From a virus, in IMG/VR virus record IMGVR_UViG_3300032323_003835, positions 1 to 64,000 of that record: a DNA stretch of 64,000 bases, one strand, 5' to 3'. The position numbers and the translations under genes were made by a program. Positions 1-64,000 of this stretch are shown in pieces. The notes under the pieces were generated by a model. The model did not search any database, was not told the DNA's origin, and worked only from the letters and a program-made list of their open reading frames with translations. Within the stretch, counting starts at the first letter, position 1. Every line of letters begins with the position of its first letter.

Positions 1-32
1 AGCCCGTCGAGCTACCACTGCTCTACCCTACG
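1..32 (-). tRNA. 5' half of tRNA, probably initiator tRNA-fMet (truncated by window edge)
   Basis: Minus strand CGTAGGG TA GAGC AGTGGTA GCTC G ACGGG CT: D-arm GAGC/GCTC, C1 and GGG at 29-31 as in fMet tRNA. The anticodon itself is outside the window. Confidence 0.75.
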
Positions 33-40
33 ATATAATA

Positions 41-423
41 TGGTGGAGATGAGGGGATTCGAACCCCTGTCTCCGAAAGTAATCATAACACTAACGTTTC
101 ACACGCTTAGTTAGTTTTTCTTGCCTAACAAAATAGATAAAGATTTATACATTCATTATCATTGATGTTTCCAATTCGATTTTGGGTTCAATTGGTATCC
201 ACCTTTATAGCTACTTCTGTTACTGAGCGTATGTAGTCCGGCTCTATTTTTTGATTAGGCAGCTACTGCGTAATCAGCGCCTACGAAAGACATAGCATCT
301 TCGAAGGTCATTGTTGACAATTCGTTGTCGTTTATCTGTTTGTACCTTGATTAAAGAGGATGAGTACCATACCTCTGCGTGTAGTGCTACCATTCGCATC
401 CGGATCAAATGCCAGGCATCCCC
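41..423 (-). ncRNA. ssrA: tmRNA
   Basis: 5' GGGGATG pairs with 3' CATCTCC-ACCA including G3:U70; T-arm GGGGTTCGAATCCCC; internal tag ORF 329..255 (A)DNELSTMTFEDAMSFVGADYAVAA*. Confidence 0.95.
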
Positions 424-438
424 ATATTTTAAAGAACT
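424..438 (-). promoter_or_regulatory. boxA-like element AGTTCTTTAAAATAT directly 5' of tmRNA
   Basis: Identical 15-mer at 31041-31055 before the Y-like RNA; resembles rrn boxA (GYTCTTTAAMA). Confidence 0.6.
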
Positions 439-458
439 AATTAGAAGTTATATATTCC

Positions 459-740
459 CTAATTTGTTTGATTCTTTTTTCTTCTAGTTTTTACGAAGAG
501 ATCCGAGGTTTCAACTCCATTGAATTGTTTTGGATTTGATTTTTTTTCTACAACCTCTGGTTGATTTGCTCGAGCTTGTCTGCTAAACTCGTCATCTATT
601 TTGTCGTTTCCCCAATTTAAAAAATCATCCCCTTTATAATCTGGGTGATTCTTTTGCATGTAATCTATACCTTTTACCCATTGCCAAGAGATTATAGCAA
701 CTACAATAAACATTATTCCATAAATTAAAATGTATTCCAT
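459..740 (-). CDS. small membrane protein, hypothetical
   Basis: N-terminal hydrophobic helix, HPDYKG motif. Confidence 0.7.
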   Translation of the reverse strand: MEYILIYGIMFIVVAIISWQWVKGIDYMQKNHPDYKGDDFLNWGNDKIDDEFSRQARANQPEVVEKKSNPKQFNGVETSDLFVKTRRKKNQTN

Positions 741-748
741 AATGATTG

Positions 749-1348
749 TTATTTTAAAAATTGTAAAATCTTTTCTTTAATCCCTGATTGTTTAATTCCT
801 TCGGTCATCTGTGGTGTCCAAACAAAATTTGTCAAACCCCATTCTCTATTAAAATTTCCATAATGATGTGTGCTAACCGGTATACTCATATTCAGATCGT
901 CGATCGCAACCCAATGTGTTACCTCAGGATGTTCCTTTATCCATTCGAGTATTTCGAAATGTCTTTCTTGCTCTAGCTCGCTATATCTTTCCCATGGAAA
1001 ATCATCAAACCCTGGGATTTTACCAGCAGCCTGAAGATCTCTAAAAAATGCTGTTGAGTCTATCGGTCGTTTTATGATTCCCTGAGATTCGTAATATTCA
1101 CCAAGTTCTTCGACTGTCGCCCAGCGTTTCCAATCCGAGCTGACCACTATTTCTGCTCCTGTTTCTTCTAAGATAGAATTCAGAACGTCGATTGACTTTC
1201 TGTCAAAGTTATCAAATCTAACTTCAACCGGGAGTTCTTTGATCTCTTGACTCATCTTACGTCCATATTCTTTTTGCTTCTTATGTCTACCTCCCCAATT
1301 ACTAGAGAGACATATCACTCCGTCGTGATCTAAAAATATTACTTTCAT
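749..1348 (-). CDS. HAD-superfamily phosphatase (HAD_SAK-like, RNA-repair associated)
   Basis: FLDHDGV, IVVSSDW, WVAIDD motifs. Confidence 0.8.
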   Translation of the reverse strand: MKVIFLDHDGVICLSSNWGGRHKKQKEYGRKMSQEIKELPVEVRFDNFDRKSIDVLNSILEETGAEIVVSSDWKRWATVEELGEYYESQGIIKRPIDSTAFFRDLQAAGKIPGFDDFPWERYSELEQERHFEILEWIKEHPEVTHWVAIDDLNMSIPVSTHHYGNFNREWGLTNFVWTPQMTEGIKQSGIKEKILQFLK

Positions 1349-1370
1349 ACGTTCTTTATATTTTTATATT

Positions 1371-1655
1371 TTACCAAGTATCAAAATCTGTTAAATCTAA
1401 CTTATCCCCGTCGGATGCGGTCACCTCGACAATTTCTCCAATTCCAGTTGGGGTGAAACAAAATGTATAAGCCCCGCCTACAGCTCCCACGTAAAGTTCC
1501 CCATCTTTTTTGGTTTTGGCTCTTCTCCATCTTTGATATTTTTTATACTGCTTCTCTGTTATCTCAAAGGTCAATACTACCTTTTGCTTTTCTGGCGGAG
1601 TGTAAGTTCCATTAGCCATTGCTTTAACTTTCTCCTTTATTCTCTTTGATATCAT
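1371..1655 (-). CDS. hypothetical protein
   Basis: ORF coupled to upstream gene; GAVGGAYTFCFTPTGIG motif. Confidence 0.7.
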   Translation of the reverse strand: MISKRIKEKVKAMANGTYTPPEKQKVVLTFEITEKQYKKYQRWRRAKTKKDGELYVGAVGGAYTFCFTPTGIGEIVEVTASDGDKLDLTDFDTW

Positions 1656-2434
1656 ATCTCTAATATAAATGGGGCAATTTCAGATTCTTCGTTATATTCG
1701 ATATAATCGGTTATCCAAATTTTATACCCTCTCTTATTTTCCTTTTCTACTAGCTTCTTCTGTGGGGTATGACCTACGATTTGATGAAGATCTACTCCGT
1801 CTTCCTCAAGTTGCTTAGGTCGAACCCAAAGCGGACCTCCATACATGCTCCAGCCTCCGCTTGCTCCATCAACCTGAAATATTTGGGGAAGTTCCATTTC
1901 GTATGCCTGATTAAGTACTGCCCCCTCTTTTCCTAATTTCTTTAATTCCGGGTTGTGTTTTAGTATGTCGCTTAGTACAGGTTTCAATAAACCAGCATGT
2001 GTCCAGAGATAATCCCCTTCATGGTATGCCATCTGGAAGAGATCGTTATTATCTCTAAATAATATTTGTAGATCCCACTGTGCCTCTGGTCTAAATCCAC
2101 TACATATTTGGTTGGGTATAAAGTATTGAACATCGTGATTTCCCCACAAGAGAACCACTTTATCCGGCATCGACTTTTTGAAAAGTATAATATCTTCCAG
2201 GTTCTTTTTTATTGCAACATTACTAATAGTAAAGCTATCGACATAATCCCCGATAAAAATTATCTTATCCACGTTAAAGTATGGATAGTCATTCTTAAAT
2301 AATTCATCATTAGGGTTTGCTCCTTCTTCTATCATGGTAACCCACTGCTCAAATTCATAGCTGCTACCGTGGGTCATGAATTTCCATGTATCTCTACCGT
2401 GAACATCTCCTATCGTCATTATCTTTTTTGCCAT
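1652..2434 (-). CDS. calcineurin-like metallophosphoesterase
   Basis: GDVHG, GDYVD, GNHD, THAG, GHT motifs. Confidence 0.9.
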   Translation of the reverse strand: MAKKIMTIGDVHGRDTWKFMTHGSSYEFEQWVTMIEEGANPNDELFKNDYPYFNVDKIIFIGDYVDSFTISNVAIKKNLEDIILFKKSMPDKVVLLWGNHDVQYFIPNQICSGFRPEAQWDLQILFRDNNDLFQMAYHEGDYLWTHAGLLKPVLSDILKHNPELKKLGKEGAVLNQAYEMELPQIFQVDGASGGWSMYGGPLWVRPKQLEEDGVDLHQIVGHTPQKKLVEKENKRGYKIWITDYIEYNEESEIAPFILEI

Positions 2435-2539
2435 GTCGTAAATGTAATATAATTCCCCGTATTTATATAATGTAATACCCCTTGTCTCGGACTAAGTTTC
2501 ATACAATGAAATCTTTCCCCCCACGATCGATAAAATAAA

Positions 2540-3271
2540 ATGATGGTATTAAATTTAGATTACATAAAATCAAGACTAACAAAAGACGGGGAAACCCCAG
2601 TTCCTTTCCGCTGGTCTCACGGGGCAACCGATACCGATCTGGGAGATGGCCTATTGATTTATTCCCTAATACAGTTTACAAGATCAAAAAATTGTGTATG
2701 TATAGGCAGCGGCGGGGGATTCATTCCCCGAATAATGACGCAGGCAAGAATAGATTTACATGGTTCAGGAATATTTCACGGAAATCCCGATTATAACTGG
2801 GGAGACATAGGAGCAACTTATGTGGTCGATCCATGCAATGGGATAGGTGGACAATCTAATATGATGGATGAGTCTGGTTTTTATAGGTCTAATTTTCATC
2901 CCAGATTTATAAAAGAGACATCGGAAAAAGCATTTTACGATTTCTTTATCGTACAGGACATTAAAATAGATTTCCTATTTATAGACGGGGATCATTCGTA
3001 TGATGGGGTTTCTAAGGATTTTAATCTGTACAGCACTATAATGGAAAAGAATGGAATAATTGCTATACACGACACTGATCCTAACTTTTCAGAAAACTAT
3101 ATAATATCCGAGGATCAGAAAAAAGATTTTCATGATTTTTCAGGACCTTCACAATTTATAAAAGATTTTAATAACGAAGAATGGGAGACATTTAATCTAT
3201 TTAATTATGGAAGATTAAAGGAAAAACCATCTTCAAGCGGTATAACCATATTAAAAAGAAAAAATGCTTAG
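2540..3271 (+). CDS. class I SAM-dependent methyltransferase (Methyltransf_24-like)
   Basis: IGSGGG, FIDGDHSY, IAIHD motifs. Confidence 0.85.
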   Translation: MMVLNLDYIKSRLTKDGETPVPFRWSHGATDTDLGDGLLIYSLIQFTRSKNCVCIGSGGGFIPRIMTQARIDLHGSGIFHGNPDYNWGDIGATYVVDPCNGIGGQSNMMDESGFYRSNFHPRFIKETSEKAFYDFFIVQDIKIDFLFIDGDHSYDGVSKDFNLYSTIMEKNGIIAIHDTDPNFSENYIISEDQKKDFHDFSGPSQFIKDFNNEEWETFNLFNYGRLKEKPSSSGITILKRKNA

Positions 3272-4109
3272 AGTCATATCAGTAATAGGTCATGGAGTTG
3301 ATCTTATCCCTCATTTCATAGAACACTACAATAAGTTTAGTGTTGATGAAATATTACTATACGTTTACGAATCAGATCTTTATCCAGACCTGGAAAGACA
3401 AGTCTCAGAAAAAATAAAGAATTATAAGAATGTAAAAATCTGCGGATCACAAAAAAGCAGGGTTTTCGATTGGGAGGAGGTAACAAGAATTTATAATTTC
3501 TGTAAATCCAAGCATCCTAACGATTGGTGGATAGTTGCAGATATTGATGAATTTCATCTTTATAACGACCACCCAAGAAGAATATCGGATGTCTGTGAAA
3601 AAAATGGATGGGATTTGGTCAGAGGTGGCTTTGTTGATAGAATGGGAACTGACGGAGAATTTCCTAGAATAAGAACCAGAAAAGATATATTCTCTCAATT
3701 TCCTCTTGCCGGATTTTTTAGATATCCGCTAAGTAATGCTTGTCCAAATAAGATTTGTTTAATGAGGGGATATGTTGAAATAACGTCAGGCCAGCACTAT
3801 GCAAAGATAGATGGATACACAACATGGAAATGGCAAGGATGGGCTCACCCTTTAATTGCCCCGATAGAAAAATACTCAGTTCAGGTACATCATTTTAAAT
3901 GGGATTCTACCTGTTTGGAAAGAATCAAAGCTGTGGCAGACATAAATTCACAATATGCATTTTCTCTCGAATATAAAAAGATGTACGATGCTATAATAGG
4001 GAACAAACTTGACGTAAATAATCCGGACTTTATGTTTGAAGAGAATGTAAACAGCTACGACGGATACACGTCTTGGAAGAAACTAATAAATAAAATAATA
4101 TCAATTTAA
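3264..4109 (+). CDS. glycosyltransferase family 2-like (Glyco_tranf_2_4)
   Basis: FIEHY, WWIVADIDEF (DxD), GQH, HHFKW. Confidence 0.8.
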   Translation: MLRVISVIGHGVDLIPHFIEHYNKFSVDEILLYVYESDLYPDLERQVSEKIKNYKNVKICGSQKSRVFDWEEVTRIYNFCKSKHPNDWWIVADIDEFHLYNDHPRRISDVCEKNGWDLVRGGFVDRMGTDGEFPRIRTRKDIFSQFPLAGFFRYPLSNACPNKICLMRGYVEITSGQHYAKIDGYTTWKWQGWAHPLIAPIEKYSVQVHHFKWDSTCLERIKAVADINSQYAFSLEYKKMYDAIIGNKLDVNNPDFMFEENVNSYDGYTSWKKLINKIISI

Positions 4110-4119
4110 ATTAAAAATC

Positions 4120-4329
4120 ATGGCAGCAGCTAAAAAACCCACGGAAATTAACAACGATCTAGAACTTCGTAAAGTAAAAGCACTGGAAAAAATATCTAAT
4201 TCGTTAGAAGATATTTCTATGTGGTTAGAAGACATAGACAAGGATGAGTGGAGTAACAGAATTCAACACTATCTTTCTGAATTTTTAGGGGTTGCTTCTG
4301 GGAAAAAGGATGATAATATAAATGAATAA
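4120..4329 (+). CDS. hypothetical protein
   Basis: In-operon ORF overlapping the next start. Confidence 0.7.
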   Translation: MAAAKKPTEINNDLELRKVKALEKISNSLEDISMWLEDIDKDEWSNRIQHYLSEFLGVASGKKDDNINE

Positions 4330-5731
4330 AAAATTAGGTATAATAGTTCCGCACAGGAATAGATGGGATCATCTGAACGAATTCAGAGCTAAAATATCTG
4401 TGTACTTACATTCCAAAGGGATACCATTTGAGCTAATAGTGATAAATCAAGATGATGCTAGGCAATTCAACAGAGGAATGATTTTGAATATAGGATTCAA
4501 ATACGCAAGAAAACTTAGATGTGATTACATTGTATTTCATGATGTTGATCTTATTCCCGTAGATGCTGATTATTCATATTCGGAATATCCGGTTCATCTT
4601 GCTACGAAAGTTATTGACGCAGATACTAAAGAAATAAAAAAAGCAGCAGACCAATACTTTGGCGGGGTTACACTCTTCCCTATTGATGAATTTAGAAAAA
4701 TAGACGGATATTCAAATAAGTATTGGGGATGGGGGTTTGAAGATGATGACTTATTTCTAAGGTGTAAGAGAAATGGATCTTTGATGGGTGAAAAAAAGAT
4801 AAACAATTCAAGGACTGGTAGATTCACGTCTCTTCTTTTCAACGGGAAAGACTCATACGTTAGAGCTAAAAACACAATTGACTTAGATAAGGATTTAACT
4901 ATATTTTTATCATTCAATCCTGTTGGAATGATGTATGATCCTGAGAAGGATTTTGACAATTTCACAGCATTTAGTATACCTGGATATGATACTGCAATAT
5001 CTTATAATTCATTTATGAGATATAATTTCTGTACGTTTGATGAATCCGGTAAAGCATACTATGTCAATTCCGACATAAAACCTAATTACCAAACAAATAT
5101 TTGTGCTACGGTAAATGCAAAAACCAGAAGGATCCTAATATACCAGGACGGGATTCTTATAGGTGAAACCGGGGGATTTAAAACCCCATATTCTTACGAG
5201 GATCAAAGATATTTTTATCTAGGTGCAGGAAATCCAAAAAGGAAAGGAGATCCTAATTTCTATTCTGGATTCATAGACACTTTTGGAATAATAGAAAAAG
5301 AATTATCACAGGAGGAAATCACAGATCTTTCTAAAACTAGGGATTTTTCCGGATATAAGGATTCAGGAATTCTTCACCTTCATTATGATTCAGATTTTAT
5401 AGAATCGTATAAACTGAAAGATCTTTCCGGAAACGGAAATGATGGATCTATATTCAAATGTGAAATATTGGAAAGAAAGGTAAACAAGCACGAGGTGATT
5501 GACATTCCGATGAGGAGAGAATGCACATTCGTATCTTTAAAACATGAGGAGAATGGATTTTTTGAAAACAAATGGAAAGATAAAGCGACCAGATGGAATC
5601 AATTAAGATTTCATAATGAGATACTTCTCGATAATAATTTAATAAAAGGAGATGGATTAAAGGATCTTAAATTCACAGAACATGGAAAAACCGAAATCTC
5701 CAATGTAACACAAATCAACGTAGGAATATGA
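4322..5731 (+). CDS. GT7 (beta-1,4-galactosyltransferase-like) glycosyltransferase with inserted LamG/ConA domain
   Basis: IIVPHRNR, FNRG, FHDVD, YFGGV, GYSNKYWGWGFEDDD; LamG motifs LLFNGKDSYV...DLSGNGNDG. Confidence 0.88.
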   Translation: MNKKLGIIVPHRNRWDHLNEFRAKISVYLHSKGIPFELIVINQDDARQFNRGMILNIGFKYARKLRCDYIVFHDVDLIPVDADYSYSEYPVHLATKVIDADTKEIKKAADQYFGGVTLFPIDEFRKIDGYSNKYWGWGFEDDDLFLRCKRNGSLMGEKKINNSRTGRFTSLLFNGKDSYVRAKNTIDLDKDLTIFLSFNPVGMMYDPEKDFDNFTAFSIPGYDTAISYNSFMRYNFCTFDESGKAYYVNSDIKPNYQTNICATVNAKTRRILIYQDGILIGETGGFKTPYSYEDQRYFYLGAGNPKRKGDPNFYSGFIDTFGIIEKELSQEEITDLSKTRDFSGYKDSGILHLHYDSDFIESYKLKDLSGNGNDGSIFKCEILERKVNKHEVIDIPMRRECTFVSLKHEENGFFENKWKDKATRWNQLRFHNEILLDNNLIKGDGLKDLKFTEHGKTEISNVTQINVGI

Positions 5732-7170
5732 GTCATAAATTAGGAATCTGTATACCTTACAGAAACAGATACGAACATTTGCAAAAATTAGTACCACATT
5801 TAACTGAATTTCTCAATAAAAGAGGAATAGAACACAGATTTTATGTTGCGCATCAGGCAGACGATAAGTTATTCAATAGAGGTTTGATGAAGAATATCGC
5901 TGCTAAATTTGCATTTGATGATGGATGTGATTACATAGCATGGCACGATATAGATATGATCCCGATCTCTGAAGAGTGTGATTATTCATATCCGGAAAAA
6001 ACTCCGGTTCATATTGCTACCAAACTTTCCAAATATGATTTCAAATTGAATTATGAGCAGTACTTTGGTGGTGTGGTTCTTTTTACCCGGGATCAAGTTG
6101 AAAGGACTAATGGATATTCCAATAATTATTGGGACTGGGGGATGGAGGACGATGATTTGTTTTACAGAGCTCATTTTGAAGGATACTCTAATTCTAGAAC
6201 ATACAAGAAATACAAGAAGAAAAGAGTAGCTGTATTTAATGGCGATAATTCTTCTATAAAAATTCATACTAAAAAAGAGATGAATGAATTGTTTAGCAGA
6301 GATCACACAGTTGCTATACTTTTCAAACCTGAACAACAGAATGAAAAATATAAAGAATGGCTGATAGGTGAAAATGATAAATCATTTATAGAATTTCCTG
6401 TATTTAGAAAGCAAAGCTATTGTCCATATTCAATAAACTTCAACAACTCAAGAGCTGTTAGTAGTATTGTTTATGATTCAGGAAAGTCAATGGTCTACAA
6501 CTGGCTAAAAAGAAGCGATGATGTTTGGTCATGGGTTACTACCTCATACAGATCTATGGATTCTAAATTTAGATTCTTTCTTAACGATGAACTTGGAAAA
6601 TCCAATGAGAAGGGAATAAAAGAGGAACTGTCAACTCATCTTATCGGGGGGATGTTTAATTACGACGATCTTAGTCCAATCTATTTGGGAACCAATGCTG
6701 ATAAATCAAACCCTATAAATTTTCGGGGGGAGATTGCTGAATTGATTATATTTGATAAATTTATAGACGATCCCAAGAAAATATCAGATTTTCATTCTAA
6801 AAAAATAAAACCAGTTCTTCATTACAATTTCCAGAATGAGGAGGACTCTAAGATACTGGATGAAGTAAAAGGTATTAGAGGTGATTGTAAAAATGTGTTT
6901 TTTACAGAAAGAGATATTTTGGTTAGTGACATACCTATACCGTTCAGGAGAGAAGGAAACTTTGAATGTATGCCTCATGTAGATGAAGGACTCGTTAATA
7001 ACACATGGGCTAAGGGAGAAACCACAGCAAAAAATGAAAGAAGATTTGTAACCGAGATGCAAAGAAGAAAACTTGATTACAAAAGCGATGGTATTAATAA
7101 TATGAAGTACGAATTGATCAGCACAAAAGATCTTGGTAATAATGTACTTCTGATAAATTGTAAAGCATAA
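5728..7170 (+). CDS. GT7 glycosyltransferase with inserted LamG domain (paralog)
   Basis: IPYRNR, FNRG, WHDID, YFGGV, GYSNNYWDWGMEDDD; FNGDNSSI...FRGEIAEL. Confidence 0.88.
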   Translation: MSHKLGICIPYRNRYEHLQKLVPHLTEFLNKRGIEHRFYVAHQADDKLFNRGLMKNIAAKFAFDDGCDYIAWHDIDMIPISEECDYSYPEKTPVHIATKLSKYDFKLNYEQYFGGVVLFTRDQVERTNGYSNNYWDWGMEDDDLFYRAHFEGYSNSRTYKKYKKKRVAVFNGDNSSIKIHTKKEMNELFSRDHTVAILFKPEQQNEKYKEWLIGENDKSFIEFPVFRKQSYCPYSINFNNSRAVSSIVYDSGKSMVYNWLKRSDDVWSWVTTSYRSMDSKFRFFLNDELGKSNEKGIKEELSTHLIGGMFNYDDLSPIYLGTNADKSNPINFRGEIAELIIFDKFIDDPKKISDFHSKKIKPVLHYNFQNEEDSKILDEVKGIRGDCKNVFFTERDILVSDIPIPFRREGNFECMPHVDEGLVNNTWAKGETTAKNERRFVTEMQRRKLDYKSDGINNMKYELISTKDLGNNVLLINCKA

Positions 7171-8555
7171 TGAACGACCAGAGAATTTTTGGGGAAACCA
7201 AAAAAGAATTAAATTCCGTTGGATGCGGAATGTGTTTAGCTAAATGGACACAAGTAACTATGCACTTACATAATGGCATGACACATTCATGTCACCATCC
7301 CATACCTCATAAAATACCTCTAAGTGAACTTGAAAATAATCCATCTGCACTTCACAACACAAGACACAAGAAGAAGGTAAGAAGAGAAATGTTGATGGGG
7401 AAAAGACCTAAGGAATGTAATTACTGCTGGAAGGTTGAAGACTCATCAGAATCTTTTTCTGACCGTATTTTTAAAAGCTCGGAGCCCTGGTCATTTCCCC
7501 ACATGAAAGAGATTAGTGAATCCAGATGGAGTGAAGATTATAATCCAAAATATGTTGAGGTAAACTTTTCTAATACATGCAACTTTAAATGTTCTTACTG
7601 TAGTCCTATGTTTTCTTCAAAGTGGATGGAGGAGATAGAAAATCACGGTGGTTATCCAACTTCTACGGATTTCAACAATCTTAGTTGGCCTAGAGAAACT
7701 GGACAAATCCCGTATAAGCATTCAGAAGAAAATCCTTACGTGAAAGCATTCTGGGAATGGTGGCCAGATCTATATCACGATCTACACACATTTAGAATAA
7801 CAGGAGGTGAACCACTTTTATCAAAGGATACGTGGAGGTTGTTGGAATTTATAGCAAATACCGATAATCCGAATAAAAAATTAAATCTATCAATCAATAC
7901 CAATCTTGGTGTACCAAAAAACCTGATTGAAAGATTCGTTAAGCTTTGTAAGAAGATAATTGACGAGGGAAGAGTAAACGAGCTTATAGTTTTTACATCT
8001 TGTGAAGCTTGGAAAGAACAAGCAGAATACATACGTTTTGGGCTCAATTTTGACGACTTTTTTGAAAACATAGAAATGATATTAACAGAACTTCCCAAGG
8101 TGACAGTGAACGTTATGGCAACGTTTAACGCTATGTCAGTATTCGGATATTCCAAATTAATAGAAAAGATTTTTCAGCTGAAGAAAAAATATCAAAATAA
8201 AGAAAGATACTGGATATCCGCAATCCAACTCGATACCTCATATCTAAGATGGCCAGAGCATCAGTCGGTAAAAATATTGTACGACGAGCACAAAGAACTC
8301 ATATTTAAGGCTGCACAGAAAGCATTCTATTATGCTACACCCGAGTTCAATCACGATAATTACGGATTTTCTGACGTTGAGATACAAAAAATAAAAAGAA
8401 CATACGATTACGCGATAGCGGAGGACGGATTCGATGTTGAAAAAAACAGGAAGGATTTTGTCGCATTTGTTGATGAACATGATAAGAGAAGAGGAACAGA
8501 TTTCATAAAAACATTTCCCGAACTAAAAAAATTCTACGAAGATGTTAAAAATTAA
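7170..8555 (+). CDS. radical SAM enzyme with N-terminal Cys (twitch-like) domain
   Basis: CNFKCSYC, ITGGEP; CLAKW, SCHH, ECNYCW. Confidence 0.9.
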   Translation: MNDQRIFGETKKELNSVGCGMCLAKWTQVTMHLHNGMTHSCHHPIPHKIPLSELENNPSALHNTRHKKKVRREMLMGKRPKECNYCWKVEDSSESFSDRIFKSSEPWSFPHMKEISESRWSEDYNPKYVEVNFSNTCNFKCSYCSPMFSSKWMEEIENHGGYPTSTDFNNLSWPRETGQIPYKHSEENPYVKAFWEWWPDLYHDLHTFRITGGEPLLSKDTWRLLEFIANTDNPNKKLNLSINTNLGVPKNLIERFVKLCKKIIDEGRVNELIVFTSCEAWKEQAEYIRFGLNFDDFFENIEMILTELPKVTVNVMATFNAMSVFGYSKLIEKIFQLKKKYQNKERYWISAIQLDTSYLRWPEHQSVKILYDEHKELIFKAAQKAFYYATPEFNHDNYGFSDVEIQKIKRTYDYAIAEDGFDVEKNRKDFVAFVDEHDKRRGTDFIKTFPELKKFYEDVKN

Positions 8556-9123
8556 AGAAGGTGAACCCTGGATAATGTGGCCAAATATATTAGGGCAAAA
8601 ATTTATAAAAGACCCAGCAAATCATGTATTTGATCATGAGGGAGACTTTAGCTTTAGACTTATCTTTGAGCTAGAAGAAGCCGTAACAAAAAAATCTACG
8701 CTCTTTGCAAAGCTACCCAGTTATTTTGGAATAGACCTGGAAGATTATGGGATTTTATTAATAGTTACTGATAATTCAGGTAAAACTGAATATCTAACAT
8801 GCAATTTTCAATGGGAGCCAAATATAAAATATGAGCTGTTGATCACAAAAGAACAGGAAGCAATAACTGTCTATATTGACGGAAATGCTTTGACCTTATA
8901 TTTCATAGCGGATAAGTTGGCAGCGGACCCAAATTCCCATATCATATTTGGTGCTGGTAATTTCCCTAAAAATGGATTTAATCTTAATTATTTAGGGGTA
9001 ATACTTCATGAATTAGAAATTATAAGGGACAGCGAAACTATAAGTAAGCACGTCTTCGAAGAATTCATACACGGGAAAAGCTACGATTTAACAGAAAATT
9101 GCAATTTTCTACATCAAATATAA
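8542..9123 (+). CDS. hypothetical, ConA/LamG-like beta-sandwich
   Basis: ITVYIDG, IFGAG, DLTENCN pattern typical of LamG. Confidence 0.55.
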   Translation: MLKIKEGEPWIMWPNILGQKFIKDPANHVFDHEGDFSFRLIFELEEAVTKKSTLFAKLPSYFGIDLEDYGILLIVTDNSGKTEYLTCNFQWEPNIKYELLITKEQEAITVYIDGNALTLYFIADKLAADPNSHIIFGAGNFPKNGFNLNYLGVILHELEIIRDSETISKHVFEEFIHGKSYDLTENCNFLHQI

Positions 9124-9130
9124 TTAGACT

Positions 9131-10576
9131 ATGTCAAAAGAACTAATAGAATGGAGGGAAAAAAACCTCAATAAGATAAGCAAGAGTTTTTGTGCTGCTA
9201 AGTGGTATAATGCTAGTATACATCTTGGTCATGGATACACAGGATCGTGTCATCTACCTCTTCCACATCCTATAGATCTTGAGGAAATAAAAACCAATCC
9301 GTCTGCAATCCACAATACGAAGCATAAAAAGCAGATGAGAAAAATGATGCTAAGCGGTATTAGACCAGCTGAATGTTCATATTGCTGGAAAATAGAAGAC
9401 ATAGGTAGAAATAATGTTTCTGATAGGGTTTATAAGAGCATCATTTATGACGAGGACGATATTGCTAAGATAGAAGAAATGGATTACAGAGATAATGTTC
9501 TCCTTAAAACTCTAGAGATAAGCTTTGATCGAACTTGCAATTTTGCTTGTAGCTATTGTAACGCTGGATACAGTACCACATGGGGCAAGGAAATCCAAAA
9601 GTTCGGACCTTACCAAAAAATGAAAACAGACTCTGCTGGTGCTTACAGAAGCGATGGATCATGGTCTGAGGTATTTGGAAAACATAACGAAAGAAATCCA
9701 TTCGTCCAGGCATTTTTTGAATGGTGGCCGGAATTATCAGAGACTCTGGAAGAGATTAGAATTACCGGGGGAGAACCCTCATTAAGTCATAATTTTTGGG
9801 ATTTTATAGAAGTTCTTAAATCTAATCCAGCACCAAATCTAAGACTTGCTGTTAATTCAAATCTTGGGATGTCTGAACAAACCTTAGAAAAGATGGTGGA
9901 CATGTCGCATAATATGAGAATTAAGGAAATGGACATCTACACTAGCAATGAATCATACGGAAAACATGCGGAGTATATTAGGGATGGTCTAGTTTATGAT
10001 AAGTGGAGAAGTAATTTAGTTAGTCTAATAGAAAGATCCAAATTAAGATCACTAACAATAATGATGACAATTAATAGCTTATGTCTATTTAGCATCACAG
10101 ATTTTCTAGATGATATGATTGTATTGAAAAAGAGATATGGTGCGAATAAGCCAAACGTGGATCTTAATATCCTGAGATGGCCAGCATTCATGTCTCCTGT
10201 AGCACTACCTGATGAAATCAAATTGGAATTACATTCGAGATTAACAAAATGGTTCAACGAAAAAATGACACCCAATCTATTCAGCGTTGGTGAATTTGCA
10301 CAATTTCAAAGACTACTAGATTATATCCAGGTGGTAGAAAAAGGACACACTACAACAGAAGATGATAAATCAATACTGCACCACGATTTTAAAAGTTTCT
10401 ATGTACAGTATGATAGCAGAAGGGGTAAAAACTTTAAAGAAACATTCCCAGAATTAGCGGAATGGTACGAATCTATAAAGGTAGATCAGTCTATTCCAGT
10501 TGTTAATTTAAACGACGGAAGGATAACCCACTTCGAAACCGGAACTTATCCATATCCGCCTTCCAAAATTATATAA
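9131..10576 (+). CDS. radical SAM enzyme (paralog of 7170..8555)
   Basis: CNFACSYC, ITGGEP, CAAKW, ECSYCW; many shared blocks (NPSAxHNT, EWWP). Confidence 0.9.
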   Translation: MSKELIEWREKNLNKISKSFCAAKWYNASIHLGHGYTGSCHLPLPHPIDLEEIKTNPSAIHNTKHKKQMRKMMLSGIRPAECSYCWKIEDIGRNNVSDRVYKSIIYDEDDIAKIEEMDYRDNVLLKTLEISFDRTCNFACSYCNAGYSTTWGKEIQKFGPYQKMKTDSAGAYRSDGSWSEVFGKHNERNPFVQAFFEWWPELSETLEEIRITGGEPSLSHNFWDFIEVLKSNPAPNLRLAVNSNLGMSEQTLEKMVDMSHNMRIKEMDIYTSNESYGKHAEYIRDGLVYDKWRSNLVSLIERSKLRSLTIMMTINSLCLFSITDFLDDMIVLKKRYGANKPNVDLNILRWPAFMSPVALPDEIKLELHSRLTKWFNEKMTPNLFSVGEFAQFQRLLDYIQVVEKGHTTTEDDKSILHHDFKSFYVQYDSRRGKNFKETFPELAEWYESIKVDQSIPVVNLNDGRITHFETGTYPYPPSKII

Positions 10577-11474
10577 GAGATTTTACCTTTTTTGGTTGTA
10601 CTTCTATATTATTCTCGGATTCTAATTCTTTTGTATAAACAGGAGAATTAGAATCTTTTTCGTTTTGAATGTCCTTTTCTATAGAATCAATTACTGCTTT
10701 CGCCATAATTTCGTGACACTCTTTAGATGGGTGATGATCTTTTGGCGGATTTTCAAAATTATCATAATCTGAATTGATCGTTAAATGTCTATGTTTATCC
10801 ATTAGTTGTCTTATGGATGGAAAAATCCCATCTCTGTATTTAAGCGGGATAAATCTATTGTACATGAATATGTCATTAGATATTAGATCTAGATAATCAT
10901 CCTCCCAACAAAGAATTTTAGTTTTAATGTTATTTTCCTCAAGAAAAAGCATTATATCCTTTACGTTATTGAAGCAGTACTCTAGATGTTCATTTCTCCA
11001 CTGTTCTATAGATATGTTCCTTTCTTCGATGAGCCATTCATAAAAATCGGATTTGCTTTCCTGATCAAATATTAGAAATTTACAATCCTTTCCCTTAAAA
11101 TTATAATGGAAAGAATTTCTATTTGGTTGTGAGGTCTGTATAATAACATATTCTATTTCACTAAAATCAAATTTCTCGTCTATCAAATGCCCGTACCCAT
11201 TTAACAGTCCTAACGCTGACTTGATATAATTAATAGATGTTTCCTCGGATCCACCATTTTGTTTGGATGTTACCTCCCATGTATTGAAATGGTTTGCAAC
11301 CAATCTAGGATATCTTAGTGTTGACATGTACCTAACGTGTGCATCGGTTACTAGTCTTGAATCGTATGCATCAGGTGCAGGGTATTTTATAGTTTCTAGC
11401 CCAGAGTAATAATAGAGACCCTGTCCCCAGGTAAATGAGCATCCAGCAAAAATTAATCCTTTCATATTATTCAA
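10569..11474 (-). CDS. SGNH/GDSL-like hydrolase or acyltransferase
   Basis: GCSFTWG at N-terminus, DHHPS (DxxH) at C-terminus; ends KKVKSLI. Confidence 0.65.
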   Translation of the reverse strand: MNNMKGLIFAGCSFTWGQGLYYYSGLETIKYPAPDAYDSRLVTDAHVRYMSTLRYPRLVANHFNTWEVTSKQNGGSEETSINYIKSALGLLNGYGHLIDEKFDFSEIEYVIIQTSQPNRNSFHYNFKGKDCKFLIFDQESKSDFYEWLIEERNISIEQWRNEHLEYCFNNVKDIMLFLEENNIKTKILCWEDDYLDLISNDIFMYNRFIPLKYRDGIFPSIRQLMDKHRHLTINSDYDNFENPPKDHHPSKECHEIMAKAVIDSIEKDIQNEKDSNSPVYTKELESENNIEVQPKKVKSLI

Positions 11475-12441
11475 ATTCTTTTTTATTTTCTAGATACCAG
11501 CGATATGCATTAAAAAGACCTTCTTCTAGCGTAGTCTTTGCTTCCCATCCTAATTCACTTTTAATTTTATTAGAATCTATTTTTCTTGTAGGAATCATTG
11601 ACGGTTTTCCACTGATGAATTCCGTTGGTGCATTATGATCAGCTATTTTTTTCATTTTTTCTAGAACCTCTAAAACTGAATATACAGTATTAGATCCAAC
11701 GTTATATATGTTAAACATTTCTTTCTCTTTTTCCATCACTGTCTGTAGAGCCTCTACAAAATCTTCTATATAAAGAAGGTCCCTAAGCTCTGATCCATCT
11801 CCCCAAACAGGTATTGGATCCATTCGATCTGCTACTTTTCGTATAGTTGCTGGGGTAACGTGACATTTGTTGAAATCGTATTTGTCATGAGGTCCAAATA
11901 AATTTGCTGGTCTTATTACAGTGCATTTCATTTTAGTTGGAAGATACTTAGCATAGAGTTCACATTGAACCTCTGCATATCTTTTCATCCAACCTACAGG
12001 AAAATAAACGGGGTATGGTTCATCAAACAGGAAATCTGTCTCAACAACCGGTGTATCTCCCTTTGGTGGATAAACAGTATTCGAAGAAATGAAGATATAA
12101 TGCTGAACTTTATTTCTCCATGCTGCATCTATCAGGAAATTATTCATAGCTACATTCGGGGTAACGTGTGCTAGTGGATCAACAACAGTATCAACCGCAT
12201 TTGAAGTTGAAGCTGCTGCGTGTATCACAACATCAACATCTATCGTTGCAGTCACACATTCATCATGTTTTTGTAAATTGTAATAGGTGTAATCAACACT
12301 ATCATGAACTTGTCTAACACCTCTTCTATGAAGATTTACCCTTAAATCTGTGTATCCTTCTTTAACTAGTCTATTAGTTAAATTCTGTCCAACCAATCCG
12401 GATCCACCGGTGATTAAAATCCTTGAATCTTTGTTTATCAT
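11467..12441 (-). CDS. NAD-dependent epimerase/reductase (GDP-L-fucose synthase-like)
   Basis: TGGSGLVG, RPANLFGP, WGDGSELRD. Confidence 0.88.
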   Translation of the reverse strand: MINKDSRILITGGSGLVGQNLTNRLVKEGYTDLRVNLHRRGVRQVHDSVDYTYYNLQKHDECVTATIDVDVVIHAAASTSNAVDTVVDPLAHVTPNVAMNNFLIDAAWRNKVQHYIFISSNTVYPPKGDTPVVETDFLFDEPYPVYFPVGWMKRYAEVQCELYAKYLPTKMKCTVIRPANLFGPHDKYDFNKCHVTPATIRKVADRMDPIPVWGDGSELRDLLYIEDFVEALQTVMEKEKEMFNIYNVGSNTVYSVLEVLEKMKKIADHNAPTEFISGKPSMIPTRKIDSNKIKSELGWEAKTTLEEGLFNAYRWYLENKKEFE

Positions 12442-14022
12442 TTATATTATTTGTTTATTTTCTGATTTAGTTTTGTCTGGAAAAATTGATTCTAAAATTT
12501 CTTCTTTAAGTGTTATAAAATTTATGTACGTGTATCTTTTAAATCTGTTACCAACCATCTTTACCTCGTGTTTTATGTCGTTCTTTGCAAAATCCATAAC
12601 ACAAAAATTATCGAAAAATGGATCTATTGTAAATTCCTTCCCAGTACTGGTGACTATTTTCAATTCTCCTCCTCCATTATTATGGGTATTACGGTCGGAA
12701 AGATATAGTATGATTACACAAAGTCTACCGTTATTAGCACCATCGTTATGTATATCTATAAAGTGACCGTCCTCAAAAAGTGCCATCGCACCACTTTTAT
12801 TTGCTTCGTCCAAAATTGTAGCAGCTTGAGGATAAAGATCTTTTAATATTTTTAAAGCTATATTTTCAAAATAGGATTCTTTAGGATATTTAAATTCCAA
12901 CCATTTTTGCCACTCATAGAATTTGTTTTTTGAAAGTCTATTTTCAACATCTTCGGATGCATATTTTTTAACATCATCTATTACGTTTTTAAATTCTTCC
13001 AGTTCATCCTCCTCTAAGAAATCTGAGATTTTTCCAATATATGCTCCCTCAGTAAGTAAATCTTCTTTAGGTATTATATGTGTCTGTGTATTAAAAAGAC
13101 CAGAGTAATAATTATAAACATTACGTATGGCATCTGAAAAATTTGTTTCTGGTAATATTCCGAAAATACTCTGTTTGGTAGTATCCATAAGTCTTCTAAG
13201 ATCCCCATTAGGTTTAGACGAATCCCATTTTACCAAAACGTTCTTCCCACTCACTTTTATTATCTCATCGATTACCTCTTTTATGGATAATTCCACTCCG
13301 GATCCACAGTTAACTATATCGTTTACTCTCCCCTCATAGAGTTTTATTAAAGATAGTGCCACATCCTTACCGTAGACAAAATCTCTAATCGGTGTTCCGT
13401 CTCCCCAGGCTTCTATTTCACCAGACGACTCGTACACCTTTTTTACCATGGTCGATATTAGGGTTCCGCTTCCACTAAAGTCGTCATATTCCCCAAATAT
13501 ATTTGCTGGTCTTACTATTGTCCATTTGTTATAACCATGCTGTACTCGATAAGACTCCAATAAGAGTTCCCCCATCCGTTTTGACCATGAAGGAAACCAA
13601 TCTGATTCCGAAGGTAGTGTTTTCCAAACATCATCTTCCGAGAATTTTTCTGATGGACTATAAACCCCAACAGAACTGACAAAAACCAACCACGCATCAT
13701 TCAGGTAGCATTGATTTATTATTTCTGTGTTTATTTTAAATGATGGATACAGAAAATCTACCGGATTATTTTTTGCTTTTATCGGGGATCCTTTGATCCC
13801 GAAACAATTAAATACTACATCATATTTTTCATCTCTGAATAGATCGACTATATTTTGTTCTACGAGTAGATCCATTTTTTTAAATCGATAATTAAAATTA
13901 GTAGCGATTCTTTTTGATGAATTTCTGTCTACACCCGTTACTTTCCATCCCTTATCTAAACACAGATCCCTTAGATAACTTCCCACTAATCCATTGCACC
14001 CTGTAATTAATACTGTTTTCAT
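12442..14022 (-). CDS. NAD-dependent epimerase fused to C-terminal 2OG-Fe(II) oxygenase
   Basis: TGCNGLVG, RPANIFG, WGDGTPIRDF; then HND...GGGEL...HEV...R. Confidence 0.8.
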   Translation of the reverse strand: MKTVLITGCNGLVGSYLRDLCLDKGWKVTGVDRNSSKRIATNFNYRFKKMDLLVEQNIVDLFRDEKYDVVFNCFGIKGSPIKAKNNPVDFLYPSFKINTEIINQCYLNDAWLVFVSSVGVYSPSEKFSEDDVWKTLPSESDWFPSWSKRMGELLLESYRVQHGYNKWTIVRPANIFGEYDDFSGSGTLISTMVKKVYESSGEIEAWGDGTPIRDFVYGKDVALSLIKLYEGRVNDIVNCGSGVELSIKEVIDEIIKVSGKNVLVKWDSSKPNGDLRRLMDTTKQSIFGILPETNFSDAIRNVYNYYSGLFNTQTHIIPKEDLLTEGAYIGKISDFLEEDELEEFKNVIDDVKKYASEDVENRLSKNKFYEWQKWLEFKYPKESYFENIALKILKDLYPQAATILDEANKSGAMALFEDGHFIDIHNDGANNGRLCVIILYLSDRNTHNNGGGELKIVTSTGKEFTIDPFFDNFCVMDFAKNDIKHEVKMVGNRFKRYTYINFITLKEEILESIFPDKTKSENKQII

Positions 14023-16514
14023 ATTATACCCGATATTCTTTTTAAGAAGTCCGAATCTGTTTGATCCTTAACCTTTCCCTCTATTTTTCTAAGATTTTCT
14101 TCGAATCTTCTTTTATTTTTTCTATAAAAATCTTTAAAGAATTCTTTATTATCATTTATTCTTTTTATCTCTTTAACAAATTTAAATAGTCTGTCTCTGT
14201 GATTTTCCTCGCTATCATAATCATGGTTGATTACATCGTCAAAAAAATCAAAATCATATTTCTTTTTGATCTCCCTAATATGATGTGCAGATGCTAATAT
14301 CAAAGGAAACTGCATTGCACAAAATGCCTTGAATGATTTTTCCGATATGTGTGTCAAATCCGAGGAGAATTCAGTTTCGGTTGTAATATTAAAATATGAA
14401 TTCTCTAGTTGGTTTTTATCGTAGGTATCGTTCCAAGGAACATTGTTTTCATTTTCTCTGTCGTCAAACCACGTTCTTTCTTCTTCGTATCTACTTTTCT
14501 TTTGTTCTATGTTGGAAAAATATTGTATTTCTTCCTTCATATTTACAACGTCTTCTTCGTTAAATATTTCACCAAAGAAGGCTTCCGGATTTTTATTTCC
14601 CTTGAACTGAAATCCCTGAACTAGAGACCAATCAACATCTTCCAATATTCCACTTTTTTTAAGTAAACATAATAACCCATACCTGTGGGGTCTAGGTCTT
14701 CTATTATGACACATAAAGAATTCTCCTTTTTTGTCGGGTTTAAATTCAACCCTACCAATAGAATGAATTACAGAATTAGCAGTAAAATTAGCCAATCTAA
14801 CCGTTGAATGAACATTTATACCAGTTCCTATTTCATCCTTGAATTCTTGGAGTCTTGGATTATTATTAGAAACCCATAATTGTTTTTGGTCTATACCAAT
14901 TTCTTTGGACCATTTATCAAGAAGAACTAAAGTTTCTTTTCTCTCTGCCTCCTGCTCATTCATTATTATCACATTGAAATTTGGATTTTTCTTTAGTGCA
15001 TCGATGGCATCTTTAATTATAGGTAATTTCCCTTCTTTTAAATTCTCCGCTAAAATTCCAGGTATTAGAGTTACAAAATAAAAAAGCTTTTTGTCTTCCA
15101 GTTTAGAAACATCCTCTAATTTATACCTTCTGATTAGTCTTCTGTCGAACTGGAGAGATCCAACTACGCTATCTACATTCATATGAAAAGTGTTGGGATA
15201 TAAATCCTCGGAGTTCCCCCTTGTAGGTCTATCAGAAGCTATGTCCCAATTGTCATAAACTAGATTTAAAGTTTGTTTAGGCTGGTTGAATTTTGGTAAC
15301 TCTTTAAGATATTTAGCGTCATATTCATTGGTAAAAGAGTATACCATTTCTTGATTCTTTAAAAACCTTTCCCTATTATTTTTATAAAAATCGATAAAAA
15401 ATTCTTTGTTGCTTTGTATTCTTTTTAATTCCTCTATGAATTTGAAAATCCTATCACGGTCGCTTTTAACATTGTCATAATCGTGATTAATTACATCATC
15501 AAAAAAATCATATCCATAAAATTCTCTCATGTGCTTAATGTGATGTCTAGAAGCTAGAATCATAGGGAATTGTAGATGTAAAAATGGCTTAAAGGATTTT
15601 TCAGTTATATGGATATCTCTTCCAAAATATTGGGTTTCTACCGTTACATTAAAATACGTGTTTTGATATTGTTCAGAATTAAAAGTCTCCCACCAAGAAG
15701 GACTGTTTAATGTCATTTCATCAAGCCAAGGGAAGTGGGATTCATAATTACTTTTTTTAATACCGTATGAATTAAAATACTCAATCTCTGGCATTAATAA
15801 TTTCATGTCATAATCATTGAATATTCTGCGGTAAATTGTATTCCAGTCCTGTGTCGGCAATCTCCAGAGCTTTAAATATGACCAGTCGAAATCCTGTATT
15901 AGATTATATTTTTTAATAAGGCAAACAAAAGCTGATCTACTTTCGCGGAGAGAATGATTATGGGACATAAAAAAACATCCCTTTTTATCTTCAACAAAAA
16001 TACTCTTTGGAGTTTTTGCAAGAGCTAGTGGCATTACTCTCGAACTGTGAATATTAACATTGCTTCCTACCTCTCTTTTATATTCTAGGTTCCTTGAATT
16101 ATTGTTAATAAGGAATACTTTTTTTGGGTCTATATTATTTCTCCTAAGAACTGGATCTAATTTACTTATAGTTTCTTTGGGCTCAATTTCCTGATCATTT
16201 ATTAGGAGAAGAAATAAGTTATTTTTTCTCTGAAAATGTCCTATCATATCATCTCCTATAGGGAGCTTATCGAAATGGAAAAATCTGTTATACAAAGAGT
16301 GCCTGTGCCAAACGATATAAAAAAAGTTTTCCTCTGGGTATTTGTCAACGTCTTCCATTCTTCGATTGACGTAATTGTTATATCTAAGAGTTCCCATTGG
16401 ACCATCACCTGTCATCCATGCATTATCTTCTGGAAAATATTTACTTCCGTTGGGATTAGGATGCTCTTGGCCCAGAGGCCAATCATCGTAAACTAAATTT
16501 ATAGTATCACTCAT
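14019..16514 (-). CDS. tandem-duplicated glycosyltransferase-like protein (two ~410 aa repeats)
   Basis: Halves begin NLVYDDW/NLVYDNW; both contain YFNxTxET..HIxEKSFK, QFPxILAS, DFFDDVINHDYD. Confidence 0.6.
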   Translation of the reverse strand: MSDTINLVYDDWPLGQEHPNPNGSKYFPEDNAWMTGDGPMGTLRYNNYVNRRMEDVDKYPEENFFYIVWHRHSLYNRFFHFDKLPIGDDMIGHFQRKNNLFLLLINDQEIEPKETISKLDPVLRRNNIDPKKVFLINNNSRNLEYKREVGSNVNIHSSRVMPLALAKTPKSIFVEDKKGCFFMSHNHSLRESRSAFVCLIKKYNLIQDFDWSYLKLWRLPTQDWNTIYRRIFNDYDMKLLMPEIEYFNSYGIKKSNYESHFPWLDEMTLNSPSWWETFNSEQYQNTYFNVTVETQYFGRDIHITEKSFKPFLHLQFPMILASRHHIKHMREFYGYDFFDDVINHDYDNVKSDRDRIFKFIEELKRIQSNKEFFIDFYKNNRERFLKNQEMVYSFTNEYDAKYLKELPKFNQPKQTLNLVYDNWDIASDRPTRGNSEDLYPNTFHMNVDSVVGSLQFDRRLIRRYKLEDVSKLEDKKLFYFVTLIPGILAENLKEGKLPIIKDAIDALKKNPNFNVIIMNEQEAERKETLVLLDKWSKEIGIDQKQLWVSNNNPRLQEFKDEIGTGINVHSTVRLANFTANSVIHSIGRVEFKPDKKGEFFMCHNRRPRPHRYGLLCLLKKSGILEDVDWSLVQGFQFKGNKNPEAFFGEIFNEEDVVNMKEEIQYFSNIEQKKSRYEEERTWFDDRENENNVPWNDTYDKNQLENSYFNITTETEFSSDLTHISEKSFKAFCAMQFPLILASAHHIREIKKKYDFDFFDDVINHDYDSEENHRDRLFKFVKEIKRINDNKEFFKDFYRKNKRRFEENLRKIEGKVKDQTDSDFLKRISGII

Positions 16515-16542
16515 ATTTTATATATCAGCTAATAATAGTCCC

Positions 16543-17769
16543 CTATATGAGGGATTTTGTATTGGAAATTTCGGGCGATATTGGGAGTTCTTCCTTTCTG
16601 ACGAAAAGATCCTTCATATGATCAACAGAGCATGTATTGAAACAATAACCCATTTTATTCTCATCTTTTTTAGCACCCTCCCATCTGTTTGCAAAAACCT
16701 CGTCCAGATATTTACTGTCGATGATTTCCTTCAGACTATGATTGTTTAAATTGATCTTATTCATTCCCCAATCCCACAAATGTTTTTTTATTTGTAATGC
16801 TTCTTGGTGTTGAAAATTGCTATTATACATCGTACCTACGAAACAACATGGCATAACGTTACCTTTACAGTCTACATAAATTTCTTTCCCTATAGGATGA
16901 CATGACTTGCAGCTGACGGATTTCCCTTTAAATCTTTCGGGGAACTCGTATTTCGGCAATTCGTTTCCTATTAGGTTTGACCACCTTTCTTTTATCTCTT
17001 CCTCGGTTTTTTTACCTTTACCTGGCACCCATATTTTCTCCTCTCCCCGCTCAAGCTTGTTGATCGATCTATTTAATCTCCACTCTTCATTAGCAGGTTC
17101 TATCCGGTATAGAAAATTACCTTCGATGTCATAAACCATTAGGTCCTGATATTCGTCGGGATTTTCGGTTTCAAAGCCGAATGGTCTTTTCGGAGAAAAT
17201 GCTAGTCCCATTGTTTTGCAAAGGGATTCAGCTTCCTCCAATTGATGCTGGTTGTGTTTAAATATTAAGAAGTCCCATATTCCAGTAGCACCGGATTTAG
17301 CATAGGCCCTCATATTTTCCATGACCCTCTCCCATTTAACGTTTCTCCTGTATAGGTGATTTGTGTCCTCTAGTCCATCAACAGAAAAAACCACATATCT
17401 GCTGTTCACACATGGTTCTGCAAATAGGGATCCCATTTTTTCCCAGAATTCCCCGTCCCTAATAGACCCGTTGGTATTGACCTGGACCTTAGCCTCAGAA
17501 TTACGTAAGACATATTCTAGAATCTCGTAAACGTCCCTAGCCATCATTGGATCCCCGTTGGTCCCACAAAATATCCATCCCTTACTTCTTTTAACAAACT
17601 CTAGAGGAAACCACTTTTTAAAATTTTCAAGAGAAACACTTCCCAATTCAAGTTCCGGGTTAACCCTTAATGAATTGTTCACGTATCTGGGACAAAGCGG
17701 GCATGCTGCGTTACAAAGGTTGGAAAGTTCTACATGAACTAACACAGTATTATCATAGTTCCAAACCAT
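16543..17769 (-). CDS. radical SAM enzyme with SPASM/twitch domain
   Basis: CNAACPLC, NTNG, SVDG, GNVMPCC, C-terminal CFNTC; ends NTKSLI. Confidence 0.88.
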   Translation of the reverse strand: MVWNYDNTVLVHVELSNLCNAACPLCPRYVNNSLRVNPELELGSVSLENFKKWFPLEFVKRSKGWIFCGTNGDPMMARDVYEILEYVLRNSEAKVQVNTNGSIRDGEFWEKMGSLFAEPCVNSRYVVFSVDGLEDTNHLYRRNVKWERVMENMRAYAKSGATGIWDFLIFKHNQHQLEEAESLCKTMGLAFSPKRPFGFETENPDEYQDLMVYDIEGNFLYRIEPANEEWRLNRSINKLERGEEKIWVPGKGKKTEEEIKERWSNLIGNELPKYEFPERFKGKSVSCKSCHPIGKEIYVDCKGNVMPCCFVGTMYNSNFQHQEALQIKKHLWDWGMNKINLNNHSLKEIIDSKYLDEVFANRWEGAKKDENKMGYCFNTCSVDHMKDLFVRKEELPISPEISNTKSLI

Positions 17770-17874
17770 ATTTACCTTTTACAATTTTAGACATTTCCGC
17801 GGTTAAAATTTCGATATGTCTACTAAATAGCAGAGAAACTTAAGGGATAAATAAAGATATAATATAAAAACAAG

Positions 17875-17997
17875 ATGTACTTAAAAAATCTAATAGACTC
17901 CATTAAAAAATTCTTCGAAAAAAGAAGAAAAAAGAAAGAATTCGAGAGAAAAATAGAGGAACTGAAAAAGAGAGACCCGTTCACTTATAACCATTAA
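17875..17997 (+). CDS. small basic protein (40 aa, ...KIEELKKRDPFTYNH)
   Basis: Read manually; sits downstream of a promoter-like region and directly before cysC. Confidence 0.7.
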   Translation: MYLKNLIDSIKKFFEKRRKKKEFERKIEELKKRDPFTYNH

Positions 17998-18006
17998 TTT
18001 AAGTAT

Positions 18007-18435
18007 ATGATCTATTTATTTATAGGACAACCTGGTGCTGGTAAAACCGAAATGGCAGGAAGATTGGTAGAAAAATTAGGAGAAAGTACTATATGGATAG
18101 ACGGAGACGATTTAAGAGAGATCTTCCCTAATACGGATTATTCCTATTCCGGGAGAATCAGAAACATTGAAAAATCGTTCACTATAGCTCGCTTTATGAG
18201 TAAAAAAGGATATAACGTAGTGATAAGTATGGTTTGTCCTTATCGTGCAATTAGGGAGGATTTAAAAGCAAATAACGAGGTGGTAGAAATACTATTTGAT
18301 CGTCCGCATTTTGCAGGAAAAGACAAGCTACATGTTCAATCATTCGAAAGGCCTAACGAGAACTATCGCGTCTTTATTAACGGGGATGAAGTGGAAAAAT
18401 CCTTCGGGGAACTTCTGTCCATAATTGGACTATAA
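18007..18435 (+). CDS. cysC: adenylyl-sulfate (APS) kinase
   Basis: GQPGAGKT P-loop, IDGDDLR, DYSYSGRIRN, VCPY..R, FERP. Confidence 0.85.
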   Translation: MIYLFIGQPGAGKTEMAGRLVEKLGESTIWIDGDDLREIFPNTDYSYSGRIRNIEKSFTIARFMSKKGYNVVISMVCPYRAIREDLKANNEVVEILFDRPHFAGKDKLHVQSFERPNENYRVFINGDEVEKSFGELLSIIGL

Positions 18436-18440
18436 TTTCT

Positions 18441-18818
18441 ATGAAAAAATATGCATTATACATCGGTAGATGGCAAAATTGGCACAAAGGCCACCAATGG
18501 TTAATAGACCAACAATTCGATCAGGGTAAAAATGTTTGGGTAGCAATTAGGGATGTTCCCAAGGATGAGAATAATCCAAAGTCTGCCCAAGAGGTTTTTG
18601 AAGAATTAAAAATAGCATTAAGCGATTATCTTCAAACTGGCAGATTGCTAATTTCTGTGATCCCAGACATAGAAAGCGTTAATTATGGTAGGGGAGTAGG
18701 ATATGATGTGATCTACCACGAACCCCCTGTAGATGTTGCAATAATCAGCGGAACTGCTATCAGAAATGGACACATGCTAGCTGATGGATCTATATTTCAT
18801 GAAGAAAGTAAAGACTAG
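18441..18818 (+). CDS. HxGH nucleotidyltransferase (minimal ATP-sulfurylase/cytidylyltransferase-like)
   Basis: GRWQNWHKGH, YGRGVGY, ISGTAIR. Confidence 0.75.
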   Translation: MKKYALYIGRWQNWHKGHQWLIDQQFDQGKNVWVAIRDVPKDENNPKSAQEVFEELKIALSDYLQTGRLLISVIPDIESVNYGRGVGYDVIYHEPPVDVAIISGTAIRNGHMLADGSIFHEESKD

Positions 18819-18836
18819 ACATAAAATCACAATAAA

Positions 18837-19055
18837 ATGGCTGTAGAAAGAAAAAGACACATAGCTAAAACTATATCATACAGAATTGTTAGTACACTAA
18901 TTGGATTTTTATTAATGTGGCTAATAAGTGGCTCTGTGAAAGTGGGTGCAGCATTTGGTGTTGCAGAATTGGTTTATAAACCAATCCAATACTATATCCA
19001 TGAGAGAATTTGGTACAGATATATAAAATACGGATTGAAAAATAGGGATTTATAA
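18837..19055 (+). CDS. DUF2061-like small membrane protein
   Basis: RHIAKTISYR...YYIHERIW. Confidence 0.8.
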   Translation: MAVERKRHIAKTISYRIVSTLIGFLLMWLISGSVKVGAAFGVAELVYKPIQYYIHERIWYRYIKYGLKNRDL

Positions 19056-19074
19056 ATAAATATACAAAAAGAGC

Positions 19075-28080: not shown

Positions 28081-28323
28081 TTAATCGGGTATAGCCCCGT
28101 TTCTTTTAAACATATTTCTGTTGACAAAAAAGTTTCCCTTTTCCCCTATCTTAGAATCCTTATTCTTAGAAAGTTCCAGAACCACCTCGTTTGAATCTAT
28201 GACGTGGTATCGAGTTCCCATATAGGTTACTACCTGTCCTTTTTCTACGTCCCTTAAACTGAAGTCATCACCGTAAGATTTCTTCATCTCGTTTAAAAAT
28301 TTACTAAATTTTTTAATTTCCAT
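28081..28323 (-). CDS. hypothetical, putative head-packaged protein
   Basis: N-terminus MEIKKFSKFLNE. Confidence 0.65.
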   Translation of the reverse strand: MEIKKFSKFLNEMKKSYGDDFSLRDVEKGQVVTYMGTRYHVIDSNEVVLELSKNKDSKIGEKGNFFVNRNMFKRNGAIPD

Positions 28324-28326
28324 GAT

Positions 28327-28935
28327 CTATATATTTTTTCTAACGGGTCGAACCGAATAATATCCGTACCCAATATCTTCTATGTAGCTTGTTAAATTCC
28401 TATCAAATATGAAAATAGATCCCCCATTAGATAGAGATGCTGGGGTCGAAGTAAAAAATCTCTCCCTTACCCTTTCTTCAATAAATTCAAAATCTCTTCC
28501 CCATCTTTTATCAAAACATCCACAAAAATTAATTGAAAGAATTGATTTAACAGCATGATAAATTTTTGCTTTCTCTGCTGTTTTCCACTCGTTAGGAGGT
28601 AAATTTGTTATTTTTTTAAATAGCTCTATAAAAACGTCTCTCTTGGGAATCTCCCATCCATCAGGACATGCTATTTTTAAAGAATCAAAACGATAAAACG
28701 ATCCGCATCCGTCAGATTTTGTGGGGTGTGTACGAGATGGTAAATTATCGTAGAAAAGATCAATAAAAGCCTTCCCCCCATACTCATCTGAAACATCATA
28801 ATCAAGATTCTGTGCAAACCATTCTACTCCGTCTACTATAATGGTCTTGTACTTCTTCCCATCTCTAGGATCAGTAAATTCAGAGGTCTTTATCCCCAAT
28901 TTCTGTTTCAATCCGTAGGGATCTATAAATTTCAT
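28327..28935 (-). CDS. FISUMP (Fibrobacter succinogenes major paralog) domain protein
   Basis: FTDPRDGKKYKTI..WFAQNLDY, ACPDGWEIP, YSVRPVR. Confidence 0.85.
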   Translation of the reverse strand: MKFIDPYGLKQKLGIKTSEFTDPRDGKKYKTIIVDGVEWFAQNLDYDVSDEYGGKAFIDLFYDNLPSRTHPTKSDGCGSFYRFDSLKIACPDGWEIPKRDVFIELFKKITNLPPNEWKTAEKAKIYHAVKSILSINFCGCFDKRWGRDFEFIEERVRERFFTSTPASLSNGGSIFIFDRNLTSYIEDIGYGYYSVRPVRKNI

Positions 28936-28963
28936 ATTTTATATATCAAAAATGACCCCAATT

Positions 28964-30592
28964 CTACTGATTTTCTATCTCGTTCCATGTGTCAATTAAA
29001 GCTTTGGCAAAAATAGGTTCTTTACCAGTCCATCCAGCTAAAATAGCACCACGGTAAAGATTCTCTGGCAATACCGTATTATCATATCCTGCAACTTGAA
29101 CCGAAAATAAATTAACCTTTGGATTAACCTCTTTCCTATATTTCTGTGCTAAAGCTAGTACGTCGATGTGTCTTCCCCCCTCGTGTCTGAATTCACTGTA
29201 TTCGCTAGGATCGTTCCCGTATAAACCACCATGGCCAGCTTGCATGTCTGAATAAATAAATATATTATCGTAATGCTTTTTATTTTTAATAGCTTCGTCA
29301 AAAAATATCCAAATCCCGTTTTCTGTACTACCACCCAATTTTCCATATTCTCTTTCTATCGAATTAATGTCATTCAACTGTGATAATAAACCATTTCTTT
29401 TAGAAACCGGCTCAACTATAAGTCTATCCCCGAATAATCCTATTTCGCCCTCGTCTGATTGCTTACCGGTGATAAGAGAAGAAAGATTTGCTATCTCAGC
29501 AGCATAAACTGATCCATATTCAGAATTTAACTGTCCCCAAGAAGATCCTGAATTGTCCGAGAGACAGATAGTTTTCCCGTCCAATTTAGGCATATTTAGA
29601 ACGGAAATATCCATGCAATTTTCCAGTCCATCCAATAATATTCCCTTATGGTTTATATCATTCTCCTTTTCTATTGCTTTATACGCTGACCAATATCTAA
29701 ATGGAAATTGTTTTCCTGTTTGAACACCGTCAACCAATTTTACTACCACAGATTTTGCAACTTCTAAATCATCAATCTCTTTAAAAATTCCTCTTATATT
29801 TCTTAAAAGAGCCATGTGCGGAACATTAATGGATTCGAGTATTTCTTTCCACGTCTTTCCCGAGGATCTTAGTGCCTCCCAGGTTTTTTCGGTCTCCTCT
29901 ACTTTGATTGAACCAGTTTTCATTAGTTCATCAATATCGTTATTCCATGCATGGGAAATTCTAACAAGATCTATCAGGCTTTTTCCTTTGTATTTGTTTA
30001 ATTGGTATCTAGAATATTCTCCTAACTTTTCTGCCCAGGTTCTTTTGATTATCGAGCTCAGTTTATTCTTTGTCTTATTGACATACATGAAATATTCGAA
30101 CTGGTTGGTTAAATCATCAGGTCTAAGAGCTATCGATTTGCCAATGTTTTTCATGTATCCCGGATTAGACTCGTTGAATTCAGCCCTTTTTGGGTGCATG
30201 GAAGCTCTGATGAATATTACAGAGGGATTTAACCTCATGTAAAAGGTGGTTCTTAGCTCCGTAGCTAAGTCCAAAGTTCCTTTGAAGTCATAATCTAAGG
30301 AAGCATCAATAGCGCTCGTAAAAACGTCACCAGATGACTTTGAATCCCCAATTATCTCTGATAAAATACTGTATTTTAGTAGAGTGGCGTGATTTTTAAT
30401 ATGTGATGGAGATTTTATGCCATCCCGGTAGTATTGGGGTTCCCCAAAAATAGAACTAGCAGCAACTATTTTTAGTGTCTGGAGAGGAGATATTTTATAG
30501 GAATTTCCCCCCATAAAATTTTCAACTTCCAGATCCTCAAATTTTCTGATTTCTGCTTTTGATTTAACTGCGTACTCTGATAACTTACTCAT
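28964..30592 (-). CDS. rsr: Ro60/TROVE domain protein with vWA domain
   Basis: RPDD, YQLNKY, DLVRISH, MALLRNIR, QFPFRY, DNSGS (MIDAS), IYSDMQ. Confidence 0.92.
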   Translation of the reverse strand: MSKLSEYAVKSKAEIRKFEDLEVENFMGGNSYKISPLQTLKIVAASSIFGEPQYYRDGIKSPSHIKNHATLLKYSILSEIIGDSKSSGDVFTSAIDASLDYDFKGTLDLATELRTTFYMRLNPSVIFIRASMHPKRAEFNESNPGYMKNIGKSIALRPDDLTNQFEYFMYVNKTKNKLSSIIKRTWAEKLGEYSRYQLNKYKGKSLIDLVRISHAWNNDIDELMKTGSIKVEETEKTWEALRSSGKTWKEILESINVPHMALLRNIRGIFKEIDDLEVAKSVVVKLVDGVQTGKQFPFRYWSAYKAIEKENDINHKGILLDGLENCMDISVLNMPKLDGKTICLSDNSGSSWGQLNSEYGSVYAAEIANLSSLITGKQSDEGEIGLFGDRLIVEPVSKRNGLLSQLNDINSIEREYGKLGGSTENGIWIFFDEAIKNKKHYDNIFIYSDMQAGHGGLYGNDPSEYSEFRHEGGRHIDVLALAQKYRKEVNPKVNLFSVQVAGYDNTVLPENLYRGAILAGWTGKEPIFAKALIDTWNEIENQ

Positions 30593-30613
30593 ATGTTTGG
30601 TTTTAATTTTTAC

Positions 30614-30649
30614 AAAAAAAAAAAGCTTACCGATGTTAGTCGATAAGCC
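30614..30649 (-). terminator. intrinsic terminator between Y-like RNAs and rsr
   Basis: GCTTATCGA-CTAACA-TCGGTAAGC followed by T11. Confidence 0.8.
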
Positions 30650-30694
30650 TTCCTATATTAAAAACAAACACAATTTAAGGTGTTTTTGGGAATA

Positions 30695-30768
30695 ACTTAC
30701 CGAGAATATCGAAAGGGGGTGTTGTTTTCGTTGTCCATGAAGTAACCCCCTATCCCGCATCGGATAGT
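30695..30768 (-). ncRNA. short Y-RNA-like ncRNA
   Basis: CCGATGCGG-GATAGGGGGT-TACTTC...ACCCCCTTTC-GATATTCTCGG stem; same motif as 30779-31040; adjacent to Ro60. Confidence 0.7.
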
Positions 30769-30778
30769 GTTTTATTAA

Positions 30779-31040
30779 TTGGTTATGGTAAAGTTGAGAA
30801 TCTCCAGATCTGGAGGTTGTCCATTAAGTGAACGATTCTCTAACCCGTAAGGCCGATTAGGGTCCCTGGATTTCTATCCAGAATATCTAAATTTGACATC
30901 AGTCTCTAAGGTCCGATGTATCTTACCCTATTAGATCGGATAAGATAATGTTTGGATAAATTTAATACAAGATCAAATTCATTCCGTGCATAATTGATTA
31001 TTTGATGTATCCAATTCTGCCGCTTCAACTTTAACAACCA
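30779..31040 (-). ncRNA. long Y-RNA-like ncRNA with multi-hairpin insert
   Basis: Terminal stem TTGGTTGT-TAAAGTTGA / TCAACTTTA-CC-ATAACCAA; GAAGCGG-CAGAATTGGA-TACATC...TCCAGATCTG-GAGATTCTC; starts immediately after the boxA-like 15-mer. Confidence 0.7.
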
Positions 31041-31096
31041 ATATTTTAAAGAACTTTTTGTTTAGATGTTTATATATGCAAATATAGAATAGTTTC
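31041..31096 (-). promoter_or_regulatory. promoter (GAAAC-N16-ATATAA) plus boxA-like element for the Y RNA/rsr unit
   Basis: Motif recurrence across the window; 15-mer shared with the tmRNA leader. Confidence 0.55.
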
Positions 31097-31143
31097 CGGT
31101 AGGAATAAAAATGTTTTATAAAAATTATTCGATATCTCCTGTA

Positions 31144-31443
31144 TTATGCTAAAGATTCTACCAGATAACTTTTTGATACTGCTCCAACCTTTCTCTCTTT
31201 CTCTTCTCCGTTTTCGAATAGGATAAAAGTTGGTATGGATCTAATTCCATATTTTTCTGCCAAATCCCTATTTTTGTCTACATCTATTTTGTATATGAGA
31301 TTTTCACCCAATTCATTTTCAACGCTTTCTAAAATAGGAGACATTGCTTTGCATGGTCCACACCAGGTTGCGTGAAAATCTACTATGCATTTTTTGGATT
31401 TAGAAATAATGCTTTCAAAATTTTCGTTCTGTAATTCTGTCAT
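31144..31443 (-). CDS. trxA: thioredoxin
   Basis: DFHATWCGPCK, IRSIPT. Confidence 0.95.
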   Translation of the reverse strand: MTELQNENFESIISKSKKCIVDFHATWCGPCKAMSPILESVENELGENLIYKIDVDKNRDLAEKYGIRSIPTFILFENGEEKERKVGAVSKSYLVESLA

Positions 31444-31481
31444 TTTTTAATTTTATATTTATTGTCAATATATCTGAGAAA

Positions 31482-31970
31482 TTAAACAATACGCAAAATC
31501 ATTTCATCATCAAACCTAGCAACTTGATAATTTTTAATAAATGAATTTATATTAACTAGTTTGTTCATTAATTTAAAATAACTTCTTGGAATGATCGAGG
31601 TTTCCAAAACGATGGACATTTTTTGATCCTCCAGTAGATAAGATTCCTGGTTTTCGAAATTTTCTTGCCATTTTATCAAATTTTCTAACATGATGCTAGA
31701 ATTGTAAGGTATCTCTTCTCTTATTTTTTCGACGTATGATACAACTTCTATCAATTGATCCGGGGTTGATTCTATAGAATCTATTCCATTAGATATTCTA
31801 CACCTGTACTTATTCCAATCTATATTTTCTATATAAAAAAAATTAGTTTTAGAATATAGGGTTTCTTTGATGTATTCCATCAGATTTTCGTCTCTATAAG
31901 TGACTATAGACCCACAATTAAATTCCTGAAATGGAGAAATTCGAAAAGATATTTTAAATGATTCTTCCAT
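31482..31970 (-). CDS. hypothetical protein
   Basis: ORF with GAAAT-N16-CTATAA upstream. Confidence 0.65.
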   Translation of the reverse strand: MEESFKISFRISPFQEFNCGSIVTYRDENLMEYIKETLYSKTNFFYIENIDWNKYRCRISNGIDSIESTPDQLIEVVSYVEKIREEIPYNSSIMLENLIKWQENFENQESYLLEDQKMSIVLETSIIPRSYFKLMNKLVNINSFIKNYQVARFDDEMILRIV

Positions 31971-32033
31971 AGATACTAATACTAATTATTATAGATTGTA
32001 TCTACCTTAGATTTCGAACAAATCTGGTATTAT

Positions 32034-32732
32034 TTACGAGAAATACTTTTCCCACTTTTCTTTGAAAATAGGATAACTGCCGGAGGTTGACTTTTCCATC
32101 TCTTCTTTAGAAAATACGGTCGGACCGGTTTTACCTATATTCATATCATGATGTTCCACTATAGAGGAAGAAACAAGACAATGTTTTATAGATTTTTCGT
32201 ACAGGGTTAAAGCATAATCATTGTCAGAAAACCAATGGGTAAAAGATTCGTCTAGATCACCTATCGTTTCGTATATCTCTCTCCTCTGAAAAATACACCA
32301 CCCTGAAATTTCTTTTCTTATCTGGTATCCTAAATGATTTCCGCTATTCGGAAGAATTCCGTACAGCGGTTGGGTTTTAGGACAGAGTGGAGAAAACGAA
32401 AGGACATCAGGAAGATGAGATGCAGATTTTAGGATTTCAGTTGCCCAATTTTTTTCAAAAATTAAATCGTTGTTACACAGACACACATATGGATTATTCC
32501 CAAGCTTTCTCCCAAAATTCATGAATTTGTGATATCCATAGGGTTTAGGTGGGTCATATGTTTTGGTGTTTGGATAGTGGTCCCAAACTACATTCTCCTG
32601 GGATTCTAAAACTATAACATTAAAAATCTCTTTGGAGTTCTTTTCTGAATCAAAAAGGGATCTTAAGCAATCCTCGGTCTGTTTTTTTAGAATGGGATCT
32701 GCTGAATAACTGAGTATAATTATGTCGATCAT
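32034..32732 (-). CDS. glycosyltransferase family 2
   Basis: IDIIILS, NFG, LCNND, IGDLDESF..WFSDND. Confidence 0.85.
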   Translation of the reverse strand: MIDIIILSYSADPILKKQTEDCLRSLFDSEKNSKEIFNVIVLESQENVVWDHYPNTKTYDPPKPYGYHKFMNFGRKLGNNPYVCLCNNDLIFEKNWATEILKSASHLPDVLSFSPLCPKTQPLYGILPNSGNHLGYQIRKEISGWCIFQRREIYETIGDLDESFTHWFSDNDYALTLYEKSIKHCLVSSSIVEHHDMNIGKTGPTVFSKEEMEKSTSGSYPIFKEKWEKYFS

Positions 32733-33460
32733 TTTTTTCTTGTTATTTCATCAATCTCCCGAAGATCTCCGGTTTGGCAATAGTAGAATTCCTTTTTAAA
32801 AGAGAATGAATTATTTATTTTGACACTAGGAGGAATGAATTGATTCTCCGATATTATTTTTCTAAAATCCTTTATGTTTATAAATCCAGTTATTTCAATT
32901 CTAAAATTGATATTAGGTATAAGATTTAGTACATTCTCCAATGTGAATTCATGATCACTTAAAGACTCAAAAGCATTTCTTATACCTGGATTTATCCTGC
33001 ACATAAAGAAGTATGTATAAAGTATTGGATCCTTCTTTCCCCAATTATGGTAAAACCCGTTTGAGTCGAATTGTTCCTTCTTTAATTTGAAGATATTATT
33101 TTTACTTGTATTTGTTTTTACCTGTATCTTAAGATCACCAAGAAAAAGATCCCCGTCATCATATTCTCCCTCGTCTCTGATTGTTGTCCAGTCAGGCTCT
33201 TCTAGATCATAACCCCTTTCTTTTAGCATTTTATAAACTGCAAACTCCCCGATTTTCCCCTGAGTAGCATCGCACTTTTTTTGTCTAGGTGTTCTTTCCT
33301 CCTCATCATCACGAAAGTGCTTTTGAGAAAATGCCCACCTTACTGATTTTTCCACATACTCATTAATATCGAAGGTATGCTTAAATCTTTTGCCATTATT
33401 CACATAAAGGGATCCGTTTCTTTCTAATAATCGATTGAAATTTTTTGCTTGCTGACTCAA
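32729..33460 (-). CDS. PD-(D/E)XK-like nuclease
   Basis: GKIGEFA, DDGDL..IQVKT; TTG start. Confidence 0.6.
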   Translation of the reverse strand: MSQQAKNFNRLLERNGSLYVNNGKRFKHTFDINEYVEKSVRWAFSQKHFRDDEEERTPRQKKCDATQGKIGEFAVYKMLKERGYDLEEPDWTTIRDEGEYDDGDLFLGDLKIQVKTNTSKNNIFKLKKEQFDSNGFYHNWGKKDPILYTYFFMCRINPGIRNAFESLSDHEFTLENVLNLIPNINFRIEITGFINIKDFRKIISENQFIPPSVKINNSFSFKKEFYYCQTGDLREIDEITRKK

Positions 33461-33526
33461 AATAAGAAATTTAGGTATGCCTTATACTACCAAATGTAAA
33501 ATAATTTCCCGGGGTTTTGAAATGTA

Positions 33527-34156
33527 TTAGCCAGCTATATTGCCTTCTTCGTCGAAGGAATATTGATTCATTTCGATGAAATCCACTATTTCTCCATCTT
33601 CAAATTGAGAGTCTATGTCGGAAGAGATTCTATCAAGAACGTCATTCATGTGATCCTTAAATTTTTCTTCTGCTCTTTCGAAGTGCTTCTCGATTGAGGT
33701 GATTCCACGTTCCCCGAATTTTTCAACCAGTGAATCTTCATCGTCTATTTCAAATTCTATGGAAGTGTTTGTCTCCCTGTATCCGTCTCTGAATGTGTAG
33801 TGAGTGTATTTATGAAATTTAGGGGGTATACCCAGCCATCTTAAAAATAAATTATCGTTGGTAACATTAAGTGCATCCGAGCAGTGTATGAAATAATTAG
33901 GATCCTGCTTTCCTACAAAACTAATACTCTTTGGTGAACCATTCTCTATCATAAAGGAATTCCCATTAGCTTCATAATAATTGTTGCCAAAAAGATCTGA
34001 CATTTCCTTGTCAGATGGTTCAAATAATGAGCTGTCCTCAACAACCCAGGAAGCTATATCGTCATTATATCTTATTTCTCTGACATTATCTATAGCATTA
34101 ATCTTTGCTTCTGGCGAAAGATCCTTAAATTCGATATACTCGTATAAATGTATCAT
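33527..34156 (-). CDS. hypothetical, putative head-packaged protein
   Basis: LYEYIEFKDLSPEAK..AI and C-terminal YSFDEEG. Confidence 0.65.
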   Translation of the reverse strand: MIHLYEYIEFKDLSPEAKINAIDNVREIRYNDDIASWVVEDSSLFEPSDKEMSDLFGNNYYEANGNSFMIENGSPKSISFVGKQDPNYFIHCSDALNVTNDNLFLRWLGIPPKFHKYTHYTFRDGYRETNTSIEFEIDDEDSLVEKFGERGITSIEKHFERAEEKFKDHMNDVLDRISSDIDSQFEDGEIVDFIEMNQYSFDEEGNIAG

Positions 34157-34413
34157 TAATAATTCACAGGATAACTTCCACCATTCTTTGTTCTAATAAG
34201 AACGTTCCATTGATTAATAGAGCACCTTCCTCCATTCTTTTCTATGGTATCAAGAACCTTAGAGGCGTACTCTACATCTTTGGCTTGCATCATCCCAAAA
34301 ACCTGTCTGAAATGACTTATCTGTCCGGGGTTTAAAGTGGTGTATATTTTTTTCCCCTCTTGGTAATTATAACCAGATCCCCCAAAATTTTCAAATATCT
34401 CTAAATGCTTCAT
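34156..34413 (-). CDS. hypothetical, putative head-packaged protein
   Basis: N-terminus MKHLEIFENF; AATATATA upstream. Confidence 0.7.
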   Translation of the reverse strand: MKHLEIFENFGGSGYNYQEGKKIYTTLNPGQISHFRQVFGMMQAKDVEYASKVLDTIEKNGGRCSINQWNVLIRTKNGGSYPVNY

Positions 34414-34447
34414 CTTTTATATATTCTAAATTTCAGGATTATCCTGC

Positions 34448-34930
34448 TTACAGACTATTTATTTCAAGACTTGCTATTTCTTCTATCCTTGCAATTACCG
34501 AATTCCAGCACGGATATTTGTCGGTTCCTATTCTGATCCATATCCCGTCAAATTTATCCTGAGATGCGTTATCTGAATCATCAACTAGTATTTTACCCTT
34601 CAGTAAAGACTTATCCCCGCAAAGAATTAATTTCTTTTGCAGATCATATCCGAAATATTTTTTAATCCATTCGGCCTTTTCCGTATAAGATGCCGTGTTT
34701 TTGAATGAAGGTCTACTAAGAAACCAAACATCAAACCTTTCCGATAGACTTTTAACAGATTCTATTGCAAGTGGTATCGGCTCCAGGGATAGGAAGAAAC
34801 CCGATAATGACCATGGATAGTCGTAACAGATTTCACCTATTTTGTTAGCATTTTCTTTTCTGTACTTATTTACCGACCCTTTTAAATCGCAAATAGTACC
34901 GTCAAGATCTATATAAATTCTTAATTTCAT
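34448..34930 (-). CDS. 5'(3')-deoxyribonucleotidase (NT5C, HAD)
   Basis: YIDLDGTICD, EKAEW, DKSLLKG..LVDD. Confidence 0.88.
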   Translation of the reverse strand: MKLRIYIDLDGTICDLKGSVNKYRKENANKIGEICYDYPWSLSGFFLSLEPIPLAIESVKSLSERFDVWFLSRPSFKNTASYTEKAEWIKKYFGYDLQKKLILCGDKSLLKGKILVDDSDNASQDKFDGIWIRIGTDKYPCWNSVIARIEEIASLEINSL

Positions 34931-34954
34931 GTTTATAAAGATAAGGATTATTCC

Positions 34955-35668
34955 CTATAAATTTTTTAAAAAAGTTAAACCCCTCGTAAGATCATCTGGT
35001 GTGTCTATAGAGATTGACACATTATAACACATTGTATATTTAATTGAAAATCCATTTTCCATCCATGATATTTGTTCAAGTGAATCTCTTTTGCTCAATT
35101 CGCTTGGTTCTAATGAAGCTATTGTTTGTATATCGCTAGAGCAAAAACCATAGATTCCAACGTGCTTAAGTATATTTTTTGGAGGATTAAAAAATGGACT
35201 TCGTGTAAACCCCGAGGCATTGCCGCTATTATAAATTAATTTAACACAGTTTGGATCTATTCTCTGTTCCTCTTTTAATTCAGAGGCACCGGTTAGTATA
35301 GTTCCTTTTCTTATTGATATTAAATCGCCAATAAATCTTTTAAGGAAATTTATGTCTATGAATGGCTCGTCCCCCTGGACATTGATTATATAATCAAATT
35401 TCTCATCTAGTTTATTTGCTGTGTGACAAACTCTTAGAGTTCCGTTTTGAAAAATTGGAGTAATATCACATTCTCCAAATTGAATGACGTGATTGTATAT
35501 TTCTGGATCCTCAGTTGATACTATTATTTTATCAACTTCTGTTTCCATACATTTTTCATAAACCCTACGGATCATACTCTTGCCCTCTATGTCAATTAGG
35601 GGCTTTCCTGGAAATCTAGAGCTATTTAATCTCGACGGGATTATTATGCAGATCTTTCTTCCCCTCAT
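34955..35668 (-). CDS. kdsB: CMP-Kdo synthetase (3-deoxy-manno-octulosonate cytidylyltransferase)
   Basis: IPSRLNSSRFPGKPL, NGTLR, INVQGDEP, HVGIYG, SLEQ, SIDTPDDL. Confidence 0.9.
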   Translation of the reverse strand: MRGRKICIIIPSRLNSSRFPGKPLIDIEGKSMIRRVYEKCMETEVDKIIVSTEDPEIYNHVIQFGECDITPIFQNGTLRVCHTANKLDEKFDYIINVQGDEPFIDINFLKRFIGDLISIRKGTILTGASELKEEQRIDPNCVKLIYNSGNASGFTRSPFFNPPKNILKHVGIYGFCSSDIQTIASLEPSELSKRDSLEQISWMENGFSIKYTMCYNVSISIDTPDDLTRGLTFLKNL

Positions 35669-35870
35669 TTAAAACGTATCTTTTATTCTCCTTGACATAT
35701 CCTGTTTTAATTAACATCATTTTTACAGCAGCTTCAAAGGATATCCTATGGTCAGCCATATCTATCCCGGATCCCTCCGCAGCTTTTAGATTATAGAAGC
35801 CGAATCTTTCTTTAACAAATTTAAGGGACATTGCTTTGATTTCGCTCTCAGTTATTACTTTTTCTAGCAT
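35622..35870 (-). CDS. hypothetical protein
   Basis: Overlapping operon ORF. Confidence 0.55.
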   Translation of the reverse strand: MLEKVITESEIKAMSLKFVKERFGFYNLKAAEGSGIDMADHRISFEAAVKMMLIKTGYVKENKRYVLNEGKKDLHNNPVEIK

Positions 35871-36108
35871 CCATATAGGTAATATTCTCTATCTCTCTAG
35901 TGATACCGTCAATAGCACTGTGTAGATTTACTATCGCGCTCGATATTGGATTAGTTGGTTTGATCTCGTATTTTTCTTTGATCTTTTCCAGGATTTTTTG
36001 GAGATCCACAAGGTCTTTTTTATAGTCTATTTTTTTCTTTGTTTTGGGATCGGTCTTTATTTCCTGAGGTTCCTGTTTGAAATTTCCAGACCATGTTAAA
36101 TTATTCAT
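35848..36108 (-). CDS. hypothetical protein
   Basis: ORF track. Confidence 0.65.
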   Translation of the reverse strand: MNNLTWSGNFKQEPQEIKTDPKTKKKIDYKKDLVDLQKILEKIKEKYEIKPTNPISSAIVNLHSAIDGITREIENITYMDARKSNN

Positions 36109-36166
36109 CTGTCTTTTTATTTTATATAGACAAAAAAACCCCTTTTATTTCATGATATATAATGAA

Positions 36167-36631
36167 ATGGGACTTAAAAAATATTCAGAATTCTCAAAAA
36201 TTGTAAAAGAAAGCTGGGATTCCGACGGGATGGAAGAAAGCGACAGGGAGCCGGATATTACACCTTCTATAGAGCCCTTTGAAATAGTCGAAAGAGCAGA
36301 CAATGGATTGGATTGTATATTTAGATCTAAAGGAGATAATAGTCTCTATTTTTTTGCTGGAGAAAGTCTTTTAGACAACAATGAGCTCGAACCTTATGGA
36401 AGTCCTCCAGGAAGAAGGGAATACGATGAAGGAAAATATGTCTGGGTTACAGATACAAGATACTGGGATCCAGAAGCATGGGTGATAGAGTCGTATGTAA
36501 ATTGCAATTTTTCACACCTAAAATACGGAGAAGGAGTAGAGGACTTTGAATCTGGGGACAACGAATTTATACTAATAGACGAGCCTCTTAAAGAATTACT
36601 AAAGAAAACTTATGAATTTTCTAAAATATAG
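36167..36631 (+). CDS. acidic hypothetical, putative head-packaged protein
   Basis: Start reassigned to ATG 36167 (MGLKKYSEF..KES) just after GATATATA at 36154. Confidence 0.65.
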   Translation: MGLKKYSEFSKIVKESWDSDGMEESDREPDITPSIEPFEIVERADNGLDCIFRSKGDNSLYFFAGESLLDNNELEPYGSPPGRREYDEGKYVWVTDTRYWDPEAWVIESYVNCNFSHLKYGEGVEDFESGDNEFILIDEPLKELLKKTYEFSKI

Positions 36632-36636
36632 ATTTT

Positions 36637-36981
36637 TTACAGACTGGACATCTCACTTTTACCTTTCTCTGTGAGAAAATAAACGGTCTCTCCGTTTTCA
36701 TCTTCCATAGAATCTAGTAATCCTTTTTTGTTCAATCTTACTAGATCTGATTCTACTATGGAATATCTTAATATAGAAGAGAATTCCTCTTCACTAAAAT
36801 CTTCCATATCATCCCCTTTTACCCATTTGGATAAAGCAGAATCTGCAAACCTCTTAAATGTGATGTCATAATCTGCTTGCTCTTCTTCGAAGAATTTTTC
36901 TTCAGTTAAACTCTCCAATAATTTTTCTGTTATTTCTGAAACTGAGGGAGGGTAGTTTTCGTAATGTTCTGACCTTTTCAA
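36637..36981 (-). CDS. hypothetical, winged-helix-like C-terminus
   Basis: LNKKGLL..YFLTEKGK. Confidence 0.6.
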   Translation of the reverse strand: MKRSEHYENYPPSVSEITEKLLESLTEEKFFEEEQADYDITFKRFADSALSKWVKGDDMEDFSEEEFSSILRYSIVESDLVRLNKKGLLDSMEDENGETVYFLTEKGKSEMSSL

Positions 36982-37045
36982 TACCGCAACTTATATGCAA
37001 TATTATAGTCAATTACGGGGCAAAGTTTCTTTCTATGCGGAGATA

Positions 37046-37393
37046 TTAGATCTCATCCATCCATTCAAAAGATTTAACAAGATCAGCATCAAGCTCTCCT
37101 ATTATTTCTCGTGTAAAATAACCTTCGTCACTCTTTCGATCGTTTTCTATCTTACACGTTTCTGGAATTTTTATCTCCCAAATATCGATTCCTTTTTTAA
37201 AATCTGGATGTGTATTAAATCTTTTATTTTTCAAAAGATCTAAAGAGCTAGATATGCTCTTGGTAAAGAAAAGTTTTGGCTCGCTTTCGCCAAATCTACT
37301 AGATCTAGGTCCCAGCACCGGTTTCAATCCTTCACTTAATATAACGTTTCTTAACTTCTTAGGAGAAATGTGGTATGCTTTCATATATTTCAT
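37046..37393 (-). CDS. ADP-ribosyltransferase-fold protein (KptA/DarT-like)
   Basis: YHIS....ILSEGLKP, LFFT, WEI pattern. Confidence 0.5.
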   Translation of the reverse strand: MKYMKAYHISPKKLRNVILSEGLKPVLGPRSSRFGESEPKLFFTKSISSSLDLLKNKRFNTHPDFKKGIDIWEIKIPETCKIENDRKSDEGYFTREIIGELDADLVKSFEWMDEI

Positions 37394-37442
37394 TGATGAT
37401 GCAAATATATCTCCGTTAAGCGGGGTTTAAAAACGTATAGGA

Positions 37443-37835
37443 TTAAAATTTGGGTCTTTCTGATATCCTTTCAAGATATTTCCGTCTAGCTTCGGCAGGA
37501 TCCTTACCTTGTTTTATGTAGATTGTAGTTTTGCTGTCTATCTGCACGGGTATCATTCTATTTAAATCCTGATCAGCTGTCTCATACATCTTAGGCCTTC
37601 TTTTCTTTGTTCCGGGCCCAGCTGGGCTTGCAGCTTTACCTATAAGGGATTTTACTATTATAGTGTTTTTTACTACATTTTTCTTAGGATCCTTAGAAAA
37701 TCCCAATCTTTTCAATTTAGATCTTATGCTCTCTATAGATCTCTCTAGATTTTCAGATAACTCCTTGAAAGACATGCTTTCGTAGTTACCTAGAAGAAAA
37801 TCTGTGTGTTCCTTTTTCCAATGTTTAGCGTCCAT
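37443..37835 (-). CDS. HTH DNA-binding protein
   Basis: WKKEHTDFL..Y..MSFKELSENLERSIESIRSK; start reassigned to ATG 37835. Confidence 0.6.
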   Translation of the reverse strand: MDAKHWKKEHTDFLLGNYESMSFKELSENLERSIESIRSKLKRLGFSKDPKKNVVKNTIIVKSLIGKAASPAGPGTKKRRPKMYETADQDLNRMIPVQIDSKTTIYIKQGKDPAEARRKYLERISERPKF

Positions 37836-37873
37836 ATTGTAAATATAAGGGAAAAATGAATAGTATCTAGAAT

Positions 37874-38245
37874 CTAATTGGGAAAAAGATCCTTTCTGCA
37901 CTTCTTCTTTAGGATTTCCGCAAGCAGATTTGAAGAATGCTCCATTGGATGCATATCATATCCGGTTATCTCCATTATTTGATCGTAATACTTTAGACCC
38001 TGTAAAAAATGGGTATACTCATGAATCATCGTATCTATAAACTCATTGAAACTCCTATGCCTTTCTGGATTAACGTATATAGTACTTTCCTCTCCGAATT
38101 CTTCATACAGACCTCTACACCTTATCGTTTTTGATATGGAGACTTTAAGTTTTTTATAATTTCTACAGTCGGACTTTCCCAGAGTATTGTAACACCACTG
38201 AAGAATAAGTCTTCCATTCTTAAGGTTGATGTCAGAAACGTTCAT
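37874..38245 (-). CDS. zincin-like metalloprotease (SprT-like)
   Basis: TMIHEYTHFLQ, YDMHPME; start reassigned to ATG 38245. Confidence 0.7.
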   Translation of the reverse strand: MNVSDINLKNGRLILQWCYNTLGKSDCRNYKKLKVSISKTIRCRGLYEEFGEESTIYVNPERHRSFNEFIDTMIHEYTHFLQGLKYYDQIMEITGYDMHPMEHSSNLLAEILKKKCRKDLFPN

Positions 38246-38261
38246 TTGTTTTAATTTTTTT

Positions 38262-38687
38262 TTACTGTTCTTGTTCTCTGTTTCTAATTTTATAAACAAT
38301 CAACTGATTGCTTATTTTGCTCCACTGTCCATTTTTATTTTTTCTTCTTCCATAGACTATCAAATCCGAGGAAGGGCGATCGTCCAAAAATCTAGTTTTT
38401 CCTGTTATGTAATACGTAGTACCTATTCTTTTTTTAAATTCCTGCGGTATATCAGTCTCGCTATAAAAAAGATCATAGGTAATACTTTTCTCTTCTATTA
38501 CTAATGGTATAGGCTCTATGTGATATCCGTTTTTATTATAAACTGGTTTAGTGTCTAATATTGTCAGATTTTTAAAGTCTCCCCTATCGACGAAATGATT
38601 CCAGAGAAATTCAAATGATATCTCTCCTTCGGATATACCAAGCATTTCTAAAAATCTTTCATCAATATATTCCCTAGTTATCTGCAT
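38262..38687 (-). CDS. hypothetical protein
   Basis: ORF track. Confidence 0.6.
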   Translation of the reverse strand: MQITREYIDERFLEMLGISEGEISFEFLWNHFVDRGDFKNLTILDTKPVYNKNGYHIEPIPLVIEEKSITYDLFYSETDIPQEFKKRIGTTYYITGKTRFLDDRPSSDLIVYGRRKNKNGQWSKISNQLIVYKIRNREQEQ

Positions 38688-39087
38688 TTTTTTCCACTCC
38701 GAAGATACCCTTTTTAGATTTTTTAATTGCTATATAAATCATTTCTATTTCCTCTAGTGTAATGTCCGTTTTCTTACGGTTTATTTCGACTGTACAAGCA
38801 ACTACATTACCTTCAACGTATCCTAGTTTGTTGTCTATTCTGTCAATACTAAGGGAAAAGTCTCCCTTTGCTTCTAATTGTCTTCCAGTATAAAAGCATT
38901 TCTTTTGTTCCATCATTTTTTTTAATGTGTTGAACGATAGATCAAATTTAATGTTTCTTGAGTCTGCACTTTGTTTTAAATTGAGCATTTTTCTTGCAAC
39001 ATCTAAATCTGTTAACTTTCCTTTTGATGAATCAAATTCCCCCTCCATCAGGGTTTCTTTTGCCCCCACTAATTCTTTTTCTTCCAT
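38674..39087 (-). CDS. HNH/endonuclease-VII-like protein
   Basis: CFYTG, SIDRIDNKLGYVEGNVVAC...N..K. Confidence 0.75.
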   Translation of the reverse strand: MEEKELVGAKETLMEGEFDSSKGKLTDLDVARKMLNLKQSADSRNIKFDLSFNTLKKMMEQKKCFYTGRQLEAKGDFSLSIDRIDNKLGYVEGNVVACTVEINRKKTDITLEEIEMIYIAIKKSKKGIFGVEKNADN

Positions 39088-39095
39088 TTAATTTA

Positions 39096-39821
39096 TTATA
39101 TGATCCCGTATTTGTGCAGTTCCCCAAGATCGTCAACATCAAATCTTTTAGAGATTGCCTCAGGAGCGAATTTTATCGAACCTGGGAAAGTCTGAAAGAA
39201 TCTTTCTGTTATCGAGATCTCTGGGTTTGCCAAAGGACCCTCTTTTATAGCTAACTCCCACGTTTTTGATTCGATGAAGGAACCTATAGTAGAAAGGTCT
39301 ACCGACTGTATTCCGCACAAAAAATCGGAATAGATGGGATCGTTCGGGGAAAATGAATGATCTGAAAATGATACCCAACATTTCTCTGGCCTTTTAGATG
39401 CCAAAAATTTCTTGAAGGGCAAATAGTAGATATTAAAAGAATCTTTCAAATTCTCATAGAATCTCTCCCATCTTACTCTATCTATCTGAGATGAAAAATT
39501 TGGATCTATTTTTACGAAGGACTCCTCAAAAGTCTCCCATGATTTAAACACACTAAGGAAAGCCAAATAAAAAGCTCTATTAAACAGAGCTAGAGATATA
39601 CCTGCTTCTTCCTGACTTGAGATATAGAAGCCAAAAAAATTTGAGTCAGTTTTGTACTTTCTTGTTTGTTTTATAAATATTGGATTAAGCTCCCAATAAA
39701 ATCCGTATTTTGCCCTCTCTGGATTTTCAAACAGTTGTTTGATATCCAATGGTTTTCTTATGGTATAATTAGAATTAAATTCAAACCTAATACCTATTCC
39801 GGGGGTTTTCTCTAATATCAT
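39096..39821 (-). CDS. hypothetical protein (paralog of 39821..40522)
   Basis: Shared GxYW, LFxxAF, WxxxD, GPL, and C-terminus LGxxHKYGI[IL]. Confidence 0.7.
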   Translation of the reverse strand: MILEKTPGIGIRFEFNSNYTIRKPLDIKQLFENPERAKYGFYWELNPIFIKQTRKYKTDSNFFGFYISSQEEAGISLALFNRAFYLAFLSVFKSWETFEESFVKIDPNFSSQIDRVRWERFYENLKDSFNIYYLPFKKFLASKRPEKCWVSFSDHSFSPNDPIYSDFLCGIQSVDLSTIGSFIESKTWELAIKEGPLANPEISITERFFQTFPGSIKFAPEAISKRFDVDDLGELHKYGII

Positions 39822-40522
39822 TATAATATGCCATATTTATGGCAATTTCCCAAAAATCCAGTATCTATTCTTTCAAGTATGTCCTTGTCCATATAGTTAA
39901 CTAGCTCTGGACTTTCGTATGATAAATCCTCCCATGCCATGTCAATATTAAATTCAAGGGGTCCAACCTCGTGTAATTCCTCCCATAGATCTTTCCGATT
40001 CATCGCTGAGTATTCGGTCGGAAGTCTATATACTGTCACATCATTTCCCCAAAAATTTTCAACGTCTGATTTAATCAGATCTGTCCAATACCTGTCTAAT
40101 GGAATCCAAATTTTACCTCTTTTTAATCTTGTTTTAAGGGAGTGTAAAAATAAATTCATGGAATCTGTCTTATTCTTAAATGTATCGGAGAATGTTTCAA
40201 TTACCTTACTTAAATAATTATCCTTGAATGATATCCCCGGAACGAATTCTTCTATATTACTTATATAGGATCCCTTTATAGAGGCGTTGATTACCGTCAT
40301 TCTAAAAGCCTGTTGAAAAAGTCCTTGAAAGAAATTAAAATCATTCTTGTCAGTTAAAAGAATGCCCTGCATGACTAAGCCCCTTCCGGTCTCGCCCTCG
40401 AAGAAATAATCTTCAAAGTCCCAATAATATCCCAGTTTGTTTCTATCTGGAGATTTTATTAAATCCTTATTTATTGGATAAATCAATGAGAAGGAATCGT
40501 AAAAATCGTAAATCTTAATCAT
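39821..40522 (-). CDS. hypothetical protein (paralog of 39096..39821)
   Basis: As above; start reassigned to ATG 40522. Confidence 0.7.
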   Translation of the reverse strand: MIKIYDFYDSFSLIYPINKDLIKSPDRNKLGYYWDFEDYFFEGETGRGLVMQGILLTDKNDFNFFQGLFQQAFRMTVINASIKGSYISNIEEFVPGISFKDNYLSKVIETFSDTFKNKTDSMNLFLHSLKTRLKRGKIWIPLDRYWTDLIKSDVENFWGNDVTVYRLPTEYSAMNRKDLWEELHEVGPLEFNIDMAWEDLSYESPELVNYMDKDILERIDTGFLGNCHKYGIL

Positions 40523-40552
40523 AAAATCCACCTTTAAGACGGTAAACAATAA

Positions 40553-40578
40553 GGGACCTCATAAAGAAATGAAGTCCC
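40553..40578 (-). terminator. hairpin/terminator after the NUMOD1 gene
   Basis: GGGACTTCAT-TTCTTT-ATGAGGTCCC then TTATTGTTT. Confidence 0.55.
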
Positions 40579-40593
40579 AGATTGATTGTAATA

Positions 40594-40809
40594 TTAACGG
40601 GTTGCCCAACGGAAGCCACCAGCAGTTTGTAAAATACCTCTTGTTGCTTTAGAAATGCTGCTAGGATCTACACCGGTGGTTAGACCAGCTTCACGCATAG
40701 AAGAAAATCTTTTTAATTTTCTGCCGCCTGTTGTCATTTGCAAAACTGATTTTGCTGTTGAATTTTTTGCTTTTTTGCTTTTAGCAGTAGCTGTTTTTGT
40801 GTTTGCCAT
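40594..40809 (-). CDS. stand-alone NUMOD1-type DNA-binding protein
   Basis: VLQ...FSSMREA...SSISKA.RG..TAGGFRW. Confidence 0.8.
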   Translation of the reverse strand: MANTKTATAKSKKAKNSTAKSVLQMTTGGRKLKRFSSMREAGLTTGVDPSSISKATRGILQTAGGFRWATR

Positions 40810-40892
40810 TTTTTTGATTATTTAGGTTTTTAATTATAACTATTATAGTACAACAGTTACATTTTGTTTCAAAAATGGCAAATTTGAGCGGT

Positions 40893-41336
40893 TTATAGGA
40901 AATCTATGACTATTTCCCCGGATCCTTGAATCTCTGTTAAAAATCTTTCCACGTCCTTCATGGATTCTTCGTCGGGGGTTATTCTAACATCTTCCCAACT
41001 GGGATTAGATCCCAACGAGCTTAAAACGTTCTTTAATATTCCAGATGCAGAAACACACGGTTTGGATGATCCAATTGTTGATTCTATTTGATCTATTGGT
41101 TCCCCCGATAAATATTTAAACTTAGACAGCGATATTTTAACCTCGGATTCCAGAACAGTTTTGGAACCCCCGTTTCCAGAAACTCCCGCGTTAAACTCGC
41201 AGCAATTTAGGGATTCGTATAGAATCCATGATTTTGATTGATTAAAAGCTCCTATATTAATATAAGATATTTTTTCTCCCGTAGATTTTACCCTTGCTGT
41301 TATATCGTGTGACAATTTTACTATGATTTTCAACAA
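40893..41336 (-). CDS. hypothetical protein
   Basis: ORF track, TTG start. Confidence 0.55.
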   Translation of the reverse strand: MLKIIVKLSHDITARVKSTGEKISYINIGAFNQSKSWILYESLNCCEFNAGVSGNGGSKTVLESEVKISLSKFKYLSGEPIDQIESTIGSSKPCVSASGILKNVLSSLGSNPSWEDVRITPDEESMKDVERFLTEIQGSGEIVIDFL

Positions 41337-41368
41337 ATATAAAAATAGAAAGGGAAATAAAAAAATGT

Positions 41369-41923
41369 TTAGACAAATTTATTTTCCCTAATCCAGATGA
41401 CTGCAATATATTTTATTCCTGATGTAACCGGAAGACCTGCATGTATAGATGTATAATCCAAGGAACCATCAGATTTTATATTGTCCCAAACAACTAATTT
41501 TCCCTTCTGTGGTATCACCTTTATCTCCAATTGTGGGAATTCAGTCTCTCCTCCGGTAAAGTCTTCATTGAGATAAACTAAAGCAGTTTTAGCTCTCTGA
41601 CCACCTCTATTAGTTACTTCTTTTTCATAATAGTTCTCTCCTGGATGGAAAAAGTCATGATGCACTTTATATTCCCCACCTATCTCATATTTAACTATGT
41701 GGGTTCCCTCCATATTTTCCTCAGGAAATAAAGTATATTCGGAAACCATTTTTCTTAGAAGCGAAACAGACTCATCTTGTGAAGAAAGCCAAGCACCCTG
41801 TGCTACTCGATACCCATCGATCTCTTTTCCTAAGGTGGATGTTTTAGTAAGCTGCGGCTGTGATAATTCTATTAGTGAATTGCAATGGTCCGCTGACAGA
41901 AACTCGTTTAACTCTGATACCAT
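41369..41923 (-). CDS. prolyl 4-hydroxylase-like 2OG-Fe(II) oxygenase
   Basis: YKVHHDFF, GQR..TALVYLN..GGETEFP, HAGLPVTSGIKY. Confidence 0.92.
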   Translation of the reverse strand: MVSELNEFLSADHCNSLIELSQPQLTKTSTLGKEIDGYRVAQGAWLSSQDESVSLLRKMVSEYTLFPEENMEGTHIVKYEIGGEYKVHHDFFHPGENYYEKEVTNRGGQRAKTALVYLNEDFTGGETEFPQLEIKVIPQKGKLVVWDNIKSDGSLDYTSIHAGLPVTSGIKYIAVIWIRENKFV

Positions 41924-41931
41924 ATAAAGAA

Positions 41932-42189
41932 TTATATTGCGGGATCTAGTTTTACGTCGTCTTGAGTATCTTCGCCCGGATCGTAAGTTATGCTATATTT
42001 TTCTATTGTATACTTTGCAATAACATCACAAAGCTTTTGGTCCTCTACCTGAGTTCCGTCAGGATTTGAAACTGTAACTGTTTTATCATCTGTAGTTAGA
42101 TCCTGATAGAAAGAAACCATGAAATTTCTTCCGTTAACAAGAAAGTCAAAGACTAGTGTGCAATGTAGTGGACTGGATTTAACGCTCAT
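41932..42189 (-). CDS. hypothetical protein
   Basis: ORF track. Confidence 0.6.
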   Translation of the reverse strand: MSVKSSPLHCTLVFDFLVNGRNFMVSFYQDLTTDDKTVTVSNPDGTQVEDQKLCDVIAKYTIEKYSITYDPGEDTQDDVKLDPAI

Positions 42190-42255
42190 ACGTTTTTATT
42201 GATTATAGATATGAATCAGGGAATAATTCCGGGTAATAGCGGGTTTTATAGTAAA

Positions 42256-42900
42256 CTATTTCTTTTTAAAATCTACTTTCCAATAAACTCCTCCTCTTAC
42301 ATAAGGAATGAATTTTCCGTCTATACCATTAATTGTTTGATTCCAAACCCCCAATCCAACCTCATAAATTCTATCTCCGGGGGTTCTGTACAATAGAGAA
42401 GTTCCCAGGGAATAAACGTAATTAGGTTTATCTAAACCCCCATTCAGACCCAAATATAGATTACCCCTAGGTTCTTCTTTTATTTTTTGTATACTTTCTT
42501 TTACTGGTAATTTGATTTTTGAAAAATATTTACGAGAAAGTATATTTCCGCCAGACACCGTATCTATAATTGTAACATATCCGTGATCGACCTTAAGAGT
42601 GTCTATATTTACCTTTTTTGTATTATAAGCACTAAGTATTGCGGAGGTATCAACAGGAGAATATACCAAAACATCTCTATAAATAATGGTATCTCTTAAT
42701 ATTGGGAATGGTACTTCTAATTCTAGGTAAAGCGTGTCACGGATAATTATTGTATCCACAGGATTTTCATGGATTGAATCCTTAACAACGACCGGCATTT
42801 TTCTGCCGCTATTATTACAGCTGTAAAAAAATTGAGAAAATATTAAAATTAACACCACTATCGTAGTGCTTAATTTGAAATTGTCGTGTTTTAAATTCAT
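42256..42900 (-). CDS. membrane-anchored/lipoprotein with DT-repeat stalk and beta-rich C-terminus
   Basis: TM helix + YSC; repeated RDTI/VDT; YVRGGVYWK. Confidence 0.6.
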   Translation of the reverse strand: MNLKHDNFKLSTTIVVLILIFSQFFYSCNNSGRKMPVVVKDSIHENPVDTIIIRDTLYLELEVPFPILRDTIIYRDVLVYSPVDTSAILSAYNTKKVNIDTLKVDHGYVTIIDTVSGGNILSRKYFSKIKLPVKESIQKIKEEPRGNLYLGLNGGLDKPNYVYSLGTSLLYRTPGDRIYEVGLGVWNQTINGIDGKFIPYVRGGVYWKVDFKKK

Positions 42901-42952
42901 TTTATACTTTAGGTCGTGTAACTAAAGTATAGGTTTCAATCTATACTTAAAT

Positions 42953-43681
42953 CTATTCGGTGAATATTCCTTTCTTAATCATCTTATCTAAGATGTTAGC
43001 ACAAGCTATATCCAAAGCTTTCTTTGTCGATGTGCTGATTGTTGATTGATTAAACTTTATTGGATCAAGTGCTGCATCAGAAACCAGTGTTAATTCTCTA
43101 GTTGTTTTGGATTCACCTAAACCAGAAGCTGCTATAATTGCTCCAGTTTCTGCGTTAGTAAATCTAACTTGAAGTCCCAATCTAGTTACCAAATTATCTT
43201 TAATTCCGTCTTTCAAGCTGATCGACTCATCTTCGGATACTGAATAATCATAAACCTCGATTTCAACGAAATAATGGGCTAATTTAATTTTCCCTCTTCC
43301 GTCTATTTTATTTTCTGATATACCAGCCTGAGATGCTTGGAACTGCTTTACCATTCTGTTCTTAATCTCTGTCTTATCTTCAGTAAACTCAAATCTATTT
43401 AGATTGTCTAGGTATTCCAATACTATATTAGCAACACCAAGGCCTACTCTCTTTTCTTTCAATTCTGGATATGCCTCATAGGTCTCATCATTAATACCGC
43501 ACTTTAAAATTTGGATATTTTTCTTTGGACCATCGTAATCAAGATAGGCTGAAATATCTTTCTTCTTTTCAAAATCCGCTTTAAAATCCTCGGTTTTTGT
43601 TTTACCTATCGTTTGTGCATCTACGGATGTTGCCAATCCGATAGATAAAAACGTTACTGCAATAAGTTTAAGTAGATTCAT
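42953..43681 (-). CDS. CsgG/HfaB-family outer-membrane channel-like protein
   Basis: Signal peptide; LNRFEFTED, GKIKLAHYFV, LQVRFTNAETGAII..SGLGE. Confidence 0.75.
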   Translation of the reverse strand: MNLLKLIAVTFLSIGLATSVDAQTIGKTKTEDFKADFEKKKDISAYLDYDGPKKNIQILKCGINDETYEAYPELKEKRVGLGVANIVLEYLDNLNRFEFTEDKTEIKNRMVKQFQASQAGISENKIDGRGKIKLAHYFVEIEVYDYSVSEDESISLKDGIKDNLVTRLGLQVRFTNAETGAIIAASGLGESKTTRELTLVSDAALDPIKFNQSTISTSTKKALDIACANILDKMIKKGIFTE

Positions 43682-43691
43682 CTTCTTTTAA

Positions 43692-43925
43692 TTATTTTTT
43701 AATCTCTGTTGGTTCGTACCAGATATTTTCGGGATTGTCTTTCCAGTTTCCGTCTATTTTTCTAGTAACTCTACTCGTGATATCTCTTGTTCTTTCTTCA
43801 TCTCCAGAAAACTGAAGATAAACAAAAAACAATTGCAATGATAATGCGGTGCATATCCAAAATCCTACAAGGACGAAATATACTCCTAATGCTTTTTCTG
43901 CTGCTTTTTCTAAAAACTTTTTCAT
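43692..43925 (-). CDS. small membrane protein
   Basis: Single TM helix. Confidence 0.6.
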   Translation of the reverse strand: MKKFLEKAAEKALGVYFVLVGFWICTALSLQLFFVYLQFSGDEERTRDITSRVTRKIDGNWKDNPENIWYEPTEIKK

Positions 43926-43948
43926 GGGGGTTGTCGTGTTTTATATTT

Positions 43949-43976
43949 AAAAGAGCGGGATGCCCCGCTCTTTTTT
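43949..43976. terminator. bidirectional-type intrinsic terminator
   Basis: AAAAGAGCGGG-ATGC-CCCGCTCTTTTTT. Confidence 0.8.
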
Positions 43977-43981
43977 GTGAT

Positions 43982-44233
43982 TTATTCGGTTTCTTCTTCG
44001 GATTTTGTTTTTCCCTTTCCGAAGATTTTACCAGCTTCTGCGATACCAAATGATCCTAAAGTAATTATTACGAACGAATTAAAGATGGTATCACTAATCT
44101 CTAATGTTTTTCCTAAAATACCTGTTATAATATCAGCTCCTGCGAATACTGCCATAACAGCAAACGATGCGAATCCAACGATTGATTTTTCGTTATAATC
44201 GTTTTTGTCTTTAAAAATGTCTTTGAATGCCAT
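43982..44233 (-). CDS. two-TM membrane protein (holin-like topology)
   Basis: Two hydrophobic helices, charged C-terminus. Confidence 0.65.
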   Translation of the reverse strand: MAFKDIFKDKNDYNEKSIVGFASFAVMAVFAGADIITGILGKTLEISDTIFNSFVIITLGSFGIAEAGKIFGKGKTKSEEETE

Positions 44234-44263
44234 GATAAATTTATTTTATATTGTTGTAGCGGG

Positions 44264-44833
44264 TTATCCCTCTAAGTCATCTTTTAATAATCCACATTTT
44301 TGACACTCAAGTTCCCCGTCATTATCAGAATCGCCCCATACGTGTTCACATTGTCTGTGAGACTCATATTCAAGCTTTTCCATTTCCTGCTCGTGCTCTT
44401 GTGCATCTTTAGCTAGTTCAAATTTTTGCTGATTTTCTATAATCGATAATTCTCTAGCAGCTTGTGCTCCTGCAACGAATGCATCAGGAATAAGAGGAGT
44501 AACTGGCTTGTTAGTTTCTTTCATGTCATTGGTGTGTGATAGAGTAACTCCATCTTCTTCATCCATCTTCTGTACAAGCATTTTATCTTTGTCTGTATCA
44601 GAGAACCAATAATCAATAATTTTACCATAAGAGCCAATAAATGCCCCTAATAATAGAAGAAGTAATTCTTTCCATTCTCCTGCTATTTCGGTTCCAACTC
44701 CTATAGCGGCAAACATACCTGCTATAATTAGCATGAAACCTCCTAATACTAATGCAGTGATGTACCATCTGCGTGTCATCATTGAATTCAGTAGATCTTT
44801 AAATCCACTTGGTTGTTGATTTTTTCCTGTCAT
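44264..44833 (-). CDS. two-TM membrane protein with C-terminal Cys/His knuckle
   Basis: KIIDYWFS; CEHVW..CQKC. Confidence 0.7.
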   Translation of the reverse strand: MTGKNQQPSGFKDLLNSMMTRRWYITALVLGGFMLIIAGMFAAIGVGTEIAGEWKELLLLLLGAFIGSYGKIIDYWFSDTDKDKMLVQKMDEEDGVTLSHTNDMKETNKPVTPLIPDAFVAGAQAARELSIIENQQKFELAKDAQEHEQEMEKLEYESHRQCEHVWGDSDNDGELECQKCGLLKDDLEG

Positions 44834-44864
44834 TTTATTTAATTTTTTTGTTGGTGGATATCCT

Positions 44865-45020
44865 TTATCTTTCCCAATTCCACCCTTTTTTTCTACCTCT
44901 TATTAATAAATAACTGCTACCTCCAATAAACGTTGATAAAAACATTAATGGAGAATTAAATACAAACATAGCTACCATACATAATATGATTACTGCTATA
45001 AAGCTTAATCCTTGTTCCAT
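44865..45020 (-). CDS. 51-aa membrane peptide (MEQGLSF...WNWER)
   Basis: Read manually; fills the gap between coupled ORFs. Confidence 0.6.
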   Translation of the reverse strand: MEQGLSFIAVIILCMVAMFVFNSPLMFLSTFIGGSSYLLIRGRKKGWNWER

Positions 45021-45022
45021 GA

Positions 45023-45346
45023 TTACCACTTAGGTGCTTCTTCCTTAAACTCGTCACCTTCTTTTTTCTTAACCTTCGGTGCAGGTTCAGCAGGCTTTGA
45101 AGCTGCTGCTCCTCCATTACCTCCGCCTTGTACAATTACAGTTTTACCTGCAGATTGTTGTTGCTGGTTAGAATTTGTGATGTTAATAACGGGTGCTGGT
45201 GCTGCTGCGGGTGCTGCTTCTTGATCTCCGCCGCCCATTAGAGTAGTTAGAAATACTCCTCCTGCTGTTACGACTGTACCTAGTACGCCTACGATTGTCT
45301 TTTTTAAACCTGACCAGGTTCCTTCGTTTTGTGTTTCCTCGCTCAT
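45023..45346 (-). CDS. membrane-anchored low-complexity protein
   Basis: TM helix then APAAAPAP/QQQQ/GGG. Confidence 0.7.
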   Translation of the reverse strand: MSEETQNEGTWSGLKKTIVGVLGTVVTAGGVFLTTLMGGGDQEAAPAAAPAPVINITNSNQQQQSAGKTVIVQGGGNGGAAASKPAEPAPKVKKKEGDEFKEEAPKW

Positions 45347-45377
45347 TTTGTTTTTTATATTCGTGTTTTAATGGCTT

Positions 45378-45514
45378 AGAAAAAATCCCGGATCAGGTAT
45401 CTACTTTTACTTAACGTTCATAGATGCGATGCATCTAGGAATATACTGAAAAGGTTGTATGAAAGATATTGCTTCTTTCAAACTGAATGAGGATTTTTTC
45501 AAGATTATATATCT
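45378..45514 (-). promoter_or_regulatory. GATATATA promoter + structured 5' leader (copy 1)
   Basis: 30/33 identity with 53205-53237; closing stem GAAAAAATCC/GGATTTTTTC. Confidence 0.6.
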
Positions 45515-45517
45515 TTT

Positions 45518-46972
45518 TTATAACATGATTCTGGATCCAATCATGAAATTATGTAAAATTTTTACCCCTGGCTGGGTCGATCCTGAAAATCTATAATTTA
45601 GATTAAGCCCGAATCTGCCAGTTAATTTATAGTCATACGAAAATCCACTCATAAATCCAAACTGTCTATTAACCAATGTTTGATTTGTGTTTGGATTCCA
45701 TGATATAGGAGAACTTGTTATAAAAATTTGTGGGGATATAGCTACTTTCTTATTTACTTGATAGACCTTTGTCCAGAATCCTATGGAAGATACTGAAGCA
45801 GAATAGCTATATCGATTGCCGTCTTTCAGCAATAAACTAACAAGTCCAACATTGTAACCATATGTTCCTATCTTAGGATCTGGTTTAATGAACGTATAAC
45901 CCTGCATAATCATGATATTTCCCTGCAGGTAAGCAATAGTCGTGGAATATGAATTTATGTTCTTTAACTTACCCTTTTCGAAGTTCATTTTGGTGTATCC
46001 CCCGTTTAATGCAAATTGGTCGAAAGTTGTCCATATCATAGATGTTAATCCCCAGCTTTCTGTTCCGGTCATAGAAGATTTGCTTATCCCAGTTGAGATC
46101 ATAGCAGAATACCTGCCATCATTTCCTTGAGTTACTGCTAAATCCGATGCGACTAGAGTAGGGTTGCTGACCGATTGTTTTTTCTTTTTCTCCTCTTCCT
46201 TCTTTTTCTTCTCTTCTTCTTTTTTCTTCTCTTCTTCTTTTTTATTTTCTTCTTTTTTCTTTTCCTCAGATTTACTCTCTTCTTTCTTTTCTTCTGATTT
46301 AGATTCAGATTTACTCTCTTCTTTCTTCTCTTCTGTCTTGGACTCAGATTTAGATTCCGATTTAGATTCCGATTTGGTTTCTGATTTTTGCTCGCTAGAG
46401 GATCCGCTACTTTTACTTTCCCCGCTAGAAGAAGATGAAGAAGATCCACCGCTAGAAGATGATCCACTAGAACTAGATCCCCCAGAAGAAGCTGAAGATC
46501 CCGCAGATGATCCTGCTGATGTCGAAGCAGAAGAAGATGCGGAAGAACTTGCAGCACTACTTGCTGATGATGATGCAGCAGATGATGCTGAACTACTTGC
46601 AGCAGATGATGCAGCACTACTAGCTGCAGCAGAGGCGGCGGAAGAAGCAGCAGCAGAAGCAGCAGCAGAAGCTGCTTGTGCAACAGTCTGCTGAACCGTC
46701 TGGGTAACGACAGTACTTACAGGACAAGGTCTTGTACCATAGTCTTTATAAACAGCATCCAGCCAAGCCTGAACAGTACCATTATTTACTTCTGCGTTGC
46801 TAAATGTTCTTATTTGATTGTAGAAAGCTATTACTACCATTCCGTTTGGCATGGGGGTAGATACAACAACTTTAAGTTCCCCCGAACATTTATCCACGTA
46901 AGTTTGTGTGAATGTTTGTGCATCCACTTTAAATGCTATAGCCAACAAAAAAAGAATTAGTAATTTCTTCAT
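45518..46972 (-). CDS. secreted protein: N-domain, A/S/G and E/K low-complexity stalk, C-terminal beta-barrel-like domain
   Basis: Signal peptide MKKLLILFLLAIAFKVDA; amphipathic strands at C-terminus. Confidence 0.75.
   Translation of the reverse strand: MKKLLILFLLAIAFKVDAQTFTQTYVDKCSGELKVVVSTPMPNGMVVIAFYNQIRTFSNAEVNNGTVQAWLDAVYKDYGTRPCPVSTVVTQTVQQTVAQAASAAASAAASSAASAAASSAASSAASSSASSAASSSASSAASSSASSSASTSAGSSAGSSASSGGSSSSGSSSSGGSSSSSSSGESKSSGSSSEQKSETKSESKSESKSESKTEEKKEESKSESKSEEKKEESKSEEKKKEENKKEEEKKKEEEKKKKEEEKKKKQSVSNPTLVASDLAVTQGNDGRYSAMISTGISKSSMTGTESWGLTSMIWTTFDQFALNGGYTKMNFEKGKLKNINSYSTTIAYLQGNIMIMQGYTFIKPDPKIGTYGYNVGLVSLLLKDGNRYSYSASVSSIGFWTKVYQVNKKVAISPQIFITSSPISWNPNTNQTLVNRQFGFMSGFSYDYKLTGRFGLNLNYRFSGSTQPGVKILHNFMIGSRIML
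46170..46680 (-). repeat. low-complexity coding repeats (AASS, SSSG, ESKS, EEKKK)
   Basis: Direct reading of gcagca/gatgat/ttcttc runs. Confidence 0.85.
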
Positions 46973-47002
46973 CTACAATTTTCTAAAAGGTCTTATTTTT
47001 AA

Positions 47003-47377
47003 TTACAGCTTATTAAAATCTGTAATTCCTAATAGATTATTGTTAGAATCATAAAGTCCAATTCTGTAAGCAGATGATGGAAGTGCTGATGTGTAAACCT
47101 TTAAAAGATTATCACCTGCCTTTACATTAACTTGCTCCTTTGATACTACCTTATTAGAAATGTCCATAATTTTAATGGTTACACTTCCTGCATTTTCTAA
47201 TTTAACATTCATTGCAACCTCATTAGTTACAAATGCGGACTGCAATTTAATTCCAACATTACTTGATATGCTAAGCTCTGGTTTGATCTGCTCATGCACA
47301 CTTGGATAGATGTCATCTTTAGTACATCCTGCTACAAAGAATGCCATTCCGAAAGATACGATTAATACTTTTTTCAT
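47003..47377 (-). CDS. lipoprotein with Ig-like (T9SS-CTD-like) fold
   Basis: Lipobox VAGC; TIKIMDISNKVV, LPSSAY. Confidence 0.7.
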   Translation of the reverse strand: MKKVLIVSFGMAFFVAGCTKDDIYPSVHEQIKPELSISSNVGIKLQSAFVTNEVAMNVKLENAGSVTIKIMDISNKVVSKEQVNVKAGDNLLKVYTSALPSSAYRIGLYDSNNNLLGITDFNKL

Positions 47378-47385
47378 TTTTTTTA

Positions 47386-47730
47386 TTATTTTATTATTAC
47401 GGTCGTTTTTGCTATTTCTTTCTTGAGGGAATCCTCTAATAATAGATATAGGTATTTCGATTGTATTGAGTTTGTGTATATTTTTTTTACAACTTCACCT
47501 GCACTACTTGTGAATCTTTCTCTACTGATTACCTGATTTGTTTCTTTGTCAATTAGTGTAAGTGTATACACACCATCGAAAGGTACATTAAAATAGATAG
47601 ATTGGCCATTAGTTACGGAGCTTTCCTTAACACTGAATATGTCGTCTTTAGCTAATACATCAGGCAGTGGTAGTTCTGGTTTAGTACATCCAGCTAATAA
47701 AATCAACGATATCAAGATTATTTTTTTCAT
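47386..47730 (-). CDS. lipoprotein
   Basis: Lipobox LAGC; KIYT motif shared with neighbour. Confidence 0.7.
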   Translation of the reverse strand: MKKIILISLILLAGCTKPELPLPDVLAKDDIFSVKESSVTNGQSIYFNVPFDGVYTLTLIDKETNQVISRERFTSSAGEVVKKIYTNSIQSKYLYLLLEDSLKKEIAKTTVIIK

Positions 47731-48623
47731 TAGAATTTAAAATTAGTTCCTATCATAAACATTATTGGGTTACTCTTTTTATATCCAACAGATTCACTTA
47801 GTTTATCCCAGGTTGTGTTATATCTGATATTGGTGTTTAGTATAAACCTTTTAGTTATTTTCCAATCGATAGATGTACCATAGTATAAGTCTAGATTAAA
47901 ATCATCCAGATACCCTAAATCAGATTCGGTTCCATCTTTAAAAACTTTATACACATCACTCATTGCAAATATTTGAGGCGATATGTTTACCCTCTTCGTT
48001 TCGAATGTATATGTGTACATCGCCATACCTCTATATGTCATTTCGCTCGATGGAGGTATTTGTGGATAAATTAAATCCAAAAAATTGCCATCAACATCTA
48101 CTGTATATTTTCCTTCCCATTCACCTGGATAACTTCCCCAGAATGATTTAGATGCAATTAAGCTATAACCGAACGTTCCCCACTTCTTAGTTCGAAATAC
48201 ATCTATGAATGATAGTGTAATATCTTTTTGGAAGTTAAAATCCGTAGAGTAGAATGATTGTAAAGTCGTAGTCCTTTTCTGTGTGTTTTTACTAACACCA
48301 TAACCTACACCGTAATAATTCCATATTGGATTTATTGATGCTGCAAAAGTGTGTCCCCATTTTCCGTTTATAGATGATTTATGGTATCCTAGATTAAGAG
48401 TAGTTGATACTTGTTTTCCTATAATACCTACTGAAAGGTTCGAAGACGAAAGGACATCCTTTGAAAAATTAACATAAGATTGTAATATACCCACATCGTT
48501 CCAATCATCGCTTTCACCAAATAATTCTTTTGGAGACAGCTGTAATGTATCAGGTTTTTGTATTTGTGCATTTGATACAAATACAATTAAAAATAAAAAT
48601 ATGGTTAATACTATTTTTTTCAT
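47730..48623 (-). CDS. outer-membrane beta-barrel protein
   Basis: Signal peptide; alternating strands; C-terminal MIGTNFKF (BAM-type terminal Phe). Confidence 0.7.
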   Translation of the reverse strand: MKKIVLTIFLFLIVFVSNAQIQKPDTLQLSPKELFGESDDWNDVGILQSYVNFSKDVLSSSNLSVGIIGKQVSTTLNLGYHKSSINGKWGHTFAASINPIWNYYGVGYGVSKNTQKRTTTLQSFYSTDFNFQKDITLSFIDVFRTKKWGTFGYSLIASKSFWGSYPGEWEGKYTVDVDGNFLDLIYPQIPPSSEMTYRGMAMYTYTFETKRVNISPQIFAMSDVYKVFKDGTESDLGYLDDFNLDLYYGTSIDWKITKRFILNTNIRYNTTWDKLSESVGYKKSNPIMFMIGTNFKF

Positions 48624-50920
48624 TAGTTTATTTTTACCTTTAATTGTGTTCCGTTCTTATTAACAGCATCTGTTGTTGATACTGATGTTAAACCTAATAT
48701 GTTATTAATTCCTATTAATGGAACGAATGTTATTTTATATTCGGTTTTGCTGTCTAATGTTGTTGATCCGTCTGTTATTAACGAGCCAAGCGTTACTGAA
48801 GATCCTCTATTAGCACCAAAATTGGTTGGATTACCCTTTGTTGTAAAATCAACTTTTTCAAAACTTAAAGCAGTATTATCATAGTTTAATTGAAATTGTG
48901 TTCCTACAACTTCCTGCTGAAGAGGATCTAAAGATATTGTTATTATAACTTTTCCTCCAACTATTTCCCCCATTAAATAAGCCTTTATCTCATTAGAAGT
49001 TGATGTACTCATAGTTTTTAAACTCATACTTCTAACAGAATTACCGGCAACAGTACTTACACTTTGTTGTGCAGAATGGGATAAATTTACATCACCAACC
49101 CATGTTATGTTTACATTATAAGTATTGTTAAGTGTTCCTGTATTCAAACTGAACGGAAATAGACTTCTGGTTGAATTAAATTGTGTGTTCCAATTAGATT
49201 TCGTTATTGCATCATAATCAGATTTACTATACAATTTCATCAAATAAGTTAATGCTGAAAACTGCGTAAGAGACTGTGCCCCAGTTAAGTGCTGTAATAG
49301 TCTATACGTATCAGCTTCGTTGAATATACCATTTCCGTCTACGTCTGCGTTCATAAACTGAATACCTGACGTAAATTCATTTCCGCTTTCATTACCAAAT
49401 AATCCGCCTAATGATAATTCTTTAAATGCCAAATAAACATCAGATACTGTTACAATACTATTGTATAAAGAGTTTAATTCTGTTTGATTAGAATAAGACA
49501 ATTCAATCCCGTGTTGTTTAAATATTGTATTTGGGGAAAATGAATAATCTGCTTTAAATGCATACCATCCGTCCTGTAATCTTATATTGCTTTGGAACGA
49601 ACTTGCAGCAACTTTACTAGCCAAATTAATATTTCCGGGTACTACCCATTGTTTCCACCATCCATTAAAATCCATTGGTGTAATTGGACCTTCGTAGATA
49701 TCAAATAACTTTACATATTTTACATTGTTTAAGTTAATACCAGTTCCACTAAATACTCTTTCATCAATTTGTAATCTATGCCCGTTTCTTGATTGTTCGT
49801 ACGGATTTATAAGCGACCATTCTACTTGACCCGGAACTATCGTTGCTCTGACTCCGTCGGATATCTTTGCTGTATCTAAATCGTTTGTAATATCAACTTT
49901 ACCCAATCCACTTATTGATCTTGATACATTAGTTGTTGTACCCCATACATTGTTTACATAAGTATTTGCTTTTGCTGAGAATTTAGTTTCATCTACATTA
50001 CTACCAAAATCAAAATTGAATCTTGCGGTAAGGACTTCTCCGTTTGAGTGAGTTACTGAATTGGTATAGAACTCTGTAAATGTTGCATCGTCAGGATTAG
50101 TCCAAGTTCCATATTCGATTACATACGGATTACTAAAGTTATTAGGTAAATCGTTCCATTGAGAACCATTCCATTTTGTTACTGCGTAATCTTCATTACC
50201 AGAATTGTTTGGTTCGCCCGGTGCCCAGTTATTATATTGTCCGGGTATGTTTCCGTTTGTTTGTCCATTATTTATTTTAATTAAAGTTCCTTTTTCAGGA
50301 CCAGCATCAATCACCCATCTGGCTTCACTTGCTTCATCAGTTAGTGCAAACCATATATTTGATTGAGGTACATTATTAAAAATAAAAGCATCTTCATCTG
50401 GTGAAGTGATTGTTACCAAATATCCTTTTTGACCTTTAAATGTTGTTAATTCAGCGGCAGCCCTTGCGTTTGTATAAGTTGCTCCGGTTGATATTGGTCT
50501 ATAAAAGTGTCCGTTTGTTCCATTATAAAAGAAACCCGTTGGATTTACAGTTGCCGCTACTGATAATGCAATATTACCTCTTACCGAACCTGTGTTTACT
50601 TTAAGAGATGTTAATGCCGTATTAATACTTGCCATTGTGCCGGTTACCACTAAACGGGTCTTATTACCTGCTAATGTAAAACCACTTGCTGCGGTTAGAC
50701 CTGTTGTTATGGTTAGGTTAAATGTTGTACCTGTTGGTGGATTAACTAAACTGATTGATGCTAATAGAGTTGATGTAGAAGTAAAACCACTTAATACGAA
50801 TCCACTAGCATCTTGTCCGGCAGTAGATGGTAAAAAAGATTTAGAGTCCGGAGCAGATACACTCTGTCCGAACCCTAAAAATGAAATTAGTAAAAAAAAT
50901 ATTACTAATAATTTCTTCAT
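48623..50920 (-). CDS. secreted C-type lectin + dockerin-like + cohesin-like protein
   Basis: GYLVTITSPDE, WAPGEPNN..EDY..WNDL; ADVDGNGIFNEAD; GDVNLSHS; QFQLNYD. Confidence 0.8.
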   Translation of the reverse strand: MKKLLVIFFLLISFLGFGQSVSAPDSKSFLPSTAGQDASGFVLSGFTSTSTLLASISLVNPPTGTTFNLTITTGLTAASGFTLAGNKTRLVVTGTMASINTALTSLKVNTGSVRGNIALSVAATVNPTGFFYNGTNGHFYRPISTGATYTNARAAAELTTFKGQKGYLVTITSPDEDAFIFNNVPQSNIWFALTDEASEARWVIDAGPEKGTLIKINNGQTNGNIPGQYNNWAPGEPNNSGNEDYAVTKWNGSQWNDLPNNFSNPYVIEYGTWTNPDDATFTEFYTNSVTHSNGEVLTARFNFDFGSNVDETKFSAKANTYVNNVWGTTTNVSRSISGLGKVDITNDLDTAKISDGVRATIVPGQVEWSLINPYEQSRNGHRLQIDERVFSGTGINLNNVKYVKLFDIYEGPITPMDFNGWWKQWVVPGNINLASKVAASSFQSNIRLQDGWYAFKADYSFSPNTIFKQHGIELSYSNQTELNSLYNSIVTVSDVYLAFKELSLGGLFGNESGNEFTSGIQFMNADVDGNGIFNEADTYRLLQHLTGAQSLTQFSALTYLMKLYSKSDYDAITKSNWNTQFNSTRSLFPFSLNTGTLNNTYNVNITWVGDVNLSHSAQQSVSTVAGNSVRSMSLKTMSTSTSNEIKAYLMGEIVGGKVIITISLDPLQQEVVGTQFQLNYDNTALSFEKVDFTTKGNPTNFGANRGSSVTLGSLITDGSTTLDSKTEYKITFVPLIGINNILGLTSVSTTDAVNKNGTQLKVKIN

Positions 50921-50921
50921 A

Positions 50922-52562
50922 TTATTCTATAATTAAATTTATTTTGTTACCAGCTCCATCAACAGCATCTGATAAAACGAAATAAAATAAACCTGCGGTA
51001 TTTGTTAATTGAACCTTAGGTGTGAAAATTAATCTATATGGTTTTCCTGTTTTAATTCTAGCGGTTTTTATCTGATCGATTGAACCGAAAGTTAATCTAC
51101 CATCTTTATGTGTAGAGAAATTTGTCATGGTTGATCCTGAATCAAAGATTACATTATCTAATGTCAATTTAGATTCGTCATAATTCATAATAACCTCTAA
51201 TCCTGCTAATCCTTCTTTTGTTAGGTTTGTAGTTAATACAACTTTACCACCTTCTAATGTTGATGTTACACTCAATTTAGCAGTCTCTAATGCCTCAGTT
51301 CTATAAGCCATTGATTGAGTTGACATAGTTGTCTTGGCGTTAATAGAATTTACAGAATTTGTAAATTGACCAGCATTAATTCTACTTAAAATTTCTGAAG
51401 GATCTGATGAATGTGACCAGTTCAAATCACCACCCCACGCAAATACCGCATAAACTTCCTTAACCGGGGTATCAATTTTAACTTTATTTTTAACATTACC
51501 GTCTAACCAATCTTGATTTAATAAACCACTTTGCCATCTCCATGAAGTTGCAGTTGATGTTGGGATGAATGCGTTTGCTGAAACGTCTTGTCCCATAACA
51601 TAAGCGAATGAATAATATGAATCCGATTCATTAAATACTGCATCATTCCTAGTTATATTACCGACTTTCTTCTCCAAATTAGGATACGTAAAGAAATTAG
51701 AATTACCACTAATATCAGTTTGTGAGTGGCCTAAAAATGATTTATAAGCATCTGATACAGTAATGACGTTATTCATCCAAGCTTTTTGAGAAGCAGGACT
51801 TACGAATACTCCAACAGAATCACCAACTTTAACCTGTGTTGTAAATAGTGCTTCTCCGGTAGCATCCAATGGTAATTGTGCAACTGGTGGTACCGCCCAA
51901 TCAATTGTTCCGTCGGTTTTTAATTTCATCAGCTGAACATTATGATCTGCGATTGTATAACCTTGCGGGAATAAAACTTTAACCTTGAATTGAGAAGTAT
52001 TACCAACCACATTTGTTAATGATAGATTAGTAGAATTTCTAGTGATCGGAGAAATGTTTGCAGACAAATCGCTGATAGCATACGCTAAATCCAATTTGTG
52101 TATATCATTATAGGTATTTTGATCTTTTAACACATATTTTTGTGTTGCAATATCTCCGTTAATTGATGCATCAGCTCTTTGAACTGTTAATTGTCCAACG
52201 TTCCAATCGTTGTTTAAGATGTAAGCCCAAGGAGTAGCTTGATATTGACCATATAAATTAGTAGCTGTCACATTTGGGGCAGGTGTAAATGAGTAATTGT
52301 TCCATCCAGTAAAGAACGTTTGGGTTGAACTACCCTGTGTAAACGCAGTGCTGTTTGGCACCATTGCCAGTGCTTTGTTATTAAAGGAATATCTTAACCA
52401 AAAATAACGCGGAAGAGAAGTACCCCTGTCTACTGTGTACTTTACTGTTAATGTATCACCAACTTTATAGGGAGGAGCAGGTGTTACCGATTGAAACACG
52501 TTAATTTGAGCAAATGACGATAGGGACATTAACATTCCCAGGACTGTTAGTAGTTTTTTCAT
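50922..52562 (-). CDS. secreted cohesin/dockerin-like scaffold protein
   Basis: Signal peptide; VGDTL, YSFNNKAL, ITVSDAY, GDLNWSHS, LEVIMNYDESKL, DAVD..G. Confidence 0.7.
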   Translation of the reverse strand: MKKLLTVLGMLMSLSSFAQINVFQSVTPAPPYKVGDTLTVKYTVDRGTSLPRYFWLRYSFNNKALAMVPNSTAFTQGSSTQTFFTGWNNYSFTPAPNVTATNLYGQYQATPWAYILNNDWNVGQLTVQRADASINGDIATQKYVLKDQNTYNDIHKLDLAYAISDLSANISPITRNSTNLSLTNVVGNTSQFKVKVLFPQGYTIADHNVQLMKLKTDGTIDWAVPPVAQLPLDATGEALFTTQVKVGDSVGVFVSPASQKAWMNNVITVSDAYKSFLGHSQTDISGNSNFFTYPNLEKKVGNITRNDAVFNESDSYYSFAYVMGQDVSANAFIPTSTATSWRWQSGLLNQDWLDGNVKNKVKIDTPVKEVYAVFAWGGDLNWSHSSDPSEILSRINAGQFTNSVNSINAKTTMSTQSMAYRTEALETAKLSVTSTLEGGKVVLTTNLTKEGLAGLEVIMNYDESKLTLDNVIFDSGSTMTNFSTHKDGRLTFGSIDQIKTARIKTGKPYRLIFTPKVQLTNTAGLFYFVLSDAVDGAGNKINLIIE

Positions 52563-52563
52563 T

Positions 52564-53067
52564 TTAATTTAATAATTGTTTTATTGCTGTTCCGCATACC
52601 TTTTTAATAACAGTTGAAACGGATTGTTGATTCATCTTTCCTCCCTCGTCAACTATTAATGTTGACACTGAAATTTCGGATGCTTTTTCGGTTATTAAAC
52701 ATTCTTTTATTTTTTTCCCCTTGCTATCTAGGAGGTATGCTTTTATTTTTAATACGGTTTCAGCGTTGTTCTTATGGAATACAGCAACGCTAGATTTTGT
52801 TGTTTCAACATCAAAGAATAAAAGATCTATATTGATTTTATAATCAAATTTGGTCTCATCTTCTACTATGTCAAAATTTGTTTCTTGGAGATATTCTTCT
52901 AGGAGATTTTTGAATCCAAAAGTTAACGGCCTGGATCCTGCTAAATTACCGATCATGATCTTATTGTTTATTTCTCCAATAAGAACAGACTTTCCCTGCC
53001 CGAATGATGAAAGGGCAAAAAGGGAAACTACTAAAGTTAGTGTGAGAGATTTAAAGAGGTTTGGCAT
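52564..53067 (-). CDS. secreted CsgG/LptE-like alpha/beta protein
   Basis: Signal peptide; FGFKNLLEEYLQE, ALKK-like C-terminal helix. Confidence 0.55.
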   Translation of the reverse strand: MPNLFKSLTLTLVVSLFALSSFGQGKSVLIGEINNKIMIGNLAGSRPLTFGFKNLLEEYLQETNFDIVEDETKFDYKINIDLLFFDVETTKSSVAVFHKNNAETVLKIKAYLLDSKGKKIKECLITEKASEISVSTLIVDEGGKMNQQSVSTVIKKVCGTAIKQLLN

Positions 53068-53237
53068 TTTTTCCTATTTTATTAGGAAAAAACCCGGCAT
53101 TCCCCCTAAGGAGGGCTTCAAATAAAGATCATTTCTGATTGGGGATCGTGTTTCCCAAAGAGAGACCTTTATGATTTGCTGGTAAAAAAATTGTTTGCTT
53201 TTTTACCGAATGAGGATTTTTTCGAGTTTATATATCT
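53067..53237 (-). promoter_or_regulatory. GATATATA promoter + structured 5' leader (copy 2)
   Basis: Closing stem GAAAAAATCC/GGGTTTTTTC; alternative hairpin covers the ATG. Confidence 0.6.
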
Positions 53238-53274
53238 AATACAACTCTGAAAATCCACATAGTAAAAATAATAT

Positions 53275-53664
53275 TTATAATGATATTTGGAAACGGTCTT
53301 TCATCCTTTTAAGAGTATCGTCAGGTACCCCGTGTAAATTTTTATTCCCATGACGATTTTCTATTATAATAGAAAAAACCTGATATTCATACTTTTCTGC
53401 CAGATCATAGTATGCTTTCATTTCCCAATCCTGTGTGAATGTATTAGAAACTGCAATTTTATGTTTTCCCCACACCATTGCAGATTCGGTCTTTGATCTA
53501 CACCATTCATGAGCATCCTTTATTTTTGATGCATCAAAAGAATATTCGCCTGACTGGTTTATAAAATATTGATCCGCTTCAAAATATGTATCAGTAATTT
53601 GAGATGCGAAAGTTGACTTACCTGATCCTGGTAATCCCCTAACAATAAATAAAGATTTCTCCAC
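53275..53664 (-). CDS. P-loop kinase (AAA_33 / polynucleotide-kinase-like)
   Basis: RGLPGSGKST, EADQYF, AHEWC, VSNTF, HGVP. Confidence 0.85.
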   Translation of the reverse strand: MEKSLFIVRGLPGSGKSTFASQITDTYFEADQYFINQSGEYSFDASKIKDAHEWCRSKTESAMVWGKHKIAVSNTFTQDWEMKAYYDLAEKYEYQVFSIIIENRHGNKNLHGVPDDTLKRMKDRFQISL

Positions 53665-53715
53665 TTGCTTAATTTTTAAGCAATTTAAAATAAAATAACG
53701 GTAAACAAAAATGTA

Positions 53716-53844
53716 TTATCTTCCTTGTCCTCTGTAGTTCTTCTCTTTACGATCGCTCTTGTTGCGATTCTTCTTAGCAGTTCCTCTTCTTCTTTTACCG
53801 AAGGTAACTTTTTGACTGCTGGAGGTTCCTTTTGCCTTTGCCAT
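53716..53844 (-). CDS. 42-aa basic peptide ending YRGQGR
   Basis: Read manually: MAKAKGTSSSQKVTFGKRRRG...KNYRGQGR; AATATATA upstream. Confidence 0.7.
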   Translation of the reverse strand: MAKAKGTSSSQKVTFGKRRRGTAKKNRNKSDRKEKNYRGQGR

Positions 53845-53886
53845 TATTTGGGGTTTTTTACTATATATTCCCCAAAGTTAATTTTT

Positions 53887-54354
53887 TTAATGTCCAAAGG
53901 GAACTACATATATGTCGTCCCATTCTTCACCTTTCATTCCATCAAGTATGGATTTGGCTAGTGAGAATCTTCTATAAGAATCATATTTTAATTCCTGCTC
54001 TATTGCAGATAAAACTTGTAATAATGGAATTGCCGGTAAGGGATCTCCGTAGAGATCCTCTTTAATTTTTTCATCTCCTTCCCAGATCTCGACATTAACA
54101 TAATCCATTCCAAGATCGAACAATTCTGCTGATTTAGAATCCAATCCCAGATGCGATCCCTTAACACTATTTAAAAATCTCCAATCATTAAATTCAGGGG
54201 ATATTTCCTTGCCCTTGGAAAAAAGAATTAATTTAGATAGTGCACCTATCCCTATTTTAGAAAGGTCAACCCTAGCTACCTCTAGAAACGATTTATCTCT
54301 TAACACTCCAACAATTAATTTAATCTCGTACCCCATATCACCGGAACTATTCAA
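53887..54354 (-). CDS. hypothetical protein
   Basis: ORF track; MGYE..., DLYG, YRRF, FGH. Confidence 0.65.
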   Translation of the reverse strand: MNSSGDMGYEIKLIVGVLRDKSFLEVARVDLSKIGIGALSKLILFSKGKEISPEFNDWRFLNSVKGSHLGLDSKSAELFDLGMDYVNVEIWEGDEKIKEDLYGDPLPAIPLLQVLSAIEQELKYDSYRRFSLAKSILDGMKGEEWDDIYVVPFGH

Positions 54355-54556
54355 AATAACTTTTGCTGAAAACTGACGTAACTAATTTGTCGGAATGGAT
54401 TATTCTTAAGTACTTTTCCTGATCTATCCCGGATTGATCCTGGTGTATCCAAACTTTCTCGGAAGGCTTAAGTGGATTGGGTAGATGCAAGTTCCAACCT
54501 TTTTCTGAAATCCCTTTTTTAAGGGTTACTGTTTTTAAATTTTCTATAGATTCCAT
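54347..54556 (-). CDS. hypothetical protein
   Basis: ORF track. Confidence 0.55.
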   Translation of the reverse strand: MESIENLKTVTLKKGISEKGWNLHLPNPLKPSEKVWIHQDQSGIDQEKYLRIIHSDKLVTSVFSKSYFE

Positions 54557-54558
54557 GT

Positions 54559-54780
54559 TTAATATTTATTATGATCCGTGAATAATGGATCTATTGACTG
54601 ATCGATCTGTGTTGATTTTTTTCTTTCTATGTAGTCTAGTGCAGATTTTCCCATATGATCCATAAAATCGAAATTATCATTGAAGATATCTTTTTTAATC
54701 CCCGGATTTAATCCGTTTATCTTATTAAAAGAATCTAATTTTTTAGATATCTGTTCTAAATATTCCTTGCTCGGTATCAT
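54559..54780 (-). CDS. hypothetical protein
   Basis: ORF track. Confidence 0.55.
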   Translation of the reverse strand: MIPSKEYLEQISKKLDSFNKINGLNPGIKKDIFNDNFDFMDHMGKSALDYIERKKSTQIDQSIDPLFTDHNKY

Positions 54781-54790
54781 ATTTTATAAT

Positions 54791-55477
54791 TTATATTTTC
54801 CAAAAATATAATAGGGTCTGATGACCAGCCCCGTGTATCCATCCATTAAAACCTGCCTGATTTATTCTGTTAACAAATGCTTCCATTAGCTTTGTGTTTG
54901 AATTCTCGGTAATCCCGGATACGTTGTGCCACTCAATAAATATTCTATCAATCTTTCTTAGCGTATCGTCTGTTATTGTATTAAAACAGGATCTTTCTGC
55001 TCCCTCTATGTCAACCTTAAGAAAATCTATTCGGTCTAGTTTGCAAATAGAAAACACATCATCCAGTGTTATAGCTTCGACAAGTGCTTTTTCTTGTAAA
55101 GATGGCCAAAGCCCTATTTCAAACATACCTCTGTGGTCCGTGATTGCTTTATTATAGGTTTTCCAATTAACACCCTTATTCATCAATAAAGACTCGTAAA
55201 CAACCGGATCTGCCTCGAATGAATATATTTCTTTAACCCCAATCCTTTCCGCATATCTAGAGGACATACCTATATTAGACCCAAGATCGACAAAAATATC
55301 CCCGGGTTTGACCGAGCATTCCGGTTGAAAGCTTAGTTCAGTGTGATGAAAGGTAGACCAATACATACATGCCTCCCATCCATATTCTCTTTCGACATCA
55401 GATTGTGAAACATTGAAATTAACATTATCGAAATCCATTAATTTTCCACCTATGGTGTGGAATTTTTCTCTCATCAT
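54791..55477 (-). CDS. FkbM-family methyltransferase
   Basis: VDLGSNIG, SFEA, ITLDD, IDFLKVDIEGAE, IEWH. Confidence 0.9.
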   Translation of the reverse strand: MMREKFHTIGGKLMDFDNVNFNVSQSDVEREYGWEACMYWSTFHHTELSFQPECSVKPGDIFVDLGSNIGMSSRYAERIGVKEIYSFEADPVVYESLLMNKGVNWKTYNKAITDHRGMFEIGLWPSLQEKALVEAITLDDVFSICKLDRIDFLKVDIEGAERSCFNTITDDTLRKIDRIFIEWHNVSGITENSNTKLMEAFVNRINQAGFNGWIHGAGHQTLLYFWKI

Positions 55478-55488
55478 ATTCTGTATAT

Positions 55489-56178
55489 TTATTTAGTTCT
55501 GTAGTAATTTTTAAAGTTGTCTGAGAATGCTTTCGTGTACTTTTGGATCTCTTTGGTATCAAAAGAAGAATATAAACCAGTAGATAAAATTGCTTGAATT
55601 TCGTCACAAATTATTTTATCATCATCAGCATATCCCATTTTAATCAACGATTTTTTTATCGAATTGTAATCCTTCTTTTTCATTTCCGATATTAAAATAT
55701 CGCAGGATTTTTTATATTTCTTATTTGTGAAATATAGACCATGTGCTATTTCATGGTCCATAGTTTGGGATTTAAAACCATCAGCTCCTATTAGGTACCA
55801 ATTCGTCCTTATTCCTGCGTTTTTATTCTGCGAATCAAGAGAGCAATAAAAATAAATATCATTCATCACAACATCATATTCCGTTTCTTTGTAAAACAGA
55901 TTGTGTGCTTTTTTAAGAATATTTGATGGTATATTATACCCGGACCAGTCCCACGGATAGTTAAATACTTTTGATCCACGTTCGGTCTTGTATAATTTCA
56001 TGAATTCGAACAGGGTAAAGTATTTTCCTCTTATTTTTTTGAAGGGTGATTCATAAAACTCTTGATATCTACAAAAAAGCATAGCCCTATCGTAATGATC
56101 CTTTATAGCTGCTCCGTATATTTTTGGAGCTATTTCTTTAACAGTGCCACTCACAAGTCTGCTTTTTATTTTATGCAT
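55489..56178 (-). CDS. hypothetical with HExxH motif
   Basis: FCRYQEFYESP, DWSGYN, HEIAHG, DEIQA. Confidence 0.65.
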   Translation of the reverse strand: MHKIKSRLVSGTVKEIAPKIYGAAIKDHYDRAMLFCRYQEFYESPFKKIRGKYFTLFEFMKLYKTERGSKVFNYPWDWSGYNIPSNILKKAHNLFYKETEYDVVMNDIYFYCSLDSQNKNAGIRTNWYLIGADGFKSQTMDHEIAHGLYFTNKKYKKSCDILISEMKKKDYNSIKKSLIKMGYADDDKIICDEIQAILSTGLYSSFDTKEIQKYTKAFSDNFKNYYRTK

Positions 56179-56332
56179 TCTTAAGATATTAAATTAATCA
56201 AAAATACGAACAATTCTCGAGGAATTAAAACGTTTAAAATTGTAGCTATTATTTACCAAATATTTCAGTGATAGGGAATTTTTAATAAAATCCTACATTT
56301 TTTTTGAATATATAAATCAAATAACAAAAATT

Positions 56333-56632
56333 ATGGGAATATTAATATTAGCGGTCGCAATATGTTCTTTGTATTTAATTTACGTAAGCAAAACAAAAAA
56401 AGATAAACCTAAAGTACAGGAAGCCCCAGAAAAAATAGAACCTACTACAAACATAGAGATTGTGCAAGATGTAGAGTTACCAGTTAAAAAAACAAGAAAG
56501 CCAGCAGCTAAGAAGCCAGAGGTTAAAAAACCAGCAGCTAAAAAACCAACAGCTAAGAAGCCAGAATCTAAAAAACCAGCAGTTAAAAAAACTAAGGCTG
56601 AACCGGCTAAATCAAAGAAGTCTAAAAAGTAA
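56333..56632 (+). CDS. membrane-anchored histone-H1-like protein
   Basis: TM helix plus KKPAA/KKPEV pentapeptide repeats. Confidence 0.7.
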   Translation: MGILILAVAICSLYLIYVSKTKKDKPKVQEAPEKIEPTTNIEIVQDVELPVKKTRKPAAKKPEVKKPAAKKPTAKKPESKKPAVKKTKAEPAKSKKSKK

Positions 56633-56658
56633 TAAGGATCACCAAGAATCTGGACGAT

Positions 56659-57816
56659 TTAAATATCATCTAGTATACCCGCCTGTATTAAATCGGATAC
56701 ATTATTTATAGATTTCTGGAATGTTTTATTGGTGTTTCTGCTAGTAATCTCTTTAATTACCCTCTGTTTTATGTGAACCGGAAGTCTGTCATAGATCTTT
56801 GTTATCTTGATAGGGTCCTTAGAATAACTACCATAAATATAGTCAGATACATCCATATAATCTAAAAATCTACTTAGATGCTCTTGATCTCTGTAATCGA
56901 TAAGATCCCACGATAAAGCAATTGCAACATTGTAAGGTGTACCAGTAGAAACATCTTTAGCTAGTAGATTGAGTGTTTTTTCAGAAACTATATTACCAGA
57001 TAAAACCAAATTTTCTGGGTTCATTACGGGAAGTCCCTCTAAAGAATTTAAAAGATTCGAAGAGCAATTGAATCCAGATTCTACCGTTTGTGGGGATCCC
57101 TTAAGATTTTCTAATAAATTATTATTACACACAAAATCACCGAGTACTATTGATGGGCCAAGATCAAGAGAGGATAAACTATTATTAGAGCATATAAACT
57201 TACCATTTAGTTTATTGGGGGATCCTTTTAGGGTTTCAAGATTATTTTCTGAACAGTTGTACAGTTTTCCTACATTTTTTGGTCCTCCCACTAACGATGT
57301 TAATAGGTTGTTTTCGCATTGGAAAAACCCACCGACTTCTTTTGGAGATCCAATAAGGGATGTTAATTTATTAACAGTTACTCGATAATCCCCGTTGACT
57401 TTAATTGGTCCTCCTTCTAGAGATGTTAATTCATTAAAATCTGCTATGAAATTTCCTGGTATCTCCTGAGTACATCCCTTTAATGTTTCTATCTCGTTGT
57501 ACATACAATCGAAATTTGACCCAACGATTATTGGGGAATATTTTAGGGATTTTAGTTTATTAGAAGAGCATCTGAATGATCCCCCAATCTCTTCTGGGCA
57601 ATTTATGAGGGATTCTAAATTATTATTGGAGCAATTAAAATTGCCGGTGATTTTTTTAATTCCTACTTTAGGTAAAGTTTTTTGTTCAGGTTTCAGACCG
57701 TTTGAACAATCAAAATCCCCATCTATTAAAACTGAACCTTCATTGGTAAGGATCCAAGAACCTGATACAAATTTATTTAAAAATTCTATTAAAGATGAGG
57801 ATAGCTTTTTTGACAT
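56659..57816 (-). CDS. 22-aa LRR-like repeat protein
   Basis: About 10 repeats LxSLxGxPxxVxGxFxCxxNx. Confidence 0.85.
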   Translation of the reverse strand: MSKKLSSSLIEFLNKFVSGSWILTNEGSVLIDGDFDCSNGLKPEQKTLPKVGIKKITGNFNCSNNNLESLINCPEEIGGSFRCSSNKLKSLKYSPIIVGSNFDCMYNEIETLKGCTQEIPGNFIADFNELTSLEGGPIKVNGDYRVTVNKLTSLIGSPKEVGGFFQCENNLLTSLVGGPKNVGKLYNCSENNLETLKGSPNKLNGKFICSNNSLSSLDLGPSIVLGDFVCNNNLLENLKGSPQTVESGFNCSSNLLNSLEGLPVMNPENLVLSGNIVSEKTLNLLAKDVSTGTPYNVAIALSWDLIDYRDQEHLSRFLDYMDVSDYIYGSYSKDPIKITKIYDRLPVHIKQRVIKEITSRNTNKTFQKSINNVSDLIQAGILDDI

Positions 57817-57820
57817 TCAT

Positions 57821-58099
57821 TTATCTATCAATAGATATTTTTTCAAATGGTATAATTGGACTCATTCCGGTTTCTCTAAAATATGTAGATCTTATTTTTT
57901 TACCGAGTTCCATGTCGTTTGGTGTATCTAGGATGACCCGATAATCTATCATGATGTGAGACCTTGAGGATCCTTGGTAACAAGGTGTGCATAATTGTCC
58001 TACCCCCTCTACGTATCCATATCTTATATCGATATGGTCAGATATGCTGTATTTTGTGAGGATCCCACATATAACACATTTTTCTTTACCTGAATTCAT
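57821..58099 (-). CDS. small Zn-finger-like protein
   Basis: CVIC..YVEGVGQLCTPC; TPNDMELGKKIR. Confidence 0.65.
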   Translation of the reverse strand: MNSGKEKCVICGILTKYSISDHIDIRYGYVEGVGQLCTPCYQGSSRSHIMIDYRVILDTPNDMELGKKIRSTYFRETGMSPIIPFEKISIDR

Positions 58100-58117
58100 A
58101 CACTTAAGTATTATTGG

Positions 58118-58312
58118 TTATTCATTAGATGTATTGATCATCCTCTGTTTATAGATGGCATCTAGAACTTCCTTTCTTCGGGTAACTGAGGGTTTTGTGT
58201 AGCTCTGTCTTTCCCTTAGTTGATTGATAAGCTTAGTTTTAGATACCTTGTTCTTATAAACCTTTAGAGCCTGATCTATAGATCCGTACTTTGTTGCGTC
58301 TATTATAATCAT
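58118..58312 (-). CDS. rpsU: ribosomal protein bS21
   Basis: IDQALKVYKNKV..T..LRERQSYTKPSVTRR..A. Confidence 0.88.
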   Translation of the reverse strand: MIIIDATKYGSIDQALKVYKNKVSKTKLINQLRERQSYTKPSVTRRKEVLDAIYKQRMINTSNE

Positions 58313-58361
58313 AACATAATATCTATCCCTAAATAAATAAAAAGTTCCAAAACAGCAATAT

Positions 58362-58820
58362 CTAATTTTTATTATTTTCGGAAGGAATCCAATAGTTAAA
58401 ATAAAAATCTCGGATAAAGTCTAGGGTTATATTTCCGCTCAGGAATCTATCCCTAAGCCCAAAATCCCTAAAGTTGATAACATTCCCGTTTATTAGGAAT
58501 TTATAAAGAGGTTTAATTTGCTCTAGATCGTCTCTTTCGTTTAACGAGATTATTTCAGTGGATGTAAATTGTAAAAGGTCCCGGTTGTTTAGGAGTAATC
58601 TAAATTTAGTAGTAGTTGTTGTTCCCTCTTTGAAGACTCTGGCTGACAAGTATACTGGTTTAATATGCCTTTTATCAAGATCAAATATATCTATAGCGGT
58701 ATCCCCTAGATCCTTTATGTCCCGGCGATCTTTTATCTCGCCAATCCATTTAACATATTCATCGTTTGAACAATCATATATCATTGTTTCACATTGGCTT
58801 AACACTGTCTCCTTTATCAT
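58362..58820 (-). CDS. hypothetical protein
   Basis: Coupled ORF. Confidence 0.6.
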   Translation of the reverse strand: MIKETVLSQCETMIYDCSNDEYVKWIGEIKDRRDIKDLGDTAIDIFDLDKRHIKPVYLSARVFKEGTTTTTKFRLLLNNRDLLQFTSTEIISLNERDDLEQIKPLYKFLINGNVINFRDFGLRDRFLSGNITLDFIRDFYFNYWIPSENNKN

Positions 58821-60496
58821 TTTTTTGAAATTAAATAATTACCTAAAACTAAGAAATCCATTTCGGAATCTAAAAATCTTATTATAGCATCTTTCGGATA
58901 TAGCGTTATAGTTTGGTCCTTGAAATTGAAAGATGTGTTAAGTAATATTGGGTATCCTGATAATTCTCCAAAAGTTTTTAATAAACGATAGAATCTTGGA
59001 TTTTCGTACGATGTTACAGTCTGAACTCTTGCTGTTCCATCCACGTGTGTTATTGCAGGTAAATCCCACTCTTCTTTAACCTTTACTACCATATTCATAT
59101 ACGGAATGGACGATTCTGTTTCAAAAAATTTAGATGCTTCATCGAGGGTGACTGAGGGAGCGAAGGGCCTAAACATCTCCCTTTTCTTTATCACCGAATT
59201 TATTCTATCCTGCATGTGAGGATAGAGTGGTGAAGCTAGAATAGATCTATTTCCAAGTGCTCTGGCTCCAAACTCCATTTTACCCTGAAACCATCCTATA
59301 ACATTTCCTTCGTTAAGAAGATTGGAACACTTGAAAATAAGATCTGTTGGATCCATATGATCGTAATTAATTCTATCTCCGAAATTTTTAAAGGATGCTT
59401 CTATTTCTTCTCTATCAAATGAAGGTCCCTGATACGCATCAAACGGTCCCTTTCTCTTCCATTCTTTTACTACGTTTATATAATGGAGACATGCTCCTAT
59501 AGCGGATCCCCCGTCGGACGGAGATAAAGGAACCCAGACGTTTTCATAATTTGATGAGGAGGATATTTTAGAATTTGCTACACCATTATAAGCGCATCCT
59601 CCGCCCAGACACAAATTACTAGTGTTATTAAGCTCGTAGCTAAACTTTATCACCTCAATCAATATTTCTTCATATATCTTCTGAACAGAGGCAGCTATGT
59701 GCTTGTGATGAGCTTCTATGGCATCATTAGAGAATCTTGGGTGGATATTAAGAAGAATAGATAGGTTCTCGTTAAACATTATTCTGTCCGAATAATTCCA
59801 CGAGAAATATTTCATATTTACCCTGATTTTACCATTATCATAGGCTATGGTTTTTTTGATGGCATCATAATAGACGGAGGGATCACCATAAGAGGCCAAT
59901 CCCATTACCTTGTATTCTCCTTCGTTGGGCCTAAATCCAAGAAAGGCGGTAAATGCAGAATAAAAAAGCCCGAGGGAGTGCGGGTAATTTATCGAATGTA
60001 ATTTAGTTATCCTATTTTTGGTTGCTTTAGAAATAGTAACTGTTTCCTTTTCACCAACGCCATCGACGGTTACTATATTACATTCCGAAAAATTAGACGT
60101 GAAGTATGCTAAAGACGCGTGGGATAGGTGATGATCTACGAAATAGATTTTTTTAGAAAATCCCAGTTCGTCCAATAAAACGTCTTCCACTGATTTCTTT
60201 TTTCCGCTAAAGATGTAATCTACAATTCTTCTAAAATTTTTGATTGGATTCTTTCTGAAGGTTTCGATTACCCTCTCTCTTTTCTTTATGGGGTTTTCGT
60301 ACCAACAAACTACACTTATATCTTTTGCGGATATTCTATTGGATTTTAGTAGCCATTTAATAGTTTCCTTAGGGAATGAGCTATCACCCTTAACCCCGGT
60401 GAATCTTTCCTCCTCTGCTGCTCCCAGCAAGGTATTATTCCTATATAAACATGCTGCAGAATCGTGGTAAAATGCAGAGATTCCAAGTATATACAT
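58817..60496 (-). CDS. carbamoyltransferase (NodU/CmcH/TobZ family)
   Basis: ILGISAFYHDSAA, EEERF, HHLSHA, DGVGE, EYKVMGLA, EFGARALGNRSIL, FRPFAP, LLNTSFN. Confidence 0.95.
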   Translation of the reverse strand: MYILGISAFYHDSAACLYRNNTLLGAAEEERFTGVKGDSSFPKETIKWLLKSNRISAKDISVVCWYENPIKKRERVIETFRKNPIKNFRRIVDYIFSGKKKSVEDVLLDELGFSKKIYFVDHHLSHASLAYFTSNFSECNIVTVDGVGEKETVTISKATKNRITKLHSINYPHSLGLFYSAFTAFLGFRPNEGEYKVMGLASYGDPSVYYDAIKKTIAYDNGKIRVNMKYFSWNYSDRIMFNENLSILLNIHPRFSNDAIEAHHKHIAASVQKIYEEILIEVIKFSYELNNTSNLCLGGGCAYNGVANSKISSSSNYENVWVPLSPSDGGSAIGACLHYINVVKEWKRKGPFDAYQGPSFDREEIEASFKNFGDRINYDHMDPTDLIFKCSNLLNEGNVIGWFQGKMEFGARALGNRSILASPLYPHMQDRINSVIKKREMFRPFAPSVTLDEASKFFETESSIPYMNMVVKVKEEWDLPAITHVDGTARVQTVTSYENPRFYRLLKTFGELSGYPILLNTSFNFKDQTITLYPKDAIIRFLDSEMDFLVLGNYLISKK

Positions 60497-60517
60497 TTAG
60501 ATTTTAAATTTATATTT

Positions 60518-60724
60518 CTAGGAATCTAGATGTTTCCATCTGTCCTTGTTTACTATTGCAGAAATGCTTCTTCTTGACATCCCAAATTTTTCTGCCAATT
60601 GAATCATAGTAACAGATCCAGATTTATAAATTTTTCTGATTTCCTGAACCTCTGATTCAGTGAGCTTAGAATTTGGATTCTTTTCCCCACTTAAAAAGGG
60701 ATTGATTGATTTTTCTTCTTTCAT
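60518..60724 (-). CDS. stand-alone HTH (HNH-endonuclease C-terminal type)
   Basis: GEKNPNSKLTESEVQEIR...LAEKFG..ISAIV..RWKH. Confidence 0.75.
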   Translation of the reverse strand: MKEEKSINPFLSGEKNPNSKLTESEVQEIRKIYKSGSVTMIQLAEKFGMSRRSISAIVNKDRWKHLDS

Positions 60725-60757
60725 ATCCCTTATATATCAAAAACGCGAACACGCGCA

Positions 60758-60901
60758 TTATTCAGTAGATTCTTCCTTTTTTTCTTCGGATTCTCTAATC
60801 TTTTTTTCGTGGATTATTTTTTCTCCCATGATTTTTGCTGCCGCTTTTCTCATGGCTCTTTTATCCTCTTCTGACATTTTTTTGAGGTCTTTCTTTTTCA
60901 T
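60758..60901 (-). CDS. 47-aa charged peptide
   Basis: Read manually: MKKKDLKKMSEEDKRAMRK...ESTE. Confidence 0.5.
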   Translation of the reverse strand: MKKKDLKKMSEEDKRAMRKAAAKIMGEKIIHEKKIRESEEKKEESTE

Positions 60902-60902
60902 C

Positions 60903-61196
60903 CTATTCCCATTCTTTTATTTGTAAGACTAGATCCCCAGATCCTTTTATAACTCTGTGCCATGTCAGACTAGGTATTGTTATGTTATCAAAGGATTTAG
61001 GTAGTTCATTTTCCATCTGGATTTTCCAGTCCTTACCCTCTAATATTTTAACACTTCTGTTTTTCAGATCCCTATGCCATAACAATTCTACTGGATCTAT
61101 TTCCTGTGAGAACCTTCTTATTACAGAATCCTCAGAGTCAATGTCAATATATGGTTTAATCTCTACCAAAATCCAGGATAAGTTTTTCCTCCCCAC
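60903..61196 (-). CDS. cupin-like protein (true start probably TTG near 61169)
   Basis: ELLWHRD, WKIQMENELP, IPSLTWHRVIKG. Confidence 0.7.
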   Translation of the reverse strand: MGRKNLSWILVEIKPYIDIDSEDSVIRRFSQEIDPVELLWHRDLKNRSVKILEGKDWKIQMENELPKSFDNITIPSLTWHRVIKGSGDLVLQIKEWE

Positions 61197-61690
61197 AAGT
61201 GAGCATATCTATTAGCTCTACAAGCCCAATATCCTGGTTTAGTTTTGTCCTTCTTTTTATGACACTGATGTCTAGCAGCAAAACTTCTTCTGCGCTCTGG
61301 ATCACTAACCTTTGCTCTCATTCCCGGTATACCAAATTGAACCTTGATAACTTTTCCATTCTTGTTTTTAACGTAAACATAAAACTTCTTACTTCCTCCT
61401 CTCATAGGATATGAAAGCTTAACATTCTTCCCCTGATATAATGCTTCATCAAGTATTTCTAGGGGCATATCAAGGGGAACTATAAGTCCCTCGTAGATCC
61501 CGGTTAATCCTAGATCACTAGTTTCGAAAAGCAAAGCTGTTTGCCTATCAACGGTTAGATCCCCCTTTAGATATAAGGATCTAGATTCACTTAAAAGATC
61601 AACATGAGAATTGCTTCCTGGTCTGAATATTGATTCCGCAATACAGATTCTGTTGTCGATGTGAAATTGTAGGTGTTCTGATAATAACAT
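61163..61690 (-). CDS. conserved phage protein (DUF6321-like C-terminus)
   Basis: KKFYVYV..KVQFG..RRSFAARHQC..GYWAC. Confidence 0.7.
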   Translation of the reverse strand: MLLSEHLQFHIDNRICIAESIFRPGSNSHVDLLSESRSLYLKGDLTVDRQTALLFETSDLGLTGIYEGLIVPLDMPLEILDEALYQGKNVKLSYPMRGGSKKFYVYVKNKNGKVIKVQFGIPGMRAKVSDPERRRSFAARHQCHKKKDKTKPGYWACRANRYAHLWGGKTYPGFW

Positions 61691-61691
61691 A

Positions 61692-62612
61692 TTAAACCAT
61701 ATTTTTAGCTAGCATATCATCTCTGAAAGCAGTTGATTTTGCTAGGGTTTCTTGGAATATAGGCTTACTTAAATCGTTACCTAATCCGGCGTTAACGTGA
61801 AAGACAGCTTTGAGAGCTGCATCTTTATTCGGAAATTCATTAGGATCATTTGATCCGTACAGGGATTTAACTTTAGGGTTTTTTAAATTCTCTATAAAAT
61901 AAAGTACTGCAACTTCTGCTGCAACATCTAGCTCGTTTAAGGCATCGGGATTGGTAACAAAGTTTATTGACCTTCCAAGTTTTCCATTTTCGTTATAGAT
62001 CTTTTGCATTTTTTCATATCCGGCTTTAAAAGTAATTCCATTGAATCCTATTCCCGCATATTTTGATCCATCACCTGGTTGGGTGTTTCCCATTTTTTGA
62101 GAAGCCCCTGTAGGATCATCTGGACCATAAACCCTATCCCAAAATTTAGAAGGATCAGCTTTTAATGTATTAAGCTCAGCGTCAGTTAAAGTGGCGACTC
62201 TTTTACCAAAGATTTTTCTGATTCTGTCATTACTAGTATTAGTATAAGGAACCTCATTCTGTGGTGCCCAACCGCACTCTTTACCGATAACACCCTGAAT
62301 GGATGCTCTCATATTTTTATCGGTAATTCCGTGTCTGTCCATTGCCTTGTTTACTTCCTCTACGCCCTTTTTAACATCCTCCGCGGAAGGAACTTTAGCA
62401 CCGCTTCCTTGTAATCTTTCGCCCCATGATGTACCACCACCTTCAGGATCATCCCCTAAGAAATCACCAAATCCTGCTCCTTTGATTATTTCTGCAGCCT
62501 TTTTTAATTGGTCTATCATTGTAGCACCCGACCCAGTAGGATCTTTCATTGGGTCTTCTTTTTTTACTTCCTGCTCATTTATAAAGCCTGAAAATTGTTT
62601 TAGGTATTTCAT
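61692..62612 (-). CDS. lysozyme-superfamily (GH19-like) hydrolase with capsid-targeting-like N-terminus
   Basis: KECG..E, VYG..MGNTQPGDGSKYAGIGFNGITFKAGY, NPD, VNAG; N-terminus MKYLKQFSGFINE. Confidence 0.75.
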   Translation of the reverse strand: MKYLKQFSGFINEQEVKKEDPMKDPTGSGATMIDQLKKAAEIIKGAGFGDFLGDDPEGGGTSWGERLQGSGAKVPSAEDVKKGVEEVNKAMDRHGITDKNMRASIQGVIGKECGWAPQNEVPYTNTSNDRIRKIFGKRVATLTDAELNTLKADPSKFWDRVYGPDDPTGASQKMGNTQPGDGSKYAGIGFNGITFKAGYEKMQKIYNENGKLGRSINFVTNPDALNELDVAAEVAVLYFIENLKNPKVKSLYGSNDPNEFPNKDAALKAVFHVNAGLGNDLSKPIFQETLAKSTAFRDDMLAKNMV

Positions 62613-62613
62613 A

Positions 62614-62928
62614 TTAATTTCTAAATTTATGTGGGAATAGCAATCTTAATTCGTGCCCTTGTGGAATGTCTTTTTTTCTGATTCCAAATATTTTTTCTTC
62701 AGGACAGGGATCTTCCCCGTTCCATTTAAATCCATTATTACATGCCCAGGTTTTCATTCCAGCGTTTACAGTCTGTCCGACCGAATATGGAAATCTAATA
62801 CCAGCATCATTATTTATCTCTGTAATTCTACCACCAGTGACAGAAACTATAATTTCTCTTCCCTGTCTAGAAACCAGATTAATTTTATTCTCTCCTGAAT
62901 ATGCTTCGTATATTTCTATATGCCTCAT
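62614..62928 (-). CDS. hypothetical, putative head-packaged protein
   Basis: N-terminus MRHIEIYEAY; GATATATA upstream. Confidence 0.65.
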   Translation of the reverse strand: MRHIEIYEAYSGENKINLVSRQGREIIVSVTGGRITEINNDAGIRFPYSVGQTVNAGMKTWACNNGFKWNGEDPCPEEKIFGIRKKDIPQGHELRLLFPHKFRN

Positions 62929-63020
62929 TTTCTTGTTATTGTAATTCTATATATCAGATACATAAATCGATCCTTTGGAAACAATGATTGTAAAATAAAC
63001 TAAAATAATTAAAAGAAAAG

Positions 63021-63431
63021 ATGACCGAAAGAAAATATTTGCCAACATTAGCAGAATTGGTCGACAGACTAAGTATATCGCAATTAAAGGAGGTTTTTAT
63101 TCCCCAACATAAGGATGAATACGCACAAGAAATAAGCGATATAGTGCATGATATTCAGGTTTTATTGGATTCAAGTGAAAAGGTAAACGCAGATACAATC
63201 AGGGCTATTGTGGTTCTTTCCCAAATGAATCTTCATATTTGGCACAACGAATCCAATTATAGAAAGGGAATAAAGGACGGAAATAACCTAGAACTTACCC
63301 ACGGTCTGAATGGGATAAGAAACACGGCAAAGAACAAGATCCAAGAAATAGTGGGCGGAAGAAAGGATTACAAGATTGATTGCTTAGCTGCTGATTTTAA
63401 AGACTGGGAAATTAGCTGGAATAATGGGTAG
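63021..63431 (+). CDS. helical hypothetical protein (DUF4254-like)
   Basis: LAELVDRLSI..LK, N..IWH.E, NGIR..KNKI. Confidence 0.65.
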   Translation: MTERKYLPTLAELVDRLSISQLKEVFIPQHKDEYAQEISDIVHDIQVLLDSSEKVNADTIRAIVVLSQMNLHIWHNESNYRKGIKDGNNLELTHGLNGIRNTAKNKIQEIVGGRKDYKIDCLAADFKDWEISWNNG

Positions 63432-64000
63432 GATATTTTTATTCGGCGATTCTTTTACCTTCAATCTGTATGAGAGAGCAAGGAATGTAAAAGAACCAGG
63501 GGTTAGTGAAAGACCGATATTAAAGTATATGGATCTCTTAACAAAAGAGTTGAACCCAGATCCATTACATTTTTCAGACTATTTAAAGAAATTTGGATAT
63601 GATGTTTATAATTACGGGGGAAATGGAATATCGATATACTCGATCATTTACTACTTTAAAGCATTAGCAGATTTCAAATTCAAAGAGGGAGACAGAATAA
63701 TAGTCAATCTTACCTCATTCTCTAGGTTCGATCTGATAGACGATAAAGGGGAGAACCACACAGCTGTCTGTGAAAACGTAGGCGACTGGACAGAGGATCT
63801 AACAATAAAAAGATTTATTGTAGATCAAAGATTAAATAGACTCTACAGTTTAGACAATCGTGGGTATATTGGATGGGAACTTTTAAACTTTTTAAAATAT
63901 TTCTTAGATCTACATAAAGAATATAGACCGATTCTTTGGTCGCCATTTCCTGAAAATATAAAACCTTTTGAAGATTGCAGGTGGTTTGTTAGAGACATTT
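63424..64000 (+). CDS. SGNH-like protein, partial (runs off the window)
   Basis: MGRIFLFGDSFT..., YNYGGNGIS; frame read open through its N-terminal part by eye. Confidence 0.6.
   Translation, partial: MGRIFLFGDSFTFNLYERARNVKEPGVSERPILKYMDLLTKELNPDPLHFSDYLKKFGYDVYNYGGNGISIYSIIYYFKALADFKFKEGDRIIVNLTSFSRFDLIDDKGENHTAVCENVGDWTEDLTIKRFIVDQRLNRLYSLDNRGYIGWELLNFLKYFLDLHKEYRPILWSPFPENIKPFEDCRWFVRDI

Follow-up and report, generated by a model that had tools for sequence, protein, structure and literature searches.

What are the structured RNAs that a phage encodes just upstream of its own Ro60 gene, and what might they do for that protein? The question arises from a window of 64,000 nt (the whole stretch of DNA analyzed here, i.e., positions 1 to 64,000 of the 111-kb virus record IMGVR_UViG_3300032323_003835), in which a preliminary description had read positions 30695 to 31040 as a short and a long Y-RNA-like noncoding RNA and had proposed a new Y RNA class with a novel effector domain, perhaps a decoy for host RNases or a tether for another protein. 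The minus strand is the coding strand of every gene in the part of the window around both RNAs, and on this strand the order is the end of a thioredoxin gene, a -7 box, the motif GUUCUUUAAAAUA, the long RNA, a 20-nt spacer, the short RNA, a terminator, and the Ro60 gene (Table 1). We regard it as likely, and as the best explanation of the locus as a whole, that both are Y RNAs, namely, noncoding RNAs that serve as dedicated partners of the Ro60 encoded by the phage itself.

The Ro60 ORF scores above the curated cutoff for the Pfam TROVE domain (28.2 bits; cutoff, 23), and phrog_850 ("RNA-binding protein") matches it across its full length (5e-40). Among solved structures, the closest is that of Ro60 from Thermus phage phiLo (PDB code 9KOP; 2e-12 with the single sequence and 4.7e-20 with a profile of the 13-sequence family), and the ORF product is 48% identical to gp540 of Bacillus phage G. 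AlphaFold modeling yielded a pLDDT of 34 from the single sequence and a pLDDT of 78 with a pTM of 0.79 (AF2) from the 13-sequence family alignment. The top 13 matches of the model in a Foldseek search of the PDB are all Ro60/Rsr structures (phiLo, Xenopus, human, and Deinococcus) with whole-chain alignments, and vWA domains come after these in the ranking. The model points to a true Ro60 fold, with a ring of TROVE HEAT repeats followed by a vWA domain.

Table 1. Features of the Ro60 locus, listed in the direction of transcription of the minus strand
Feature	Positions in window	Strand	Details
Thioredoxin gene	31144-31443	minus	Pfam, 2.8e-29; directly upstream of the Y RNA unit
Putative -7 promoter box, Bacteroidota type	31079-31086	minus	TAtaTTTG; direct reading of the sequence
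GUUCUUUAAAAUA motif, boxA-like	31042-31054	minus	Just upstream of the long RNA
Long Y-type RNA	30789-31033	minus	245-nt core
Long RNA, outer stem	31033-31025 with 30797-30789	minus	UAAAGUUGA with UCAACUUUA
Long RNA, 5' loop	31024-31020	minus	AGCGG
Long RNA, handle helix	31019-31010 with 30814-30805	minus	CAGAAUUGGA with UCCAGAUCUG
Long RNA, UACAUC	31009-31004	minus	
Long RNA, inner (apical) domain	30815-31003	minus	Six hairpins, not tRNA-like; RNAalifold and pair counts
Hairpin in long RNA insert	30866-30881	minus	CUGGA-UAGAAA-UCCAG
Hairpin in long RNA insert	30840-30860	minus	CUAAUC...GGUUAG
Hairpin in long RNA insert	30819-30833	minus	GUUC-ACUUAAU-GGAC
Long RNA, 3' loop	30804-30798	minus	GAGAUUC
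Short Y-type RNA	30695-30768	minus	Handle plus loop (18 nt beyond UACUUC), A-rich at the 3' end
Short RNA, outer stem	30763-30760 with 30703-30700	minus	CCGA with UCGG; ACU/AGU outside
Short RNA, handle helix	30754-30745 with 30720-30711	minus	GAUAGGGGGU with ACCCCCUUUC
Short RNA, loops		minus	5' UGCGG; 3' GAUAUUC; UACUUC after the helix
Intrinsic terminator	30619-30654	minus	Terminator scan: 15 pairs plus T-run; between the RNAs and the Ro60 start
Ro60 (TROVE + vWA) gene	28964-30592	minus	542 aa

Both RNAs are encoded on the Ro60 strand, with their ends 197 nt (long) and 103 nt (short) before the Ro60 start codon, and they share a stem that we term the handle, which consists of an outer stem, an (A/U)GCGG loop, a 10-bp helix, UAC(U/A)UC, and a 3' loop ending in the UUC of a conserved UUCUC. 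The pattern that the preliminary description had read as common to both RNAs, with GA(G/U)AUUC on the 3' side, is indeed present in each on the minus strand. Its further observation that the 10-nt helices differ in sequence and yet pair also holds (9 of 10 positions in each RNA), as does that of paired outer stems (9 bp in the long RNA and 4 + 3 bp in the short one). The short RNA, estimated at ~74 nt, has only a loop of ~24 nt on its handle. The core of the long RNA would be extended to ~265 nt, close to the ~262 nt first given, by a further stem (AUUGGUU, 31036-31042, with AACCAAU, 30778-30784); its fold has a z-score of -2.4. The string ATGGACAAC, which had been remarked upon in both RNAs, does occur twice (at 30824 and 30738), but we rejected it as a shared functional motif, as the short RNA does not keep it in relatives; one 9-mer repeated within 350 nt is not significant alone. 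A coding reading of the long RNA (a 43-aa ORF with a TTG start at 30906-31037) was likewise discarded, as relatives have 1-, 2-, and 5-nt indels there.

A search with the Ro60 protein recovered 7 viral and 25 metagenomic loci, and those with 64 to 85% protein identity and enough upstream DNA carry both RNAs in the same order, with compensatory changes. A hand-built census of 58 distinct units from phage loci gave the consensus N-G-A-(A/U)-G-C-(G/A)-G, a 10-nt strand, and UAC(U/A)UC, followed after the apical part by a 10-nt strand, 4 to 6 nt, and UUCUC-N'. The junction pair N/N' covaries in all 58 units (U-A in 34, C-G in 23, and A-U in 1). The covariation that had been claimed for the two RNAs is found in homologous loci: in a covariance-model alignment of 72 distinct units, located next to Ro60 homologs in phage and bacterial contigs, 94.9% of cells are paired versus 62.2% in shuffles and 38 to 46% in slid controls, and double changes are seen in 14 of 14 handle pairs (covariation score, 0.83 versus 0.21), values to be read with the tendency of such alignments, being fitted to the model, to lean toward the modeled structure. 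Owing to its G-U pairs, the fold is specific to the strand that is sense for Ro60. The family consensus of the junction is (C/U)GA(A/U)GC(G/A)G. The window copies, UUGAAGCGG and CCGAUGCGG, have the junctions UGAAG and CGAUG, each one base off CGAAG, and the exact CGAAG occurs in relatives (L003 and L022). A pairing of the GAAG of the 5' loop with the CUUC of UACUUC was considered and rejected, as GAUG accompanies CUUC, GAAG accompanies CAUC, and the two do not covary. A third, weak handle-like match in one relative (L002:27-96; 20 bits) was set aside too; it lacks a convincing helix, and nothing in the window corresponds to it.

With a covariance model of the short units (R1), the window copy scores 90.9 bits (E = 4e-26), and units downstream of Ro60 are detected in L006. 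When IMG/VR contigs were picked by the bare sequence pattern and then examined with R1 and tblastn, most of the model-positive contigs proved to carry an adjoining Ro60 homolog (52 to 66% identity). A profile scan of GTDB recovered 80 Ro60 loci in Bacteroidota and in many Firmicutes and Synergistota MAGs; R1 detected 41 units in about 33 of these loci, nearly all just upstream and on the same strand as Ro60. In one locus from Flavobacterium sp. 9AF (L158; NZ_LR733556.1, 2330182-2337786), a 70-nt handle unit lies directly upstream of a 56%-identical Ro60 homolog. This locus, on a 2.96-Mb bacterial contig, may be that of a prophage or a chromosomal gene. A blastn search of 50,697 cultured-phage records with the RNA region of the window returned no match.

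We then considered whether the handle forms in the long RNA as well. The strands of its handle helix are complementary at 9 to 10 of 10 positions in five clades with unrelated sequences, and the unpaired motifs GAAGCGG, UACAUC, and AUUCUC are conserved in all long RNAs. In the window clade, L005, L017, L031, and L089, however, minimum-free-energy and RNAalifold predictions prefer to place each handle strand in a local hairpin of its own. These predictions, together with the covariation of the inner domain on its own, would fit a descendant of a Y RNA that has acquired a Ro60-independent job (e.g., as a sponge, a host-RNA mimic, or a ribozyme-like element) and in which only the outer stem and local hairpins form, with no handle helix. 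We give this reading little chance. Complementarity of the two strands across sequence-divergent clades would be unexpected if there were no helix, the handle motifs are retained in every long RNA, and the energy gap is small: the penalty for enforcing the helix is 3.0 kcal/mol when the window RNA is folded alone and 1.2 kcal/mol when the alignment is folded, with a range of 1.2 to 3.8 kcal/mol in the window clade. Because the strands remain complementary in every clade and the unpaired motifs are conserved, we take the handle helix of the long RNA to be real, perhaps stabilized by Ro60. The folding models make an alternative conformation, or a conformational switch, possible. In several clades, the stretch formed by the 3' handle strand and the first bases of the 3' loop is self-complementary (window 30798-30818, minus strand, CUCCAGAUCUGGAG; L005:2312-2332, AAUCCUUUAACAAAGGAUU), and the 5' handle strand also has a local partner.

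Above its handle, the long RNA carries an insert of ~190 nt in the window. An eight-helix structure of the whole RNA (outer stem, handle helix, and six hairpins) has 91.8% of cells paired in the window clade, compared with 29 to 44% in slid controls, and double changes in 19 of 62 pairs versus 5.5 in shuffles; the test comprises six window-clade sequences, a small sample from which the structure itself was derived. Three of the inner helices initially proposed (ATCTTA/TAAGAT, ACATC/GATGT, and CTGGA/TCCAG) were recovered by RNAalifold with compensatory changes, but the fourth (TATCCAAA/TTTAGATA) is not predicted. Across clades, the insert ranges from 108 to 212 nt and is conserved in sequence only in the closest clade; nhmmer profiles of two clades performed no better than shuffles in detecting homology between clades. 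Two elements recur: the loop motif UAGAAA, found in 11 of 17 long RNAs, and a hairpin that immediately precedes the 3' handle strand and has a loop of the C-(G/U)-UAA type. Because only such short elements recur and no homology is detectable across clades, the insert is a structured domain that evolves fast, not a single conserved fold, and any single conserved partner-binding surface would be conjectural.

The relationship of the handle to known Y RNAs became apparent from Bacillus phage G. At L008:780-935, this phage has the handle (CUGAAGCGG, UAAAAGCAGU, UACUUC ... ACUGUUUUA, AAUAAUCUCAGG) enclosing a T-arm (GGUGGUUCGAGUCCACC) and a D-arm (UAGCUCAGUUGGUAGAGC), and this unit matches the Rfam YrlA model (RF02553; gathering threshold, 69 bits) with 36 bits (E = 2e-6). 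As it encloses a YrlA-matching T-arm/D-arm core, the handle is the stem of a YrlA-type Y RNA. Its junction, (C/U)GA(A/U)G, appears by sequence to correspond to the GNCGAAN0-1G motif of bacterial Y RNAs. R1 finds four units upstream of gp540 (23 to 45 bits), with the YrlA-type unit 2 kb further upstream. By direct reading of the sequence, the 1-kb gap before gp540 is filled by five unannotated handle units in tandem (NC_023719, L008 2252-2952; R1, 16 to 45 bits), which do not include the YrlA-type unit at 780-935.

Family units fall into three length groups, of 63 to 90, 115 to 160, and 178 to 262 nt. Many of the middle-sized units, especially those of Firmicutes MAGs and of L045, L054, and L069, have T- and D-loop motifs and weak YrlA matches (26 to 36 bits), and other middle-sized units are devoid of these motifs. 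The motifs are also absent from the long units of phage loci, with the exception of a bare GTTCRA hexamer in L050. In the window, neither RNA has a D-loop or GTTCRA motif, and a search of positions 30500 to 31200 against 4,227 Rfam families, which includes the YrlA and Y RNA model search that had been suggested, found no match of either RNA to YrlA or tRNA, and none of the long RNA's inner domain to any family, at E ≤ 10. Only chance-level matches were returned, to ctRNA_p42d and Qrr (both at the terminator), ceN67, mir-203, and STnc490. The original assessment that the long RNA has no GTTCRA T-loop and no tRNA-like domain is thus upheld. Over the whole 64-kb window, the sole Rfam match at E ≤ 1 is a tmRNA gene (41-423, minus strand; 87.7 bits), for which ARAGORN predicts a tag peptide ending in ...GADYAVAA.

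Could the long RNA nevertheless be a YrlA whose tRNA-like domain has decayed beyond recognition? Its insert occupies the place where YrlA-type units carry the T-arm/D-arm module. We find this scarcely credible, given that YrlA and tRNA models return nothing at E ≤ 10 where true YrlA-type members of the family score 26 to 36 bits, that T-loop and D-loop motifs are lacking, that six independent hairpins are predicted, and that the domain spans 190 nt as opposed to ~70 to 90 nt in YrlA-type inserts. A separate YrlA or tRNA gene was found nowhere in the 111-kb record; since this record is only ~33% complete, a YrlA elsewhere in this phage is possible. A relative with 84% Ro60 identity, represented by a 245-kb, 86%-complete contig, also yielded no YrlA, and its two weak matches are ordinary tRNAs. 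The single strong R1 match in this contig is the short unit, the long unit having been found separately.

The signals around the RNAs bear on how they are expressed. In Bacteroidota, the -7 promoter consensus is TAnnTTTG, by match to which the -7 box is a putative promoter; it is kept as TATATTTGC in relatives and in the 65%-identity clade. Between this box and the long RNA, a motif of the form (A/C)GUUCUUU(A/G)A(C/A)A, resembling the boxA of rrn and nut sites, occurs in all clades, 10 to 15 nt before each long RNA (besides the window, in L005, L017, L022, L026, L037, L050, L075, L083, L089, and L105). It may be an antitermination box or, because it pairs with an AAAGAAC just 3' of the long RNA in L017 and L083, a stem extension or processing site. 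The terminator is kept with compensatory changes in L003. The succession of promoter, long RNA, short RNA, and terminator is conserved in order and context in relatives, and in all of the freshwater-phage clades examined the long RNA comes first and is followed by one or two short ones. Other aspects of the neighborhood vary in their retention. The thioredoxin gene keeps its place even in the 65%-identity clade (L037, L050, L075, L083, L105, and L109; 32 to 40% identity). In the 66 to 68%-identity clade, the Y RNAs and their terminator are separated from Ro60 by a conserved ORF of ~138 aa without a known family (L005:2580-3000; likewise L013, L015, L016, L026, L027, and L031). The Y RNAs directly follow a tRNA array in L005, L017, and L031.

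The Ro60 start codon lies 27 nt after the T-run of the terminator. The presence of a terminator before Ro60, together with the boxA-like motif, suggests that RNA and protein output are coupled. An arrangement of promoter, RNAs, terminator, and Ro60 start, with no obvious promoter in between and a boxA-like motif upstream, could also be that of a cis-acting leader, in which Ro60 would bind the handles in its own 5' leader and set read-through of the terminator, so that synthesis of the protein is tuned by autoregulation to the level of free RNA. To this we assign a low probability, and it would be compatible with a trans-acting Y RNA role. Units lie downstream of Ro60 in L006 and L069, those of the L005 clade are separated from it by an ORF with its own terminator, some follow tRNA arrays, and the YrlA of phage G is 2 kb away. 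Units so placed mean that a cis leader cannot be the general function of the family. The reading of both RNAs as Y RNAs that act as partners of Ro60 remains the one we prefer.

How does this pair of RNAs compare with systems already described? Y RNAs are expected to be encoded no more than ~4 kb from a Ro60/TROVE gene, on its strand, and to have ends paired into a long stem with an internal loop or bulge, and both window RNAs fit this pattern; the tRNA-like T-arm/D-arm module, scoring at least 69 bits, that marks a YrlA is lacking from both. They resemble YrlA-type RNAs (RF02553; PMC4201824) in their adjacency to Ro60, their strand, their end stem, and an internal loop whose junction comes within one base of the CGAA-G-type motif, and the YrlA-type RNA of phage G has exactly their handle. 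In contrast, YrlA is defined by its T-arm/D-arm module, in place of which the long RNA has a 190-nt domain of six hairpins. The Yrl1 and Yrl2 RNAs of phiLo (PMC12135203; PDB codes 9KOP and 9L5Y) are likewise two non-tRNA RNAs encoded before a phage Ro60 gene, and the stem-bulge-stem of each contains a CGAA-type motif; phiLo, like the window record, has no PNPase of its own. Their description, based on a motif and on folding in a single genome, gives them one or two hairpins, and it is with this description that the window RNAs are compared here; the window differs in having a handle with family-wide covariation and one RNA with a much larger domain. In architecture, the short RNA also compares with Salmonella YrlB, another minimal Y RNA with a Ro-binding-type stem and a loop. 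Animal Y RNAs and Deinococcus Yrn1 share the overall plan of stem, internal loop, stem, and apical loop, again as a comparison of architecture; the animal RNAs have a helix with a bulged C and pyrimidine-rich loops, whereas the short window RNA has an A-rich loop and other conserved loop motifs.

The proposal of a new Y RNA class was therefore right in placing the two RNAs as Y-RNA-type partners of a phage Ro60 (YrlA-type stem, adjacency, and covariation) but too strong in calling the class new, since Y RNAs lacking a tRNA-like domain have been published (YrlB, PMC4201824; phiLo Yrl1/Yrl2, PMC12135203). The occurrence of Y RNAs beside Ro60 in bacteria and phages is also known (Chen 2014). Judging from Rfam and the literature that could be searched, the new elements are the handle, whose covariation extends over phages and bacteria, the variety of cargo found on it, and a clade whose largest cargo is a 190-nt non-tRNA domain and in which no YrlA was found. 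To our knowledge, published work holds that a Y RNA with a tRNA-like domain is present, at least once, in every bacterium or phage that encodes Ro60 and that this domain is central to function.

Building on the identity, strand, structure, and family membership of the RNAs, and on their lack of tRNA mimicry, we propose the following. Both RNAs would be transcribed as one untranslated unit, in the Ro60 direction, from the Bacteroidota-type promoter to the intrinsic terminator, and the transcripts would probably be trimmed back to their terminal stems; discrete, stable transcripts from both RNA genes are to be expected with good likelihood. We predict that Ro60 very likely binds both. The element GNCGAAN0-1G was proposed as Rsr binding by Chen 2014 (PMC4201824), who also set out the adjacency rule for Y RNAs, and we infer that the handle is the Ro60-docking site because it has a junction close to the CGAA-G-type motif and is the stem of the YrlA-type RNA of phage G. 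In the handle, the outer stem ends with N-G-A paired to U-C-N' and leads into an asymmetric internal loop, whose 5' strand is (A/U)GCGG and whose 3' strand consists of a few bases and UUC; the 10-bp helix of free sequence and the single-stranded motif UAC(U/A)UC come next. The short RNA would act as a minimal, YrlB-like Y RNA that occupies or gates Ro60. The six-hairpin array of the long RNA would be its effector end, placed where other family members carry the tRNA-like domain.

In Deinococcus and Salmonella, a Y RNA tethers Rsr to PNPase (PMC4201824), and the Ro60 of phiLo, which binds two non-tRNA Yrl RNAs encoded upstream of it, forms complexes with the PNPase of the host (PMC12135203). 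The effector end may link Ro60 with a further factor, for which a host protein such as a 3'-5' exoribonuclease is the likeliest candidate. Since no RtcB, RNB, or RNase PH (PNPase-type) domains were found in the 111-kb record or in the 245-kb relative, a nuclease partner would be host encoded, and Ro60 tethered in this way would redirect host RNA turnover during infection. A putative role of the long RNA domain as a tether or scaffold falls, in our judgment, slightly short of an even prospect.

A broader and somewhat unlikely reading is that the handle is a general docking adaptor with interchangeable cargo (none, a tRNA mimic, or other folds of 40 to 210 nt) and that the tRNA mimic has been replaced in one clade, that of freshwater Bacteroidota jumbo phages, by the fast-evolving multihairpin domain. 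If this is true, the 190-nt domain would bring in another host factor or imitate another host RNA, giving Ro60 a new specificity in infection, for instance in counterdefense, as is reported for gp130, a Ro60-like protein with which phage Bas63 acts against the Ppl defense (10.1101/2024.10.10.617714). In this well-supported Y RNA family, the putative Ro60-docking stem is the constant module and the apical, putative effector end the swappable one, with one phage clade appearing to do without a tRNA mimic. The handle consensus offers a way to find Y RNAs missed by current Rfam models, and the natural variants of its cargo allow one to ask what the effector end of a Y RNA recruits, a question as old as the discovery of Y RNAs. 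The phage also offers an accessible system in which the use of Ro60 particles by viruses can be studied.
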